Origin: Thermoplasmata archaeon
GTDB taxonomy: Archaea; Thermoplasmatota; Thermoplasmata; Halarchaeoplasmatales; Halarchaeoplasmataceae
Length of the DNA stretch: 55,624 nt
Assembly: GCA_046484045.1 (NCBI GenBank)
Contig: JAWOBZ010000015.1
Location: 1 to 55,624 of the forward strand
Direction of reading: 5' to 3'
Of the stretch, positions 1-55,624 are shown piece after piece; position 1 is the stretch's first letter, and each line of letters begins with the position of its first letter. The notes beneath the pieces were generated by a model. It was not told the origin of the DNA. It was given only the letters and a program-made list of their open reading frames with translations, and did not search any database. Position numbers and translations under genes: made by a program.

Positions 1-117
1 GCGACCTGTATCACTCTTTTCCCATGGTGGTTTAAGCTTTTTCAAAGCCCTTGAAAGATGTTTGATGAACAGAGAATCAATTTCCCTGTTCACTTGCTGT
101 ACTACCTTGGGGTTCAT
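1..117 (-). CDS. 5' fragment of a probable IS transposase (runs off the left edge)
   Basis: ATG at 117 opens a frame to position 1: MNPKVVQQVNREIDSLFIKHLSRALKKLKPPWEKSDTGR. The PW-x4-GR pattern resembles N-termini of IS5/ISNCY-type transposases. Not in the ORF track. Confidence 0.45.
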   Translation of the reverse strand, partial: MNPKVVQQVNREIDSLFIKHLSRALKKLKPPWEKSDTGR

Positions 118-192
118 CCTTTTGCTAGTGCATCCCAAAGTAATTTATAATTAGATAAAAATCTTATTAAAATAGTTTCGGGATGAAGCCCC
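1..192 (-). mobile_element. Putative insertion-sequence end (candidate TIR GGGGCTTCATCCCGAAAC)
   Basis: GG-starting GC-rich end 2-3 bp after the stop of 195..503, followed by an AT-rich promoter-like stretch and the transposase-like ORF. The partner TIR would lie outside the window. Confidence 0.35.
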
Positions 193-194
193 TG

Positions 195-503
195 CTACTG
201 GTACATCATGTCCGTGCTTCTGTTCTCTTCCTTTTTCTTCTTCCTCTTAGATTTTTTATGTTTGACCGCCCTCTCCTGCGATGGGTTCGTTCCGTGAAAA
301 GAAACGTCGGTCCTTTTCAATCTTAGGTAGGTCTTATCCGGCAGGGGTTCCATCTCCACGATCCCCCTAGAAGCTAGACCTTTAGCCACCCTCTTCACCT
401 TCTTTTCAGATATGTTCAATTCGCGGGCTGCATCTTCGACGGTCACGGGTCTACCCTCCATGAGAAGTCTGATCAACTTAGCTTCCAGAGAATCGCTATC
501 CAT
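195..503 (-). CDS. Winged-helix protein with basic tail and C-terminal MYQ
   Basis: HTH-like segment VTVEDAARELNISEKKVKRVAKGLASRGIV; Lys/Arg-rich tail; ends ...DMMYQ. Confidence 0.7.
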   Translation of the reverse strand: MDSDSLEAKLIRLLMEGRPVTVEDAARELNISEKKVKRVAKGLASRGIVEMEPLPDKTYLRLKRTDVSFHGTNPSQERAVKHKKSKRKKKKEENRSTDMMYQ

Positions 504-519
504 CTGTATCGTGATGTGA

Positions 520-810
520 TCACCCGAAGTAGGAACTGCCTTTTTTCGTACCTTCTTCCTCTTCCTTTTCAGCTTGCTCTATGACATCCAGATGGATGAT
601 CATATGGCTCGGTATAACCCTGATCCTACCCGGATCGTCGTGTGTGTCGTCCAGTTCCATCTTAAGACCGTGATCCCTCCCCAGGATTATATATCCCTTG
701 AAAACACCTCTAGTTTCCAACGTTTCTTCTCGGGTGTACAGCGATTTTATCACGTATTTGGATCCCTTCACCAACTCCTTCTCTATCTTTCCTTTCATCA
801 CAATGCTCAC
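520..810 (-). CDS. Small hypothetical protein, possible Sm-like beta-barrel, C-terminal YFG
   Basis: GTG start overlaps the upstream TGA (GTGA). Beta-rich pattern RGVFKGY..LKMEL..RIRVIPSHMIIHLDV; acidic tail. Confidence 0.6.
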   Translation of the reverse strand: MSIVMKGKIEKELVKGSKYVIKSLYTREETLETRGVFKGYIILGRDHGLKMELDDTHDDPGRIRVIPSHMIIHLDVIEQAEKEEEEGTKKGSSYFG

Positions 811-1250
811 TCTTCCATCAATTCATTTATCTTCTGTATCGTTTCTCTGTACCTTTTCATCGTGGATTCAACGTTGGCCTCCGTCACATGCCATGCGGTC
901 AACAGATCGCCGTGCCTTATCCGGTATCCCTTCTTGATGACCTCTCCGTTGTCTTCGATGGCGATATCTTCCGATTCCAGCAGGTCCATGTTCTTGAGCT
1001 TGTTCAGGTGCCGATATACAGTCGGTTTTGAAGCCCCCAGGATCGCTGCTATCTCGTCCACCGTCCTAGATCTATCCGGTGCCTTCAAAAAAACGTCGGT
1101 CCATAGTCGGAAAGGGACGCTGTCGTAGACTTCATCACCCGTTCTTCTGCCGGAGAGATAACCTATATCCAGCAGGAATCTTTCCAGCACTTCATGTAGG
1201 TCATCTGAAACGACCGGCGTGTGACTAGTCATCTTGATTTCAAAGGTCAT
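807..1250 (-). CDS. ArsR/TrmB-like HTH transcriptional regulator
   Basis: TVDEIAAILGASKPTVYRHLNKLKNMDLL HTH. Confidence 0.75.
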   Translation of the reverse strand: MTFEIKMTSHTPVVSDDLHEVLERFLLDIGYLSGRRTGDEVYDSVPFRLWTDVFLKAPDRSRTVDEIAAILGASKPTVYRHLNKLKNMDLLESEDIAIEDNGEVIKKGYRIRHGDLLTAWHVTEANVESTMKRYRETIQKINELMEE

Positions 1251-1363
1251 ATCTGTTGATAAGCCGTGGTCATTAATAACTGTTGTGTCTTTACCTTAAT
1301 TTTTATCATGCAGCCGAAAATCGATACATAAAAAATATAGTCGACCTGTAGGATGGCCGCCCG

Positions 1364-1615
1364 ATGTCACCTGAGATACTGCTGAAATTCTTTGCATCTG
1401 CAAGGGAATCAGTCGGACAAAAAACTATGAGATTGGAGGTCGATGAAGGTACGAACGCGAAGGATGTTTTTGAAGAACTCAGCCGTAGATATCCAACGCT
1501 GGAATCCATAAAGAAACAGGTGATAATAGCCGTTAACAAGAACACTGGTGAGGTGGAAAAAGAACTAGAAGACGGAGACGAGATCGCCTTTCTACCACCG
1601 GTCAGCGGCGGTTGA
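1364..1615 (+). CDS. MoaD/ThiS-family ubiquitin-like sulfur carrier (SAMP-like)
   Basis: 83 aa; KFFASARE; C-terminal EIAFLPPVSGG diglycine. Confidence 0.9.
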   Translation: MSPEILLKFFASARESVGQKTMRLEVDEGTNAKDVFEELSRRYPTLESIKKQVIIAVNKNTGEVEKELEDGDEIAFLPPVSGG

Positions 1616-1663
1616 TATCTTCGTAAATGCAGGAATTGTAAATATATTTATATAAAACGGATA

Positions 1664-4600
1664 ATGTGGTTATTTAAAATGACTGAGCGTAAAACCACCA
1701 GTATTTGTATAATAATCTTGATGTTCTTAATATCCTTGAGTCCGATTTTGAATGTAGTAGAGGAGTCCCGGGCTCACTGGATTATCGAAGATGATGAAAC
1801 CTATACCGTGGAAAACAAGGTGATCACCCAGAACGAAGGCTTTACCGTCAGGGGTACATTGAACTACAAGAACGTGACCCTCGTCCTGAACACATCTGAG
1901 GGCAATATATACAAAGTGGAAGATGGGGGGATGTTGACCTTACGCGATTCAGAAGTAATACCGTATCAGCAGTACTACAGAAAGGAACTGACTTTAGAAC
2001 TGAAAGAGGGAGAGAATATGCTCTCTTTCGCGTTCCACAGAGTGGATAACAGTGTCGAGTCGGTGCTTTCCCCCCTAGAAGGTCACATAGAATCTGCTTG
2101 GTATTACGACCCTTGGGACGAGGAAGACCACGTAAAAATATACGACCCAGATCGGAGCCCTCACTTCAACGATCTTAAAGAAGTTGACGAGGATATGGCT
2201 CTAATCGTCGAAACCAACGATGATATCGTGGTAAATATGAGCGGTTACCCCAGGAACCATGTCGATACCACGCTTAAAGAGGGATACAACATGTTCTCCT
2301 ATCCCTTTCTCCATGAACAAAATGTGTCTGAAGTATTCCCGGATATAATGTCCGATATAGACGTTGTAAAAAAGGTGGCGGCCGGAGAGGATGATCTTTT
2401 ATTCAATATGTCATACGATAATAAAGAGTACTTAGTCGGGGGTCCAGTTAATGAAACTATCATGAAAGAATTTGAGGAGAACGATATAACGTTATCTTCG
2501 GATGCTGAAGTTGTCAACCTTACCGACGGAAAATGGAGAATAGAAGACGGTATGCATCTGTACGAGATAGCGGAAGGTGATGAAGCGCTCAGAGTGTACA
2601 AATTAACTTTGGGCCCGGACGAGATCATGAAGCCGGGTTTCGGTTATTGGGTGAATATGAAGAATACAAGGGATTGGAGTGCTAACATAAACGGTGGGAT
2701 CTCTGCGGCCAAGGCAGAAGGATTTGAGCTGTCTACAGGGATATCGCTCACGTTCCATGAGGGAAGTTTAGGTTCGATAGAAAACACCGTTTTCCACGGC
2801 ACCCGCGAAACAGATTCCTTGGAAACCACCAACATCATGGATATACAGTCGAATTCCGTTGTGGTCCAAAAATCCACCTTTATCGGATCTGATATACCCC
2901 TATCGATCTCACATTCAGACCCATCCATAATAGATACGAGTTTTCTTAACTATTCCGTGAATGGATTATACGCACGGGACTCATCGTTCAACCTTTACAA
3001 CTCCACCTTCGATTCGGACATGGGATGGGCAGTGCACTACGAGAACGGCTCTCCAGAGGTAGTGAGAAACAGTATCCACGGTGCCAACGGCATACGTGTT
3101 TATGATTCGAGGGGAGTGCTGATGAGGAACAATTTTTCACATCTCGGTGGATCCGGTGTTATGTTCACCCGAAGTAGGTCTTTCCTTGAGAAAAATTACT
3201 TCTCTCACACCTTTAAAAGCGCTGTTAGAAGTGAAAGCTCGGAACTGATGATCTACACGAACGAATTCTACAACGTGGGTGGGGGCATCTATTGTACGGA
3301 AAGCAATCTAACTATCCACGGCAATGAGCTGGAGGACGTGGGCTTTGGAATAAAGGCATTTGCATCCACCCTCTCCATACAAGATAACACCATCAAAAAC
3401 GGATCCGGGGGCTGCCTGTTGATATCCGATTCGGATTCTGAGATCAAAGACAATACACTGTACTACGGGTCCACGGGAATCCAGGTATCTGGAGACACGA
3501 TAATCGCGGAAGGTAACGATGTTAAGGGGATGGATAATCAAGGTGTAAGGATCCACAAATCAAACAATTTCACGCTGTATGGCAATACAATCACAGAAAA
3601 CGGAGGGGTCGGTCTTATAATAGAGGATGCAGACGGAATATCCAACGGTAACAGCATAATAGACAATTCAGGTGGTGTAAAGTTATCATCATCCATAAGA
3701 TTCGTGAACAACACGGTGAGCAGGAACGATATTTATGGTATCTCGATAAAAGACTCATCTCCATTCCTAGACACCCTCATACTTTCTCTCAATGAAAATT
3801 ACGCCGTCAAGTTCGAAAACAGTGACACCTTTTTGAAGTCATGCAGTCTTTTGGGCAGCAGCTATCATCTCTACCTTGTATCATCTAGGATTACAGCGAT
3901 AACCTCATATCTGGATGAGGATAAGGTGTGGATGGATGGGGAAAGTGAACTGTACCTCCAGGATGCGATAGAAGTTACAATCAAAGAAGACAGGAGGTTG
4001 GATGATTACGATCTATTGGAGCATCTACCGCCTGATACCAAGATAAACAGCGTGTTTGGAAACGGATCCGTAACGGTAACGATAAGGAGGAATACCATAG
4101 ATATAGTGCCGCCAGAAAATTTTAGTGGTACGGTGAATATGACATTCAATGTAACCTTCTCGAATAGATGGTTGACCACCGTACCCCTGTCACTGGAAGT
4201 CACCCCGGTGAACGACCTCCCCGTTCTAAAGGAGCTGTATGTGAACAAATCGTACAGTCCGGATAAGATCACGTGGCTCGTGTCATACACAGACGGTGAT
4301 AACGTTCCCCCAGAGTACATCGAGATAGTCATCAACGGAGACCATTTCCCTATGGAGGAAGTGAACCCGGACGACAATAACTATGCTGATGGTAAACTTT
4401 ATAGCTTCGAGAAGTACACAGAGCCCGGGGACTACAACTATTATTACGTTGCTGAAGAGAACAACGATTTGGGGGAGAATTCACTGGCGAAAACTCGGTC
4501 TAAAAATGTTTCGATGGACCCCACCAGCCCCGCTCTGTTGAACAACGTATGGCTCCTCCTGGTATTGATGATAATTCTACTGGTGATAGTGATCTCAGCC

Positions 4601-5458
4601 GTATACACCGTTTACGGTTCGAAATTATCCTCACCAAAAAGCGATATCAAGACGGATGAGATCTTAGAGGAATACCGTGAGGAGAAGGAAAGAGAAGAAA
4701 CTGAATCCGAGGGTGATGAGATATCCCGCATAATAGAGACCATAGAGAGAGACATAGAAAATCTTGGTAAAAAGGAGGATCGATTTATCGAGATGCCAGG
4801 AGAAGAGGGAGAAGTATCCAAAGGAAAATCCTCCATAGGTCCAAAACCTCTTCCAGTATTGAAGTCCAAAAGAGAGTTGGAAAAAGAGAAAGAGCTAGAA
4901 CAAGATCAAATGCAGGATATAGATGAATCCGAGGGAGAGGAAGAAACGGAAGAGACGAAAGGAACGGAAGAAAAGGAAGAAACCGGGGGGATCACAGAAC
5001 CAACGGATGATTTGGAAACCTCCGAAGATAGTAAACCAATAAGAAGGATAAGGAAGTTAAAAACCGAAGATTTCGATGCTGAAGACGACCCGGAGATCAA
5101 GGCAGAGGAACTCGAAGAGGGTGACACGGAAGAGGATGCATCAGAAAAGGAAGGATCGGTCCAAATTGATATAGTGGGTGAAGCAGAGGGAGCAGACGAA
5201 CACGGAGATGATGAGGTTGCAGAAAGTGAAGGCGTATCAGATCAATATCAAATGGGATCGGGAGGGGAGGACATGGATGCCGTGGAATTAACTGGCTCCA
5301 GAAAACATAGACTCTTAAGAGGTCAGCGAAGGATCATCCGACCTAAAAGCAGGAAATTAAAAGAGGATATGGAACAAGAGGTCGAAAAAGAAGAGCAAGA
5401 TAAAAGCGGCTCTGGGTCTGGAAAGAAATTGAGGATGTTGAGGAGAAATGACGACTAA
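1664..5458 (+). CDS. Large membrane-anchored surface protein with right-handed beta-helix (NosD/CASH-like) repeats and an acidic cytoplasmic tail
   Basis: N-terminal signal-like hydrophobic stretch; repeated I-x-x-N-T-I / GI patterns; TM helix near aa 960-985; Glu/Asp-rich tail. The true start may be ATG 1679. Confidence 0.75.
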   Translation: MWLFKMTERKTTSICIIILMFLISLSPILNVVEESRAHWIIEDDETYTVENKVITQNEGFTVRGTLNYKNVTLVLNTSEGNIYKVEDGGMLTLRDSEVIPYQQYYRKELTLELKEGENMLSFAFHRVDNSVESVLSPLEGHIESAWYYDPWDEEDHVKIYDPDRSPHFNDLKEVDEDMALIVETNDDIVVNMSGYPRNHVDTTLKEGYNMFSYPFLHEQNVSEVFPDIMSDIDVVKKVAAGEDDLLFNMSYDNKEYLVGGPVNETIMKEFEENDITLSSDAEVVNLTDGKWRIEDGMHLYEIAEGDEALRVYKLTLGPDEIMKPGFGYWVNMKNTRDWSANINGGISAAKAEGFELSTGISLTFHEGSLGSIENTVFHGTRETDSLETTNIMDIQSNSVVVQKSTFIGSDIPLSISHSDPSIIDTSFLNYSVNGLYARDSSFNLYNSTFDSDMGWAVHYENGSPEVVRNSIHGANGIRVYDSRGVLMRNNFSHLGGSGVMFTRSRSFLEKNYFSHTFKSAVRSESSELMIYTNEFYNVGGGIYCTESNLTIHGNELEDVGFGIKAFASTLSIQDNTIKNGSGGCLLISDSDSEIKDNTLYYGSTGIQVSGDTIIAEGNDVKGMDNQGVRIHKSNNFTLYGNTITENGGVGLIIEDADGISNGNSIIDNSGGVKLSSSIRFVNNTVSRNDIYGISIKDSSPFLDTLILSLNENYAVKFENSDTFLKSCSLLGSSYHLYLVSSRITAITSYLDEDKVWMDGESELYLQDAIEVTIKEDRRLDDYDLLEHLPPDTKINSVFGNGSVTVTIRRNTIDIVPPENFSGTVNMTFNVTFSNRWLTTVPLSLEVTPVNDLPVLKELYVNKSYSPDKITWLVSYTDGDNVPPEYIEIVINGDHFPMEEVNPDDNNYADGKLYSFEKYTEPGDYNYYYVAEENNDLGENSLAKTRSKNVSMDPTSPALLNNVWLLLVLMIILLVIVISAVYTVYGSKLSSPKSDIKTDEILEEYREEKEREETESEGDEISRIIETIERDIENLGKKEDRFIEMPGEEGEVSKGKSSIGPKPLPVLKSKRELEKEKELEQDQMQDIDESEGEEETEETKGTEEKEETGGITEPTDDLETSEDSKPIRRIRKLKTEDFDAEDDPEIKAEELEEGDTEEDASEKEGSVQIDIVGEAEGADEHGDDEVAESEGVSDQYQMGSGGEDMDAVELTGSRKHRLLRGQRRIIRPKSRKLKEDMEQEVEKEEQDKSGSGSGKKLRMLRRNDD

Positions 5459-5484
5459 TGAGAGCCGTGAATCAATTCAGAGCT

Positions 5485-6051
5485 TTAGAAACCCTCTCCA
5501 ATTATCTTGACATCGGAGCCTTCCATCTTTACTTTTAATAAGGTTTTAATCTTTAATCCCAATTCTTCCTGCAGCTCCTCTTTTACACCGACCTTTTCAA
5601 AGATTATGACTGTGTCACAGATGTCCACACCGATCCTATCCAGAGCTTGAACGATAGACCTCAACGTCCCTCCCGTGCTCAAAACGTCGTCGATAAGGAA
5701 CACCCTGTCTCCCCTTTCCACAAAATTGAGATACATATTGCTCTCGGAGTACCCCGTGGTCTGTTTAATCGGGAACTCGTTTTCCAAACCATATTTTCTT
5801 TTCCTTATGAACTTGTACGGTATCCCGCTCTTCATCGAAAGGGCAGCTGCCAATGGGAACCCCATGGACTGAGCTGTGAGTATATAATCACAGTCGAGGT
5901 CGGCGATGTCCATAACCGTATCCACTACCTCCTCTAAAAGTTCCGTTTCTACGAGCGGCAGGCCGTCCGTAAGGGGATGTATAAAGTAATGATAGTCCTT
6001 CATCTCAACGACGGGGCATTCTTCTAACGATCTTTTCAGTTTTTCCAGCAT
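5485..6051 (-). CDS. hpt: Archaeal hypoxanthine/guanine phosphoribosyltransferase
   Basis: YFIHPLTDG N-terminal motif; PRPP-binding LIDDVLSTGGT. Confidence 0.8.
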   Translation of the reverse strand: MLEKLKRSLEECPVVEMKDYHYFIHPLTDGLPLVETELLEEVVDTVMDIADLDCDYILTAQSMGFPLAAALSMKSGIPYKFIRKRKYGLENEFPIKQTTGYSESNMYLNFVERGDRVFLIDDVLSTGGTLRSIVQALDRIGVDICDTVIIFEKVGVKEELQEELGLKIKTLLKVKMEGSDVKIIGEGF

Positions 6052-6055
6052 ATTA

Positions 6056-7321
6056 TCAACTCTTCACCTTGGCTACTAATTCACGAGCTCTTTCACAGGC
6101 ATTCTTGATGATCTCGTCCTCCCCCTCGATAGATCTATCTCTCATGACGACCTTTCCGTCGATCACAACATCGTTGACACAGGAGCCGTTCAGGGAGTAA
6201 ATCAGGTCCGAAACAAAGTTGTGAGTCGGCACGCCCTGGACCCCCCTGTCTATCGCGACCAGATCGGCTGCCATACCTTCTTTGATCAGACCTCCCCCAG
6301 TACCAAGAGCTTCACTTCCTTTCTTGGTGATCATCTCATACGCTTCCTCCGCTGGCATGAGAGTAGGCTCTCCGAAGACTTTCTGCTGTAGGGCCGCTAT
6401 CTTTATCTCCTCTATCATATCGAGATTATTATTCGATGCACATCCATCTGTCCCAAGAGTGACTCTGACCCCGTTCTCTATCATAGCTCCATAGGGCATG
6501 GGCTTACCCACACCTAATTTCATGTTCGATGATGGATTGTGGCTGACGGTGACACCTCTTTCCCCTAGTAACTCGATATCATCTGAAGACAGCCAAACAC
6601 AGTGGGCTGCTGTCATCCTCTCGTTCAATATGCCGATATCATCGAGATACTCCGTTATGCTCTCATCGTGTTCCTTTCTGAAATCCTTGATCTCTTCTTC
6701 GGTTTCAGCCAGATGAAAGTGAACCGAGATATCCTCTTTTTCCGCGTACTCAGTGACCCATTCTAGCCCCTCTCTGGAAACGGTGTACGGCGAGTGCGGG
6801 CCCAACGCTGCCGAGATGTTCTTTTTTCCTTTCAAATAATCAACTAGATCTTCCGTTTTTTCTATCTCGGATTGTCTCTTTTCCTCATCACCCAGATCTA
6901 TGAATCCATAGCTGAGCGTGGCCTTCATCCCCATCTCTTCGACGGCATCGGCTGCCCTCTCCATAAAAAAGTACATATCGTTGAAAGCTACGGTCCCACT
7001 CTTTATCATCTCCAGACAGGCCAACTTGGTTCCCCAGTAGATATCGTCTTCCGTCAGGTTACCTTCGAGAGGCCATATCTCCTCCCGCAGCCATTTATCC
7101 AAAGGGAGATCGTCGGCATAACCCCTGAAAAGGACCATGGCTGCATGAGTATGGGTATTGACCAGGCCGGGTATCAAATACTTACCACCGCCGTGGATCA
7201 CCTCTTCACCGTCTTCTTCACGGCTGATTCTCGAGATCAACCCGTTCTCTACCTTCACATCCCACGTCCCTTCTCGACCCGGTATCTTCACGGCTCGGAT
7301 AACTAGGTTCTTATCTTTCAT
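6056..7321 (-). CDS. mtaD: Amidohydrolase, MTA/SAH (5'-deoxyadenosine) deaminase family
   Basis: PGLVNTHTH, HLAET, HNPSSNMKL and GTDG motifs. Start moved to ATG 7321, behind GGAG and just after the upstream stop. Confidence 0.8.
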   Translation of the reverse strand: MKDKNLVIRAVKIPGREGTWDVKVENGLISRISREEDGEEVIHGGGKYLIPGLVNTHTHAAMVLFRGYADDLPLDKWLREEIWPLEGNLTEDDIYWGTKLACLEMIKSGTVAFNDMYFFMERAADAVEEMGMKATLSYGFIDLGDEEKRQSEIEKTEDLVDYLKGKKNISAALGPHSPYTVSREGLEWVTEYAEKEDISVHFHLAETEEEIKDFRKEHDESITEYLDDIGILNERMTAAHCVWLSSDDIELLGERGVTVSHNPSSNMKLGVGKPMPYGAMIENGVRVTLGTDGCASNNNLDMIEEIKIAALQQKVFGEPTLMPAEEAYEMITKKGSEALGTGGGLIKEGMAADLVAIDRGVQGVPTHNFVSDLIYSLNGSCVNDVVIDGKVVMRDRSIEGEDEIIKNACERARELVAKVKS

Positions 7322-7322
7322 G

Positions 7323-8045
7323 TTATTCATCTCCATATCGCTTGATAAAGCATGACAGTATCTTAGTCGCATTCTCCCAGTTGTGTTCAGCCCTGCTTAC
7401 TATCTCTTGGTAATCTATCTTATCATCGATGATGCCGTTGGCATAGTTATCCACCGTAGTGATCGAGGCATACTTTAGATTAGCTTCTTTAGACAGTGTG
7501 GCCTCCGCGGCCATGGTCATACCGACCAGGTCGCCCATGGTTCCCAACACGTTGATTTCCGCCTTGGTTTCCAACCGGGGTCCTACGGTCTGGACGTATA
7601 TATCGGAATCTCTAACGGGAACATCAGATCCATCACAACAATCCAACAGCTTATCCCGTAACTCATTGGATAAAGAGGGGGTCACGTGCATGATGGACTC
7701 GTTGAAAAATGATATTATGTTCCAAAGGTTAACGTAATCTGACGGTATTGATATCGACGGCACCTGGATTTCCTTTATTAGAGCTCCAGCAGAAGAAACT
7801 CCGATGATTTTTTTCGTGTGCCTCTGGAGGGCGTATATATTGGCACGATGGTTGACCATGTGTGCAGGGATATCCTTTTTCTCTCCGTGTCTCATTATGA
7901 GATAAACATCTGTACCGTGTAGAGAGCCGTTGAATAAAGGGGATGATGGTGTCCCCCACGGTGTTGTGCTCTCCACACTCTTGACGTCCTCAAGTTCTTT
8001 CCATGTTTTAAAGCCGGTGCCACCGATTATTCCTATAGCGGTCAT
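7323..8045 (-). CDS. MTAP-family nucleoside phosphorylase, probably methylthioinosine-specific
   Basis: IGIIGGTG, RHG, GPRLET and VGMT motifs; VDNYA in place of the MTAP DYD motif. Confidence 0.8.
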   Translation of the reverse strand: MTAIGIIGGTGFKTWKELEDVKSVESTTPWGTPSSPLFNGSLHGTDVYLIMRHGEKKDIPAHMVNHRANIYALQRHTKKIIGVSSAGALIKEIQVPSISIPSDYVNLWNIISFFNESIMHVTPSLSNELRDKLLDCCDGSDVPVRDSDIYVQTVGPRLETKAEINVLGTMGDLVGMTMAAEATLSKEANLKYASITTVDNYANGIIDDKIDYQEIVSRAEHNWENATKILSCFIKRYGDE

Positions 8046-8254
8046 TTGAACACTGTTACTATGGAAAGAAGATATACATTATAAATTTTAGTCTATATTG
8101 GAACTCGTAATTTTTTAAAATAAGTTACAAGCTCCACGATTTATAGTGCAGGACAAAACTTCTTTACAATTCAGTTGGTTCCAAATATGTATTTTACTAT
8201 GATATGGATAAAGAAAAAAAGAAATGGAAAAAAGAAATGGTTTGGTATATTGTA

Positions 8255-9271
8255 CTACACTTTCTTGAAGTCCAATTTTCCGGCAAAGTGGCACATCGCA
8301 TAGTGTTCTTCCTTGATCTTCTTCAGCGTAGGCTTCTTCGTTTTACAGATGTCCTCAGAATATGGACATCTCGGATGGAATTTACATCCAGGGGGTACGT
8401 TTATCGGGCTGGGGATCTCACCCTTGACTTCGACACGACCTCTTTCAAACTTAGGGTCTGGTATCGGTACTGCGGATATCAACGCGTTTGTGTATGGATG
8501 TAAACTCTCGTGTATGACTTTCTCAGTCGGTCCTAGTTCCACTATATCTCCCAAGTACATTATACCGATCCTGTCGCACATGTACCTCGAAACAGCGATG
8601 TCGTGACTTATGAATACGAAAGGTATGCCGTAATCATCTCTAAGGTCGAGAAGTAGATTGAGCAGTCCTGCACGTATCGATACATCGAGCATAGAAGCGG
8701 GTTCGTCTGCCACGATGAATTCGGGTCTGAGCACCAGGGCCCTAGCGACTGCGACCCTTTGTCTCTGTCCGCCTGACAACTCGTGAGGATACCGGTGCAG
8801 ATACTCCATAGCCGGTTTTAACTCGGAAGCTTCGAGTGCCTTGCAGACTATATCCTCTTTCTCTTCGATCGTGCTTCCAACATTGTGAACGTTCAACGGT
8901 TCAGATATGGTTTGGAATACCGTGAAACGTGGATTGAGTGATTCATAAGGATCCTGAAAGATCATCTGGACGTTCCTTCGGAATTTTTTCAGGTTCTTTC
9001 CTTCCAGTGACGCTATGTCCGTACCCTTGAAAATCATGTGTCCTTCAGTTGGCTTCTCCAAGCGAACCATCAGTCTTCCTGTCGTGGTTTTACCACAACC
9101 AGATTCACCGCAGAGCCCCAGGATCTCTCCGCTCTTCATGTCGAAAGATAGTCCGTCCACTGCTTTTACGTACAACTCTTGTTCACTTTTTAGACCTGCT
9201 AAAAGACCCTGTTTTACCGGGAAATACTTCTTAAGATTCCTTACCTTTACCATAGATTGTTCTCTTGCCAT
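8255..9271 (-). CDS. oppF: Oligopeptide ABC transporter ATP-binding protein (OppF/DppF-like)
   Basis: GESGCGKT, LSGGQRQR, ADEP, HPYT and C-terminal GCKFHPRC. Start moved to ATG 9271 (MAREQ). Confidence 0.9.
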   Translation of the reverse strand: MAREQSMVKVRNLKKYFPVKQGLLAGLKSEQELYVKAVDGLSFDMKSGEILGLCGESGCGKTTTGRLMVRLEKPTEGHMIFKGTDIASLEGKNLKKFRRNVQMIFQDPYESLNPRFTVFQTISEPLNVHNVGSTIEEKEDIVCKALEASELKPAMEYLHRYPHELSGGQRQRVAVARALVLRPEFIVADEPASMLDVSIRAGLLNLLLDLRDDYGIPFVFISHDIAVSRYMCDRIGIMYLGDIVELGPTEKVIHESLHPYTNALISAVPIPDPKFERGRVEVKGEIPSPINVPPGCKFHPRCPYSEDICKTKKPTLKKIKEEHYAMCHFAGKLDFKKV

Positions 9272-9273
9272 AT

Positions 9274-10437
9274 CTAATCGCCTCCTAGTTCTCCGCTGTA
9301 AAGTTCTTTGGCGAAGTGACACCTCGACCAATGATTCTCTTCCACGAGTACCATCTCCGGTTCTTTCTCCATGCAGACCGCTTTGGCGTATTTACATCGA
9401 GGGTGGAATCTACATCCTCTCGGAGGATGAACAAGATCCGGCGGGCTGCCCGGTATCGCTTTTAGCTCGTCTATATGACCCCTTATGTTCGGGAAACCGG
9501 CTTTCAAACCCTCTGTGTAAGGATTAGCAGTGTTATAGAATATAGAAACGATCTCTCCGTACTCCATGAACTTACCCGCGTACATGATCGCTATCTTCTC
9601 AGCCGTTTCAGCGACGACGCTGATGTCGTGTGTGATGAGTATCGTAGCGATATTGAGTGCCTTTTGAAGGTCTCTCACTTCAGCTAGTATCTTGTCCTGC
9701 ATTATAACGTCTAAGGCTGTTGTTGGTTCGTCCATGATGATCAGCGAAGGCGAACACGCCAAGGCCATGGCTATCATTGCTCTTTGTTTCATACCACCGC
9801 TGAATTCGTGTGGATAACCATCGACCCTTGATTCATCGAGTCCAACCAACTTAAACAGTTTGATCGTCCTCTTCTTTGCTTCTTCATAGGTTATATCCTC
9901 GTGTTCCAAAATCGCTTCGATTATCTGTTCGCTCACCTTGTGTACTGGGTTCAAAGCATTCATGGCACCCTGGAAGACCATAGAGATCTCGCTCCACCGC
10001 AGTTTATTGATCATCTCACGCTTTTCCTTAGCACCTTTATCTCTAGACAAGAAGCCTGCGTACTTTTTCCCTTTCTCAGCGATCTTATCTCCTTTGTACC
10101 ATATCTCGCCGCCTGCGATACGACCGTTATCTGGTAATAGGTGGTTGATTGCAAAAGCAGCGGTAGTTTTACCGCATCCGGATTCTCCGACCAACCCCAT
10201 GGTTTCACCGGGTTGGAGCTCGAAAGATATTCCGTCTACCGCTTTGACCTCACCGCTCATGACTTCGAACCTGATCTTCAGATCTTTTACTTCTATCAGA
10301 GTATCTCCAGTGTATTCTTCCTTGATCTTTGCGAATTCCTGTGCAAGTTCCATATCGACTTCGATCTCTTGTGTCTCAGTTACGACTTCTTCCTCTTCTG
10401 TTAGTTCATCTTCAATGACTTTCTCGCTTATTCCCAT
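9274..10437 (-). CDS. oppD: Oligopeptide ABC transporter ATP-binding protein (OppD/DppD-like)
   Basis: GESGCGKT, FSGGMKQR, MDEPTTALD, GCRFHPRC. Confidence 0.9.
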   Translation of the reverse strand: MGISEKVIEDELTEEEEVVTETQEIEVDMELAQEFAKIKEEYTGDTLIEVKDLKIRFEVMSGEVKAVDGISFELQPGETMGLVGESGCGKTTAAFAINHLLPDNGRIAGGEIWYKGDKIAEKGKKYAGFLSRDKGAKEKREMINKLRWSEISMVFQGAMNALNPVHKVSEQIIEAILEHEDITYEEAKKRTIKLFKLVGLDESRVDGYPHEFSGGMKQRAMIAMALACSPSLIIMDEPTTALDVIMQDKILAEVRDLQKALNIATILITHDISVVAETAEKIAIMYAGKFMEYGEIVSIFYNTANPYTEGLKAGFPNIRGHIDELKAIPGSPPDLVHPPRGCRFHPRCKYAKAVCMEKEPEMVLVEENHWSRCHFAKELYSGELGGD

Positions 10438-10448
10438 TGTACCACCTC

Positions 10449-12719
10449 TTACCTCCTCCTCTCTCTGAGTCTTGGATTGACTATCTCATCGAACGCTCGG
10501 GAGATAAAGAAGAATCCAAGAACCAAGACGGTAATACTCAATCCAGGAGGTAGGAACCACCACCATGCGGTGTACGTCGATCCAGAACCTCTAGTCAGGC
10601 TGTACAGCATCTGTCCCCAGCTTGTCGTAGTCGGGTCACCTAGACCCAGGTAACTAAGCGATGCTTCAGCGAGTATCGCACCGGTTATCTGAAAAGTCAT
10701 GTAAAGAAGACTTAGTGGAAGCACGTTGGGTGCTATATGCCTGAACATGATCCTCGCTTTACTAGCGCCCGTTACTCTAGCGGAATCTACGAAAGGTCGT
10801 TGTTTGAGACTGAGTGTTTGGGATCTAATGATCCTGGCTATACCTGGCCAACCTACTACACCGATCACAAAAACGATATTCCAGATGCTCGTACCCATCA
10901 CGGATATGAAAACGATCATGAGTGCTAAACCGGGCATGCATAAGAAAACGTCAACCAATCTCATGAGGATGATATCCACGGTCCCGCCGATATATCCCGC
11001 TGTTATGCCTATCGAGGTGCCTATAACAACGGCGAAGAAAGCAGCTGCAAAACCCACCAGCAGAGCGACCCTAGATCCGAAAACCAACTGTGAAAATATA
11101 TCTCTGCCTTGGTTGTCCGTACCCAGAATATAACTTTCTTTTTGATCAATGTCCGAGGCCCATGATGGTTTTAACGGTGCAAGGAATTTCCCCTGAGCTT
11201 CCCAACCTTCCATACCACCCGTGTAAGTCGTTTCACCGATTCTATCCTCTTCGTGGATGATCGCTAGTGCAGGGTTTAAAGCCCCTTCAACCATGTTGCC
11301 TGGCATCGCGACTACGTTCTTCGGGGCTCCTCCTACGTCCACGGTCCAAACCAACTGTGTTTCCATCTTTGACGCTTCGAGACAGTAAATGTTACCCTCT
11401 TCTGTTGCAGCGTAAACTCTCTCTTTACCGTCCAGGAAGTATATCCTACCATAAATGGGTCCTCTCAATCTGAAGTTCCAACTTGCTATCCTCTCTTCAG
11501 GGGCTGTTGTTAATTCTTCTCTTGCTATGTAGTAGATGGTTCCAACACCCATTTTATTTGCCCCGATCCAAACTCCATTGCCGTTGGGTCTTACCGTCGG
11601 AGTCGTTAGCTCAGCGCCCTCTTCAACATCGGCGATGTTATCGGCACCCAGTTCATCGATGTCTATAGTACGGTTGCTGGGTATGATATAGATCCTGCCG
11701 TCATCACCAGCGGTATAGAAGAACTGATTCGCGCTTTCTCCCTTTTTGATATCGAATGGGATAACGGGTTGAGTTAGTATGACTTCGGCATCAGTGACTT
11801 CTTCGATATTAAAATTCCACATCAATGTACCGTTATCGCAGTAAAGGTAAAGCATATCACCCGATTCCGTTGTGAATATGACCGTTTGGGTGTCAGCTAA
11901 ACCTTCTCCTTTAGGGTTTTTGAAAAGATCGGGCTGATTTAATATTATATCTGACGTATCATCTAAAACACCTTCGAAGGTTTGATTCCACACCATTACA
12001 GGGTCGTCATGGCCGAATTGTGTATCCTTTATCGCATGCACTGAATTCTCGGTGGTTACTATTATCCTTATGTAGTTCGTTTCTTCCCTGACCTCATTGA
12101 TAACCGGCGTATGTTCTATGGATACCGATGTATTACCTTCAAGTTTTTCATTGAGATCAAGACTCCATACGATATCCAGGTTGTTAGCGCTGTCACGTTC
12201 AACCCTGTAGAGGATGCCTGCGTCGGTTCCGACGTAAACCCTTTCATCCCATATATATTGAAAACTTTCGTCGGTATCACCCTTTTCAGGGTATACTTGC
12301 GGTGTACTTGTTCCCTTACCTTCTAATTGCACGTAACTAAGGGTGGGAGCAGTACCTTCTTTTGGATAACACCAGTATAATCTAGCATCTCCACCATCTT
12401 CGCCTACGATGTAGAATGAAGAGGGGTTATTTGCTTTTTCAAAGGCTGGGATGCCGTAGATCTTACTGGGTCCGTTTGCATTCCAGTTCTCCGTGGTCCA
12501 AAGCTGTTCAGCATCGAACATATCTTTGTTAGGTGCCGTCCATTGTGTAGGATGTCTGTTCGTTAAGAACGGCGCGAATATAGCCATCACCAAGAAGAAG
12601 ATGAGGATGATGATGCCGGCGATCCCAAGTTTATTTCGTCTGTACAATCTCCAGTTCTGTTTGAATATCTTCTTGAAATCCCTGTACTTATCCTTTACAA
12701 TTTTTTTATCGAATGCCAT
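10449..12719 (-). CDS. oppC: ABC permease OppC/DppC with a ~450-aa extracytoplasmic insertion
   Basis: N-terminal OppC TM helix; LGTDNQGRDIFSQL and EAA-type loop (FVDSARVTGAS) in the C-terminal third. Confidence 0.85.
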   Translation of the reverse strand: MAFDKKIVKDKYRDFKKIFKQNWRLYRRNKLGIAGIIILIFFLVMAIFAPFLTNRHPTQWTAPNKDMFDAEQLWTTENWNANGPSKIYGIPAFEKANNPSSFYIVGEDGGDARLYWCYPKEGTAPTLSYVQLEGKGTSTPQVYPEKGDTDESFQYIWDERVYVGTDAGILYRVERDSANNLDIVWSLDLNEKLEGNTSVSIEHTPVINEVREETNYIRIIVTTENSVHAIKDTQFGHDDPVMVWNQTFEGVLDDTSDIILNQPDLFKNPKGEGLADTQTVIFTTESGDMLYLYCDNGTLMWNFNIEEVTDAEVILTQPVIPFDIKKGESANQFFYTAGDDGRIYIIPSNRTIDIDELGADNIADVEEGAELTTPTVRPNGNGVWIGANKMGVGTIYYIAREELTTAPEERIASWNFRLRGPIYGRIYFLDGKERVYAATEEGNIYCLEASKMETQLVWTVDVGGAPKNVVAMPGNMVEGALNPALAIIHEEDRIGETTYTGGMEGWEAQGKFLAPLKPSWASDIDQKESYILGTDNQGRDIFSQLVFGSRVALLVGFAAAFFAVVIGTSIGITAGYIGGTVDIILMRLVDVFLCMPGLALMIVFISVMGTSIWNIVFVIGVVGWPGIARIIRSQTLSLKQRPFVDSARVTGASKARIMFRHIAPNVLPLSLLYMTFQITGAILAEASLSYLGLGDPTTTSWGQMLYSLTRGSGSTYTAWWWFLPPGLSITVLVLGFFFISRAFDEIVNPRLRERRR

Positions 12720-12730
12720 TCTTCTTCACC

Positions 12731-13696
12731 TCACAATTGCACCCTTGGATCCAGGTAAGCGTACATCACATCTGCTACAGCATTTGCTACAAGTACCAGT
12801 ATAGCTATGATGTAAAATGCACCTTGGACAACCGGGTAATCATGGGACAGTGTCCTCTCGATCAAGAGTCTGCCCAATCCGGGCCATGAAAAAACCTGTT
12901 CAGTGATAACACCGCCAGCAAAGATGAATGCGATACTGATAGCTACAGAAGTCAAGATGGGCAGCATCGCGTTCCTGGCTGCATGGTGTATCATTATCTT
13001 CCTCTCCGGTAAACCTTTGGCTCTGGCAGTTATTATGTAATCCTCTCCCAGGGTGTCAAGCATCGTGCTTCTCATCAAAAGTGCGATTCCTCCGAGACTA
13101 ACAATGACCAGAGTTATCAACGGAAGTGCCATATGGTAAAGCACGTCTACTATCCTCTCATGGAGAGGCATCTCAACTCCAGGGGTTTTCATCCCCCCTA
13201 CGGGAAATATGTCGAGTTGGGATGAGAATATAAATAACATCAAGATACCGAACCAGAAATAGGGCATGGAACGGAAAACTAAACTGCCGATGATGGCCGT
13301 GATCTCGAATGTTGAACCTCTGTACCATGCCATACCCATACCTATCAGGATCCCGATCAGATACGACAATATAAGTGAAGAACCGAACAGCATCAACGTA
13401 GGTTGGAGTCTAGGAGAAATATCCAACCATACCGGATTCTGCGTCCGGAAAGATCTCCCTAAGTTGAAGGTTAGCATATTCTTCATATAGAGACCATACT
13501 GAACGTGCAAAGGTTCGTCTAATCCCAAATCTGATCTTAACTTTTCCTTAGCTTCAGGTTTCATCTGAGGGTTGATCACCATGTCCGCGGCATCTCCTGG
13601 CATCGCACGGAATATCAGGAACAACATCGTCAAGATAATCAACAATGTTACGAAGACCTGTATCGCCCTTCCGATGATGAATTTATACAATTTCAT
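12731..13696 (-). CDS. oppB: ABC permease OppB/DppB
   Basis: MPGD, GLDEPLHVQY, EDYIITARAKGL, DPRV. Confidence 0.9.
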   Translation of the reverse strand: MKLYKFIIGRAIQVFVTLLIILTMLFLIFRAMPGDAADMVINPQMKPEAKEKLRSDLGLDEPLHVQYGLYMKNMLTFNLGRSFRTQNPVWLDISPRLQPTLMLFGSSLILSYLIGILIGMGMAWYRGSTFEITAIIGSLVFRSMPYFWFGILMLFIFSSQLDIFPVGGMKTPGVEMPLHERIVDVLYHMALPLITLVIVSLGGIALLMRSTMLDTLGEDYIITARAKGLPERKIMIHHAARNAMLPILTSVAISIAFIFAGGVITEQVFSWPGLGRLLIERTLSHDYPVVQGAFYIIAILVLVANAVADVMYAYLDPRVQL

Positions 13697-13756
13697 TTAT
13701 AGCACTTCCATTTTTTTTTGATTGTAAATATAAAGGGGGTAAAGGGGTTTGGTTTT

Positions 13757-16717
13757 TTAGTCTTTCTGTTCCTCTTCTTCGTCTTCGATCTCTGAACCTT
13801 TCTGTTTCTTACTGTACATAACGTATCCGATGATGGCAACTAGTATGATGACTATAAGGCCGATGGCCCACAGTGGGAAACCATCCCCTCCATCATCGTC
13901 ATCATCGTCATCAACTCTTGCTGGTCCTTCCACTTGTATCTCTTCCGTCTCGATTGCAGTTTGATGTCCATCTCTGTTGGCGGTGAACGTTAGTGTGTAC
14001 TCTTCGATCTCTCCTTCTGCTACTTGAGCGGCCCGGAATTCTACTGTTTCACTATCTCCTGAAGATAACATGAACTCCTGAGGTGTTACTTGGGCACCGC
14101 CTGATGTTGGTGCCACGGTAACGGTCACGTTGATGAAATCCATGTCTGCTTCTCCGGACGTGACTTCGACGGTGGTGGTTGCTGCTGAGTCGTATTTTAT
14201 GAGGTTCAGATCAACATCTATGTCTAAATAAAGCTCCGTTAAAGGCTCTGAAGAAACTTGTATATCCTTCGATGTTTTCTGATCGTCCTTCTCAGGTCTG
14301 ATAACCGTTATGGTGACCACTGTCGGTATCTCCACATCGGGTGCGACAAATGTTGCGTTGACGACACCGTTCACATCTGTAACGGCAGATGTTTTCGCTT
14401 CGAAAGTTGCATCATTATCTGATACTTCCAATTCGAGTTCTTCTCCCTGTATCGCATCACCGTTTTTGTCAGTAAGGTAGATAGTTATATCGTGTTCCGA
14501 ATTTTTATTGACTTCATTGGGAGCGGTTATCTGAACACCACCGGACCCTGGACCGTATTCAAGATTGGCGAAGCTGAAACCATTCCATATTCCACCGGGC
14601 CATGAAACCCATCCCTGCCAATCTTTTCTGTATCCGTTGATCTGGTTCCTGTAGTAGAGGACGTTGTACGGAAGTTTCTGAGATATTATACCCTGTATCT
14701 CTTTGACCAACTTGATCTTCTTTTCGGGGTTCATCTCTTTTTCTGCTTCTTCGACCGTTTTATCGAACCTCTCGTTTCTGAAACCCGGCATGTTGTAACC
14801 GCCGGCTTTATCGTTCCTGGAATGGAAGAAAGCTTCCAAGCTTCCTAGTGATTCGAATCCTCCGATAGACCAACCCAATACGTACATATCGTAGTCCCTC
14901 ACGCCTGGATCTAGTCTACCTACCAGAGACTGGAAGTTCTGGCCGGTCGCTTTTATGTTCACATTCAGTTCGCTTCTGAGCGTGTCAGCGATTCTAATTC
15001 CCGCCTTAGCCCTTATAGGATCATATGTTGCTGTCGGTGTAAGAAGCTCGAATTGATCCTTATCCGCGTATATCTCTCCGGAAGAGTCTCTTCTCGGTAT
15101 CGGGTAAACACCGTCTGATGGACCGTCCCAATTTGGGAATCCAGAGAATTCCTGCTGCCACAGATCGTTCTGCTCTACTAAAAGTTCTTCCGATTTATCA
15201 AGATCGAAAGCGTAAGTTTCAACGGTTTCATTGTGATACATACCGTTCTCCGGTGAAACCACGGACCAACCTACGCTACCATAGCCCTGAAGAAGATTGT
15301 TAACGATGTATGATTTCTCGCAAGCGTGGGCTATAGCTTCCCTGAAGAGTTGACCGGTATCTTCACCGTACCAGGTCCCTAGCTGTTCTCCCGATCCCGG
15401 GTAGTTTTTATAACCGAAAGCGGGAACCTCGTGGTTAAATGCCATGTAAAAGAAACCGAAATCAGGGGTGGACATAACGTCCGTATCTGGGCTATTCTGG
15501 ATGTCAGAAATGTACCCTGGGTCGATAGCCCATGCGAAACTGTCCACCTCGCCGTTCTTGAGTGATATAACGGCGGCATCCGTCGTGGCTCTGATCAGGA
15601 ATTCGATACCCGCGAAAGAAGGTCTGAAATCAACCCCTTTCAAGCTAAGACCCTCGGGACGATCTTCATCCAGGGTCCCGTCCACAAAGTAATCGGGATT
15701 CGTATCCAATTGTATGAATGAACCCTCGTCCCAATCATTCCACATGAACATACCGTTACCCGATAGGGCCTCTTTCTGATCCTTTATCGAACCACTCTGT
15801 CCACAGTCCCATCTTAATGCATTATCGTCGCCCTTTGTCAACAGTGTATGGTCCGCCCAAACTTTCATCGGTAGCACCGTTGGGAAAGTAGCTACATAGA
15901 ACATAGAGTAGGCTTCTTTTAATGTAAATTTCATGCTGTAATCATATGTGCTGTCTCCGTTTTCATAGAGCTGAAGTCCTTCGTACATCCCGGTTCCACC
16001 GTTGACGACCCAATTTTCATCTTCGATATCCGTTTTTGATCCGAGCGTTCCCTGTAGGAGGGGTAGGAAACCGGATTGATAAAGGGGTGCTTCCCACTGA
16101 AGCATCTCAGCACTGAAAACAACATCATGTGCGGTGGCTACCTCCATCTTCTCTCCTGGCATAGTATGACTAGAATGAGGTGACTCCCAATCTTCTCCAG
16201 AATCGAACCAATCTCTAGCTCTGTGGAACAAGATATCTGGCCTCATCCTTACAACTACCTGGAGATCCGCGCTGGGTAGAGCTTCATTCGCCACTGTTGT
16301 TGGATCAGGATCTTCATAAACCCGACTCGGGTCGTACGTTCCGTTATCATCGTAATTCAAAGACGGGTCGTATTCTCCCGATCCGCTGGGTCCTATCGGA
16401 CTCCAATCGTATGCCATCCATGGGATGATGTTCTGAGTCTCTTCGTGATATGAACTCAAACCACTGTAAGCAACTCTGACTGCGTAGGAACTCCAAACAT
16501 CCTGGATCGTCAACGTATTTAGGTTTTCGATCTGGCTCTGGAAAGCACAGGTCAAGTATTGATCAGTGGTTGCACGTGTTTTTGCTATCGATTCATTTTC
16601 ATCCATTCGGTCAGCGTTCGCTACTGGCGCTGCTATGCCGATCAATAAAATCAACATAACAAATAGGGTTCCGAAAATCGTAGCCATGCTGCCAAACAAC
16701 TTTACATTCTTCTTCAT
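13757..16717 (-). CDS. oppA: Family 5 extracellular solute-binding protein with C-terminal Ig-like domains and TM anchor
   Basis: Signal peptide; SBP5 features (TAHDVVFS, FREAIAHA, NMPGFRN); beta-rich C-terminal region; TM helix plus charged tail; first gene of the opp operon. Confidence 0.85.
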   Translation of the reverse strand: MKKNVKLFGSMATIFGTLFVMLILLIGIAAPVANADRMDENESIAKTRATTDQYLTCAFQSQIENLNTLTIQDVWSSYAVRVAYSGLSSYHEETQNIIPWMAYDWSPIGPSGSGEYDPSLNYDDNGTYDPSRVYEDPDPTTVANEALPSADLQVVVRMRPDILFHRARDWFDSGEDWESPHSSHTMPGEKMEVATAHDVVFSAEMLQWEAPLYQSGFLPLLQGTLGSKTDIEDENWVVNGGTGMYEGLQLYENGDSTYDYSMKFTLKEAYSMFYVATFPTVLPMKVWADHTLLTKGDDNALRWDCGQSGSIKDQKEALSGNGMFMWNDWDEGSFIQLDTNPDYFVDGTLDEDRPEGLSLKGVDFRPSFAGIEFLIRATTDAAVISLKNGEVDSFAWAIDPGYISDIQNSPDTDVMSTPDFGFFYMAFNHEVPAFGYKNYPGSGEQLGTWYGEDTGQLFREAIAHACEKSYIVNNLLQGYGSVGWSVVSPENGMYHNETVETYAFDLDKSEELLVEQNDLWQQEFSGFPNWDGPSDGVYPIPRRDSSGEIYADKDQFELLTPTATYDPIRAKAGIRIADTLRSELNVNIKATGQNFQSLVGRLDPGVRDYDMYVLGWSIGGFESLGSLEAFFHSRNDKAGGYNMPGFRNERFDKTVEEAEKEMNPEKKIKLVKEIQGIISQKLPYNVLYYRNQINGYRKDWQGWVSWPGGIWNGFSFANLEYGPGSGGVQITAPNEVNKNSEHDITIYLTDKNGDAIQGEELELEVSDNDATFEAKTSAVTDVNGVVNATFVAPDVEIPTVVTITVIRPEKDDQKTSKDIQVSSEPLTELYLDIDVDLNLIKYDSAATTTVEVTSGEADMDFINVTVTVAPTSGGAQVTPQEFMLSSGDSETVEFRAAQVAEGEIEEYTLTFTANRDGHQTAIETEEIQVEGPARVDDDDDDDGGDGFPLWAIGLIVIILVAIIGYVMYSKKQKGSEIEDEEEEQKD

Positions 16718-16798
16718 TTTTAAACACCACTTATAAGTATTAACTTATTTCTAATTCCACTTTATGAAACCCGTCTATAAATATTTTTCTTAATAGAC

Positions 16799-16820
16799 TT
16801 ACCACCCATTTACCACCCAT
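16799..16820. repeat. Perfect tandem 11-bp direct repeat (TTACCACCCAT x2), candidate operator
   Basis: Read directly; lies between the divergent oppA and MTH1187-family genes. Confidence 0.5.
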
Positions 16821-16877
16821 ATAATCGAATCAACAGATACTAATATCCAAATAATCATAGTCGATACCGTGAATCAT

Positions 16878-17183
16878 ATGTTAGCGCAGTTCTCGATAGT
16901 GCCCCTAGACAAGGGAGAAAGCGTGAGTGAATACGTATCAGAGGTTGTAGATATGATCGACAAAAGCGGACTGGATTACCGATTGACACCTATGTCCACC
17001 ATCGTCGAAGGAGATTGGAACGAGGTCATGGACTTAATAAAAAAATGCCATCACCACATGAGAGAACACTCCCGCCGAGTGGACACGTCGATTAAAATCG
17101 ACGACCGAGAAGGTGCAGAGAACAGGCTGGAAGGCAAGATAGAATCGGTCAAGCAAAAATTGGGAAAAGAGCTGTCTACTTGA
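16878..17183 (+). CDS. MTH1187/YkoF thiamine-binding-protein family
   Basis: AQFSIVP, SVSEYV, LTPMSTIVEG, IKIDDR signature. Confidence 0.85.
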   Translation: MLAQFSIVPLDKGESVSEYVSEVVDMIDKSGLDYRLTPMSTIVEGDWNEVMDLIKKCHHHMREHSRRVDTSIKIDDREGAENRLEGKIESVKQKLGKELST

Positions 17184-17184
17184 G

Positions 17185-19326
17185 CTAAAAGTCCATTAGA
17201 GATACCTGTCCGTCTTCCTCCTCTTCATCCGTTACTTCAGATGAGATCTTCTTTCCTATGCCGGGCAGTGCTTTAAGATCTTCTTTAGATGCATTGGCTA
17301 CCTCTCTAGCGGTTTTGTATCCCGCATCGTATAGGATCCTGGCACGTACCCTTCCCACGTTCTCTATGTCCGTCAGCGGAATCAGTTCCTTTTTGATCCC
17401 GTGTTTCATCCTTTTGTTGATATCATGGATCATGTCCGCCTTCTGCTTGTTGTACAGCTTTGCGATCTCGGCAGCGGAGTGAAGAAGCCAATCCGCGGTC
17501 TCCACCTTGTTCCTTATATCTCCAGGCCCTATGTTGTATCTCTTCGTGATCTCATCCTCGGACACCTCCCGGATCCAGTCATTCAATAAACAGGCGGTCT
17601 TGAAAGAAGATAGGTAGTATTCCAGATCGCCCAGGTCTTGGGGAATATCCTGGAACATATCCGCCCTGACCGCTCTAACTTTCTTTTCGTACTTCGCCAT
17701 CTCGGTCTTGTTGATGAAAAGATTGTACATGTCAGGGGTCGATGAGATCGTGTGCAGATAGGATATCGGGATCCCCATCTTCCCTCGGTCGACGGCTTCG
17801 CGGATGATGACCGCTGATAACGGGTCGACGTAAAGGTCTGAAACACGCTTACCGAACAGAGTCGCCTTCCATCTTTCTTCATCTTGTGTTATGAGTTCTT
17901 TTTCTTTCAGCAGTTGCAAGGTCTTGTTTATCCTATCTTCGATGGTCCAGATATCGCTGTGCTGAGCGTAGAAGGTTCTGCCCATGAAATCGAGGATATC
18001 TTCCTGGTTCCGGCAGTGCGTAGTCGCTATCAGGGCGAGCAAGTGTCTTCTCAGAGACGGTTCAGTAGCCATCCTGGAAACGATCACCTCGCTCTCTCCC
18101 ATGATATAATTCTCGAAGATCTGGCGCATACCGCCTTCGTTCCTTGCCATTATCACGGCCTCACCGATATCGTCGTAGCCCGGTCTCCCGGCCCTACCGC
18201 ACATCTGCTTTATCTCTAGAACGGGTATAGGTGCATTGTATCCCAGCAGAGAATCGTACCTCCTGTAGTCTCTGATGACGACCCTCCTTGCAGGCATGTT
18301 GATGCCCGCTGCCAAAGTGGGGGTTGCCACTATGAGCTTGATGAGACGCGCTCGGAAAGCGTCTTCCACCCTCTTCCTTTGATAATTGTTCAGACCCGCG
18401 TTGTGAAAAGCTATACCGGATGCGACCAGCTCTGCCAATTTTTTTCCGATGGAGGTAGTGCTCCTGTCGAGTATATCTTGACTGACTTTTTTCAATTCTT
18501 CTTTTTCATCGTCCTTCAATATCTTATCCACGTTTCCAGCCAAGCTCCGACTCACGGACTCAGTAGATCTCCTGGTGGAGACGAAAACCAGGCACTGTTC
18601 GCCCTTCTCGAGCACGGGTCGGCAGATGCTGTAGAGTTTGTTTCCTCCCGACACCTTTTCTTCTCCATTATCGTCGTATCTGATAGTTCCGTCTAGATAG
18701 ACTCCGCTCCGCAGGTCAACGGGTCTCCATTCACTCTTGTGGTGCTCAGCGTCCAGCCATCCCGCGACGGCCTCTGAGTTGTTGATCGTAGCCGATAGAG
18801 CGATTATCTGAGCATCGGGGTTTACGTGATTAAGTTTAGTCAGCGTGACCTCCAAGGTGGACCCCCTCTCCCTGTCGTTTACGAGATGAACTTCGTCTGC
18901 GATGACCACGTTCAGATCGTGTATCCAGTCTATGTTCTGCCTGAGGAGCGAGTCCGCCTTTTCCGACGTTGCGACGATAACGTCGTAATCCTTTAAGTTC
19001 GGGTCCGGCCGGTCGTAGTTCCCCATGGAAACGGCTACCTTGATACCGACCTCGGAGAATTTTTTTAGATCCCTTACCTTCTCGGAAGCAAGCGCACGGA
19101 GAGGCACTATATACAGAGCCTTTCCTCCCTCTTCCAGCACCTTTTTCATTATCGCTATGTAAGCTAGAAGCGATTTACCCGAAGCGGTGGGAAATGCTAG
19201 AACACAATTTTTCCCCTCTATCACATCGTCTATGCACTCTTCCTGCGGTGGGTACAGTTCTTGGATGCCCATCTCTACGATGACCTTTTTCGCTTCTTCT
19301 GGTATATCCAGCTCTTCTATGTTCAT
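17185..19326 (-). CDS. hel308: Ski2-like DEVH helicase Hel308/Hjm
   Basis: PTASGKS, DEVH, SAT, TLAAGINMPA, QMCGRAGRPG; C-terminal HhH and PIP-like QVSLMDF. Confidence 0.92.
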   Translation of the reverse strand: MNIEELDIPEEAKKVIVEMGIQELYPPQEECIDDVIEGKNCVLAFPTASGKSLLAYIAIMKKVLEEGGKALYIVPLRALASEKVRDLKKFSEVGIKVAVSMGNYDRPDPNLKDYDVIVATSEKADSLLRQNIDWIHDLNVVIADEVHLVNDRERGSTLEVTLTKLNHVNPDAQIIALSATINNSEAVAGWLDAEHHKSEWRPVDLRSGVYLDGTIRYDDNGEEKVSGGNKLYSICRPVLEKGEQCLVFVSTRRSTESVSRSLAGNVDKILKDDEKEELKKVSQDILDRSTTSIGKKLAELVASGIAFHNAGLNNYQRKRVEDAFRARLIKLIVATPTLAAGINMPARRVVIRDYRRYDSLLGYNAPIPVLEIKQMCGRAGRPGYDDIGEAVIMARNEGGMRQIFENYIMGESEVIVSRMATEPSLRRHLLALIATTHCRNQEDILDFMGRTFYAQHSDIWTIEDRINKTLQLLKEKELITQDEERWKATLFGKRVSDLYVDPLSAVIIREAVDRGKMGIPISYLHTISSTPDMYNLFINKTEMAKYEKKVRAVRADMFQDIPQDLGDLEYYLSSFKTACLLNDWIREVSEDEITKRYNIGPGDIRNKVETADWLLHSAAEIAKLYNKQKADMIHDINKRMKHGIKKELIPLTDIENVGRVRARILYDAGYKTAREVANASKEDLKALPGIGKKISSEVTDEEEEDGQVSLMDF

Positions 19327-19455
19327 ATCGCTTCTCTCTTTCTATCCTCGTTATTGAACTGAACATACTAATAAACTTGACGTTCGGGGAGGGGTGGGTG
19401 TAATAGTCTTTTCAACTCCCAAATGATATATAATCCATGTATTTATCTCAAATCG

Positions 19456-19932
19456 ATGGCTTACAGAAACCGCCACAGGTTGAAAGAAAAAAAGGTCGAA
19501 GAGTACTCCCAAGAGCTGGAAGAGAAGCTTGGTGATACACCGTTCAAAGAAAAGAAAGGCGTGGACGTCGCCACTACAGACCTCGGAAATGTTCTTTTGG
19601 TGGATACAAAAGTAGTAGCTTCCTTCTTCGACGACCAGGTCTTCCCGACAATCGACGGGCTGCTGGAGATGGAAGCAAATAAAAGGTATGTCACCGTGGA
19701 CATGGGGGCAGTTAAGTTCGTCTACAACGGTGCTGACATAATGTCGCCCGGGATCGTGGAAGCTGACGAGACCATAGAAAAGGGAGACATGGTCTGGGTG
19801 AGAGACGTAGAACATCACAAACCCCTGGCGGTGGGAAAAGCTCTCATCGATGGGGGGGAGATGGTCGAAGGGGAGAGGGGGAAAGCGGTGAAGAGCCTGC
19901 ATCACATAGGGGACAAACTGTACTCTGTATGA
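19456..19932 (+). CDS. PUA-domain RNA-binding protein (DUF1947/MCT-1-like)
   Basis: VTVDMGAVKFVYNGADIMSPGI and HHIGD. Start moved to ATG 19456. Confidence 0.88.
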   Translation: MAYRNRHRLKEKKVEEYSQELEEKLGDTPFKEKKGVDVATTDLGNVLLVDTKVVASFFDDQVFPTIDGLLEMEANKRYVTVDMGAVKFVYNGADIMSPGIVEADETIEKGDMVWVRDVEHHKPLAVGKALIDGGEMVEGERGKAVKSLHHIGDKLYSV

Positions 19933-19991
19933 TAAAAAGCTGATATCGGATCAAAAAACCTTTTCAAGATATTGAAGAAGGGTGATAAAGA

Positions 19992-20624
19992 ATGAAATCA
20001 AAAAAATATTTTAGGATCGCAAGCCAGATGATCTTCTTGGTGCTGTTCGCATTTTTGTTCTATATAAACCGACTACAACTGTGGATAATAGTTTTCATCA
20101 TCGGTGCCGTCGCTTCCATCGGTTTAGGAAGGTTCTACTGCGGGTGGATCTGTCCTATGAACTCGTTGTCAAGACCCATCATCTGGTTGAAAGGTAAATT
20201 ATCTCTAGGTGATCTGGGTGTTCCAGATATATTGAGATCCAAGAAACTCCGGTATTCGATAGTACTGATCTTCTTCGGTACGATGATCGCTCTAAGGATT
20301 TTAGGTATGCAGCTGTCGGTACTCCTCATCATAACGGCGATAGGTGTGGCCTTCATGACGGTCTTCGATGAAGAGTTATTCCACAAGTATTTATGCCCGT
20401 ATGGAGCCATACTGAGCCTTACCTCTAAGCCATCGATATATGTTATGAAAGTAGATACCGAAGAGTGTATCGGATGTGGTAAATGTCAGAGCGCTTGTCC
20501 CACAGATACCATAGAAACGTTGAACTCTGGAAAAAGACAGGTGATCGACGATGAATGTCTCAAATGCTTCCAGTGCCAAGATGTATGTCCTGCCGACTGT
20601 ATCGGATACAGGAAAACGGGGTAA
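19992..20624 (+). CDS. Membrane 4Fe-4S protein (NapH/FixG-like)
   Basis: GRFYCGWICP, KYLCPYG and two CxxCxxCxxxCP ferredoxin motifs; TM helices. Confidence 0.85.
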   Translation: MKSKKYFRIASQMIFLVLFAFLFYINRLQLWIIVFIIGAVASIGLGRFYCGWICPMNSLSRPIIWLKGKLSLGDLGVPDILRSKKLRYSIVLIFFGTMIALRILGMQLSVLLIITAIGVAFMTVFDEELFHKYLCPYGAILSLTSKPSIYVMKVDTEECIGCGKCQSACPTDTIETLNSGKRQVIDDECLKCFQCQDVCPADCIGYRKTG

Positions 20625-20638
20625 GGGTTTCTACATTT

Positions 20639-21190
20639 TTAGTTGGAAGCCGATAGACCTTTCGAGACATCTCCCCCCATAATCCACTCAATAACAAATC
20701 CCATCAATCCAACGAATATGATAGTAAGCGACAACCGTGTCAGCATGAACTTAGAACCCAAGAACTGAAGTTCCACCATCTCCTGGGGTATCTTTATGCA
20801 TGCCCAGGCTGAAAGAAACAAGACTATATTGGATATCCTGGCGCCCTTTTTGATCAGAGTAGATGCCATGGGAAAGGCCACATACAGAGGGCCAGTGGGT
20901 AAAGTGCCGAATAAAAGTGCGAGGAAGAAGCCTTTAGAACCCGAAGCTTTACCGAGATGCTTGACAACTGTTTCCGACGGAATAAAAACGGAGAACAGTC
21001 CCATCAACACCATCACCGCGGGAAGGATGAACACCATCTCCATCAGATAATCGATAGATGTGTTGAATACCGCTCCACGCCTTTCCGGATAGATGGTGAT
21101 CAGGATAACTGCAAAGATGAACATCCCTGCCAATAAAAGCCAATTACGGTTCATCGTCTTCTTATTTTCTTTCTTTTTCTCCTCCTTCAC
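20639..21190 (-). CDS. ArsP/DUF318-like permease, half-size subunit
   Basis: Hydrophobic; LPTGPLYVAFPMA and WACIKIPQ. Confidence 0.75.
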   Translation of the reverse strand: MKEEKKKENKKTMNRNWLLLAGMFIFAVILITIYPERRGAVFNTSIDYLMEMVFILPAVMVLMGLFSVFIPSETVVKHLGKASGSKGFFLALLFGTLPTGPLYVAFPMASTLIKKGARISNIVLFLSAWACIKIPQEMVELQFLGSKFMLTRLSLTIIFVGLMGFVIEWIMGGDVSKGLSASN

Positions 21191-21669
21191 AGTATCACCC
21201 CGATCAATACAGCGATGATGATAGCTATTACGAAACTGAGACCGTTCCTCAATAGAGCGAACTTCTTTCCCAATATCTTGATCTCCATGGGAAGGGTGAC
21301 CATACCTATCATGGTCAGAGTAGTTATGAAGGCGGCCACCGCCATCACCGTAGCACCGCTTTCAAGCATGGAAGATGCTAGTGGAAATGCTATCAGAGCG
21401 GGTATGTGCAGTACGGCACCCACTGCCCCGACAAGAAGAACTCCAAAGATTCCCGACTGTTCGCCTACGAATCGTGATATCTCTGCTGGAGGGACGAATC
21501 CGAGCATCAATCCTATGATTATGATGATTATGAGTACCGTTGGCAAAATGCCGAACAGGGACTTCGCCGCTTTTTTCAACGACTGGATGGCCTTATCCCT
21601 ATCTCTGTAGAAGCCGTAGATAAAACAGATCAGCGCGAATGCGTTGATGAATATGGCTGTGATGCTCAT
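21187..21669 (-). CDS. ArsP/DUF318-like permease, half-size subunit
   Basis: Hydrophobic; IPALIAFPLA and TLPMEIKILG; 4-bp overlaps with both neighbours. Confidence 0.75.
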   Translation of the reverse strand: MSITAIFINAFALICFIYGFYRDRDKAIQSLKKAAKSLFGILPTVLIIIIIIGLMLGFVPPAEISRFVGEQSGIFGVLLVGAVGAVLHIPALIAFPLASSMLESGATVMAVAAFITTLTMIGMVTLPMEIKILGKKFALLRNGLSFVIAIIIAVLIGVIL

Positions 21670-21998
21670 CCATCCACCTTTTCGATCTGGATCCCCATCA
21701 ATTTCGCTCCTTTCTCCGTTTTCATCGAATAAACACCGGGTTCAGAGAAGAGGCATTCACCTTCTTTCAAAGCTTCTCTGTCGTCGTCCGCCGTGATCTC
21801 TACTCCTCCTTCCATCACGATAAATATCACATGTGATGACATATCACACGGCGGGATCTTGTCACCTTCCGATAACTGGATATGTCTCGCTTTAAACTCA
21901 TCTCTTTCGTAGATCAGCTTCTTGCCTTCTAATTCATTCAGATCATACGTGTCCATCTTTTTCACCTCCTTATCCTTCATCTCCGAATTCTTTCTCAT
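21666..21998 (-). CDS. Cupin-domain protein
   Basis: LSEGDKIPPCDM..VIFIVMEG..LKEGE cupin pattern. Start uncertain. Confidence 0.75.
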   Translation of the reverse strand: MRKNSEMKDKEVKKMDTYDLNELEGKKLIYERDEFKARHIQLSEGDKIPPCDMSSHVIFIVMEGGVEITADDDREALKEGECLFSEPGVYSMKTEKGAKLMGIQIEKVDG

Positions 21999-22350
21999 AA
22001 AAGCTAGTCATCTTTTCCATCATCCTTTTTCGCTCCTTGATTATCTCGAGCCAGCTCTTCAGGTGTTCCCTCCCTTCTTCGGTTATACTGTAAACCCTTT
22101 TATCCGGACCAGTATCACTTTCCTTCCAACTAGACTTTAAAAGTCCTTTCTTCTCCATCCTTCTTAACGTAGTATACATGGTTCCGGATTTGATTTCGTG
22201 TCTTCCCTCACTCAGCTCCTCGATCCTTTTGATGACACCGTATCCGTGCATAGGTTCTTCGCAGACTACCCGAAGTATGAGAAACTGCAGCCATCTACCT
22301 TCTGGATAACCATGAGGATGTTTACATTTTTGTTTAAGATCTTTGCACAT
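21970..22350 (-). CDS. PadR-family transcriptional regulator
   Basis: PMHGYGV, SGTMYTTLRRMEKKG, KRVYSITEEG. Start moved to ATG 22350. Confidence 0.9.
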   Translation of the reverse strand: MCKDLKQKCKHPHGYPEGRWLQFLILRVVCEEPMHGYGVIKRIEELSEGRHEIKSGTMYTTLRRMEKKGLLKSSWKESDTGPDKRVYSITEEGREHLKSWLEIIKERKRMMEKMTSFYEKEFGDEG

Positions 22351-22358
22351 CGATATAC

Positions 22359-22377
22359 TATATAACAATGTTACATA
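22359..22377. promoter_or_regulatory. Imperfect palindrome TATATAACA-A-TGTTACATA, candidate PadR operator
   Basis: 8 of 9 positions pair; lies just upstream of the padR start. Confidence 0.45.
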
Positions 22378-22396
22378 TAGGCTTTTTCCCGATCTC

Positions 22397-22735
22397 CTAT
22401 TTCACCATCGTCAGGAACATCTTGAATCTATCCACGGCTTCTACCGCATGTGGCACATCAGCGGGCATCACGATGGTCTCGCCTCCCTGCAGTTCGTACT
22501 CTTCACCTTCGATTATCACCCTCGATCTTCCCTCCAAAACCTGCAGCAGTGCGTCATGGGGTGCTGTGTGTTCGCTCAAAGTTTGTCCTTCGTCGAAGGC
22601 GAAAAGGGTCAGGGTCACTGTCTCTTTATCGACCAAAGTACGACTCACGACCGAACCGGGTTGATATTCGACCAGGTTCTTCAGTTCAAACACTTTCTCC
22701 TTTATCTCATCCAGCTGGTCACTATCTTTTTCCAT
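22397..22735 (-). CDS. Cupin-domain protein
   Basis: TLFAFDEGQTLSEHTAP and MPADVPHAV. Confidence 0.9.
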   Translation of the reverse strand: MEKDSDQLDEIKEKVFELKNLVEYQPGSVVSRTLVDKETVTLTLFAFDEGQTLSEHTAPHDALLQVLEGRSRVIIEGEEYELQGGETIVMPADVPHAVEAVDRFKMFLTMVK

Positions 22736-22798
22736 GATATCATCTCTTTTATTTTTATAGATAAAAGAAAGGGTTATAAGAAAAGGTTTTTGATTTTA

Positions 22799-23302
22799 TC
22801 AACAGCAGGTAGTGGTCGTATCACAGCATGTCGAAGTCTTACTCTCCGGTTCACAACAACCTGAGGTACTTTTTTCTTCTATCCCGACCGCCTTTCTGAT
22901 GGCTTCCTTTATCATCTCTTTCGGGATAGTTTCATAGGTGTTCCCCTCATACTCGAAGACCCGACATTCGTTCCCTCCTCCGGTTACCTCGTAACACTCT
23001 GGACCGGTAACGTCTTCGCAGGAAGGGCAGTAATTATCTTTAACTTCGTAATCTTCGTTCACGATCTCTTCTATATCAGTTCCGTTTATCCTCAATGTAG
23101 GGGAGCGGACCAGGCCGTGCTTTTCAGCCTGCTCATCGCTGGTTATCTTTCTCTTGTTGATGGTTATCGAATCGATGTTGTTTTGATGGATACTAGCTCT
23201 CAATTCTCTCAAAGCTTTATCCAGAGTTTCATCACTGGACTGACATCTTTCACATCGGGATAGATCCACGTAAAGGAAATCTATCTGTAACTTATCTGAC
23301 AT
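22799..23302 (-). CDS. DUF2703-like thioredoxin-fold protein with Cys-rich tail
   Basis: CERC, SPTLRING, CRVFEYEG; tail GCC..TCC..TCC. Confidence 0.8.
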   Translation of the reverse strand: MSDKLQIDFLYVDLSRCERCQSSDETLDKALRELRASIHQNNIDSITINKRKITSDEQAEKHGLVRSPTLRINGTDIEEIVNEDYEVKDNYCPSCEDVTGPECYEVTGGGNECRVFEYEGNTYETIPKEMIKEAIRKAVGIEEKSTSGCCEPESKTSTCCDTTTTCC

Positions 23303-23312
23303 GCTCTCGATC

Positions 23313-23543
23313 TCAGTGCGACTCCATGTGTTCTATCTTTTCTTCCACTGCCTGTAATTCCTTATGCAGTTCTTCCTTGTAATCTTCCAACTCATCGATG
23401 ATCTCTTCTTTCGTCCTGAACTTTCTCCATCCGTGATGACAGCCACATCCACATCTCTTTCCATGACCCATCTTGTGGTGTCCTCTGCCGTGATGACCGT
23501 TTCCTTTTCGTCCGTGTCCTGGTTCGCAACATTCTCCATTCAT
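23313..23543 (-). CDS. Small His/Cys-rich coiled-coil protein
   Basis: ECC, GHHGRGHH and CGCGCHH, then heptad-like LEDYKEELHKELQAVEEKI. Confidence 0.75.
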   Translation of the reverse strand: MNGECCEPGHGRKGNGHHGRGHHKMGHGKRCGCGCHHGWRKFRTKEEIIDELEDYKEELHKELQAVEEKIEHMESH

Positions 23544-23638
23544 ACTATCACATCGATACTAACTACAAATAGTAAAGTATTTAAATCTCGGAGTTTAAAG
23601 CTGTAAACATACTAAAAGAATTGATAGTAGGTTAAATC

Positions 23639-23983
23639 ATGACAAATAACAATGGTGTCTGCTGCGGAGATGAAGAAACTTGCCTGTGCCCTGTAGAAGG
23701 GATAATCAACGTAGTTTCAAAAAAATGGGCCATATGTATTATCAGTCACCTAGGGATAGAAGAAGACGGATATCGATTCAACGAGCTTCAGAGATCTTTG
23801 AACGGGATAAGCCCTAAATCACTTTCTGACAGACTGAAGGAATTGGGGGAAGAGGGGCTGGTTAACCGAGATGTGGAAGATAGCGTCCCTCCGAAGGTGA
23901 CATACACTTTGACAAAGGATGGAAAAGAGCTTCATAAGCGGTTGATGCCGGTCGTGGAATGGGTCAACCAGAGGGAAAGGTAA
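23639..23983 (+). CDS. HxlR-family winged-helix regulator with Cys-rich N-terminus
   Basis: CCGDEETCLCP, KKW, RFNEL, ISPKSLSDRLKEL, PPKVTYTLT. Confidence 0.9.
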   Translation: MTNNNGVCCGDEETCLCPVEGIINVVSKKWAICIISHLGIEEDGYRFNELQRSLNGISPKSLSDRLKELGEEGLVNRDVEDSVPPKVTYTLTKDGKELHKRLMPVVEWVNQRER

Positions 23984-24004
23984 TTCTAAAGAAAATCTAC
24001 CTAG

Positions 24005-25177
24005 CTAAATCGACATACATGAAAACGAAGGATGATCTGTTTTGACCTCTAACTTTTCAGCACCTAAAAATCTCATGTATCGGTTGATCTCTCTCTCAAA
24101 CTGCGTGATAAACCCTTCTTCATCCACTTCGTTGAAGAGATAAAAATTTCGGACCTCCAAAGTTCCATTATCAAAATAGGGCTCTATAAGGCCCGCATAT
24201 TCATCGTCGTACAAGATCGGCAGACAATAGTGACCGTATTTCCTGTCTTCCTTTTTCTTGTACACTTCCCACACATACTCTCTACCAAAGATACTGGCGA
24301 ACAACTCCCTGTTCCAAAGAAGTGGGTCTAGAGGTGCGAGGAAGCGGACATACGAAGGACCTAGACCCGGCGGTTCTTCCCACCGCTCTCTATCTTTTTC
24401 GAGTGCGTACAGGTCACCATCCCATCCATCGACTTCGAGTGAAAAAACTACATCTTCATCTTCCAATTCGCTCAATACCTTTCTAGTTTCCCTAACACCT
24501 CCCACACTGTTCCACTGCGCGGAGGCCTTAGAAGGAGAAACCAGTTTAGAGGAGTTCACTATCATCTCAGCTATCTTCTTTTTAGCCTCCTCTTCACTCA
24601 AAGCATCGCATTCCAACAGATCTTTAGGGATCACGTTCTCCGTCAAAGTGTAGTACTTTCTTCTCCCCTCCCTGTGATGTATACTGATCTTTCCAGATAA
24701 CCACAGACTTCGAAGCAGCCGGTTTGAAGTCCTGGTAGTACGCCAGCTTTCGATCTCGTTAGCCCCCATCTCTTTCAGTTCTAAAGAACTTACAGGTTCA
24801 TATTCCAATACATCCAGTATATATTCTATCACATCACTGTACTCATGGAAAAGCGGTTCGTACTTCTTCTCCTGCTTCTCCATCTTATTTTTGAACACTG
24901 GGTATGTACTCATAGGCACGATAGAAAGCATCTTGCAGTAGTACTCGAAAACTTCATTTTCTTTGTAAAGAAGATCACTAAGGTATTCCCGCCTGTAATC
25001 CTCGACCCTGCTGAACAGCGTCAGATCATGGTTCCTGCCGGCGGGGTCGATTGGGTCCACCTGTATGCACGGAATATCATCGAACAGCTCTACAGCACCC
25101 TTTTTACCTTTCCTCAGAGAATCGAAACCGTGAAGGCTGCAGAGTACTCGACGGGCTTTTTCTGGTGTTATCTTCAT
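24005..25177 (-). CDS. YcaQ/AlkZ (HTH_42) DNA crosslink glycosylase family
   Basis: IQVDPID (QxD), LAPLDPLLW, WEVY, RKYGHYCLPIL. Confidence 0.85.
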   Translation of the reverse strand: MKITPEKARRVLCSLHGFDSLRKGKKGAVELFDDIPCIQVDPIDPAGRNHDLTLFSRVEDYRREYLSDLLYKENEVFEYYCKMLSIVPMSTYPVFKNKMEKQEKKYEPLFHEYSDVIEYILDVLEYEPVSSLELKEMGANEIESWRTTRTSNRLLRSLWLSGKISIHHREGRRKYYTLTENVIPKDLLECDALSEEEAKKKIAEMIVNSSKLVSPSKASAQWNSVGGVRETRKVLSELEDEDVVFSLEVDGWDGDLYALEKDRERWEEPPGLGPSYVRFLAPLDPLLWNRELFASIFGREYVWEVYKKKEDRKYGHYCLPILYDDEYAGLIEPYFDNGTLEVRNFYLFNEVDEEGFITQFEREINRYMRFLGAEKLEVKTDHPSFSCMSI

Positions 25178-25475
25178 CGGACCAGTATCGTCTGATTGTA
25201 TTAAAATATATACACTTAGAACCTCTACTCGCAGATCACATTTTGTTACCAGAGTGAAAACAACTAATATAATCGTAAATAGGCTAATCGTGATTATTTA
25301 CTTTGTGGTGATTGACATGAAGGAAGTTCCAGCTCACGCTGTATCCCTGGTACACTTCAATTATGTTTCGGTCCAACCACTGTATTCCTGCATCTCCAAC
25401 GGTGCTCCATCATCATCTTCGTTTTCCTCGTAAAGTATATTAGCACTCTTACACTTCAGGAAAACGGTGCCATAG

Positions 25476-25796
25476 ATGGAGATCCCTGACGACGTAGAAA
25501 AAGAGTTGGAGAACAGAGGTGGTGTCGATGAGTTGGTCAAGAGCATCGATGAAGATCGTATCAGTGAGGAAAGTCAGGTCTACAAAGCTCTATCGGATCC
25601 AAAACGATTGAAGATCCTTACTATCCTGAACGAACAGAATCTGTGTGTCTGCCTTTTGAAAGAGATATTGGACATAGCCGATTCGAAATTATCCTACCAC
25701 CTTTCCGTATTGAAGGACAGAGGACTTATAGAGGGTGAAAGAGACGCCAACTTCGTCATATACAATATAACTGACAAGGGGAAAAAGTACGTCTGA
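25476..25796 (+). CDS. ArsR-family regulator
   Basis: KALSDPKRLKIL, LCVC metal site, SKLSYHL. Confidence 0.9.
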   Translation: MEIPDDVEKELENRGGVDELVKSIDEDRISEESQVYKALSDPKRLKILTILNEQNLCVCLLKEILDIADSKLSYHLSVLKDRGLIEGERDANFVIYNITDKGKKYV

Positions 25797-25799
25797 TAT

Positions 25800-27203
25800 T
25801 CACCAAAAATAAACACCGAAAAACCTCAGCGCCATGATCACACCTATCGCTATTATCACTATCCCGAAGACGAGCTGAATAGTTTTACCAATTGAAATAT
25901 ATTTTTCACCTATGCTGGCCCTTGCTGAGCGTGACACAACAGCTAAAGGTATTATCGGCGCTCCGTGCCCGAGACCGAACACGAAGAGCATCAAACCGGC
26001 TAGTAAAAACGACAGTTCTTCTGAGATGACCCATATGAATACCGGCAGTATGAGTGAGATAGCACAGGGTGCCCATGCGAAGGCGAAGAAAACCCCTAAT
26101 AAAAAAGCTCCTAAGACCAATGAATTGTCGAATAAAGAAACTATTGAATTTCTGATCCTATCATTAATCGAATCCTTCGCCCCCTTGCTTTTGTAGATCT
26201 TATCAGTCACGGGGCTGAACACCTCGGAAAGGGGATAGATATTGTTAATACCCAATAACACCAGTAGCACCCCTGACCCCAGGTAAAAGTAAGCTGAGTT
26301 TTTGATAAATATACCTACGTAGGATAAGAAGATACCCAACAAAAAGAAGACCGAAGCCATCCCGATAGTGAAGAAAACACCGATGAGGAACCCTTCTTTG
26401 GAATGATCTTTACTCTTATTTTTAACGCCGTCTTCATCTACATTCCCTTCCTGCCCTATAGATGCCATGATATAGGACAACATGGCAACCAAGAGTGCGA
26501 TGGAACACGGAGAAAATGATGTGATCACCCCTAAAGCGAACATCCCGACTAGGGTTATCTTACTCCCGCTGATATTCATCTGCTGATCTTCCCATTCTCC
26601 GCTCTCGATCTGTTGTATATCAGTTTTTAAAGAATCTGCGGTTTGTATGCCGTCAACTCTCCCCTTCCCCATCTGATAGACGTGATACATGCCCACTACA
26701 TCCTGGTCTCCATCTATCAGCAGTACAGTAGGGTTAGCCACCCCACCATCGAGGTTCCAATAGTCCATGTATTTTCCCGCTATATCATATGGTTCATGAT
26801 CTTCAACCCAGTGCCAATTCACCTCGATACCCCAACTATCTTCGACCATGTTCCTACCTGGTTCGGAATAAGGGTTTTTTCTCATGTTGACGGTTATTAT
26901 CGTAACGTTCGTCTGAGATGAATGTAATTCACTCAGTTCTCGGCACTGTTCCTTCAGCTCTTCCTCGCATTCCAGGCACAAAGGACTCTCTATATTGGTG
27001 ATGTGGAGTACCACCACTTCGCCCTCGAGATCACTCAAAGTGATGTTCTCTCCGTCGAGGTCTACCGCACTAAAATCTGGAGCGTCATGTACTTCATCGC
27101 TTGAGTCACGATCGTATGTATAAAAAAATACTGAAAATATTATTATCAAAACTACGGCGGCAGCTATCAGATAAAAAGTCAATTTGCTGCCTTTCAACGG
27201 CAC
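25800..27203 (-). CDS. Redoxin-CcdA (DsbD-like TM domain) fusion
   Basis: TM anchor; APDFSAVDLDG..CLEC redoxin domain; then TM domain with FSPC and WAPC cysteines. Confidence 0.85.
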   Translation of the reverse strand: MPLKGSKLTFYLIAAAVVLIIIFSVFFYTYDRDSSDEVHDAPDFSAVDLDGENITLSDLEGEVVVLHITNIESPLCLECEEELKEQCRELSELHSSQTNVTIITVNMRKNPYSEPGRNMVEDSWGIEVNWHWVEDHEPYDIAGKYMDYWNLDGGVANPTVLLIDGDQDVVGMYHVYQMGKGRVDGIQTADSLKTDIQQIESGEWEDQQMNISGSKITLVGMFALGVITSFSPCSIALLVAMLSYIMASIGQEGNVDEDGVKNKSKDHSKEGFLIGVFFTIGMASVFFLLGIFLSYVGIFIKNSAYFYLGSGVLLVLLGINNIYPLSEVFSPVTDKIYKSKGAKDSINDRIRNSIVSLFDNSLVLGAFLLGVFFAFAWAPCAISLILPVFIWVISEELSFLLAGLMLFVFGLGHGAPIIPLAVVSRSARASIGEKYISIGKTIQLVFGIVIIAIGVIMALRFFGVYFW

Positions 27204-28034
27204 CTACGCCCCTCCCCACTCCTCAGAATTCAATTGATGATAATATATCGCATCCTTCATGTAATCCCGTATCCAATCCTGTCCGGTAGCCCCCTCATTA
27301 CTGTGCCAGACCACCTGTACTTGCCCGTCGTGTTCTTCTAGAGTGACCATAACAGTCAAAGGAATATAAGGTGGGGGACCGTTCGGGTCGTAGGACTCAT
27401 AGGCTTCGTTGGCTTTCGGGTCGCTACCATCCGCCATAAGATTGTAATAAACTACTTCGGAACCGTATTCATCCAATACCGGTTCGATATCTTCTTGTTG
27501 CTGAACGCATGGGGCACATCCCTCGCTGTGAGCAAAAATTACCACCGGCTTGTTTTTTAAATCATTCAATACCCACTGCAGATGTTCTACTGAGGATCCA
27601 GCTTCCGGATTGATCTCAGGATAATTTATCCACCAATCATCTTGTCCTGAGCCTACGTCGTATCGTGGTTCATAAGATTCCAACCAATCCCCACTGGTAT
27701 CTTGGTTATCATCGTTTTCCTGTTGACCGCTGCTGCTGTCGGATTCGGTATTCATATCATCTGTATCATTCAGTTCATTCACATAGAAGGCATAACCGGT
27801 GGAACCGATCACCACGATGATCACCACGACGACTATCAGGAGAGCGTAGGGAAACTTTTTCTCTATTGGCTTACCTTCGACCTTTAATTTCTCACCGTGG
27901 ACCCTATACATATGGTCTTCTACATTATCCGATTTGACCCTTGCCTCACAAACTGGGCATTTCACCCACTCTTTCTGCAGGTCTTCCCTGTCGAGAACAA
28001 ATCCCTTATCTTTATTTCGCTCCTCAGCAGTCAT
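27204..28034 (-). CDS. C2H2 zinc finger + TM helix + thioredoxin-fold protein
   Basis: CPVC-x11-H-x4-H; TM helix; HSEGCAPC and YIP cis-Pro-like motif. Confidence 0.75.
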   Translation of the reverse strand: MTAEERNKDKGFVLDREDLQKEWVKCPVCEARVKSDNVEDHMYRVHGEKLKVEGKPIEKKFPYALLIVVVVIIVVIGSTGYAFYVNELNDTDDMNTESDSSSGQQENDDNQDTSGDWLESYEPRYDVGSGQDDWWINYPEINPEAGSSVEHLQWVLNDLKNKPVVIFAHSEGCAPCVQQQEDIEPVLDEYGSEVVYYNLMADGSDPKANEAYESYDPNGPPPYIPLTVMVTLEEHDGQVQVVWHSNEGATGQDWIRDYMKDAIYYHQLNSEEWGGA

Positions 28035-28062
28035 ATCTTGGGTATTAACAATCGTTCAGGTA

Positions 28063-28094
28063 AATAAAAGTTACGGTTTCAAAATATTTTTAAA
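28063..28094 (-). promoter_or_regulatory. TATA plus upstream TTTCAAA-N4-TTTTAAA box
   Basis: Near-identical to 32056-32087 (shared TTACGGTTTCAAA core). Confidence 0.6.
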
Positions 28095-28130
28095 TAGGTG
28101 TGGTCCGTGACTGTTTTGTTAGACCCATGA

Positions 28131-28259
28131 TCACTGCCATCCTTCCGGTCCTTCCTCAATTTCTTTCTCTATGATAGTAGTATCGCTCGATGAACCGCAT
28201 CCGCCGCCTTTGCGCGTTTTTTTTAAGCCGAAGGGAACTTTATTTTCTTTATCGGCCAT
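28131..28259 (-). CDS. 42-aa small protein downstream of acr3
   Basis: MADKENKVPFGLKKTRKGGGCGSSSDTTIIEKEIEEGPEGWQ; preceded by AAGGATGTG; too short for the ORF track. Confidence 0.5.
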   Translation of the reverse strand: MADKENKVPFGLKKTRKGGGCGSSSDTTIIEKEIEEGPEGWQ

Positions 28260-28292
28260 GGGCATCACATCCTTGCTGTTGATGAAAATGCT

Positions 28293-29339
28293 TTATTTAA
28301 AATAACGTCTAGTTCGATTCGCTATAGCAACCAAAGTCAACATAACTGGAACTTCGACTAGTACTCCCACTACTGTTGCCAATACCGCTCCCGAAGTGAT
28401 ACCGAATACAGAGATGGCAACGGCGACAGCCAACTCGAAGAAATTGCTGGCACCTATCTCAGCAGCAGGGGCCGCGACTTCGTGAGGGAGTTTTAACAGA
28501 TATGACATACCGTATGCTATAGAGAAGATGGTGAAGGTGAATATCGTCAGGGGTATAGCTATCAGTAAAATATGTAGTGGGTTGTTAACTATGATATCTC
28601 CTTGGAAGGAAAAGAGAAGTATCAAAGTCAATAATAGTCCAGGGATGGTAAGATTGCCGACCTTTTCTAAGAACACTTCGTTATACCAGTTTTTTCCTTT
28701 CTTGCCTATCAGATACACTCTAGAGATATATCCGACCGCAAGAGGAACACCGACGTAGAGACCTACAGATAATATCAGTGTATCATAAGGCACCGTTATA
28801 CCGCCTATGCCCAAGAGGAACGTAACAAGAGGAACGTAGGCGAATAGAAGGATTATGTTATTAGTGGAAACTTGGACTAAAGTATATGCAGTGTCACCAT
28901 CGGACAGGTAACTCCACACGAAAACCATAGCGGTACAGGGGGCAGCACCCAACAGCACCGCACCGGCGATATATTCCTTTTGTAGTGTTGGAGATATAAA
29001 ACTACTGAAGATAACGGTCATGAACAACCATATCAATCCGTACATGATGAACGGTTTTATCACCCAATTCGAAGTCCAAGTGACGAATAGACCCTTGGGC
29101 TTTTTCTTTACACCTAGAATACTTTTGAAATCAATCTCCGCCATGGCGGGATAGATCATGAACCAGATCAGTATGGCTATAGGGATATTGACCTTCGCAT
29201 ATTCGAATTCACCAAGCGTGTTAGGAACAAAGGGGATGAATCTTCCTATAGCGACACCGATGGCTATACAAGCAGCCACCCAGACCGTCAGATACTTTTC
29301 GAATAAACTTAATCCCTGTCCCTCTGCCAGATTTAACAC
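28293..29339 (-). CDS. acr3: Acr3 arsenite efflux permease
   Basis: FEKYLTVWV, MIYPAM, APCTAMVFVW, SNFFELAVAVA, VEVPVML. Confidence 0.95.
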   Translation of the reverse strand: MLNLAEGQGLSLFEKYLTVWVAACIAIGVAIGRFIPFVPNTLGEFEYAKVNIPIAILIWFMIYPAMAEIDFKSILGVKKKPKGLFVTWTSNWVIKPFIMYGLIWLFMTVIFSSFISPTLQKEYIAGAVLLGAAPCTAMVFVWSYLSDGDTAYTLVQVSTNNIILLFAYVPLVTFLLGIGGITVPYDTLILSVGLYVGVPLAVGYISRVYLIGKKGKNWYNEVFLEKVGNLTIPGLLLTLILLFSFQGDIIVNNPLHILLIAIPLTIFTFTIFSIAYGMSYLLKLPHEVAAPAAEIGASNFFELAVAVAISVFGITSGAVLATVVGVLVEVPVMLTLVAIANRTRRYFK

Positions 29340-29608
29340 CTCTCTTCCAACCTATCTCCAAGCTCTTTTCCTTTCTCTAAAATTTCGATGATCGCAGGCT
29401 CGGAAACCTTGTAATAGATGCGTTTTCCATCTCTTTTTTTTACGATGAGACCGCAGTCGTACAGCTCTTTAAGATGATGACTGGTCAGAGATTGTTCCAG
29501 ATCCAGACATTCCGCTATCTCGTTCACGCATTTCTCTTCTTTCCCTATACAATAAAGTATCTTTCTGCGGTTGGCGTTACTCAGACACTTATATAAAGAG
29601 TCCTTCAT
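29333..29608 (-). CDS. arsR: ArsR-family regulator
   Basis: LSNANRRKIL, KCVNEIA, QSLTSHHL; directly upstream of acr3. Confidence 0.85.
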   Translation of the reverse strand: MKDSLYKCLSNANRRKILYCIGKEEKCVNEIAECLDLEQSLTSHHLKELYDCGLIVKKRDGKRIYYKVSEPAIIEILEKGKELGDRLEERC

Positions 29609-29627
29609 ATGATTGACTAATCATATG
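29606..29627. promoter_or_regulatory. Perfect 9-4-9 inverted repeat CATATGATT-GACT-AATCATATG, candidate ArsR operator
   Basis: Read directly; overlaps the arsR start codon. Confidence 0.7.
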
Positions 29628-29858
29628 TTATTAAAAAATCTTTTGGTAGTGCGGGCACGCTTATCGACGATGATCTTCAATGACCGGATATCCCCCTACA
29701 TAGAAATCCAATCGATGTGGCCAATAGAAAGATAACGACACTTCCTTTTATCATCAGTGCGAAAACATATTGATCATTTAAATTTCACAACATCCAAAAA
29801 TGTAATTAACCGCTCTATCCATCTATAACTCAGTTATAGAAACAAACATGGAGAGATC

Positions 29859-30539
29859 ATGATGAAGACCCTGCTCATATCGGACATACACGGGAATTAT
29901 GAAGCCCTGAAAAAAGTTCTTACTGAAGAGGATTACGATCGGATCTATTGTATGGGCGACATAGTCGATTATGGACCATCCCCTGAAGAATGCATTACGG
30001 AGATCGCAGATAAGGTGAATATAGTGATACGTGGGAACCACGACAACGCCGTAGCGACTGGAGCGGACTGTGGATGCGGCTATGAGATCAAAGATCTTTC
30101 TGAGGAGGTGAGAGGGATCACAAAAGAACTTTTGAGCGAAGATTCCCTGAAATATCTGAACGACCTGCCTTTTGAAGAAGTGGAAGAAGATATCTTCTTC
30201 ACCCACGCTTCCAAAGGAGACCTGTACAAATACCTGAAACCGGAGACCCCTGAAAAGGAGTTCTCCGATTTCTCCGATGTGGATCAGGATATCCTCCTGT
30301 TGGGGCACACACACATACCTATGGACAGGACCATAGACGGGAAGCGGTATGTAAACCCGGGAAGTTTAGGTCAGCCCAGGGACGGTGATCCAAGGGCTAG
30401 TTATGCTGTTCTTGAAGATGGTAAAGTTGAATTCAAGAGGAAAAGATACGACATAGAGAAAGTGAAGAAAAAACTGGACGAGAAAGGATTTCCCGAACGG
30501 ACCAAGAGGATACTGGAAGCGGGTAAAGTCGTTCAATGA
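29859..30539 (+). CDS. Calcineurin-like metallophosphoesterase
   Basis: SDIHGN, GDIVDYG, GNHD, GHTH, NPGSLGQPRDG; extra CGC motif. Confidence 0.9.
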   Translation: MMKTLLISDIHGNYEALKKVLTEEDYDRIYCMGDIVDYGPSPEECITEIADKVNIVIRGNHDNAVATGADCGCGYEIKDLSEEVRGITKELLSEDSLKYLNDLPFEEVEEDIFFTHASKGDLYKYLKPETPEKEFSDFSDVDQDILLLGHTHIPMDRTIDGKRYVNPGSLGQPRDGDPRASYAVLEDGKVEFKRKRYDIEKVKKKLDEKGFPERTKRILEAGKVVQ

Positions 30540-30662
30540 ATGATCGTAGCTCAATTCCGATTGATATCTGTTGGTCGTACTAAAAAACTATTTGAAAATA
30601 AATAAACAAAAAGTTTCAATGAAGGGGTTTTTAAGGCCGTGTCTAGAGGTCACAGGTTTTTT

Positions 30663-30899
30663 TCAGTCTTGGAGTAATCCTTTTATCTGCTCGGAATTCA
30701 ATATCTTCCCTGTAGCTATGGTTTCTCCGTCGATCACCAATCCCGGGGTGGCCATCACTCCTCTAGCACTAATCTCTTCTAGACTTTCGACCTTTACTAT
30801 CTCGGCGTCTATTCCGAGTTCTTCGACGGCCTTCTCAACGTTCTTCACGAGTCTTTTGCATTTCGAACATCCGGTTCCGAATATCTCTATTTTTCTCAT
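30663..30899 (-). CDS. Small redox-active disulfide protein (MTH895/thioredoxin_3 family)
   Basis: GTGCSKC and GVMATPGLVIDG. Confidence 0.92.
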   Translation of the reverse strand: MRKIEIFGTGCSKCKRLVKNVEKAVEELGIDAEIVKVESLEEISARGVMATPGLVIDGETIATGKILNSEQIKGLLQD

Positions 30900-30935
30900 T
30901 TTTTATCCATCTCCTTTTTTATTTCCTATATTCTA

Positions 30936-32018
30936 TCATCCAACTATCATACCATACGTGAATCCCATCAAAGTCGAAAGGATCACAACTAGGCCGATAT
31001 AAGCTACCCACTGTTTGAACTCCATTATCCTGAAGAGCACTATCATGTTGGGTAAACTCAGTGAGGGGCCGGCTAGCAACAAACTCAACGCAGGGGCGTC
31101 GCCCATGATCCCTGAATTGTATCCAAACGTGGTTCCGATTATCGGAACTTCTAGTAAGGTGGGCATGTACAGTATAGCACCGATTATGGCCCCGAAAAAT
31201 GATGATAATAAACTGTTGTCCCCGAGATAAGGTCTAAAAGTCTCAGGGGGTAAAAAATATGCAATTATGCCAACGATGAACGTACCCGCTATCAGTATCG
31301 GAAATATCTTCTTTGTCAAGTCCCAGGTTTCGTAACCCCACTCTGTGACTTCACTTTTTTCATAATAATATATGAGTATGATAGCGATGAAGATCGTCAG
31401 TATGTAGATGATGCCTAATTTTGGTGCCCAGGCCAGGCTAGAAGCCCCTATGACCAATATAGCAACCAATGATGCAAAAACACTCAACTTGATCCAGAAA
31501 GGTCTGTCAGGGTCATCATCGTTTATCGTCGTAATTTGATTATTCTTACTCGTCTCATCATCATGTGTCTTGAATAAATTAGACATCAGAAACGCTATGA
31601 CGAATGCCATGGCGACCGCGGCTACCGCTCTTGCCAATCCGAGCTCGTATCCCAAGACGTTGGCCGTGTAAACGATAGCTAAAATATTGATGGCCGGTCC
31701 TGAATACAAGAAAGCCGTAGCCGGTCCGACCCCGCTGCCTTTTTTATACAATCCGGCGAACATGGGAAGGATGGTACAGCTGCATACGGCCAGTATCGCC
31801 CCGGAAATGGAAGCGATGGGATAGGAAATCCTCTTCTTCACATCCGGGCCCAGATATTTCAGTATGGCGTCCTTCTTGATGAATGCCGAGATAGCGCCGG
31901 CGATAAAGAACGCAGGGACTAAACAGGTGAGCACGTGCTCTGATAGGTATTCGTAAACGCTGAGCAGACCGCTCATAAGGACCGCGTAAAGTATATCCAA
32001 CATGGCATCTAGGCCCAT
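30936..32018 (-). CDS. ArsP/DUF318 permease
   Basis: HVLTCLVPAFFIAG, VCSCTILP, SGPAIN, LLAGPSLSLP. Start may be 32003. Confidence 0.9.
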   Translation of the reverse strand: MGLDAMLDILYAVLMSGLLSVYEYLSEHVLTCLVPAFFIAGAISAFIKKDAILKYLGPDVKKRISYPIASISGAILAVCSCTILPMFAGLYKKGSGVGPATAFLYSGPAINILAIVYTANVLGYELGLARAVAAVAMAFVIAFLMSNLFKTHDDETSKNNQITTINDDDPDRPFWIKLSVFASLVAILVIGASSLAWAPKLGIIYILTIFIAIILIYYYEKSEVTEWGYETWDLTKKIFPILIAGTFIVGIIAYFLPPETFRPYLGDNSLLSSFFGAIIGAILYMPTLLEVPIIGTTFGYNSGIMGDAPALSLLLAGPSLSLPNMIVLFRIMEFKQWVAYIGLVVILSTLMGFTYGMIVG

Positions 32019-32055
32019 TTCAACTTATTTTGAAACATTCTATACCCCTCCCTTT

Positions 32056-32087
32056 AATAAACTTTACGGTTTCAAATCTTTTTGAAA
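32056..32087 (-). promoter_or_regulatory. TATA plus perfect TTTCAAA-N4-TTTGAAA palindrome; second copy at 32018-32035
   Basis: Palindrome at 32070-32087; shares flanks with 28063-28094. Confidence 0.65.
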
Positions 32088-32266
32088 TGCATCCCCCGCC
32101 TCCCGCCACACAAAATCTGAATAAAAATACGTTATGTACAATTATTGTATAAACAATACATGTGTTGGTGAACATGCCATCCATTTTTGAATCGAAGTAT
32201 TTCCAGATATTTTCCGGTAAGGATATATCAATTACTCACGAGTACCTTACTCTAGAGTTAACTCAT

Positions 32267-32827
32267 TCATAACCTAACCTCGATTATCTCTTTGGTGTAT
32301 TCCACCCTGGGTTCCATCTTCTCCTTAACGCCCAAGGTATCAGAGATCTCTACCACGTCGTCCAAGAGTTCAACAGGGAGACCCGCTCTTATATCCCTAA
32401 GTATCTTCTGGACGTAGATCTCCCAGTCTCCGACCATCAACCTCATGAAGAACACCACCTCCGGATCCGCTACGTGACCTATTTTTTCTTTCGTACTCCT
32501 GTACCGTTTAACATAATCTACGAATTCGTCCGCTGTTTTTTTTCCGGAAAAATATCTTGGGTCGATGAACTCCACGGTTCTCCAAGTATTCTCGTGCATG
32601 AATTCCGTCTCCACCATGGTCTTTATCCTGTCGATCACTTTAAACCTGGGACTGCCCTTCAATTTAATCTCCAAGTCGGAAAACCCCTTTGCGGTCAGGA
32701 CGAAGTCCAGATCCTCGGTGCCGATATCCCATCCCCTACTCTCTATGGCGGAACCGCCTACCACTATGTAATCCACATCGATATCTTTCAATTCCCCACA
32801 GACCTCTTCCAAGAAATTGTTTATCAC
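32267..32827 (-). CDS. Pol-beta-superfamily nucleotidyltransferase (AbiEii-like putative toxin)
   Basis: YIVVGGSA...GTEDLDF (GG..DxD) motif; 4-bp overlap with the upstream gene. Confidence 0.75.
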   Translation of the reverse strand: MINNFLEEVCGELKDIDVDYIVVGGSAIESRGWDIGTEDLDFVLTAKGFSDLEIKLKGSPRFKVIDRIKTMVETEFMHENTWRTVEFIDPRYFSGKKTADEFVDYVKRYRSTKEKIGHVADPEVVFFMRLMVGDWEIYVQKILRDIRAGLPVELLDDVVEISDTLGVKEKMEPRVEYTKEIIEVRL

Positions 32828-33390
32828 GGGATCACCTCTCTCACCCTGTTCCTGTCGATAATCTTCAAAAGTCGTTCTCTATCCAACGAGGTCTCCACAG
32901 CGGGAAGATCAAGATAATCCTGCAGGTAAACTTCCGAGGCCTGCTTTTCAAGACCTTCCTGGACGATCCTTTTCTGCAGGTAATCACTATCGATATCACT
33001 CCTGTCTACCATACCTCTAGCAGCTAGTGGATCTAATTTCAACATGAATACGATAACATCCTCGAACTGTGGTATGGCCGTGCTTTTAGAGAAAGGGGTC
33101 ATGCTTTCAAAAGTCTCTACCCTGACCTCGCCCTCGATAACACCTTTGTATTCCCTGGGAACGATGACGGTATCCGGTATCCGCATGGGATATCTCAAGA
33201 CCCTGGTGTACGAAGAATCTATCCACAAGATGGGAATACCGGACTTCGATGCCTTTTTCGCATCTTCTTTAGAGTTGATAACCAATTTGAACTTCTTCTG
33301 AGGGCGGTGAGATCTTTTCCCCACTGCTTTGAATACGTCTGGATATCTTTCGTATTTATCCGATTTTTGAAGGTTTTCCGTCAACTCCAT
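32824..33390 (-). CDS. Hypothetical protein, putative AbiEi-like antitoxin
   Basis: Translationally coupled upstream of the nucleotidyltransferase; palindromic promoter. Family assignment is inferred from context only. Confidence 0.5.
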   Translation of the reverse strand: MELTENLQKSDKYERYPDVFKAVGKRSHRPQKKFKLVINSKEDAKKASKSGIPILWIDSSYTRVLRYPMRIPDTVIVPREYKGVIEGEVRVETFESMTPFSKSTAIPQFEDVIVFMLKLDPLAARGMVDRSDIDSDYLQKRIVQEGLEKQASEVYLQDYLDLPAVETSLDRERLLKIIDRNRVREVIP

Positions 33391-33406
33391 ATATCTAAAT
33401 TTTGTT

Positions 33407-33426
33407 AATAAGTATATATACTTATT
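33407..33426. promoter_or_regulatory. Perfect 20-bp palindrome AATAAGTATATATACTTATT over the TATA box
   Basis: Read directly; centred about 26 bp upstream of ATG 33390. Confidence 0.65.
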
Positions 33427-33442
33427 GATGATATTAAGGGCA

Positions 33443-34477
33443 TTATAACCTATCTTTCAATTTCCCGATTATATCCACCGGGGACGGGTCCCTTCCATAC
33501 AAGAACGCCAAGTAGATACTCACATAATCTCCTAAATACACTAAATATAATATACGCGCGAGCTGGGTCTCTCCCTTGGTCCAAACGTCGATGATGTCTT
33601 CCGTCCTCTTTTCGAAGACCAATTCCTTTGTGAGCTCGATCCTCTTGATTATCCTTTCATCCTCCTCTTCATCCCTTAGAAGCACCGGTATGAACATTGA
33701 GGCGTGCTCGTCCGCGTTCCACCCCACGATCTCGTTGTGGTTCATCTCGGGGATCTCTCCGAACCACGAGAGCACTTCGGCGTTCTCGTTGAACTGGGTG
33801 TGCCATCTGTTGGCAACGGCATTATAAATCGAATGACCGTAGATTATCGGTATCTTACCGTGGATCCGACGTGCCAGTTGTTTAGCGATGTTGTCCTTCT
33901 CTGGCACCTCGGGTTTGATCAGGTCCCTGAGCTTCTTGACCTCTGCCAAGGTATCTATTATAGCGACGTCGGAATCGTATATCATCAATTCCGATAGCAG
34001 CTTAAGTACCGGGATGAACATGAAAGCTATGGCAGCCCTCGGATGATAATTTTTCGGAGCCTGGATGAAGACGACACCTTTCCCCTGGCATCTCTTACAG
34101 AGTTCTCCGTCGGAGCTTATTGCCACTACTTTAGCACCTCTTTTCATCCCTATATCAGCGGCTGAAAGCGTCTCTTCGGTGTTCCCGGAATAGGATACTA
34201 CGAACAGCAGGGTGTTTTCGGAAACGAAAGACGGGAGGGTGTAGTCCTTGTTCACATAGATAGGTATGCTTATCCTGTTAGCCAGGAAGCTCTTCAGTGT
34301 ATCTCCCACGATACCCGAGCCCCCCATACCGGTGAGTACGATGTTCTCGGGCTGGAAGGGAAGCAGGTTCAGTTCCAAGCCTTCAACCACCTCTTCTATC
34401 TGTTCGGGAAAGTTCTCCAGTACGCCCAACATATCCTCGGAGTCCATCTCTTTCATCTTATCCAGGTCGTCTAACAT
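33443..34477 (-). CDS. Bifunctional phosphoglucose/phosphomannose isomerase
   Basis: GMGGSG, SYSGNTEET, PRAA, QFNENA, PEMNHNE. Confidence 0.92.
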   Translation of the reverse strand: MLDDLDKMKEMDSEDMLGVLENFPEQIEEVVEGLELNLLPFQPENIVLTGMGGSGIVGDTLKSFLANRISIPIYVNKDYTLPSFVSENTLLFVVSYSGNTEETLSAADIGMKRGAKVVAISSDGELCKRCQGKGVVFIQAPKNYHPRAAIAFMFIPVLKLLSELMIYDSDVAIIDTLAEVKKLRDLIKPEVPEKDNIAKQLARRIHGKIPIIYGHSIYNAVANRWHTQFNENAEVLSWFGEIPEMNHNEIVGWNADEHASMFIPVLLRDEEEDERIIKRIELTKELVFEKRTEDIIDVWTKGETQLARILYLVYLGDYVSIYLAFLYGRDPSPVDIIGKLKDRL

Positions 34478-34567
34478 GATCGTTCACTGTAGACCTTTAC
34501 ATCGATGAAGAATAAATATGTTATGATAACCAAAAGTCTATTATAAACCCGTTTAATCCTAAAAACG

Positions 34568-35269
34568 ATGAAAGATTCCATTGAAGATGCGATAGCTCAC
34601 CTGGAAAACGGCGGGTTCGTGATGGTATTCGATGCAGACAAGAGAGAGAACGAGACGGACCTAGTCACACCGTCTATCACCATCACACCGAATAAAATCC
34701 GGACACTCAGAAAAGATGCAGGAGGTCTCATATGCGTGACCGTTCCTCCGGTGACCTGGTTGAAGCTTAAATTACCCTACCTTCAAGACATATTGTCAAA
34801 GTGCGCAGAGGATAACCCACTCCTCAAGGAGATGAAAGCTGACGATATCCCTTACGACGAGAAGTCCACTTTCTCGCTCACCATCAATCATAGGGACACA
34901 TTCACCGGTATCCCAGACAGGGATCGTGCACTTACCATCAAACGCTTCGCCGAGATGTCACAGACGTTTCCAGAGATGACCCACGACGAAGCTATACGCA
35001 TGTTCGGAGAAGAGTTCAGGAGCCCTGGCCATGTTTTCTTACTCAATGCGACCGAGGGACTTCTAGGCAACCGAAGAGGCCACACGGAGCTGACAACAGC
35101 CCTTTTAGAGCTCACCGATATCTACCCCAGCATGACCATCTGCGAGATGCTGGCAGACGACGGTTCCAGCCTATCGGAAGAAGATGCGGTCAAGTACGGT
35201 AAAGAGAACGATATCCCGCTGATAGAGGGAGACGACGTCAAGGAAGCGTGGGAGGAACAGTATGGCTGA
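34568..35269 (+). CDS. ribB: 3,4-dihydroxy-2-butanone-4-phosphate synthase
   Basis: DKRENETD, FTGIPDRDRALT, FRSPGH, RGHTE. Confidence 0.95.
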   Translation: MKDSIEDAIAHLENGGFVMVFDADKRENETDLVTPSITITPNKIRTLRKDAGGLICVTVPPVTWLKLKLPYLQDILSKCAEDNPLLKEMKADDIPYDEKSTFSLTINHRDTFTGIPDRDRALTIKRFAEMSQTFPEMTHDEAIRMFGEEFRSPGHVFLLNATEGLLGNRRGHTELTTALLELTDIYPSMTICEMLADDGSSLSEEDAVKYGKENDIPLIEGDDVKEAWEEQYG

Positions 35270-35720
35270 GAGGGTGGTCATGGCGGCAGGCGTTTTCGAT
35301 CTACTGCACCTGGGCCACATACATTACCTCGAAGAAGCTAGATCACTGGGCGATAGATTAGTCGTGGTGGTCGCGTGTGACGAGACCGTCAGGAAGAACA
35401 AACACGAACCGCTTATGACTCAAGACGTCAGGGCGGAGATGGTCGAATCTTTGAAACCCGTGGACGAAGTCAAGATCGGCTACGAGGGCGACATGTTCAA
35501 GATCGTCAAGGAGATCTCTCCGGATATCATAGCCCTCGGTTATGACCAGAGGCACGACGTGGACATGATCAGACACGAACTAAAAAAGAGGGGGCTGGAC
35601 ATCGAGGTCAGGAGGATGGGACACTACGACAACGACCTCGATGGGACGAGAAAGATAATAAGAAAGATAATAGATTGGTACTCGATGAAGAAGAACTTAG
35701 AGAGGGTGGAGGGAGCATGA
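35262..35720 (+). CDS. ribL: Archaeal FAD synthase
   Basis: GVFDLLHLGH (HxGH) and PDIIALGYDQ; sits in the rib operon. Confidence 0.88.
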   Translation: MAERVVMAAGVFDLLHLGHIHYLEEARSLGDRLVVVVACDETVRKNKHEPLMTQDVRAEMVESLKPVDEVKIGYEGDMFKIVKEISPDIIALGYDQRHDVDMIRHELKKRGLDIEVRRMGHYDNDLDGTRKIIRKIIDWYSMKKNLERVEGA

Positions 35721-36181
35721 AGAAGATCGGTATAGCGGACACGACATTCGCGAGGTACGATATGTACGGCAGTGCCGTGGACGAACTCAACAGCATCGGA
35801 ACGGGCTTTGTTATAGAGAGGTACACGGTTCCAGGCATCAAGGACTTAGCGATAGCATGTCAGAAACTTATCAACAGTGGATGCGAGTTGGTGATGGCTC
35901 TCGGTATGCCGGGACCCGAACCCATAGACAAGCAGTGTGCCGACCAGGCCTCCAGGGCGATACTGAACGTCGAGATAAAACACGACGTGCACATACTGGA
36001 GGTGTTCGTCCACGAAGATGAGGCCGAAACAGATGAAGAATTAGCCTCCTTGGCGGACAACAGAGCCAGGGAGCATGCGGTTAACGCTTACGACCTCCTT
36101 TTCAGACCCGAAAGATTACAGGAGATGGCGGGAACGGGTCAAAGAGAAGGTCATCCAGACGCGGAACCTTTAAGGAGATGA
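35717..36181 (+). CDS. ribC: Archaeal riboflavin synthase
   Basis: MKKIGIADTTFARYDM, TVPGIKDL, EVFVHEDE, GTGQREG. Start at ATG 35717 overlaps the ribL stop. Confidence 0.93.
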   Translation: MKKIGIADTTFARYDMYGSAVDELNSIGTGFVIERYTVPGIKDLAIACQKLINSGCELVMALGMPGPEPIDKQCADQASRAILNVEIKHDVHILEVFVHEDEAETDEELASLADNRAREHAVNAYDLLFRPERLQEMAGTGQREGHPDAEPLRR

Positions 36182-36185
36182 TAAT

Positions 36186-36599
36186 ATGACGACCGAAATG
36201 AATATAGGAATAGTGGTGTCGGAATTTCACTACGACATAACACACATGATGTTGGAAAGGGCGAAGGAACACGCTAAGTTCCTGGGAGTTAAAGTGGCAA
36301 AGGTTGTGCACGTCCCGGGCGTGTTCGATATGCCTCTGGCGATCCAGAAAATGCTCAAGGACGACAAGATAGACGGCGTGGTCACTCTCGGAGCCGTTAT
36401 CAAGGGAGAGACGAAACACGACGAGACGGTGATGTCCCAGACATCTAGGAAGATAACCGACCTGGCTCTACAGTACGAGAAACCAGTGGGTCTAGGTATC
36501 ACCGGACCCGGTATGACCAGGATGCAGGCAGAAGTGAGGATCGAGAGGGCGAAAGCCGCAGTAGAAAGCGTAGTGAAGATGTACGAGAACTCGGAGTAA
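36186..36599 (+). CDS. ribH: 6,7-dimethyl-8-ribityllumazine synthase
   Basis: IVVSEF, VPGVFDMP, LGAVIKGETKHD. Confidence 0.95.
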   Translation: MTTEMNIGIVVSEFHYDITHMMLERAKEHAKFLGVKVAKVVHVPGVFDMPLAIQKMLKDDKIDGVVTLGAVIKGETKHDETVMSQTSRKITDLALQYEKPVGLGITGPGMTRMQAEVRIERAKAAVESVVKMYENSE

Positions 36600-36651
36600 A
36601 ATAGGGAACAGATAGGTAAAGTTAAGTAAATCGACACAATATACCCCTTCG

Positions 36652-37053
36652 ATGCCTTACTCCATCCCGAGTGATGACGAAGTAAGGGATGCACTCGAGA
36701 GCGTCTTGAGAAGGATGAAAGCGGTGGGTTCCTTGACAAAGTTGAGGAAACTCGTCATAAGGGAACTCAAGATCAAGGACCCGGAATACACGGTCAGCAT
36801 GGGACGTTTGAGGAATATCGCGGTTAACGAACCCTATGTAGATGTCAACATAGAAGCACGGGAGAACGAGGGCACTGAAACCCTTAAAGGTAAATGTCCC
36901 GTCTGCGATTCAAAGTTAAAAACTACCAAGAACGAGACCCTCTTCGGAGGGACCGTGAACCTGGGTTACCAATGCACCAACTGTCCTTACTGGACCACTC
37001 TTAAGAGAAGGGTACCGACGAGGTACCGATTCGAGTACGAAAAACAAGATTGA
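36652..37053 (+). CDS. Hypothetical zinc-ribbon protein
   Basis: CPVC...CTNC; basic helical N-terminus. Confidence 0.7.
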   Translation: MPYSIPSDDEVRDALESVLRRMKAVGSLTKLRKLVIRELKIKDPEYTVSMGRLRNIAVNEPYVDVNIEARENEGTETLKGKCPVCDSKLKTTKNETLFGGTVNLGYQCTNCPYWTTLKRRVPTRYRFEYEKQD

Positions 37054-38006
37054 ATGGAAGGAAACTTATGGAAATCAAGATCGACGGTGGAATCCGTATC
37101 ACCGATGGGGAAAAGAAAGTTATCTTAGATCCCTCCCGCCAGAGTGACGTAGGCATAGTAACCCACGGTCACATGGACCACTTAATCAAAGATGCCTACA
37201 TGACACGCCACACATTGGATATTTTAGGCGTCAGGATGGGGGAGAGGCGGGGCAAGGGGGTCGGATACGGTTTTCCATATCCCATAGGCGGCTTCGATGT
37301 GACATTCCACCCCGCGGGCCACGTTTTCGGTTCATCTATGATCATGGTCGAAGATATCCTTTACACGGGCGATTTCAATCCAGCGGGTGGTATGACATGC
37401 GGGAGAGCCGAAGCCCACGACTGCGGGACTCTGATAATCGAGACCACTTACGGGAAACCAGAGTATTCTCTGCCCTTTAAAGATGATGTGCTTGAAGACT
37501 TGATCTCGTGGACGAAGAGTCAAAGAGAAGAGGGACCGGTCGTCTTCGGTGCGTACGAGTTCGGTAAGGCCCAGGAGATAATCGCTATCCTCAACAGCAT
37601 AGGTGAGACCCCCCACGTTCCAGATAATATCGCGGATATATGCGACATCTACAACAAGCATGGAGTGAACTTGGAATTTAAAAGGGGAGATCCAGAGGAT
37701 GATTTTACTGCCGTTGTTACCCCGAGAGACCTTAAGGACCCAGTTTCACGATTGATCAGCAAAGCGAGAGCTATGGACGGCAGCAATGCATACCTATCCG
37801 GTTGGTGTGCTTTCTATCCTTTCTTCAGAACCATGGATATAGACGCACAGTTCCCCCTATCCGATCACGCAGGTTTCCAAGAACTTCTCGACTATGTAGA
37901 ACGGTGCGGTCCAGATAAAGTATACACCGTCCACGGTTCAGAAGTAGAGTTCGCCGAGGAAGTAAAAGAGAGGTTCGGTATAGACGCAGAACCCCTGCAT
38001 CACTAG
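37050..38006 (+). CDS. Metallo-beta-lactamase/beta-CASP nuclease
   Basis: THGHMDH, AGHVFGS, YTGDF, ETTYG, SDHA, VHG. Confidence 0.88.
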   Translation: MNGRKLMEIKIDGGIRITDGEKKVILDPSRQSDVGIVTHGHMDHLIKDAYMTRHTLDILGVRMGERRGKGVGYGFPYPIGGFDVTFHPAGHVFGSSMIMVEDILYTGDFNPAGGMTCGRAEAHDCGTLIIETTYGKPEYSLPFKDDVLEDLISWTKSQREEGPVVFGAYEFGKAQEIIAILNSIGETPHVPDNIADICDIYNKHGVNLEFKRGDPEDDFTAVVTPRDLKDPVSRLISKARAMDGSNAYLSGWCAFYPFFRTMDIDAQFPLSDHAGFQELLDYVERCGPDKVYTVHGSEVEFAEEVKERFGIDAEPLHH

Positions 38007-38071
38007 GTGCATGCGTGGAAAATAAATACATCTAGTCGATGTGGTAATAACAAATTAGGAGGAGAGATAAG

Positions 38072-38491
38072 ATGGAATACAAAGTTCAAAACGGTATGTT
38101 GGTAGGTAAATTAGAACATGAAGAAGACCTTTTTGATCAACTAAAAAAGATATACGAAGAAGTGGACTCCAAGGGCATATTGATATTATCCGGTATCGGG
38201 ATGCTGGATAACTTTGAATTAGGCTATTACCAGTTCGAAAAAGGAAGCTACGAATTCAAAAAATACGACAACCCTATGGAATTAGTGTCCATGAAGGGCA
38301 GCATCACCTCCGACGGCAGCATACACATCCACGCCGCATTGGCGGGAGATGATCATGTTCTTCGGGGGGGGCATCTCAAGGGAGGAAATGTATTCAACGT
38401 TTTAGAACTGGGCATGTTCGTTTACAAAGACGTCGAGATGGCTAGGGAGTACGATGAAAAAGTGGATGCAGACCTACTTTCGGTGAAGTGA
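38072..38491 (+). CDS. PPC/DUF296 domain protein
   Basis: SGIGML, ELVSMKGSI, HIHAAL, GGHL. Confidence 0.88.
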   Translation: MEYKVQNGMLVGKLEHEEDLFDQLKKIYEEVDSKGILILSGIGMLDNFELGYYQFEKGSYEFKKYDNPMELVSMKGSITSDGSIHIHAALAGDDHVLRGGHLKGGNVFNVLELGMFVYKDVEMAREYDEKVDADLLSVK

Positions 38492-38492
38492 T

Positions 38493-38903
38493 ATGTCATA
38501 CGAAGTCATAGACCATACGGCGGATGTGGGCATACACGCGAAAGGAAAAGATCTGGATGAGGCATTCCAAGAAACCGCCCTGGGTATGTTTAGCATAATC
38601 GCGGACTTGGATAAAGTGGATGCAGTGGGGGAGTTCGAGATCGAATTGGAAGCAGATGGATGGGATAACCTGTTGGTCGATTTCCTCTCCGAGCTCATAT
38701 TTCTATTCGAAGTGGAGGATGTAGTTTTCTCCGATTTCGAAGTCAGGTTGGAAGAGGATGAAAAGAAAAGATTATCCTGCAGAGCCATGGGTGAGAAGAT
38801 AGACCACGAAAAGCACGATTTCGATACGGAGATCAAGGCTGTGTCGTATCACGAGCTAAAAGTGAACACCGACGGGGATATCGAAGTGATATTCGATATC
38901 TAG
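38493..38903 (+). CDS. Archease
   Basis: YEVIDHTAD, EIKAVSYH, C-terminal FDI. Confidence 0.93.
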   Translation: MSYEVIDHTADVGIHAKGKDLDEAFQETALGMFSIIADLDKVDAVGEFEIELEADGWDNLLVDFLSELIFLFEVEDVVFSDFEVRLEEDEKKRLSCRAMGEKIDHEKHDFDTEIKAVSYHELKVNTDGDIEVIFDI

Positions 38904-38982
38904 ATGATTTTCCATTTTCAACTTTCACCCTCCCCCATCGAGAAAGCTTAATAAAGGACAAGCGAGTAATAGTGCTGATAAT

Positions 38983-39924
38983 ATGAGCCAAGAAAAAATA
39001 GAAGAGTTGCCAGGAGTAGGACCCGCAACTGCAGAAAAGCTCATAGAAGCAGGCTATAAAGATTATCTATCTATAGCAGTCGAATCACCGAGAGTTCTAG
39101 CGGACGTAGCAGAGCTCGGAGAAACGACGGCGGCTAAAATAATCAACGCTGCGAAAAGAGCGGCAGACATCGGCGGGTTCGAAACAGGCGACCAAGTGCT
39201 AGAGAAAAGAAAAGAGATCGGAAAATTGACGACCAGTGCGAAGGCCTTCGACGACCTAATGGGCGGAGGCATCGAAACCCGTTCTATCACCGAGTTCTTC
39301 GGTGAGTACGGTTCAGGTAAAACACAGTTCGTGCATCAGCTCGCGGTGAACACCACCATGCCTATAGAAGACGGAGGGCTGGACGGAGAAGTGGTGATCA
39401 TAGATACCGAGAACAGTTTTAGACCGGAGAGGATCATCCAGATCTCTGAAGCTATGGAGTTGGACCCCACGGAAGTGCTCTCCAAAATACACATCGCCAG
39501 GGCGTTCAATGCACACCACCAGATGCTGCTAGCGGAAAAAGCGCTGGAGATGGCCGAGGAGAACCCGATCAGGTTGTTGGTGGTTGATTCCTTGACATCT
39601 CATTTCAGAGCGGAGTACGTGGGACGTGGGGCACTAGCCGAAAGACAGCAGACGTTGAACAAACATCTACACAAGCTGTTAAAATTCGGTGACAGGTTCA
39701 ACGCAGCTATAGTCGTAACGAATCAAGTGGCAGCAAATCCAGATCAATTCTTCGGAGATCCAACAAGACCGATAGGAGGTCATATACTCGGTCACACTGC
39801 TACCTTCAGGATCTACCTGAGGAAGAGCAAGGGGAACAAGAGGATAACGAGACTGGTCGATTCACCGAATCTACCCGATGGAGAAGCTGTCGTCACGATA
39901 GAAGAAGGTGGAGTAAGAGGTTAG
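38983..39924 (+). CDS. radA: DNA recombinase RadA
   Basis: N-terminal HhH LPGVG; GEYGSGKTQ; [11 protein letters not shown]; PIGGHILGH; no intein. Confidence 0.97.
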
Positions 39925-39963
39925 ATCAAATGACAATTTAACAGAATAAAACAGAACGAAAAA

Positions 39964-39987
39964 CTTTTCACCCTCCTTTCTTTTTTT
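39964..39987 (+). terminator. C/T-rich oligo-T terminator after radA
   Basis: CTTTTCACCCTCCTTTCTTTTTTT about 40 bp after the stop. Confidence 0.5.
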
Positions 39988-40130
39988 AAGTATGACAAAT
40001 TTTGTAAGACAAAATATCTGTTTGGAAAGACAACATTTATTACTAATATTAGATACTATATAAAACTTAGGAGTATATATCAACACATATGGGATAAAAT
40101 ATATATTCCCCTCAAAAAATTTTTAGACTC

Positions 40131-40238
40131 AGGGGATCCCTCCTAATTTTCTAAGGGGGATTTAATCGGGCTAGTCGGTTAGAGTGCATCCCATCCCACC
40201 ATCCTTCCATTCTAGCCCACCCCTCTTTTTTTTCTTTT
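40131..40238 (+). ncRNA. Candidate ~100-nt structured small RNA
   Basis: Upstream BRE/TATA-like GATAAAATATATA (40093-40105). Stems AGGGG/CCCCT, ATCCCTC/GGGGGAT and GGGCTAG/CTAGCCC; T8 tract at the end; no ORF. Confidence 0.5.
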
Positions 40239-40302
40239 AAACCCGTGAAAATAACTTTAGATAAATTATCAGTAGAAAGAAAAAGCTCATTGCTGACAAT
40301 CT

Positions 40303-41316
40303 TCACAGATATTGTGTATAGATTATTATACCGATCAACACTGCAAGAAGGGATATCCAGATTATAACAGCTATCCTAGTGGACTTCTTCGCCTTATCCG
40401 CTTCCCACCACTCCCTGGGCTCTATTCCCTGTACTAAAAATGTCAATACTCCTGACAAATTGATACTGATAAGGTGTATCAGGAACAAAATGAGTGCACC
40501 CACTGCCATGCTTATATACCCTGCTCCGAACAACAAACCGGAAGTGACCAAAGTCGGTAAAAGTGCCAATGCCACCATCACGCCGATCAAGGCGGTGGAT
40601 ATCCCTCTAGTCATCGCTAAGGCACCGGCGCTCCCTGCGGCAAGAGCTAGAACGATGTCCCCGAAACTGAACGTAGATCTGGAAGTTATCCCCGCGGAAT
40701 ATATGTCGAAGGATACGAAGGCACCGATGGTGAAAGCCAAAAAGAAAGCTAAAAGGATGCCTACCACGTTGGCTTTTAATGCTCTGCGGAATAGGCTGGT
40801 ATCTGCCAAAGTAGTAGATAATGATAAGGCTACGTTCGGCCCCAAGAGCGGCGCGATCACCATGGCACCGATAATGATCGCCACGTCGTTCCTCATCACA
40901 CCGATAGCGGCGACGATAGCCGATAAAGCTATCAGTAAAATGTAAACTCTAGTAAGTTCACTCATATCCCTGACCTCTGCGTAGAGTTCCTCCCTGCTTA
41001 TGCCGTACTTGGTCTCCTTCTTTTTCTCTGCTCCATCATCTTCATCTTTCTCCTCATCCACCTCTTCCATCATGGGATAAGATGCCTTCACCGAAAGAAG
41101 CAGAAGACGGAACCCATCGATATGAGAAAATTTTTCCTGCAAAGTATCCAGTATACTTTGACTGTACTCCACCTGTACGATTATCTTCACCAAAACTTGT
41201 TTCTCAGAGACCCAATCGTACCAAAAATCAAGGACCTGGTCGTTGTCCTCTAGGAGCCTTTCAGCATCATCCTGCTTATCTCCCGAGATAAGCATTTCGA
41301 TCATACGCAGAGCCAT
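40303..41316 (-). CDS. TIGR00341/DUF389 membrane protein
   Basis: ISREELY, IIGAMVIAPLLGP, LIGVMVALALLP. Confidence 0.88.
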   Translation of the reverse strand: MALRMIEMLISGDKQDDAERLLEDNDQVLDFWYDWVSEKQVLVKIIVQVEYSQSILDTLQEKFSHIDGFRLLLLSVKASYPMMEEVDEEKDEDDGAEKKKETKYGISREELYAEVRDMSELTRVYILLIALSAIVAAIGVMRNDVAIIIGAMVIAPLLGPNVALSLSTTLADTSLFRRALKANVVGILLAFFLAFTIGAFVSFDIYSAGITSRSTFSFGDIVLALAAGSAGALAMTRGISTALIGVMVALALLPTLVTSGLLFGAGYISMAVGALILFLIHLISINLSGVLTFLVQGIEPREWWEADKAKKSTRIAVIIWISLLAVLIGIIIYTQYL

Positions 41317-41363
41317 GTTATTATCACGGGGTTAATATGTCCGGTGTAATAAAATATTACTGT

Positions 41364-44207
41364 TCATTCCCTTCTCCATCTTTTAAGGGCTTTGAGTATC
41401 TCGAAGGTCATGAGGAACACGCCGGCTCCGGCCAGCACCTGTAACCACCCCTGCAGTCCGATGCTGGCGAATTCAAGGAAATCGCTGATGAACGGACCGT
41501 AGATCCCCAGAAACACCATCCCGATGGAAAGGAGTATCGAGTAGAGTATGATCTTGTTGCTGAAGAAATTGCGGTTGAATATAGATGCGTATTCGTATCT
41601 TCTAGACATGATGTTCATGAACTGACAGTAGGCGATTGTGAGATAACTTATGGTGGTAGCCTTAGCGTAATCCAAACTCATCGACGAGTCCCATGACGAG
41701 GTAAGGGAAACACCGTTCCTCCCCATGTAGAACCAGAAATTACCCACCGCCAGTAAACCGATCAGCAGACCGAAGAAGATAACCTCCGCTGACGTGAAAA
41801 AGTCCAGTATATGCTCTTCCTGCTTTCTTGGGGGCGATCTCATCAATGCCTTTGAAGGTGGATCATAGGTTAGGAACGTAAGAGGCATTACCTCTGCAAG
41901 TAGGTCGATAGCTAGTATCTGGATCACCAATATCGGTATCGCCCACGGACTCCACCCAAGCAGTCCTATCGCTGCCAAGCCGGCAAGTACCGTCGTGAGT
42001 TCAGCACCGTTGGTCGTCATGGACGCTAGGACCGTCTTTTTTAGGTTATTGTATATCGTCCTTCCCTCTCTCACAGCGTGGACTAGGGTCGGGAAGCTGT
42101 CATCCAGAAGCACCAACTCCGACGCCTCTTTCGCAACGTCGGTGCCCTTCATCCCCATAGCTACACCGATATGAGCCCTTTTGAGAGCCGGGGCGTCGTT
42201 CACCCCGTCCCCCGTCACCGCGACTATCTCACCGTGCTTCTCCAATATATTCACTATCCTGAGTTTGTCTTCTGGATCCACCCGAGAGAATATGAGAGCT
42301 TCTCTCTTAGCCATCAAATTTGTGAGCTTCTTATCGCTCATATCCTTGAGCTCTCCTCCGGTTACAACCGGTGGAACTTTTCCATCCTTGGAAAGTCCGA
42401 TCTCCTCGCCTACAGCTTTAGCCGTGATAGCATGGTCCCCCGTCATGATGAATATACGGATCTTTGCCTTATGGCATCCCTCGACCGCCTCTTTCACCCC
42501 TTCTTTGGGTGGGTCTATCATCCCGACCAGTCCCAAGAATATCACGTCTTTTTCCACCTCATCCTGGGAGTAGTCCTTACCGCTCTTCTCAAGAGGTCTA
42601 TATGCCATGGATAAAACTCTCATGGCTTTCTTAGAGTATTTTTCATTGATACCCCTGATCCTTTTCTTATCTTCTTCTGTTATCGGCACCGCTTTTCCAT
42701 CTTTGTAGATGTGCTTACTTATGGATAGGATGCTGTCAGTGGCACCTTTCATAGCCAGCACGACCATACCTTCTGTGTCTCCCTCGAAAGCTTTTGTTAT
42801 CTCCTCGTGCTCGTATTCCCCCTTTATATCCCTCACCGAGCTCATCCTTTTCCTTTCAGAATCGAAGGGAAATTCGATCAACTCTACATTCTCCTTATCC
42901 TCCTTTGGAGATCTGGTCCCTATCTTTGTAGACATGGTGACCAGTGCGGCTTCTGTAGGATCTCCCACCGGATACCAGCTGTCGTGTGAATCGTCCGGGG
43001 CGTGGACTTCGGCGTTGGAAGCTAAGGTGGCCGCATCCATCATTATCTCGATCTCGTTTATCTGTTCCGGGGTAAGTTCATTCCCGCTCTCATCAACTAT
43101 GGTTCCTTCGGGTTTGTACCCTATACCGGTGAAACTGTATTCCTTTCCATTGAACCATGCCTTTTTGACCGTCATCTCGTTCTTCGTGAGGGTCCCGGTT
43201 TTATCCGTACAGATGACTGTAGTGGAGCCAAGGGTCTCCACAGAAGATAGGTTCTTCACCACCGCTTTACGATTGGCCAGCCGATTACTCCCCGTAGAAA
43301 GTGCTACCGTGACTTGGGCAGGCAGCGCCTGCGGAACGGATGAAACCGCTATACCTAGAGCGTAGATCAGACTTGTGTCAAGCCTCAAACCCTGATATTG
43401 AGCGATGCCGAATAGTGCTACGCTGAAGACGACCACTACAGAAGTCAGATTCCGCGCAAGCAAATCCAGTTCTTTCTGAAGAGGTGATTTGATATCGATG
43501 GTTTCCTGGGTCATGTCGGCGATCTTTCCCATCTCGGTTTTCATCCCTGTGGCGGTTACCAAGCCCGTTGCGTTCCCGGAGGCTACCGTCGTGCCGACAT
43601 AGGCCATGTTGTCCCTATCGGCCAGTAGAACCTTTTCTTTTATGGCATTGCTGTGCTTCCCTTGGGGCATGGACTCCCCTGTCAGAGAGAAATCGTTGGT
43701 CTTGAGGTTGAATGATTTGATGATGCGCATATCCGCTGGGATCTTGTCCCCTTCGTCAACTTTGATGATGTCACCCGGGACAAGTTCGTCCTGTCCGATC
43801 TCCTTCATCTTGCCGTCCTGCATGACCTTTGCAGGGGACTTGATTAAGGATTTCAACCTCTCGATTATCTGCTCTGCCTTGTATTTCTGGATAAAACCGA
43901 TCACAGCATTGATCAACACTATGATGAACATGGCTATGGCATTTTTAAAACTTCCAGGGTCGTTGTAATAAACCCCCAAGAATATCGAAATGATTCCAGC
44001 TACTATCAAAACCATCACTAATAACTCTTTGAATTGAGACAAGAACATGAGCCATTTCGGTGTTTTTACCGTTGCTTTCAACTCGTTCTTACCGTACTTT
44101 TTCAACCGTTTATTCGCCTCGTCCCTTGTCAACCCCTCATCGGTTGTATTCAGTTCGTCCAGAGCTTCTTCGACGGTCATCCTGTAGTAATCTTTCCCAG
44201 ATGTCAT
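41364..44207 (-). CDS. Type II-like cation-transporting P-type ATPase (paralog 1)
   Basis: TGES, DKTGTLT, KGA, TGD, GDGVNDAPAL; M4 motif is PQALP. Confidence 0.93.
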   Translation of the reverse strand: MTSGKDYYRMTVEEALDELNTTDEGLTRDEANKRLKKYGKNELKATVKTPKWLMFLSQFKELLVMVLIVAGIISIFLGVYYNDPGSFKNAIAMFIIVLINAVIGFIQKYKAEQIIERLKSLIKSPAKVMQDGKMKEIGQDELVPGDIIKVDEGDKIPADMRIIKSFNLKTNDFSLTGESMPQGKHSNAIKEKVLLADRDNMAYVGTTVASGNATGLVTATGMKTEMGKIADMTQETIDIKSPLQKELDLLARNLTSVVVVFSVALFGIAQYQGLRLDTSLIYALGIAVSSVPQALPAQVTVALSTGSNRLANRKAVVKNLSSVETLGSTTVICTDKTGTLTKNEMTVKKAWFNGKEYSFTGIGYKPEGTIVDESGNELTPEQINEIEIMMDAATLASNAEVHAPDDSHDSWYPVGDPTEAALVTMSTKIGTRSPKEDKENVELIEFPFDSERKRMSSVRDIKGEYEHEEITKAFEGDTEGMVVLAMKGATDSILSISKHIYKDGKAVPITEEDKKRIRGINEKYSKKAMRVLSMAYRPLEKSGKDYSQDEVEKDVIFLGLVGMIDPPKEGVKEAVEGCHKAKIRIFIMTGDHAITAKAVGEEIGLSKDGKVPPVVTGGELKDMSDKKLTNLMAKREALIFSRVDPEDKLRIVNILEKHGEIVAVTGDGVNDAPALKRAHIGVAMGMKGTDVAKEASELVLLDDSFPTLVHAVREGRTIYNNLKKTVLASMTTNGAELTTVLAGLAAIGLLGWSPWAIPILVIQILAIDLLAEVMPLTFLTYDPPSKALMRSPPRKQEEHILDFFTSAEVIFFGLLIGLLAVGNFWFYMGRNGVSLTSSWDSSMSLDYAKATTISYLTIAYCQFMNIMSRRYEYASIFNRNFFSNKIILYSILLSIGMVFLGIYGPFISDFLEFASIGLQGWLQVLAGAGVFLMTFEILKALKRWRRE

Positions 44208-44350
44208 TTCGAATCTAACCTTTAAGTTGTGTGATAGAAGTGTATTGGATGAGCGTATTTTATTCTTTTGTTACTCCTCGCTTTTGGCTCCTTTGAATGG
44301 ATTATAATAAAAACCTATTAAATTCACACGTCTTTTCCCACCAGTATTTA

Positions 44351-47107
44351 CTACCTTTCTTTTTTCCATCTGCGAAATACCTTGAGTATCTCGAAGATGA
44401 TAAGGTATACAAGGGAAGCCGCACCCACATACAGCCAGTCGATCAAGCCCATGGGACCGAAGAGAAGGAAATCTCTGATGTAAGGGGCATATATCGCCGT
44501 CAATACCAGACCGATAGAAGCGACGATCGATACCAGCAGTATCTTGTTAGTGAAGAAGTTGCGGTTGAATATCGAAGTGAACTCGTATCTTCGTTCCATA
44601 GTGTTCACGTATTGACAGAATACGATGGTAGCGTAGGCTATGGCAGTGGCTACGAGGTATGCTGCAGAAGTTTCGAGTTCTCCAGCGCCGATCCCCTCTC
44701 TAACCATGAATAGGTTGAAATTGGCGAAGGCTAAGATGCCGACCAAGACGCCTAGGCTCATGACTTCCGTGCCGGAGCGCTTATTCATCATACGCTCCTG
44801 GGGATCCCTTGGCGGTTTTTCCATCATCCCTTCAGTCGGAGGGTCATAAGTCAAAAAGGTGAGAGGCATGATCTGGCCCAATAGATCTATAGCAAGGATC
44901 TGGACCGCCAAAATTGGTATCGGAAGATCCCACATAGCTACGGCGAGAAGACCGAGGAGGACTAAAGTCAGTTCGCCGCTGTTCGTTGTCAGCGTTGAAT
45001 AGACGGTTTTTTTCAGATTGTTATATATGGTCCTACCCTCTTCTATTGCATCCACAAGAGTAGGGAAACTATCGTCCAAAAGGACGAGGCGTGAGGCTTC
45101 TTTCGCCACGTCGGTTCCCTTCCTGCCCATGGAAACGCCTATGTGGGCCTTTTGTAAAGCCGGAGCGTCGTTGACGCCGTCCCCAGTAACAGCGACTATC
45201 TCTCCCTGTTCCTCTAACGTTTCCACGATCTTTAATTTATCCTTTGGATCAACCCGAGAGAAGATAATGGAGTCTTCCGTCTTCACCAACTCACTTATCT
45301 CTTCATCACTCATATTATGAAATTCTCTACCTGTAACGACCTTCAATCCTTCTTCAGCAAGTCCGATCTCCCGACCTATCGCTTTGGCGGTTATGGAATG
45401 GTCACCCGTTAGGATGAATATGCGGACACCGGCTTTTTTCGCTTCCGCGACCGCTTCTTTCACCCCCTCTTTCGGCGGATCTATCATCGCAGTCAGGCCC
45501 AAAAAAGTGACGTCTTTCTCAACTTCTTCCATCTCGTACTCGTCTTTAGGTTCAAGCTCCTTTCTAGCGATAGCTAATACCCGCAGTCCATTTTCAGAAT
45601 ATTTATGGTTTATTTTTTCTATCTTTTTTTTGTCCTTTTCAGTGATAGGAACTTTCTCTCCATCCCTGTAAACATAGTTGCTTATTGCAAGAAGGCTGTC
45701 TGTAGAACCTTTGACGGTCAGAACCATGTCGTCGTCGACCTTTCTTACAGAGCTCATGCGCTTTCTTTCGGAATCAAAAGAAAATTCCTGTATCTCGGGG
45801 TTCTCCTTGTCCTCGGTGGGAGAGCGGGTTCCTAACTTGGTGGACATCGTGATGAGAGCTGCCTCAGTCGGATCACCTATAGGGTACCATGTGTCGTGTT
45901 CATCATCAGGTTTGTGTATCTCGGCGTTCGAGGCCTGGGTGGCGGTGTCCATCATTATCTCCACCTCGTCGATCCTCTCCTGGGAAAGGGGATCCCCGTT
46001 TGGACCCAAGATATCTCCTTCAGGTTTGTAACCTACTCCAGTTATCTTGTACACGGAATCGTCGAACCATATCGAACGAACGGTCATCTCGTTCTTTGTA
46101 AGCGTTCCTGTCTTATCCGTACATATGACTGTAGTGGAACCTAGAGTCTCTACTGACGGCATGTCTTTTACCACAGCCTTTTTTTCCGCTAATCTACTAC
46201 TTCCAGTAGAAAGCGCAACCGTTACCTGCGCTGGTAATGCCTGCGGTACGATAGCCATGGCCACACCTAAAGCGTAGATCAAACTTCTGGTTATGGGAAA
46301 ACCCTGGATAAGCCCTGCAATGAAAAGGGCTACCCCAATGATTATCACAACAGCAGTCAGCTTACGGGCCAGGTCTCGGAGTTCTTTCTGCAGTGGTGTT
46401 TTCATCTCACCGGTCTCTTGGGTCATGCTCGCTATCTTTCCGGTTTCACTTTCCATGCCGGTGGCTACCACGACCCCTGTAGCGTTGCCCGATGCTATAT
46501 TTGTACCAGAATATGCCATGTTTTTTCGGTCTGCAAGAGTAACCTCTTCATCTATTGGATCGACCTGTTTTTCCTGAGGGACCGACTCGCCAGTCAAGGA
46601 GAACTCGTTGACTTTGAGGTTAGACACTTTGATCAGTCTGATATCGGCCGGCAGCTTGTCACCTTCCTCGACCCTGACGATGTCGCCTGGTACCAATTCT
46701 TCAGGTGCTATCTCGATAAGTTCATCTCCCTGTATGACCTTTGCTGAAGATCTGAGCAGCTCTTTAAGGGCATCTACTATTTTACCCGCCTTATACTCCT
46801 GGGTAAACCCTATGATAGCGTTTACTAAAACGATGATAAATATTATACTTCCACCGCGATAATCCCCTATAAAATATGCCATCAACCCTCCTATGATCAG
46901 GATTATCACGAGAAGTTCTTTGAATTGCGATAAGAAAAGAAGCCACGTCGGCACCTCTATCTCTGCTTTAAGTTCATTCCTCCCATATTTTTCCAGCCGT
47001 CTGTTACCCTCTTCTCGGGTGAGTCCCTCTTCCGAAGTATTTAGGATTTCGAACACCTCGTCGACGGTCATCCTGTAGTAATCTTTCCCAGATGTCATTT
47101 TAGTCAT
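44351..47107 (-). CDS. Type II-like cation-transporting P-type ATPase (paralog 2)
   Basis: Same catalytic motifs; M4 PQALP; tandem paralog of 41364..44207. Confidence 0.93.
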   Translation of the reverse strand: MTKMTSGKDYYRMTVDEVFEILNTSEEGLTREEGNRRLEKYGRNELKAEIEVPTWLLFLSQFKELLVIILIIGGLMAYFIGDYRGGSIIFIIVLVNAIIGFTQEYKAGKIVDALKELLRSSAKVIQGDELIEIAPEELVPGDIVRVEEGDKLPADIRLIKVSNLKVNEFSLTGESVPQEKQVDPIDEEVTLADRKNMAYSGTNIASGNATGVVVATGMESETGKIASMTQETGEMKTPLQKELRDLARKLTAVVIIIGVALFIAGLIQGFPITRSLIYALGVAMAIVPQALPAQVTVALSTGSSRLAEKKAVVKDMPSVETLGSTTVICTDKTGTLTKNEMTVRSIWFDDSVYKITGVGYKPEGDILGPNGDPLSQERIDEVEIMMDTATQASNAEIHKPDDEHDTWYPIGDPTEAALITMSTKLGTRSPTEDKENPEIQEFSFDSERKRMSSVRKVDDDMVLTVKGSTDSLLAISNYVYRDGEKVPITEKDKKKIEKINHKYSENGLRVLAIARKELEPKDEYEMEEVEKDVTFLGLTAMIDPPKEGVKEAVAEAKKAGVRIFILTGDHSITAKAIGREIGLAEEGLKVVTGREFHNMSDEEISELVKTEDSIIFSRVDPKDKLKIVETLEEQGEIVAVTGDGVNDAPALQKAHIGVSMGRKGTDVAKEASRLVLLDDSFPTLVDAIEEGRTIYNNLKKTVYSTLTTNSGELTLVLLGLLAVAMWDLPIPILAVQILAIDLLGQIMPLTFLTYDPPTEGMMEKPPRDPQERMMNKRSGTEVMSLGVLVGILAFANFNLFMVREGIGAGELETSAAYLVATAIAYATIVFCQYVNTMERRYEFTSIFNRNFFTNKILLVSIVASIGLVLTAIYAPYIRDFLLFGPMGLIDWLYVGAASLVYLIIFEILKVFRRWKKER

Positions 47108-47164
47108 ACCTATAATTGTGTGGTAGCAGTGTAATATTTGAATGTATTTTATTCTTTTGTTAAC

Positions 47165-49354
47165 CTAGTGAATATTTGCAGCGATGTGTGCCTGCCCTAT
47201 CGGAACACCCATGTCCCCGTTGGGTACCCCGTTGTGCACAACCAATTTATAATCCAGCTCGTTCAACCGCTCCCTTATTATCCTGACGATGGGTCTGTTG
47301 TATGAAACGCCTCCGGAGATGCCGATATTTTGTGTTCCTTTCTCCTCGGCACACCCCACGGCTCTCTCAGCTATCTTCTCCGCCACTCTGGCAACGTACG
47401 AGGCGGCTCTATCTTCCATTTTCTCATCGCTCTCCAGCATCTGGATGAAGCCATCCAATGTATGGATCGTATCTCCACTTATATCCACATCGAAATCGAT
47501 ATCCTCTTTACCCAGCATCTGATACTTTTCCAACTTCATAGCGGGTTCGCCCTGATACGTTCGCTCACATGATATGTCCAGTGCGCAGGAAACGGCATCC
47601 AATAACCGACCGAAACTGCTTGTGGAAATACTGTTCTTCATGAGCTTATCAAGTATATCTCTTTCATTGGGTTCGAATCTATCGCTTTCTATACCCCTGG
47701 ACCTCTCTATTGCATACACCAGTCTTTCCGGTTCTTCCACCGCCTTTTCCCCACCCAAAAGAGGGAATGTCTCCAGATGTCCCACCCTCTCGTATTCATC
47801 AACACTACAGTACAGTATCTCACCGCCCCAGCTCTGGCCATCTTCCCCGTATCCCGTCCCGTCAACGGCTATGCAGATCATGTCGTTCAGATCGTGCTCG
47901 AGGAGCAGCGATGCTCCATGGGCCCAGTGATGCTGTATCTCGATCACATCAGAATCGTACTGTTCTGCGTAATCGAGTCCCAATCTTCTGCTCTGATAAG
48001 ATGGATGCAGGTCCACCGCCACCCTTCCGATCTCATCGATACCCAGGATCGAAGTCAGGTATTCGTGGGTATCCTCGTAGAACTTTTTTGCGTTGTAAGA
48101 TCGTAGATCACCCAGGTACTGACTCGGGTAAAGTTTTCCATCCTTGGATAGAGCCAAACAGCCGCTTTGATCTGCTCCTGAAGCCATGACCTGTTTATCT
48201 CCGAACATAAAATAATCCGGAACGAATCCCCTAGCCCTCCTTATGATAGACAGACTATCTCCGTGTACTCTGATCAGCGAATCGTCTATACGATTGGCGA
48301 TCTTACGGTTGTGAAGCAGGAAGCAATCGAAATCGAGTTTGAAGGCTTCGTCGTTCTCGATGATCATGGGCTCACCAGGGGGGTTAGCGCTCGTCATGAC
48401 CAGGGCATCGCGGTCTATCTTATCGAACAACAAGTGGTGGAGTCCCGTGTATGGAAGCATTATCCCAACCGTGGGCAGTCCCGGTGCGGCATATTCCATC
48501 GATCTGCTGTCCATGTCCTTTTTTGTGTAGACCATTATGGGTCTTCTCGGTCCCGTTAGAACGTCTTCTCTCTCCACTTCTGCGTATTTTTTCACGGTCT
48601 CCAGATCTCTCATCATCAAAGCGAAGGGTTTCTCCTTCCTACCGTATCTATTTCTCAGTGCCGGGATCTCTTCCAGAGTGCAGATAATATGCATCCCGCC
48701 CCAGCTCTTGGCCACGCAGATCTTTCCCTGCTCCAAAAGAGCACAGAATTCATCGATACCTCCTATCTTGTTCTTCTCCTTGTCGAAGAGGACGTATCTC
48801 GGTCCGCATTTCTTACAAGATATGGTCTGGGCGTGGAACCTTCTGTCCGATGGGGCCTTGTACTCTTCCACGCACTCTTCACAGAGTGGAAAATCCTTCA
48901 TCGTAGTTTTAGCTCTATCGTAGGGCAGTCCCCGGATAGTGGAATATCTGGCTCCACAGTTCGTGCAGTTTATGAACGGAAAACCGCTCCTTCTGTCATC
49001 AGGGTTTTTCAGTTCTTCAAGGCATTCCGGGCATAGGGCGGTGTCAACGGGTATGGTCGAAGACCTTTTTTCCCCGTCCGAGCTTTTCACTATCTTGAAT
49101 GTATCGGTCTTAACCCCTTTCTCCTCGATATCGACCTCTGATATCTCGGCCAGAGGAGGTAATTCTTTTCTCAATTCTTTTAAAAATATCTCCGGATCGC
49201 CGTCGATGACCACTTCGACTTCGTTACCCAGGTTCTTGACGTGCCCCTTCAAACCGAGCTTCTCTGCAACTCGGTAAACCGTGGGACGGAACCCCACACC
49301 CTGCACCGTTCCTCTGAGTACGATCCTCATGGGCACGAAATGATTTCCTCCCAT
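47165..49354 (-). CDS. hypF: Carbamoyltransferase HypF
   Basis: VQGVGFRP acylphosphatase domain; two CxxC-x18-CxxC zinc fingers; VMTSAN; DLHP; QHHWAH; DGTGYG. Start may be 49330. Confidence 0.93.
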   Translation of the reverse strand: MGGNHFVPMRIVLRGTVQGVGFRPTVYRVAEKLGLKGHVKNLGNEVEVVIDGDPEIFLKELRKELPPLAEISEVDIEEKGVKTDTFKIVKSSDGEKRSSTIPVDTALCPECLEELKNPDDRRSGFPFINCTNCGARYSTIRGLPYDRAKTTMKDFPLCEECVEEYKAPSDRRFHAQTISCKKCGPRYVLFDKEKNKIGGIDEFCALLEQGKICVAKSWGGMHIICTLEEIPALRNRYGRKEKPFALMMRDLETVKKYAEVEREDVLTGPRRPIMVYTKKDMDSRSMEYAAPGLPTVGIMLPYTGLHHLLFDKIDRDALVMTSANPPGEPMIIENDEAFKLDFDCFLLHNRKIANRIDDSLIRVHGDSLSIIRRARGFVPDYFMFGDKQVMASGADQSGCLALSKDGKLYPSQYLGDLRSYNAKKFYEDTHEYLTSILGIDEIGRVAVDLHPSYQSRRLGLDYAEQYDSDVIEIQHHWAHGASLLLEHDLNDMICIAVDGTGYGEDGQSWGGEILYCSVDEYERVGHLETFPLLGGEKAVEEPERLVYAIERSRGIESDRFEPNERDILDKLMKNSISTSSFGRLLDAVSCALDISCERTYQGEPAMKLEKYQMLGKEDIDFDVDISGDTIHTLDGFIQMLESDEKMEDRAASYVARVAEKIAERAVGCAEEKGTQNIGISGGVSYNRPIVRIIRERLNELDYKLVVHNGVPNGDMGVPIGQAHIAANIH

Positions 49355-49407
49355 TTTTATACTTATCCATCCAAAAACTTTTATTCGATGTAAAACTGCC
49401 TGAATCG

Positions 49408-50055
49408 ATGATATGTGGAGTGGACGAAGCAGGCAGGGGTCCCGTCATAGGACCCTTGGTAGTCGCCGGTGTTTGTTTGAAGGAAGATAAAAAACTGATC
49501 GAGATGAAGGTCAAGGACTCGAAGAGGCACACGGCCAACAGGAGAGAAGAACTAGCCAAGGAGATCTACAAGATGGGCGGATGTGCCGTCAGGGTGATCC
49601 CCGCCGAGGATATCGACGCCCTGCGCACCCAGATGACCATGAACGTGATGGAAGCAGATTTTTTTTCATCCATAATAAACGAACTGTGCTCCGAAGGAGA
49701 TACGGTCTACGTGGATTCTGCGTCAGCCAACGAGAAAAATTTTGCCCGTATGATAGAGGGAAAATTGGATGTCGATGTGGACCTCATATCAGAGCACAAA
49801 GCCGACGATAACTACCCGGTGGTTTCCGCCGCATCTATATGTGCCAAGGTGAGGAGGGACGAGGAAGTCAAGAAGATAGAAGAGAAGCTCGGTGAAGATA
49901 TCGGGAGTGGATACCCTTCGGACCCCAATACGAGACGGTTCTTGAAAAAATGGATAGGAAAAAAAGGTGAACTACCCCCTTATGTGAGAAGGTCTTGGAA
50001 GACCTGTCAAGATCTGATGACCCTTCATAAGACGAAAAAATTGGACGATTTTTAG
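49408..50055 (+). CDS. rnhB: Ribonuclease HII
   Basis: GVDEAGRGPVIGP, DSK, VSAASICAKV, GSGYPSDP; PIP-like KKLDDF. Confidence 0.95.
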   Translation: MICGVDEAGRGPVIGPLVVAGVCLKEDKKLIEMKVKDSKRHTANRREELAKEIYKMGGCAVRVIPAEDIDALRTQMTMNVMEADFFSSIINELCSEGDTVYVDSASANEKNFARMIEGKLDVDVDLISEHKADDNYPVVSAASICAKVRRDEEVKKIEEKLGEDIGSGYPSDPNTRRFLKKWIGKKGELPPYVRRSWKTCQDLMTLHKTKKLDDF

Positions 50056-50107
50056 AAAGAAACCTTTTTTACTCACCTCCGATTATGGGCATTAAAAGTT
50101 GATTGCC

Positions 50108-50455
50108 ATGACAGACAAAGACGAGATGAAAGACCAGCTTCAAAAGATGATCGAGGAGTTCCGTGGCCGTATAGAAGAGAGCGAGAAATTACAGAAAAAG
50201 TTGGACGGATTCGAGCGAAACGTTTCCATTCTTTTCGAAGACGATGGGAATTTTCATTTTTCTATCTCTGAGTGTGATGTGGGTGATATAAAGGAGGGAG
50301 ATTACAAGAAGTCCGAGATAGTCATCAAGACGGATACTGAAACATTCAATGCATTGATAGAGAAAGAGATGAAACCCATGGAAGCATACGCGCGTAAAAA
50401 GGTCAAGATCGACGCATCTTTCTTAGATATGCTGAAGATCAAAGATATGTTCTAA
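50108..50455 (+). CDS. SCP2 sterol-carrier-domain protein
   Basis: IVIKTDTETFNALI..PMEAYARKKVKIDA pattern. Confidence 0.8.
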   Translation: MTDKDEMKDQLQKMIEEFRGRIEESEKLQKKLDGFERNVSILFEDDGNFHFSISECDVGDIKEGDYKKSEIVIKTDTETFNALIEKEMKPMEAYARKKVKIDASFLDMLKIKDMF

Positions 50456-51747
50456 CTGTAAAGATGGGATTTATCATCCGGTAGTTTCATAAATTCCCTG
50501 AGTAGTGTTGTCGCATAGGTACCTTTTAGAAGGGTGAATTTGATGTTGAAACAATCTGGTTCGACACTCCAATTCAGATCGTGAACCGGAGCGAAGATAG
50601 ATCTTCTTGTACCCTTGGAAGAAAGATTAGAAATCTCTGGAATCACAAAATCTCTTTTATCTATGTTTTCCTTTTCTATTATTTCCTTCTCGATCTCACC
50701 CTGTTCCCCCTCGGAGAATTTAGAGCTGAAGCCGAACAAAGGAGCACTCACGTAAGCCTTTCCCCCCCTCACCATATTAGACGCCTTTTCCAGATTTCTA
50801 TCGGTTATATGGACGGGTGTATCAACATTTGGAGCCCCGTTCCTGTCAGCAGGCAGAAGTATATCTCCTGCAAGCGCATCCTTCAAGGGAAGTCCCTTCT
50901 GTAATCTTCTGCTCAGCATCTTGTTGAAAAGATATGACTGATATGCGTGGACGAACATCTTGAGTAGGTTATCCGGCAGTTCCTGTAGTGCCCCGATATA
51001 ATCTTCGGTTTTTTTGGCAAGATAGTGGATCATCGACCTCTCGAAGGTGAGTATTTTTGGATAGTTAGAAAGTGCTTCTTTGTAATCCCACGTTTCTTCC
51101 AATCGTTCCCTCGCTTCCCTGCACCCCCCGCTCTCGCTTTCCATAGGATTCGCTATGTACATCTTAACCGCTCCTTGAAAATCACCCATTATCAATTTTT
51201 TTCCCACAAGGTGGGTTATAGGTCTAAGAGTGCCGAAGCGCTGGACGCCGAAATAATTGGGGAATCCACCGATATCTTGGATCTCGCTACCGATGGAGTC
51301 CGTCCTCTTTTTTATCTCATCATGAGTCAGATCGATCTCTCTCACCTTGATATCGAAGGTGTTGGATTCGTGGGCTCCGATGTACAGCGGTCTGTGTGAT
51401 CTTCTGATATCCGATATCTCTACATCCTTAAGGTCGATGATATCTAGATCATCTGGTTCCGTGTGAAAAGACATCCATTGGGTGGTCACCGCTCTCTTGT
51501 CCTTGGTGCCTGCGAAGGAGATACCCCTTCTGCTGATACCCAAGAGCTTGGAAAAACGCCTGACCAAGCGGTTCGTTTCCCAGTTCCTGCTCCATACCTT
51601 GGCTATGGTGTATTCGCCTTCACTTTCCTCTATCTTGTCTTTATCGATGTTTTCCTCAACTTGAAAATCCTCGGGATACTTTTTCAGTCGTCCTCCTATG
51701 CCGGGAATGGACGTATAAAACAGCTCTATCCCAACCTCTCGTTCCAT
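50452..51747 (-). CDS. truD: tRNA pseudouridine(13) synthase
   Basis: PEDFQVEE, AGTKDKRAVTTQ, PNYFGVQRFG, KGTYATTLLREF. Start at ATG 51747 or the upstream TTG. Confidence 0.95.
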   Translation of the reverse strand: MEREVGIELFYTSIPGIGGRLKKYPEDFQVEENIDKDKIEESEGEYTIAKVWSRNWETNRLVRRFSKLLGISRRGISFAGTKDKRAVTTQWMSFHTEPDDLDIIDLKDVEISDIRRSHRPLYIGAHESNTFDIKVREIDLTHDEIKKRTDSIGSEIQDIGGFPNYFGVQRFGTLRPITHLVGKKLIMGDFQGAVKMYIANPMESESGGCREARERLEETWDYKEALSNYPKILTFERSMIHYLAKKTEDYIGALQELPDNLLKMFVHAYQSYLFNKMLSRRLQKGLPLKDALAGDILLPADRNGAPNVDTPVHITDRNLEKASNMVRGGKAYVSAPLFGFSSKFSEGEQGEIEKEIIEKENIDKRDFVIPEISNLSSKGTRRSIFAPVHDLNWSVEPDCFNIKFTLLKGTYATTLLREFMKLPDDKSHLYS

Positions 51748-51786
51748 CTTTATCTTCCCTTGAACACCAGGGTCCAATTATTGGAA

Positions 51787-52062
51787 TCATTCTTCTTCGA
51801 ACAGTTCTTCGAAGACATCTGAGAATTGCTCCTGGATGGCTTTCGCATTGTCCACCAGGATCTCTTTCGGATCCTTTCCTTTTTTGGCCTTGAGAGATAA
51901 TACTGGATCGTCGAGTTCCTGATGCTCAACGGAGTAATTCGCTTCCTCGACCCTATCATCGGATAACAACTGCTCCATGATGGGATACATAACACTCGCA
52001 TCGGCATCTAAAATCTTTATCTGGAGACTGTTTTCCGTTTTTTCCAAAACGTTGAATTCCAT
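51787..52062 (-). CDS. rpoL: RNA polymerase subunit L (Rpo11)
   Basis: 91 aa; RpoL-like pattern LLSDDRVEEANYSVEH..DPVL. Confidence 0.75.
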   Translation of the reverse strand: MEFNVLEKTENSLQIKILDADASVMYPIMEQLLSDDRVEEANYSVEHQELDDPVLSLKAKKGKDPKEILVDNAKAIQEQFSDVFEELFEEE

Positions 52063-52114
52063 GTTATCACTTTTCCCGAGTTATCATCGGATTACTTAAA
52101 AGTATTGGTGGTTG

Positions 52115-53380
52115 TTAATTCAGGTAGTCCTTCAAAATTTTGAATGCACATACGTCTCCACACATGGAGCAGGCATCCTCATCGCTTGGATTCTTTTCCT
52201 CTCTGAATCTCTTTGCCTTATCTGGATCTACTACTTTATCGAACATGTTGTCCCAATTCAGGTCCTTCCTAGCCTTGGATACGTCATCGTCTATATCTCT
52301 GTCTATTCCCCTCGCCAGATCGGCGGCATGGGCAGCGATTTTACTCGCGATGGTACCTTTTTTTACATCGTCGACATCGGGAAGCCCCAGGTGTTCGGCT
52401 GGGGTCACATAACAAAGGAAATCCGCGCCGTGATATGCAGCCAGTGCGCCTCCTATAGCTCCTGTGATATGATCATAACCCGGTGCGAAATCCGTGACCA
52501 ACGGTCCGAGTACGTAGAAGGGTGCCCCGTCACAGATCTCCTTTTCTATCTTGACGTTCGTCTCGATCTGGTCCAATGGTACATGCCCGGGCCCCTCTAC
52601 CATCACCTGGACCTTATCCTCTCTAGCCCTTTTTACCAGTTCCCCTAATGTTATTAGTTCCTGTATCTGGGGCCTATCGGTGGCATCCGCTATGGATCCG
52701 GGTCTAAAACCGTCCCCCAGACTTAGTGTAAGATCGTATTCCCGTGCGATCTCCAATAGATAATCGAACTCGGAATAGAGGGGGTTTTCCTCCTCGTTGT
52801 GAAGTATCCATGCCGCGAGAAATGACCCACCACGGCTGACCACGTCGGTGAGCCTTCCACTTTCTTTCAAGCTCTCGACAGCAGCTTTAGTCACACCGCA
52901 GTGAACCGTGACGAAGTCCACCCCGTCTTCTGCGTGCAGCCTGATGCTGTCGAAGATATCGTCGGAGCTCATATCCACCACCGCGCTCTCCCTTGCCTTC
53001 TTCAGTCCACATTGGTATATCGGTACGGTACCTATAGGGAGTTTTGTGCTCTTAATTATAGTCCTTCGGATCTTATCTATATCGCCTCCCGTGCTAAGAT
53101 CCATCACTGTATCTGCACCATATTTCTCCGCCACCTTCACCTTTTCCAATTCAGACTCAAGATCGTGCCGATCATTTGAAGTCCCGAGGTTTACGTTAAC
53201 CTTGATCTTCAATCCCCTGCCTATGGGTTTTGGGACTGGATCATGAATTATGTTCCTGGGTATTACGGCGAGTCCGTCAGCGACCAACCTAGAAAGCTCT
53301 TGTGGATCCAAAGGTTCTTCGGAAGCCGCCCTTTTCACGTACTCGGGCACCCCCTTTTCGCATTCTTCAATCAGAGTCAT
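52115..53380 (-). CDS. thiC: Phosphomethylpyrimidine synthase (ThiC family)
   Basis: MDLSTGG, GTVPIYQ, SRGGS, EGPGH, YVTPAEHL, CSMCGDVC. BzaA/B paralogy is not excluded. Confidence 0.88.
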   Translation of the reverse strand: MTLIEECEKGVPEYVKRAASEEPLDPQELSRLVADGLAVIPRNIIHDPVPKPIGRGLKIKVNVNLGTSNDRHDLESELEKVKVAEKYGADTVMDLSTGGDIDKIRRTIIKSTKLPIGTVPIYQCGLKKARESAVVDMSSDDIFDSIRLHAEDGVDFVTVHCGVTKAAVESLKESGRLTDVVSRGGSFLAAWILHNEEENPLYSEFDYLLEIAREYDLTLSLGDGFRPGSIADATDRPQIQELITLGELVKRAREDKVQVMVEGPGHVPLDQIETNVKIEKEICDGAPFYVLGPLVTDFAPGYDHITGAIGGALAAYHGADFLCYVTPAEHLGLPDVDDVKKGTIASKIAAHAADLARGIDRDIDDDVSKARKDLNWDNMFDKVVDPDKAKRFREEKNPSDEDACSMCGDVCAFKILKDYLN

Positions 53381-53534
53381 CGATTTTCCATGATATATAC
53401 ATACATAAAATCTTTTGGATAGTTTTTTATATCTGCAGATTTTACCCCGGGAGTGTTTTTAGTTTTTATTTAATATTCAATGTAAAAAACTAAATAGATA
53501 CTATGTTTTTTACTATAATCAAGAGGTGCTCACA

Positions 53535-55624
53535 TTGCCAGAAGAAGAAACAATAGTCTGCCCAGTATGTGACTCAAAAATACCTGCCGAATCAGACAAA
53601 TGCCCTGTTTGCGGTGTAGACCTTAACCTATTCGATTTAACGGATGAAATAGAAACCGGTGAGCCAGATGAAGATATTAGAGGGATGATAGATACGTTAG
53701 AAGGGGATGTAGAAGATGAAGAACTCATCGAAACCATCAAGAACATCGGAGGAGGGGGCGCAGAACCTGGAGAAGTGGAAGAGGGTAGAGAAGAAAGTTT
53801 TGATGCAGTCGAGGAAGAGATAGAAGAGGAATTGGATCTAGAACTTGAAGAAGGCAAAGAGGAAGGCGAAGAAATGGAGGAGGGAGTTGAAGAGGAAATA
53901 GATGAGGCTGAATTGATCGTCTTCGAATGTCCAGAGTGCGGTGCAGAGGTGCCAGAAGACGCTGACAAATGTCCCTCTTGCGGTATTGAGTTCGCAGAAA
54001 CCGAAGAATTTGAAGAAGACGTAGAAGAGGAAGAGATCGACTCTGAACTCGTAGAACGATTCGAAGGTGAGCTGGATGAAGCCAGATCCAAAATATCTGA
54101 TCTAAGAGACACAAAGATCGATATCACGGAAATCAAAACCCTTCTTAGACAAGCTGTACAAGAGAAGAAAGCTGAGAATTACGAAAAAGGATTGGAACTG
54201 CTGGAAGAAATACATAAACATTCGGAACAGGTCTTCGAAATCTTCGATAAGATCAAGGAATGTAAAAGCAAGATATTAGACATGAAAGACATGGGTATCG
54301 CCTACGAAGAGGAAATCGAAAAACTTAAAGAGGCCAAAAAGATAGCTGACGAAGGGGATCACTTAAAATCGATCGAATATCTAGATTCACTGCACGAAAA
54401 TTGTGATGAGCAGATATCTAAGAAAAAAGAAGAAGAGGAAGAGAGAGCCGCAGAAAGTGAAGAAGAAGAGAAGGAAAAATCTAAGATCAAAAAAGAGCTG
54501 GATCAGCAGATAAAAGTGGCAAAAGACAAGTTCTCCCAGATAAAGGAAACCAAATTCAACCTGGATAACGTAAAAAATTTGATAAGGATCTCCATGAAAG
54601 CTAGGAAGGAAGGGGACTATGTAGATGCACTTAATACCATAGAAGATTTCAACACAAAGGCGGACAAGATACTGAAGCTCAACGAAAAGTTCCAAGAGGC
54701 GAAGGAAAAGATCAAGGAACTAAACAAAGAGGGGATTGATTACAAACCATATCTGAAGGCATTAAAAAACACAAAGGAAAAGGTCGATAACGGTGAATAT
54801 GAAGTGGCTATGAGCATTTTATACAGTACGATAGAGAAGATCCAAGAGCAACTGCATCATGCAGAGGTAGAAGCAGAGCTGGAAGAAGAACTGGCAGTGT
54901 CTGAACAGAAAGCGGATATGATGGTGGATATAGGCGAGAAGCTCGAAGAGGCAGAGAATAATCTAGCTCAGATCTCCCACACCAAGATACACACCGATGA
55001 ATTGGAAATGGAGATAGAAGACGTTCATATGCTCAAAGCAGAGAAAAGATATGAAGAGGCCTTGGAAAAAGTTGAGGATGTAGTGGAAGAAACGGAGAAA
55101 ATTCTAAGGGTTATGGTGAAGATCGAAGAGGCAAAATCCAGGATACAGGAGATGAAAGACGAGGGTATAGAATATAAGAAATACCTTGAGATGATCAAGG
55201 AAGAAAAAGACAGGGCCGATAGCGGGGATTACGATGAAGCTATCTCGAAACTTGACGAACTCATTATAGGGATGGAAAAAGAACTCGCGGGGGAGATAGA
55301 AGTAGGAGAGATAGGGGAACCAGAGGTATCAGGATTAGATGAAGAGAAGGTAATAAGTGAGGAGGAAGTAGAAGCCGAAGTACCAGAGGAAAAGGAAGAA
55401 GAGATAACAGTTGCAGATATCAGAGAAAAGGCAGACGAAATAAAGGATATACTCACTCGTTCAAAAAAGCAGGGATTCGAGATCGAGGGCGGAAAGAAGA
55501 TAATAAACGACGCACTGAAGAGCACCGGTCAAAAAGACCTAGAAATGGCCTTGGAGTCACTGGAAAAGAGCAGGGATAAATTATTGAGTATATTGAAGGA
55601 TGAGATGGACGAAAAGATGGTGTC
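53535..55624 (+). CDS. Large acidic protein with two double zinc ribbons and helical repeats (partial, runs off the right edge)
   Basis: GAGGTG RBS and TTG at 53535; MPEEETIVCPVCDSKIPAESDKCPVCG...FECPECGAEVPEDADKCPSCG; open to the window end, so missing from the ORF track. Confidence 0.85.
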   Translation, partial: MPEEETIVCPVCDSKIPAESDKCPVCGVDLNLFDLTDEIETGEPDEDIRGMIDTLEGDVEDEELIETIKNIGGGGAEPGEVEEGREESFDAVEEEIEEELDLELEEGKEEGEEMEEGVEEEIDEAELIVFECPECGAEVPEDADKCPSCGIEFAETEEFEEDVEEEEIDSELVERFEGELDEARSKISDLRDTKIDITEIKTLLRQAVQEKKAENYEKGLELLEEIHKHSEQVFEIFDKIKECKSKILDMKDMGIAYEEEIEKLKEAKKIADEGDHLKSIEYLDSLHENCDEQISKKKEEEEERAAESEEEEKEKSKIKKELDQQIKVAKDKFSQIKETKFNLDNVKNLIRISMKARKEGDYVDALNTIEDFNTKADKILKLNEKFQEAKEKIKELNKEGIDYKPYLKALKNTKEKVDNGEYEVAMSILYSTIEKIQEQLHHAEVEAELEEELAVSEQKADMMVDIGEKLEEAENNLAQISHTKIHTDELEMEIEDVHMLKAEKRYEEALEKVEDVVEETEKILRVMVKIEEAKSRIQEMKDEGIEYKKYLEMIKEEKDRADSGDYDEAISKLDELIIGMEKELAGEIEVGEIGEPEVSGLDEEKVISEEEVEAEVPEEKEEEITVADIREKADEIKDILTRSKKQGFEIEGGKKIINDALKSTGQKDLEMALESLEKSRDKLLSILKDEMDEKMV

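Follow-up and report, generated by a model that had tools for sequence, protein, structure and literature searches.

A phylum-wide small RNA family in Thermoplasmatota with a predicted link to CdrS-like division regulators and ftsZ

The interval between radA and a DUF389 membrane gene on a contig of a Thermoplasmata archaeon raises the question of whether it encodes an RNA of its own and, if so, what that RNA would act on. The stretch analyzed here, which we call the window, comprises positions 1-55,624 of contig JAWOBZ010000015.1; in it, the unit of interest lies downstream of radA (38983-39924, + strand; the product matches Pfam Rad51) and ahead of the DUF389 gene (40303-41316, - strand). 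A preliminary description of this DNA had proposed a stand-alone RNA with a TATA-like element, two pairing end strands, a hairpin, a second stem, a CATCC-repeat loop, and a T8 run, and each of these elements is present at the position given for it. We place the small RNA (sRNA) gene at 40131-40233 on the + strand, about 100 nt long, with its own TATA box and T8 terminator. Its parts are as follows.

40096-40107, + strand: TATA-like promoter element AAAATATATATT, recognized in the sequence; its end lies 23 nt upstream of the first base of P1
40131-40135, + strand: 5′ strand of helix P1, AGGGG, paired with 40220-40224 in the minimum-energy fold and near the predicted transcription start
40136-40161, + strand: genus-specific insertion hairpin, ATCCCTC (40136-40142) with GGGGGAT (40155-40161), present only in genomes G000 and G001
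40168-40174, + strand: 5′ strand of helix P2, GGGCTAG, supported by covariation
40175-40211, + strand: loop of 37 nt, single-stranded in the fold
40181-40197, + strand: invariant seed AGAGTGCATCCCATCCC, from the invariant columns of 89 distinct sequences; with the preceding GTT it spans 40178-40197
40198-40211, + strand: family-specific loop extension ACCATCCTTCCATT, which holds the third CATCC and occurs in family f1 sequences only
40212-40218, + strand: 3′ strand of P2, CTAGCCC, supported by covariation
40220-40224, + strand: 3′ strand of P1, CCCCT, supported by the fold and by comparison of flanks
40226-40238, + strand: oligo-T terminator, T8 (40226-40233), C, T4, recognized in the sequence

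The unit is distinct from the end of radA, which, as had been proposed, has a terminator of its own, a C-rich stretch with T7 at 39971-39987. Nor is it explained by a protein-coding gene on the same strand, as no plus-strand ORF of at least 40 aa covers it; a 51-aa minus-strand ORF (40151-40306) does overlap it. The element occurs once in the 1.89-Mb assembly of the window, which argues against a repeat or MITE. The Rfam 15 collection (4227 models) gave no match anywhere in the window at gathering thresholds, and a permissive scan of 39000-41500 returned three weak matches (E ≥ 1), none of them overlapping 40093-40238. ARAGORN found no tRNA gene in the window and Rfam no tRNA match; the segment GGGCTAGTCGGTTAGAG bears a superficial resemblance to the 5′ part of a tRNA. 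The absence of a known family from these scans bears out the preliminary description, and RNAfold recovers its three-way junction as the minimum-energy structure of the window RNA. The energy of that fold is unremarkable (-30.1 kcal/mol, z -1.26, with 21 of 200 shuffles folding equally well), and the minus strand of the same unit gives z -1.59. Because the fold energy is not beyond chance, we judged the reality of the gene by comparison between genomes. Over 39300-41000, metatranscriptome contigs from four of eight runs, in two studies, reach across radA as far as 39969, take in a portion of the DUF389 gene, and leave about 39984-40325 uncovered, such contigs being unable to show the absence of a 100-nt RNA.

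The comparison reaches far beyond the genus. BLAST against 41 relatives located the region in 23 of the 24 other genomes of the family (E ≤ 7.7e-9), the one genome without a match being 61% complete, and gave weaker matches across the class; identity begins near 40152-40168 and stops at the T-run. A covariance model (R1) finds the sRNA in 117 of the 151 class genomes sampled (Thermoplasmata, going by record titles) and in 99 of 151 sampled from the phylum. The same model gave no hit in several well-assembled families, among them f11 (0/15), f18 (0/12), and f33 (0/9). Some genomes have two or three copies, or sibling RNAs that carry the loop on another scaffold. The center of this conservation is the loop: a 17-nt motif, AGAGUGCAUCCCAUCCC, is identical in all 89 distinct sequences aligned, GAGTGCATCC is invariant in the same alignment, and the 20-mer GTTAGAGTGCATCCCATCCC is nearly so. 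As an exact 17-mer, AGAGTGCATCCCATCCC occurs in at least 120 stretches of one-genome-per-species contigs, and among the 80 such matches listed nearly all are Thermoplasmata, Thermoplasmatota, or Methanomassiliicoccales records; three bacterial bins among them carry Methanomethylophilaceae-type sequence and are probably mis-binned. The loop had been noted for its repeats, with CATCC at 40187, 40192, and 40200 and CATT at 40208. The invariant motif shared across the phylum includes the first two of these; the third, CCACCATCC, occurs only in family f1 and so is no general property of the RNA. At the position of that extension, most lineages outside f1 have a small hairpin, CCUU-CUGAC-AAGG or CCUC-CUAGU-GAGG, whose 4 bp are partly supported by the alignment (61% of cells paired), and the 3′ part of the loop varies between lineages in both length and sequence. 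The gap between the stem strands is 37 nt in the window and about 33 nt in most lineages.

The two helices that close the loop covary. P2 is paired in 98% of alignment cells and shows compensatory changes at four of its seven pairs (for example A-U 74 and G-C 18 at one pair, U-A 83 and C-G 6 at another); its covariation score was reached by none of 500 shuffles, and slid controls scored lower. For P1, every one of the 86 distinct flank sets allows a purine-rich 5′ strand to pair with a pyrimidine-rich 3′ strand, through lineage variants that include GGGGA/UCCCC, GGAAGGA/UCCUUCC, GGGAGAG/CUCUCCC, GGGAC/GUCCC, and ACGGGG/UCCCGC. The three-way junction itself holds in the window genus and not elsewhere. 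It depends on the insertion of about 24 nt at 40136-40161; in other genera the GGGG(A) strand stands directly 3-6 nt before P2, and the covariance model places the proximal GGGGG (40155-40159) as P1. Outside the window genus, the RNA is thus one long bulged stem (P1 and P2) closing a large loop.

Several observations concern the autonomy of the gene. The adjacency to radA is confined to family f1 (17 of 19 loci, against 0 of 30 loci in other families), which indicates that the sRNA is an independent gene, and its neighbors differ between families without any syntenic partner. A run of at least four T follows the 3′ strand of P1 in most homologues. Of 99 distinct upstream regions, 72 have a TATA-like octamer (at least seven of eight positions matching), and in 56 of them it ends 21-24 nt ahead of the first P1 pair. 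The distance of 23 nt from the TATA element to A40131 in the window fits that of its relatives, which supports both P1 and a start near 40128-40131. The proposal of a stand-alone RNA gene, separate from the radA terminator, therefore stands on the TATA spacing, the T-run, and the restriction of radA synteny to f1. As expected of a trans-encoded sRNA, it has its own promoter and terminator and is independent of neighboring genes. Judged from these comparisons between genomes, it is a real gene and a member of a previously uncurated, phylum-wide sRNA family that appears to be of the base-pairing kind. A search of the literature, with subscription-only papers and supplements outside it, found no description of this sRNA.

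The size and terminal stem of the RNA invite comparison with the archaeal box C/D and H/ACA guide sRNAs, as does a CUGA (D box-like) sequence in many lineages. Unlike the box C/D guides, it has no C box (RUGAUGA) in any lineage, and CUGA is lost in the lineage of the window, the window itself having CUUCC in its place. Inspection of the sequences for H/ACA features showed (N)CCCC/UCCC rather than ACA after P2 and no two-sided internal pocket. A role as an rRNA guide was rejected when no 14-mer site (up to two mismatches) was found inside the 16S or 23S rRNA of the complete genomes G080, G096, and G088; the 3′ end of 16S rRNA, GAUGGAUCACCUCCU, resembles the complement of the seed loosely at most. 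A k-turn (UUG-UUA-GA / U-GA-CAA) can be drawn for the type-A sequences, and we dropped it because a plain 9-bp helix fits them equally well and the GA is missing from the window's lineage.

A different kind of partner is suggested by where the loop sequence recurs. Secondary BLAST and covariance-model matches recur antisense to the 3′ end of a small gene, here RHH1, and by hand comparison 23 of the 34 secondary model matches listed abut it; Rfam gave nothing relevant at the RHH loci. RHH1 encodes an 80-aa ribbon-helix-helix protein with Pfam RHH_1 and RHH_8 matches and stands alone, with no ftsZ directly downstream. In the window's class there is a second paralogue, RHH2, that lies directly upstream of ftsZ; in the genome of the window both are on contig C8 (RHH2 33496-33176, ftsZ 33125-32121). 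In other classes, an RHH gene is directly upstream of ftsZ in all seven loci in which the next ORF was read. The identity of ftsZ is confirmed by scores of 356 bits in this genome and 364 bits in another class, the cut-off being 295. The best NCBIfam model for RHH1 (48.4 bits), for the genome's own RHH2 (72.4), and for the RHH protein of family f41 (35.7) is CdrS (NF058555), whose cut-off is 100 bits; because these scores of 36-72 bits lie below it, we term the proteins CdrS-like and not CdrS.

Read in the sense of the RHH1 mRNA, the complement of the loop (the anti-seed) begins 0-50 nt after the stop codon. Its position shifts by lineage, being after the RHH stop codon, in the RHH-ftsZ spacer, or 2 nt before a start codon. 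Within the class, the 120 nt that follow the RHH1 stop contain a perfect complement of at least 9 nt in 25 of 30 loci versus 6 of 1273 control windows. In other classes, where the site is in the RHH-ftsZ spacer, the 120 nt after the RHH stop contain a perfect complement of at least 11 nt in 18 of 28 loci versus 1 of 1096 controls. For RHH2, a perfect complement of at least 9 nt occurs in the 110 nt that follow the stop in 8 of 13 loci. Since related genomes are not independent, such site counts overstate significance. Exact searches are in keeping with the counts. In all five f41 genomes taken together, the 14-mer GGGATGGGATGCAC occurs 15 times, of which 10 are in sRNA genes and 5 in RHH-ftsZ spacers, one per genome, and the reversed 14-mer occurs nowhere in those five genomes. 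Each of the four f4 genomes has three exact sites, namely the sRNA gene, the RHH1 3′UTR, and the RHH2 5′UTR; the last of these has a TATA box upstream of it and ends 2 nt short of the AUG, and an FtsZ-like ORF follows RHH2 in the two loci read. The same exact-site scan of an f3 genome found the sRNA gene only. Leaving the sRNA genes aside, f41 and f4 have 13 exact sites, every one of them in the sense orientation of the mRNA. In the genome of the window, an uninterrupted 19-nt segment of the sRNA (UCGGUUAGAGUGCAUCCCA) has its complement in the RHH2-ftsZ spacer on C8; a hairpin splits that complement, which ends 12 nt before the ftsZ AUG. On contig C26, the RHH1 3′UTR reads GAUGGGAUGCA and then CUAGCCCGG, the perfect match of 11 nt lying 5 nt past the stop codon.

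Complementarity extends beyond the invariant motif into segments that differ between lineages. Where the sRNA is of type B, with GGCUGGUAGUUG, the spacer has a further collinear block, CAACUACCAG(CC). The f62 sRNA (GAUAGGCUGGUAGUUGUUA) faces a perfect complement of 19 nt, and within family f1 the alternatives UCGG and UAGG in the sRNA are mirrored in the UTRs. In three families, UAGCCUUGUCAG at the stop codon is the counterpart of CUGACAAGGCUA, a segment specific to type A. Across 52 genome pairs, transition mismatches keep a G-U pair 39 times and give A-C 18 times, with 85 transversions, figures that are descriptive because the relatives are not independent. Cognate duplexes are 2.3-6.7 sd lower in energy than dinucleotide shuffles. 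The RNA has a further feature of a trans-encoded sRNA, an accessible conserved seed and conserved complements in unlinked mRNAs, with families f6 and f44 as exceptions. In f6, the sRNA is present in 16 of 16 genomes and RHH1 in 0 of 16, and the RHH2-like loci have no anti-seed; candidate f6 targets with at most one mismatch proved to be coding or copies of a repeated element, none of them RHH-linked. In f44, the model matches 15 of 16 genomes and the RHH query used here 0 of 16, and the extra 13-mer sites are not RHH-linked. The RHH2 site is also absent in two f1 genera. Invariance of the seed even where no target was found suggests a further constraint on it.

The preliminary description had read the loop as possibly antisense, and that part of it is supported: the loop is pyrimidine-rich, single-stranded, and suited to pairing, and long conserved complements stand beside RHH genes and ftsZ, which is a narrower set than the generic targets it had in mind. 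We estimate at roughly 60% the probability that this is a trans-acting antisense sRNA controlling CdrS-like regulators and ftsZ. The predicted link to cell-division regulators is unusually deep and specific. In this scheme, transcription of the sRNA would start from its own TATA promoter and stop at the oligo-T run, and the long bulged stem of P1 and P2 would stabilize it and display the large loop. The invariant part of the loop, (GUU)AGAGUGCAUCCCAUCCC, would serve as the seed and pair with the anti-seed in mRNAs of the CdrS-like RHH regulators and of the ftsZ that follows. Pairing may be nucleated at the loop and extend into the 5′ strand of P2. It could block translation initiation, alter transcript processing or stability, or do both, and the position of the site may indicate which: where it abuts a start codon or precedes the ribosome-binding region of ftsZ, translational repression would be the simplest outcome, and where it follows a stop codon, changed processing or stability would be more likely. 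The sRNA would thereby be tied to the control of cell division. What the comparisons show is the anatomy of the gene, its conservation, the covariation of its helices, and complementarity that recurs on one strand and covaries by lineage; that the RNA is transcribed, that it pairs in vivo, and which way it acts are inferred. A general kissing-loop display of the anti-seed was considered and rejected, as it was mostly unpaired within a hairpin in just 9 of 44 local minimum-energy folds. A broader proposal, to which we would give slightly less than even odds, is that the RNA is an ancient riboregulator of archaeal cell division across Thermoplasmatota, in which one seed has co-evolved with anti-seeds of regulator and ftsZ that shift between the 3′UTR, the intercistronic spacer, and the start-codon region, setting the levels of FtsZ and its regulator post-transcriptionally.

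Recurrence of a 14- to 20-bp motif at sRNA and RHH genes could also reflect protein binding to DNA. RHH proteins bind short repeated DNA elements, and because the motif holds tandem CATCC units, it may be read as an operator through which the RHH regulators control themselves and the sRNA gene, RNA complementarity being a by-product. In f4, the site has the TATA box on one side and the RHH2 start codon on the other, a typical operator position, and a DNA site would explain the variable placement relative to genes. We nevertheless regard this as unlikely, given that the strand relation to the mRNA is the same at the 13 exact sites and at every RHH-flank site examined, that most sites come after stop codons and some between convergent genes, where operators are unusual, and that the complementarity reaches lineage-specific sRNA segments outside the motif. 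The preference for G-U among transition mismatches and the placement of the sRNA motif in a loop framed by covarying helices point in the same direction. Protein binding might instead concern the RNA itself, as a scaffold or sponge in which the loop is a protein site and the mRNA complements are secondary, titrating competitors for example. Invariance of the seed in f6, where no RHH-linked complement was seen, fits a constraint beyond one mRNA target, and so do the sibling RNAs of some genomes, which have the same loop on a different scaffold. Against this stand the lack of a syntenic partner gene or of any protein-related finding and the long perfect complements at RHH and ftsZ loci, which would require a separate explanation, and we hold it to be quite unlikely.

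The RHH-adjacent sites are themselves matched by the covariance model on the strand opposite the RHH 3′ end in those 23 of the 34 secondary matches listed, and in f1 that strand has a TATA-like GAGATAT(A/T)TTATCGTGA and a short T-run. They could therefore be cis-antisense RNA genes, with the window gene a paralogue that has no trans target. Their scores of 24-37 bits, compared with 44-91 for stand-alone genes, the missing P2 3′ strand in the f1 copies, the lack of a TATA-like element on that strand outside f1, and the RHH2 5′UTR and RHH-ftsZ spacer sites without sRNA-like anatomy make this improbable. Least credible, to the point of being nearly negligible, is the absence of any RNA gene, the unit then being the terminator or a 3′UTR element of radA, a hairpin arisen by chance, a MITE or other repeat, the remnant of a tRNA, or a piece of the 51-aa minus-strand ORF. 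The unremarkable fold energy, the tRNA-like look of one segment at first glance, and the ORF overlap could be cited for it, and are outweighed by the single copy, conservation far past radA synteny, the promoter spacing, the helix covariation, and the empty ARAGORN and Rfam results. Conservation that ends at the T-run and 1-nt indels in the loop do not fit coding; the frames of the minus-strand WDGMHSN peptide are not conserved, and its resemblance to frames in RHH flanks arises because the nucleotide motif is shared.

The predicted antisense control has a bacterial counterpart. DicF of Escherichia coli (Rfam RF00039) is an antisense inhibitor of ftsZ translation, borne on a prophage and narrow in distribution. 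The present RNA resembles it in being short and trans-encoded, with a single-stranded segment complementary to the ftsZ translation-initiation region and a predicted role in division control. It differs in that the Rfam scans reveal no match in sequence or structure, that it is chromosomal and phylum-wide in archaea, and that its most constant sites adjoin CdrS-like genes rather than ftsZ alone. Few archaeal regulatory sRNAs have known targets, and we know of none whose conservation, and that of its target sites, spans a phylum. An archaeal parallel is sRNA162 of Methanosarcina mazei (PMC3510493), which acts by base pairing on a bicistronic mRNA that includes a transcription-factor gene. Both are archaeal base-pairing sRNAs with a transcription-factor mRNA as target (predicted in our case); sRNA162 belongs to another organism group, has no detected sequence relation, and is a genus-level RNA, whereas the present one keeps an invariant 17-nt seed across a phylum.

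In halophiles, CdrS is a cell-division regulator, and CdrS-type RHH proteins are the main known regulators of FtsZ-based archaeal division, according to PMC7439475 and PMC8406309. The halobacterial cdrS-ftsZ2 module likewise has a small RHH gene directly upstream of ftsZ. The present RHH proteins score below the CdrS cut-off, and the spacers here are 50-170 nt, against 2 nt in Haloferax (PMC8406309). PMC8303175 states that the cdrS-ftsZ2 operon of halophiles is probably post-transcriptionally regulated by an unknown mechanism, and it cites the E. coli ftsZ antisense precedent. The passages of the CdrS papers that were searched held no relevant mention of an sRNA partner, of Thermoplasmata, or of a UTR. 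For the regulation of division in FtsZ-dividing archaea, the locus offers a concrete and testable candidate mechanism; it defines an sRNA, a 14- to 20-nt seed, mRNA sites, and natural compensatory variants. If the predicted pairing holds, this would be the first conserved sRNA-target pair of such depth described in Archaea. The covariance model can be used to annotate the gene in hundreds of genomes, including those of gut Methanomassiliicoccales.

The preliminary description had also suggested generic pairing of the loop with Shine-Dalgarno- and start-codon-like sequences such as GGAUG. This did not survive a count in the genome of the window, where exact complements of at least 11 nt are at chance overall (42 found, 37 expected). 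A ranking of targets in that genome by duplex energy was also set aside. The RHH1 site forms a duplex of -26.5 kcal/mol, and many purine-rich coding windows (on contigs to C48) reach -37 to -42; because such windows dominate, energy ranking does not discriminate targets. One of the three 13-mer complements in this genome lies in the gyrB 5′UTR.

The loop of the sRNA has complements at other genes. In the genome to which the contig belongs (G000), the 5′ UTR of gyrB, outside the window (contig C73, ~5723, minus strand), carries GGATGCACTCTAA, a 13-nt perfect complement of the loop that lies ~22 nt upstream of the gyrB start codon, and a single 13-nt complement of this kind is at chance level in that genome. 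At a locus of family f35 (L396; genome G164, contig C11), the anti-seed, the mRNA complement with which the sRNA is proposed to pair, reads GGATGGGATGCAC and lies immediately next to the start codon (AUG) of a small ORF of an unrelated kind (MRKEDMIRLHALLFQ...), which may be a further, lineage-specific target of the sRNA.

The transcripts of the small ribbon-helix-helix (RHH) genes contain additional motifs. In family f41, the spacers between the RHH gene and ftsZ (L353, L355, L356, and L359) carry CCUUUAGUGAAGG 3′ of the anti-seed, and this string resembles, in the same sense, the small hairpin CCUCCUAGUGAGG of the sRNA itself; a likeness of this sort in sequence could reflect a shared protein-binding or structural motif. 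The 3′ UTR of RHH1, the stand-alone CdrS-like gene, ends in a conserved UCACGAU(U/A)ACCUCCCCCC followed by a U-run (examples, L222-L232; G000 C26:49330-49360), and GAUUACCUCC in this UTR differs by one base from GAUCACCUCC at the 3′ end of 16S rRNA.

Some genomes encode, at other loci, sibling small hairpin RNAs (L235, L236, L241, L057, L082, L245, and L246) that have the loop of the sRNA, AGAGUGCAUCCCAUCC, on different stems, with closing pairs AGAG/CUCU or similar. Two full copies of the sRNA are present in genome G116, scoring 87.6 and 88.4 bits with the covariance model. The archaeal sRNA, in its Methanomethylophilaceae-type form, was also found in three bacterial-labelled bins (L059, L099, and L124; record titles Lachnospiraceae, Bacteroidaceae, and Bacteroides salyersiae), the contigs of which are probably mis-binned. 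At L090 (CP070767.1 696082-696398), where the remainder of the locus is N-masked, the invariant 17-mer of the loop lies immediately 3′ of GAAAGTCCGGG, a string that resembles the conserved CR-I of RNase P RNA.

Three sites in the G000 assembly share an identical stretch, 71 nt long or more, that includes TGGGATGCACT:
Window 100-210 (around 137), minus strand, the stretch with TGGGATGCACT
G000 C89:50504, identical stretch
G000 C4:17871, identical stretch
Of these sites, the one at 137 lies close to where the window's contig begins, and another lies close to the end of a contig; the stretch looks like a repeat at which the assembly breaks.
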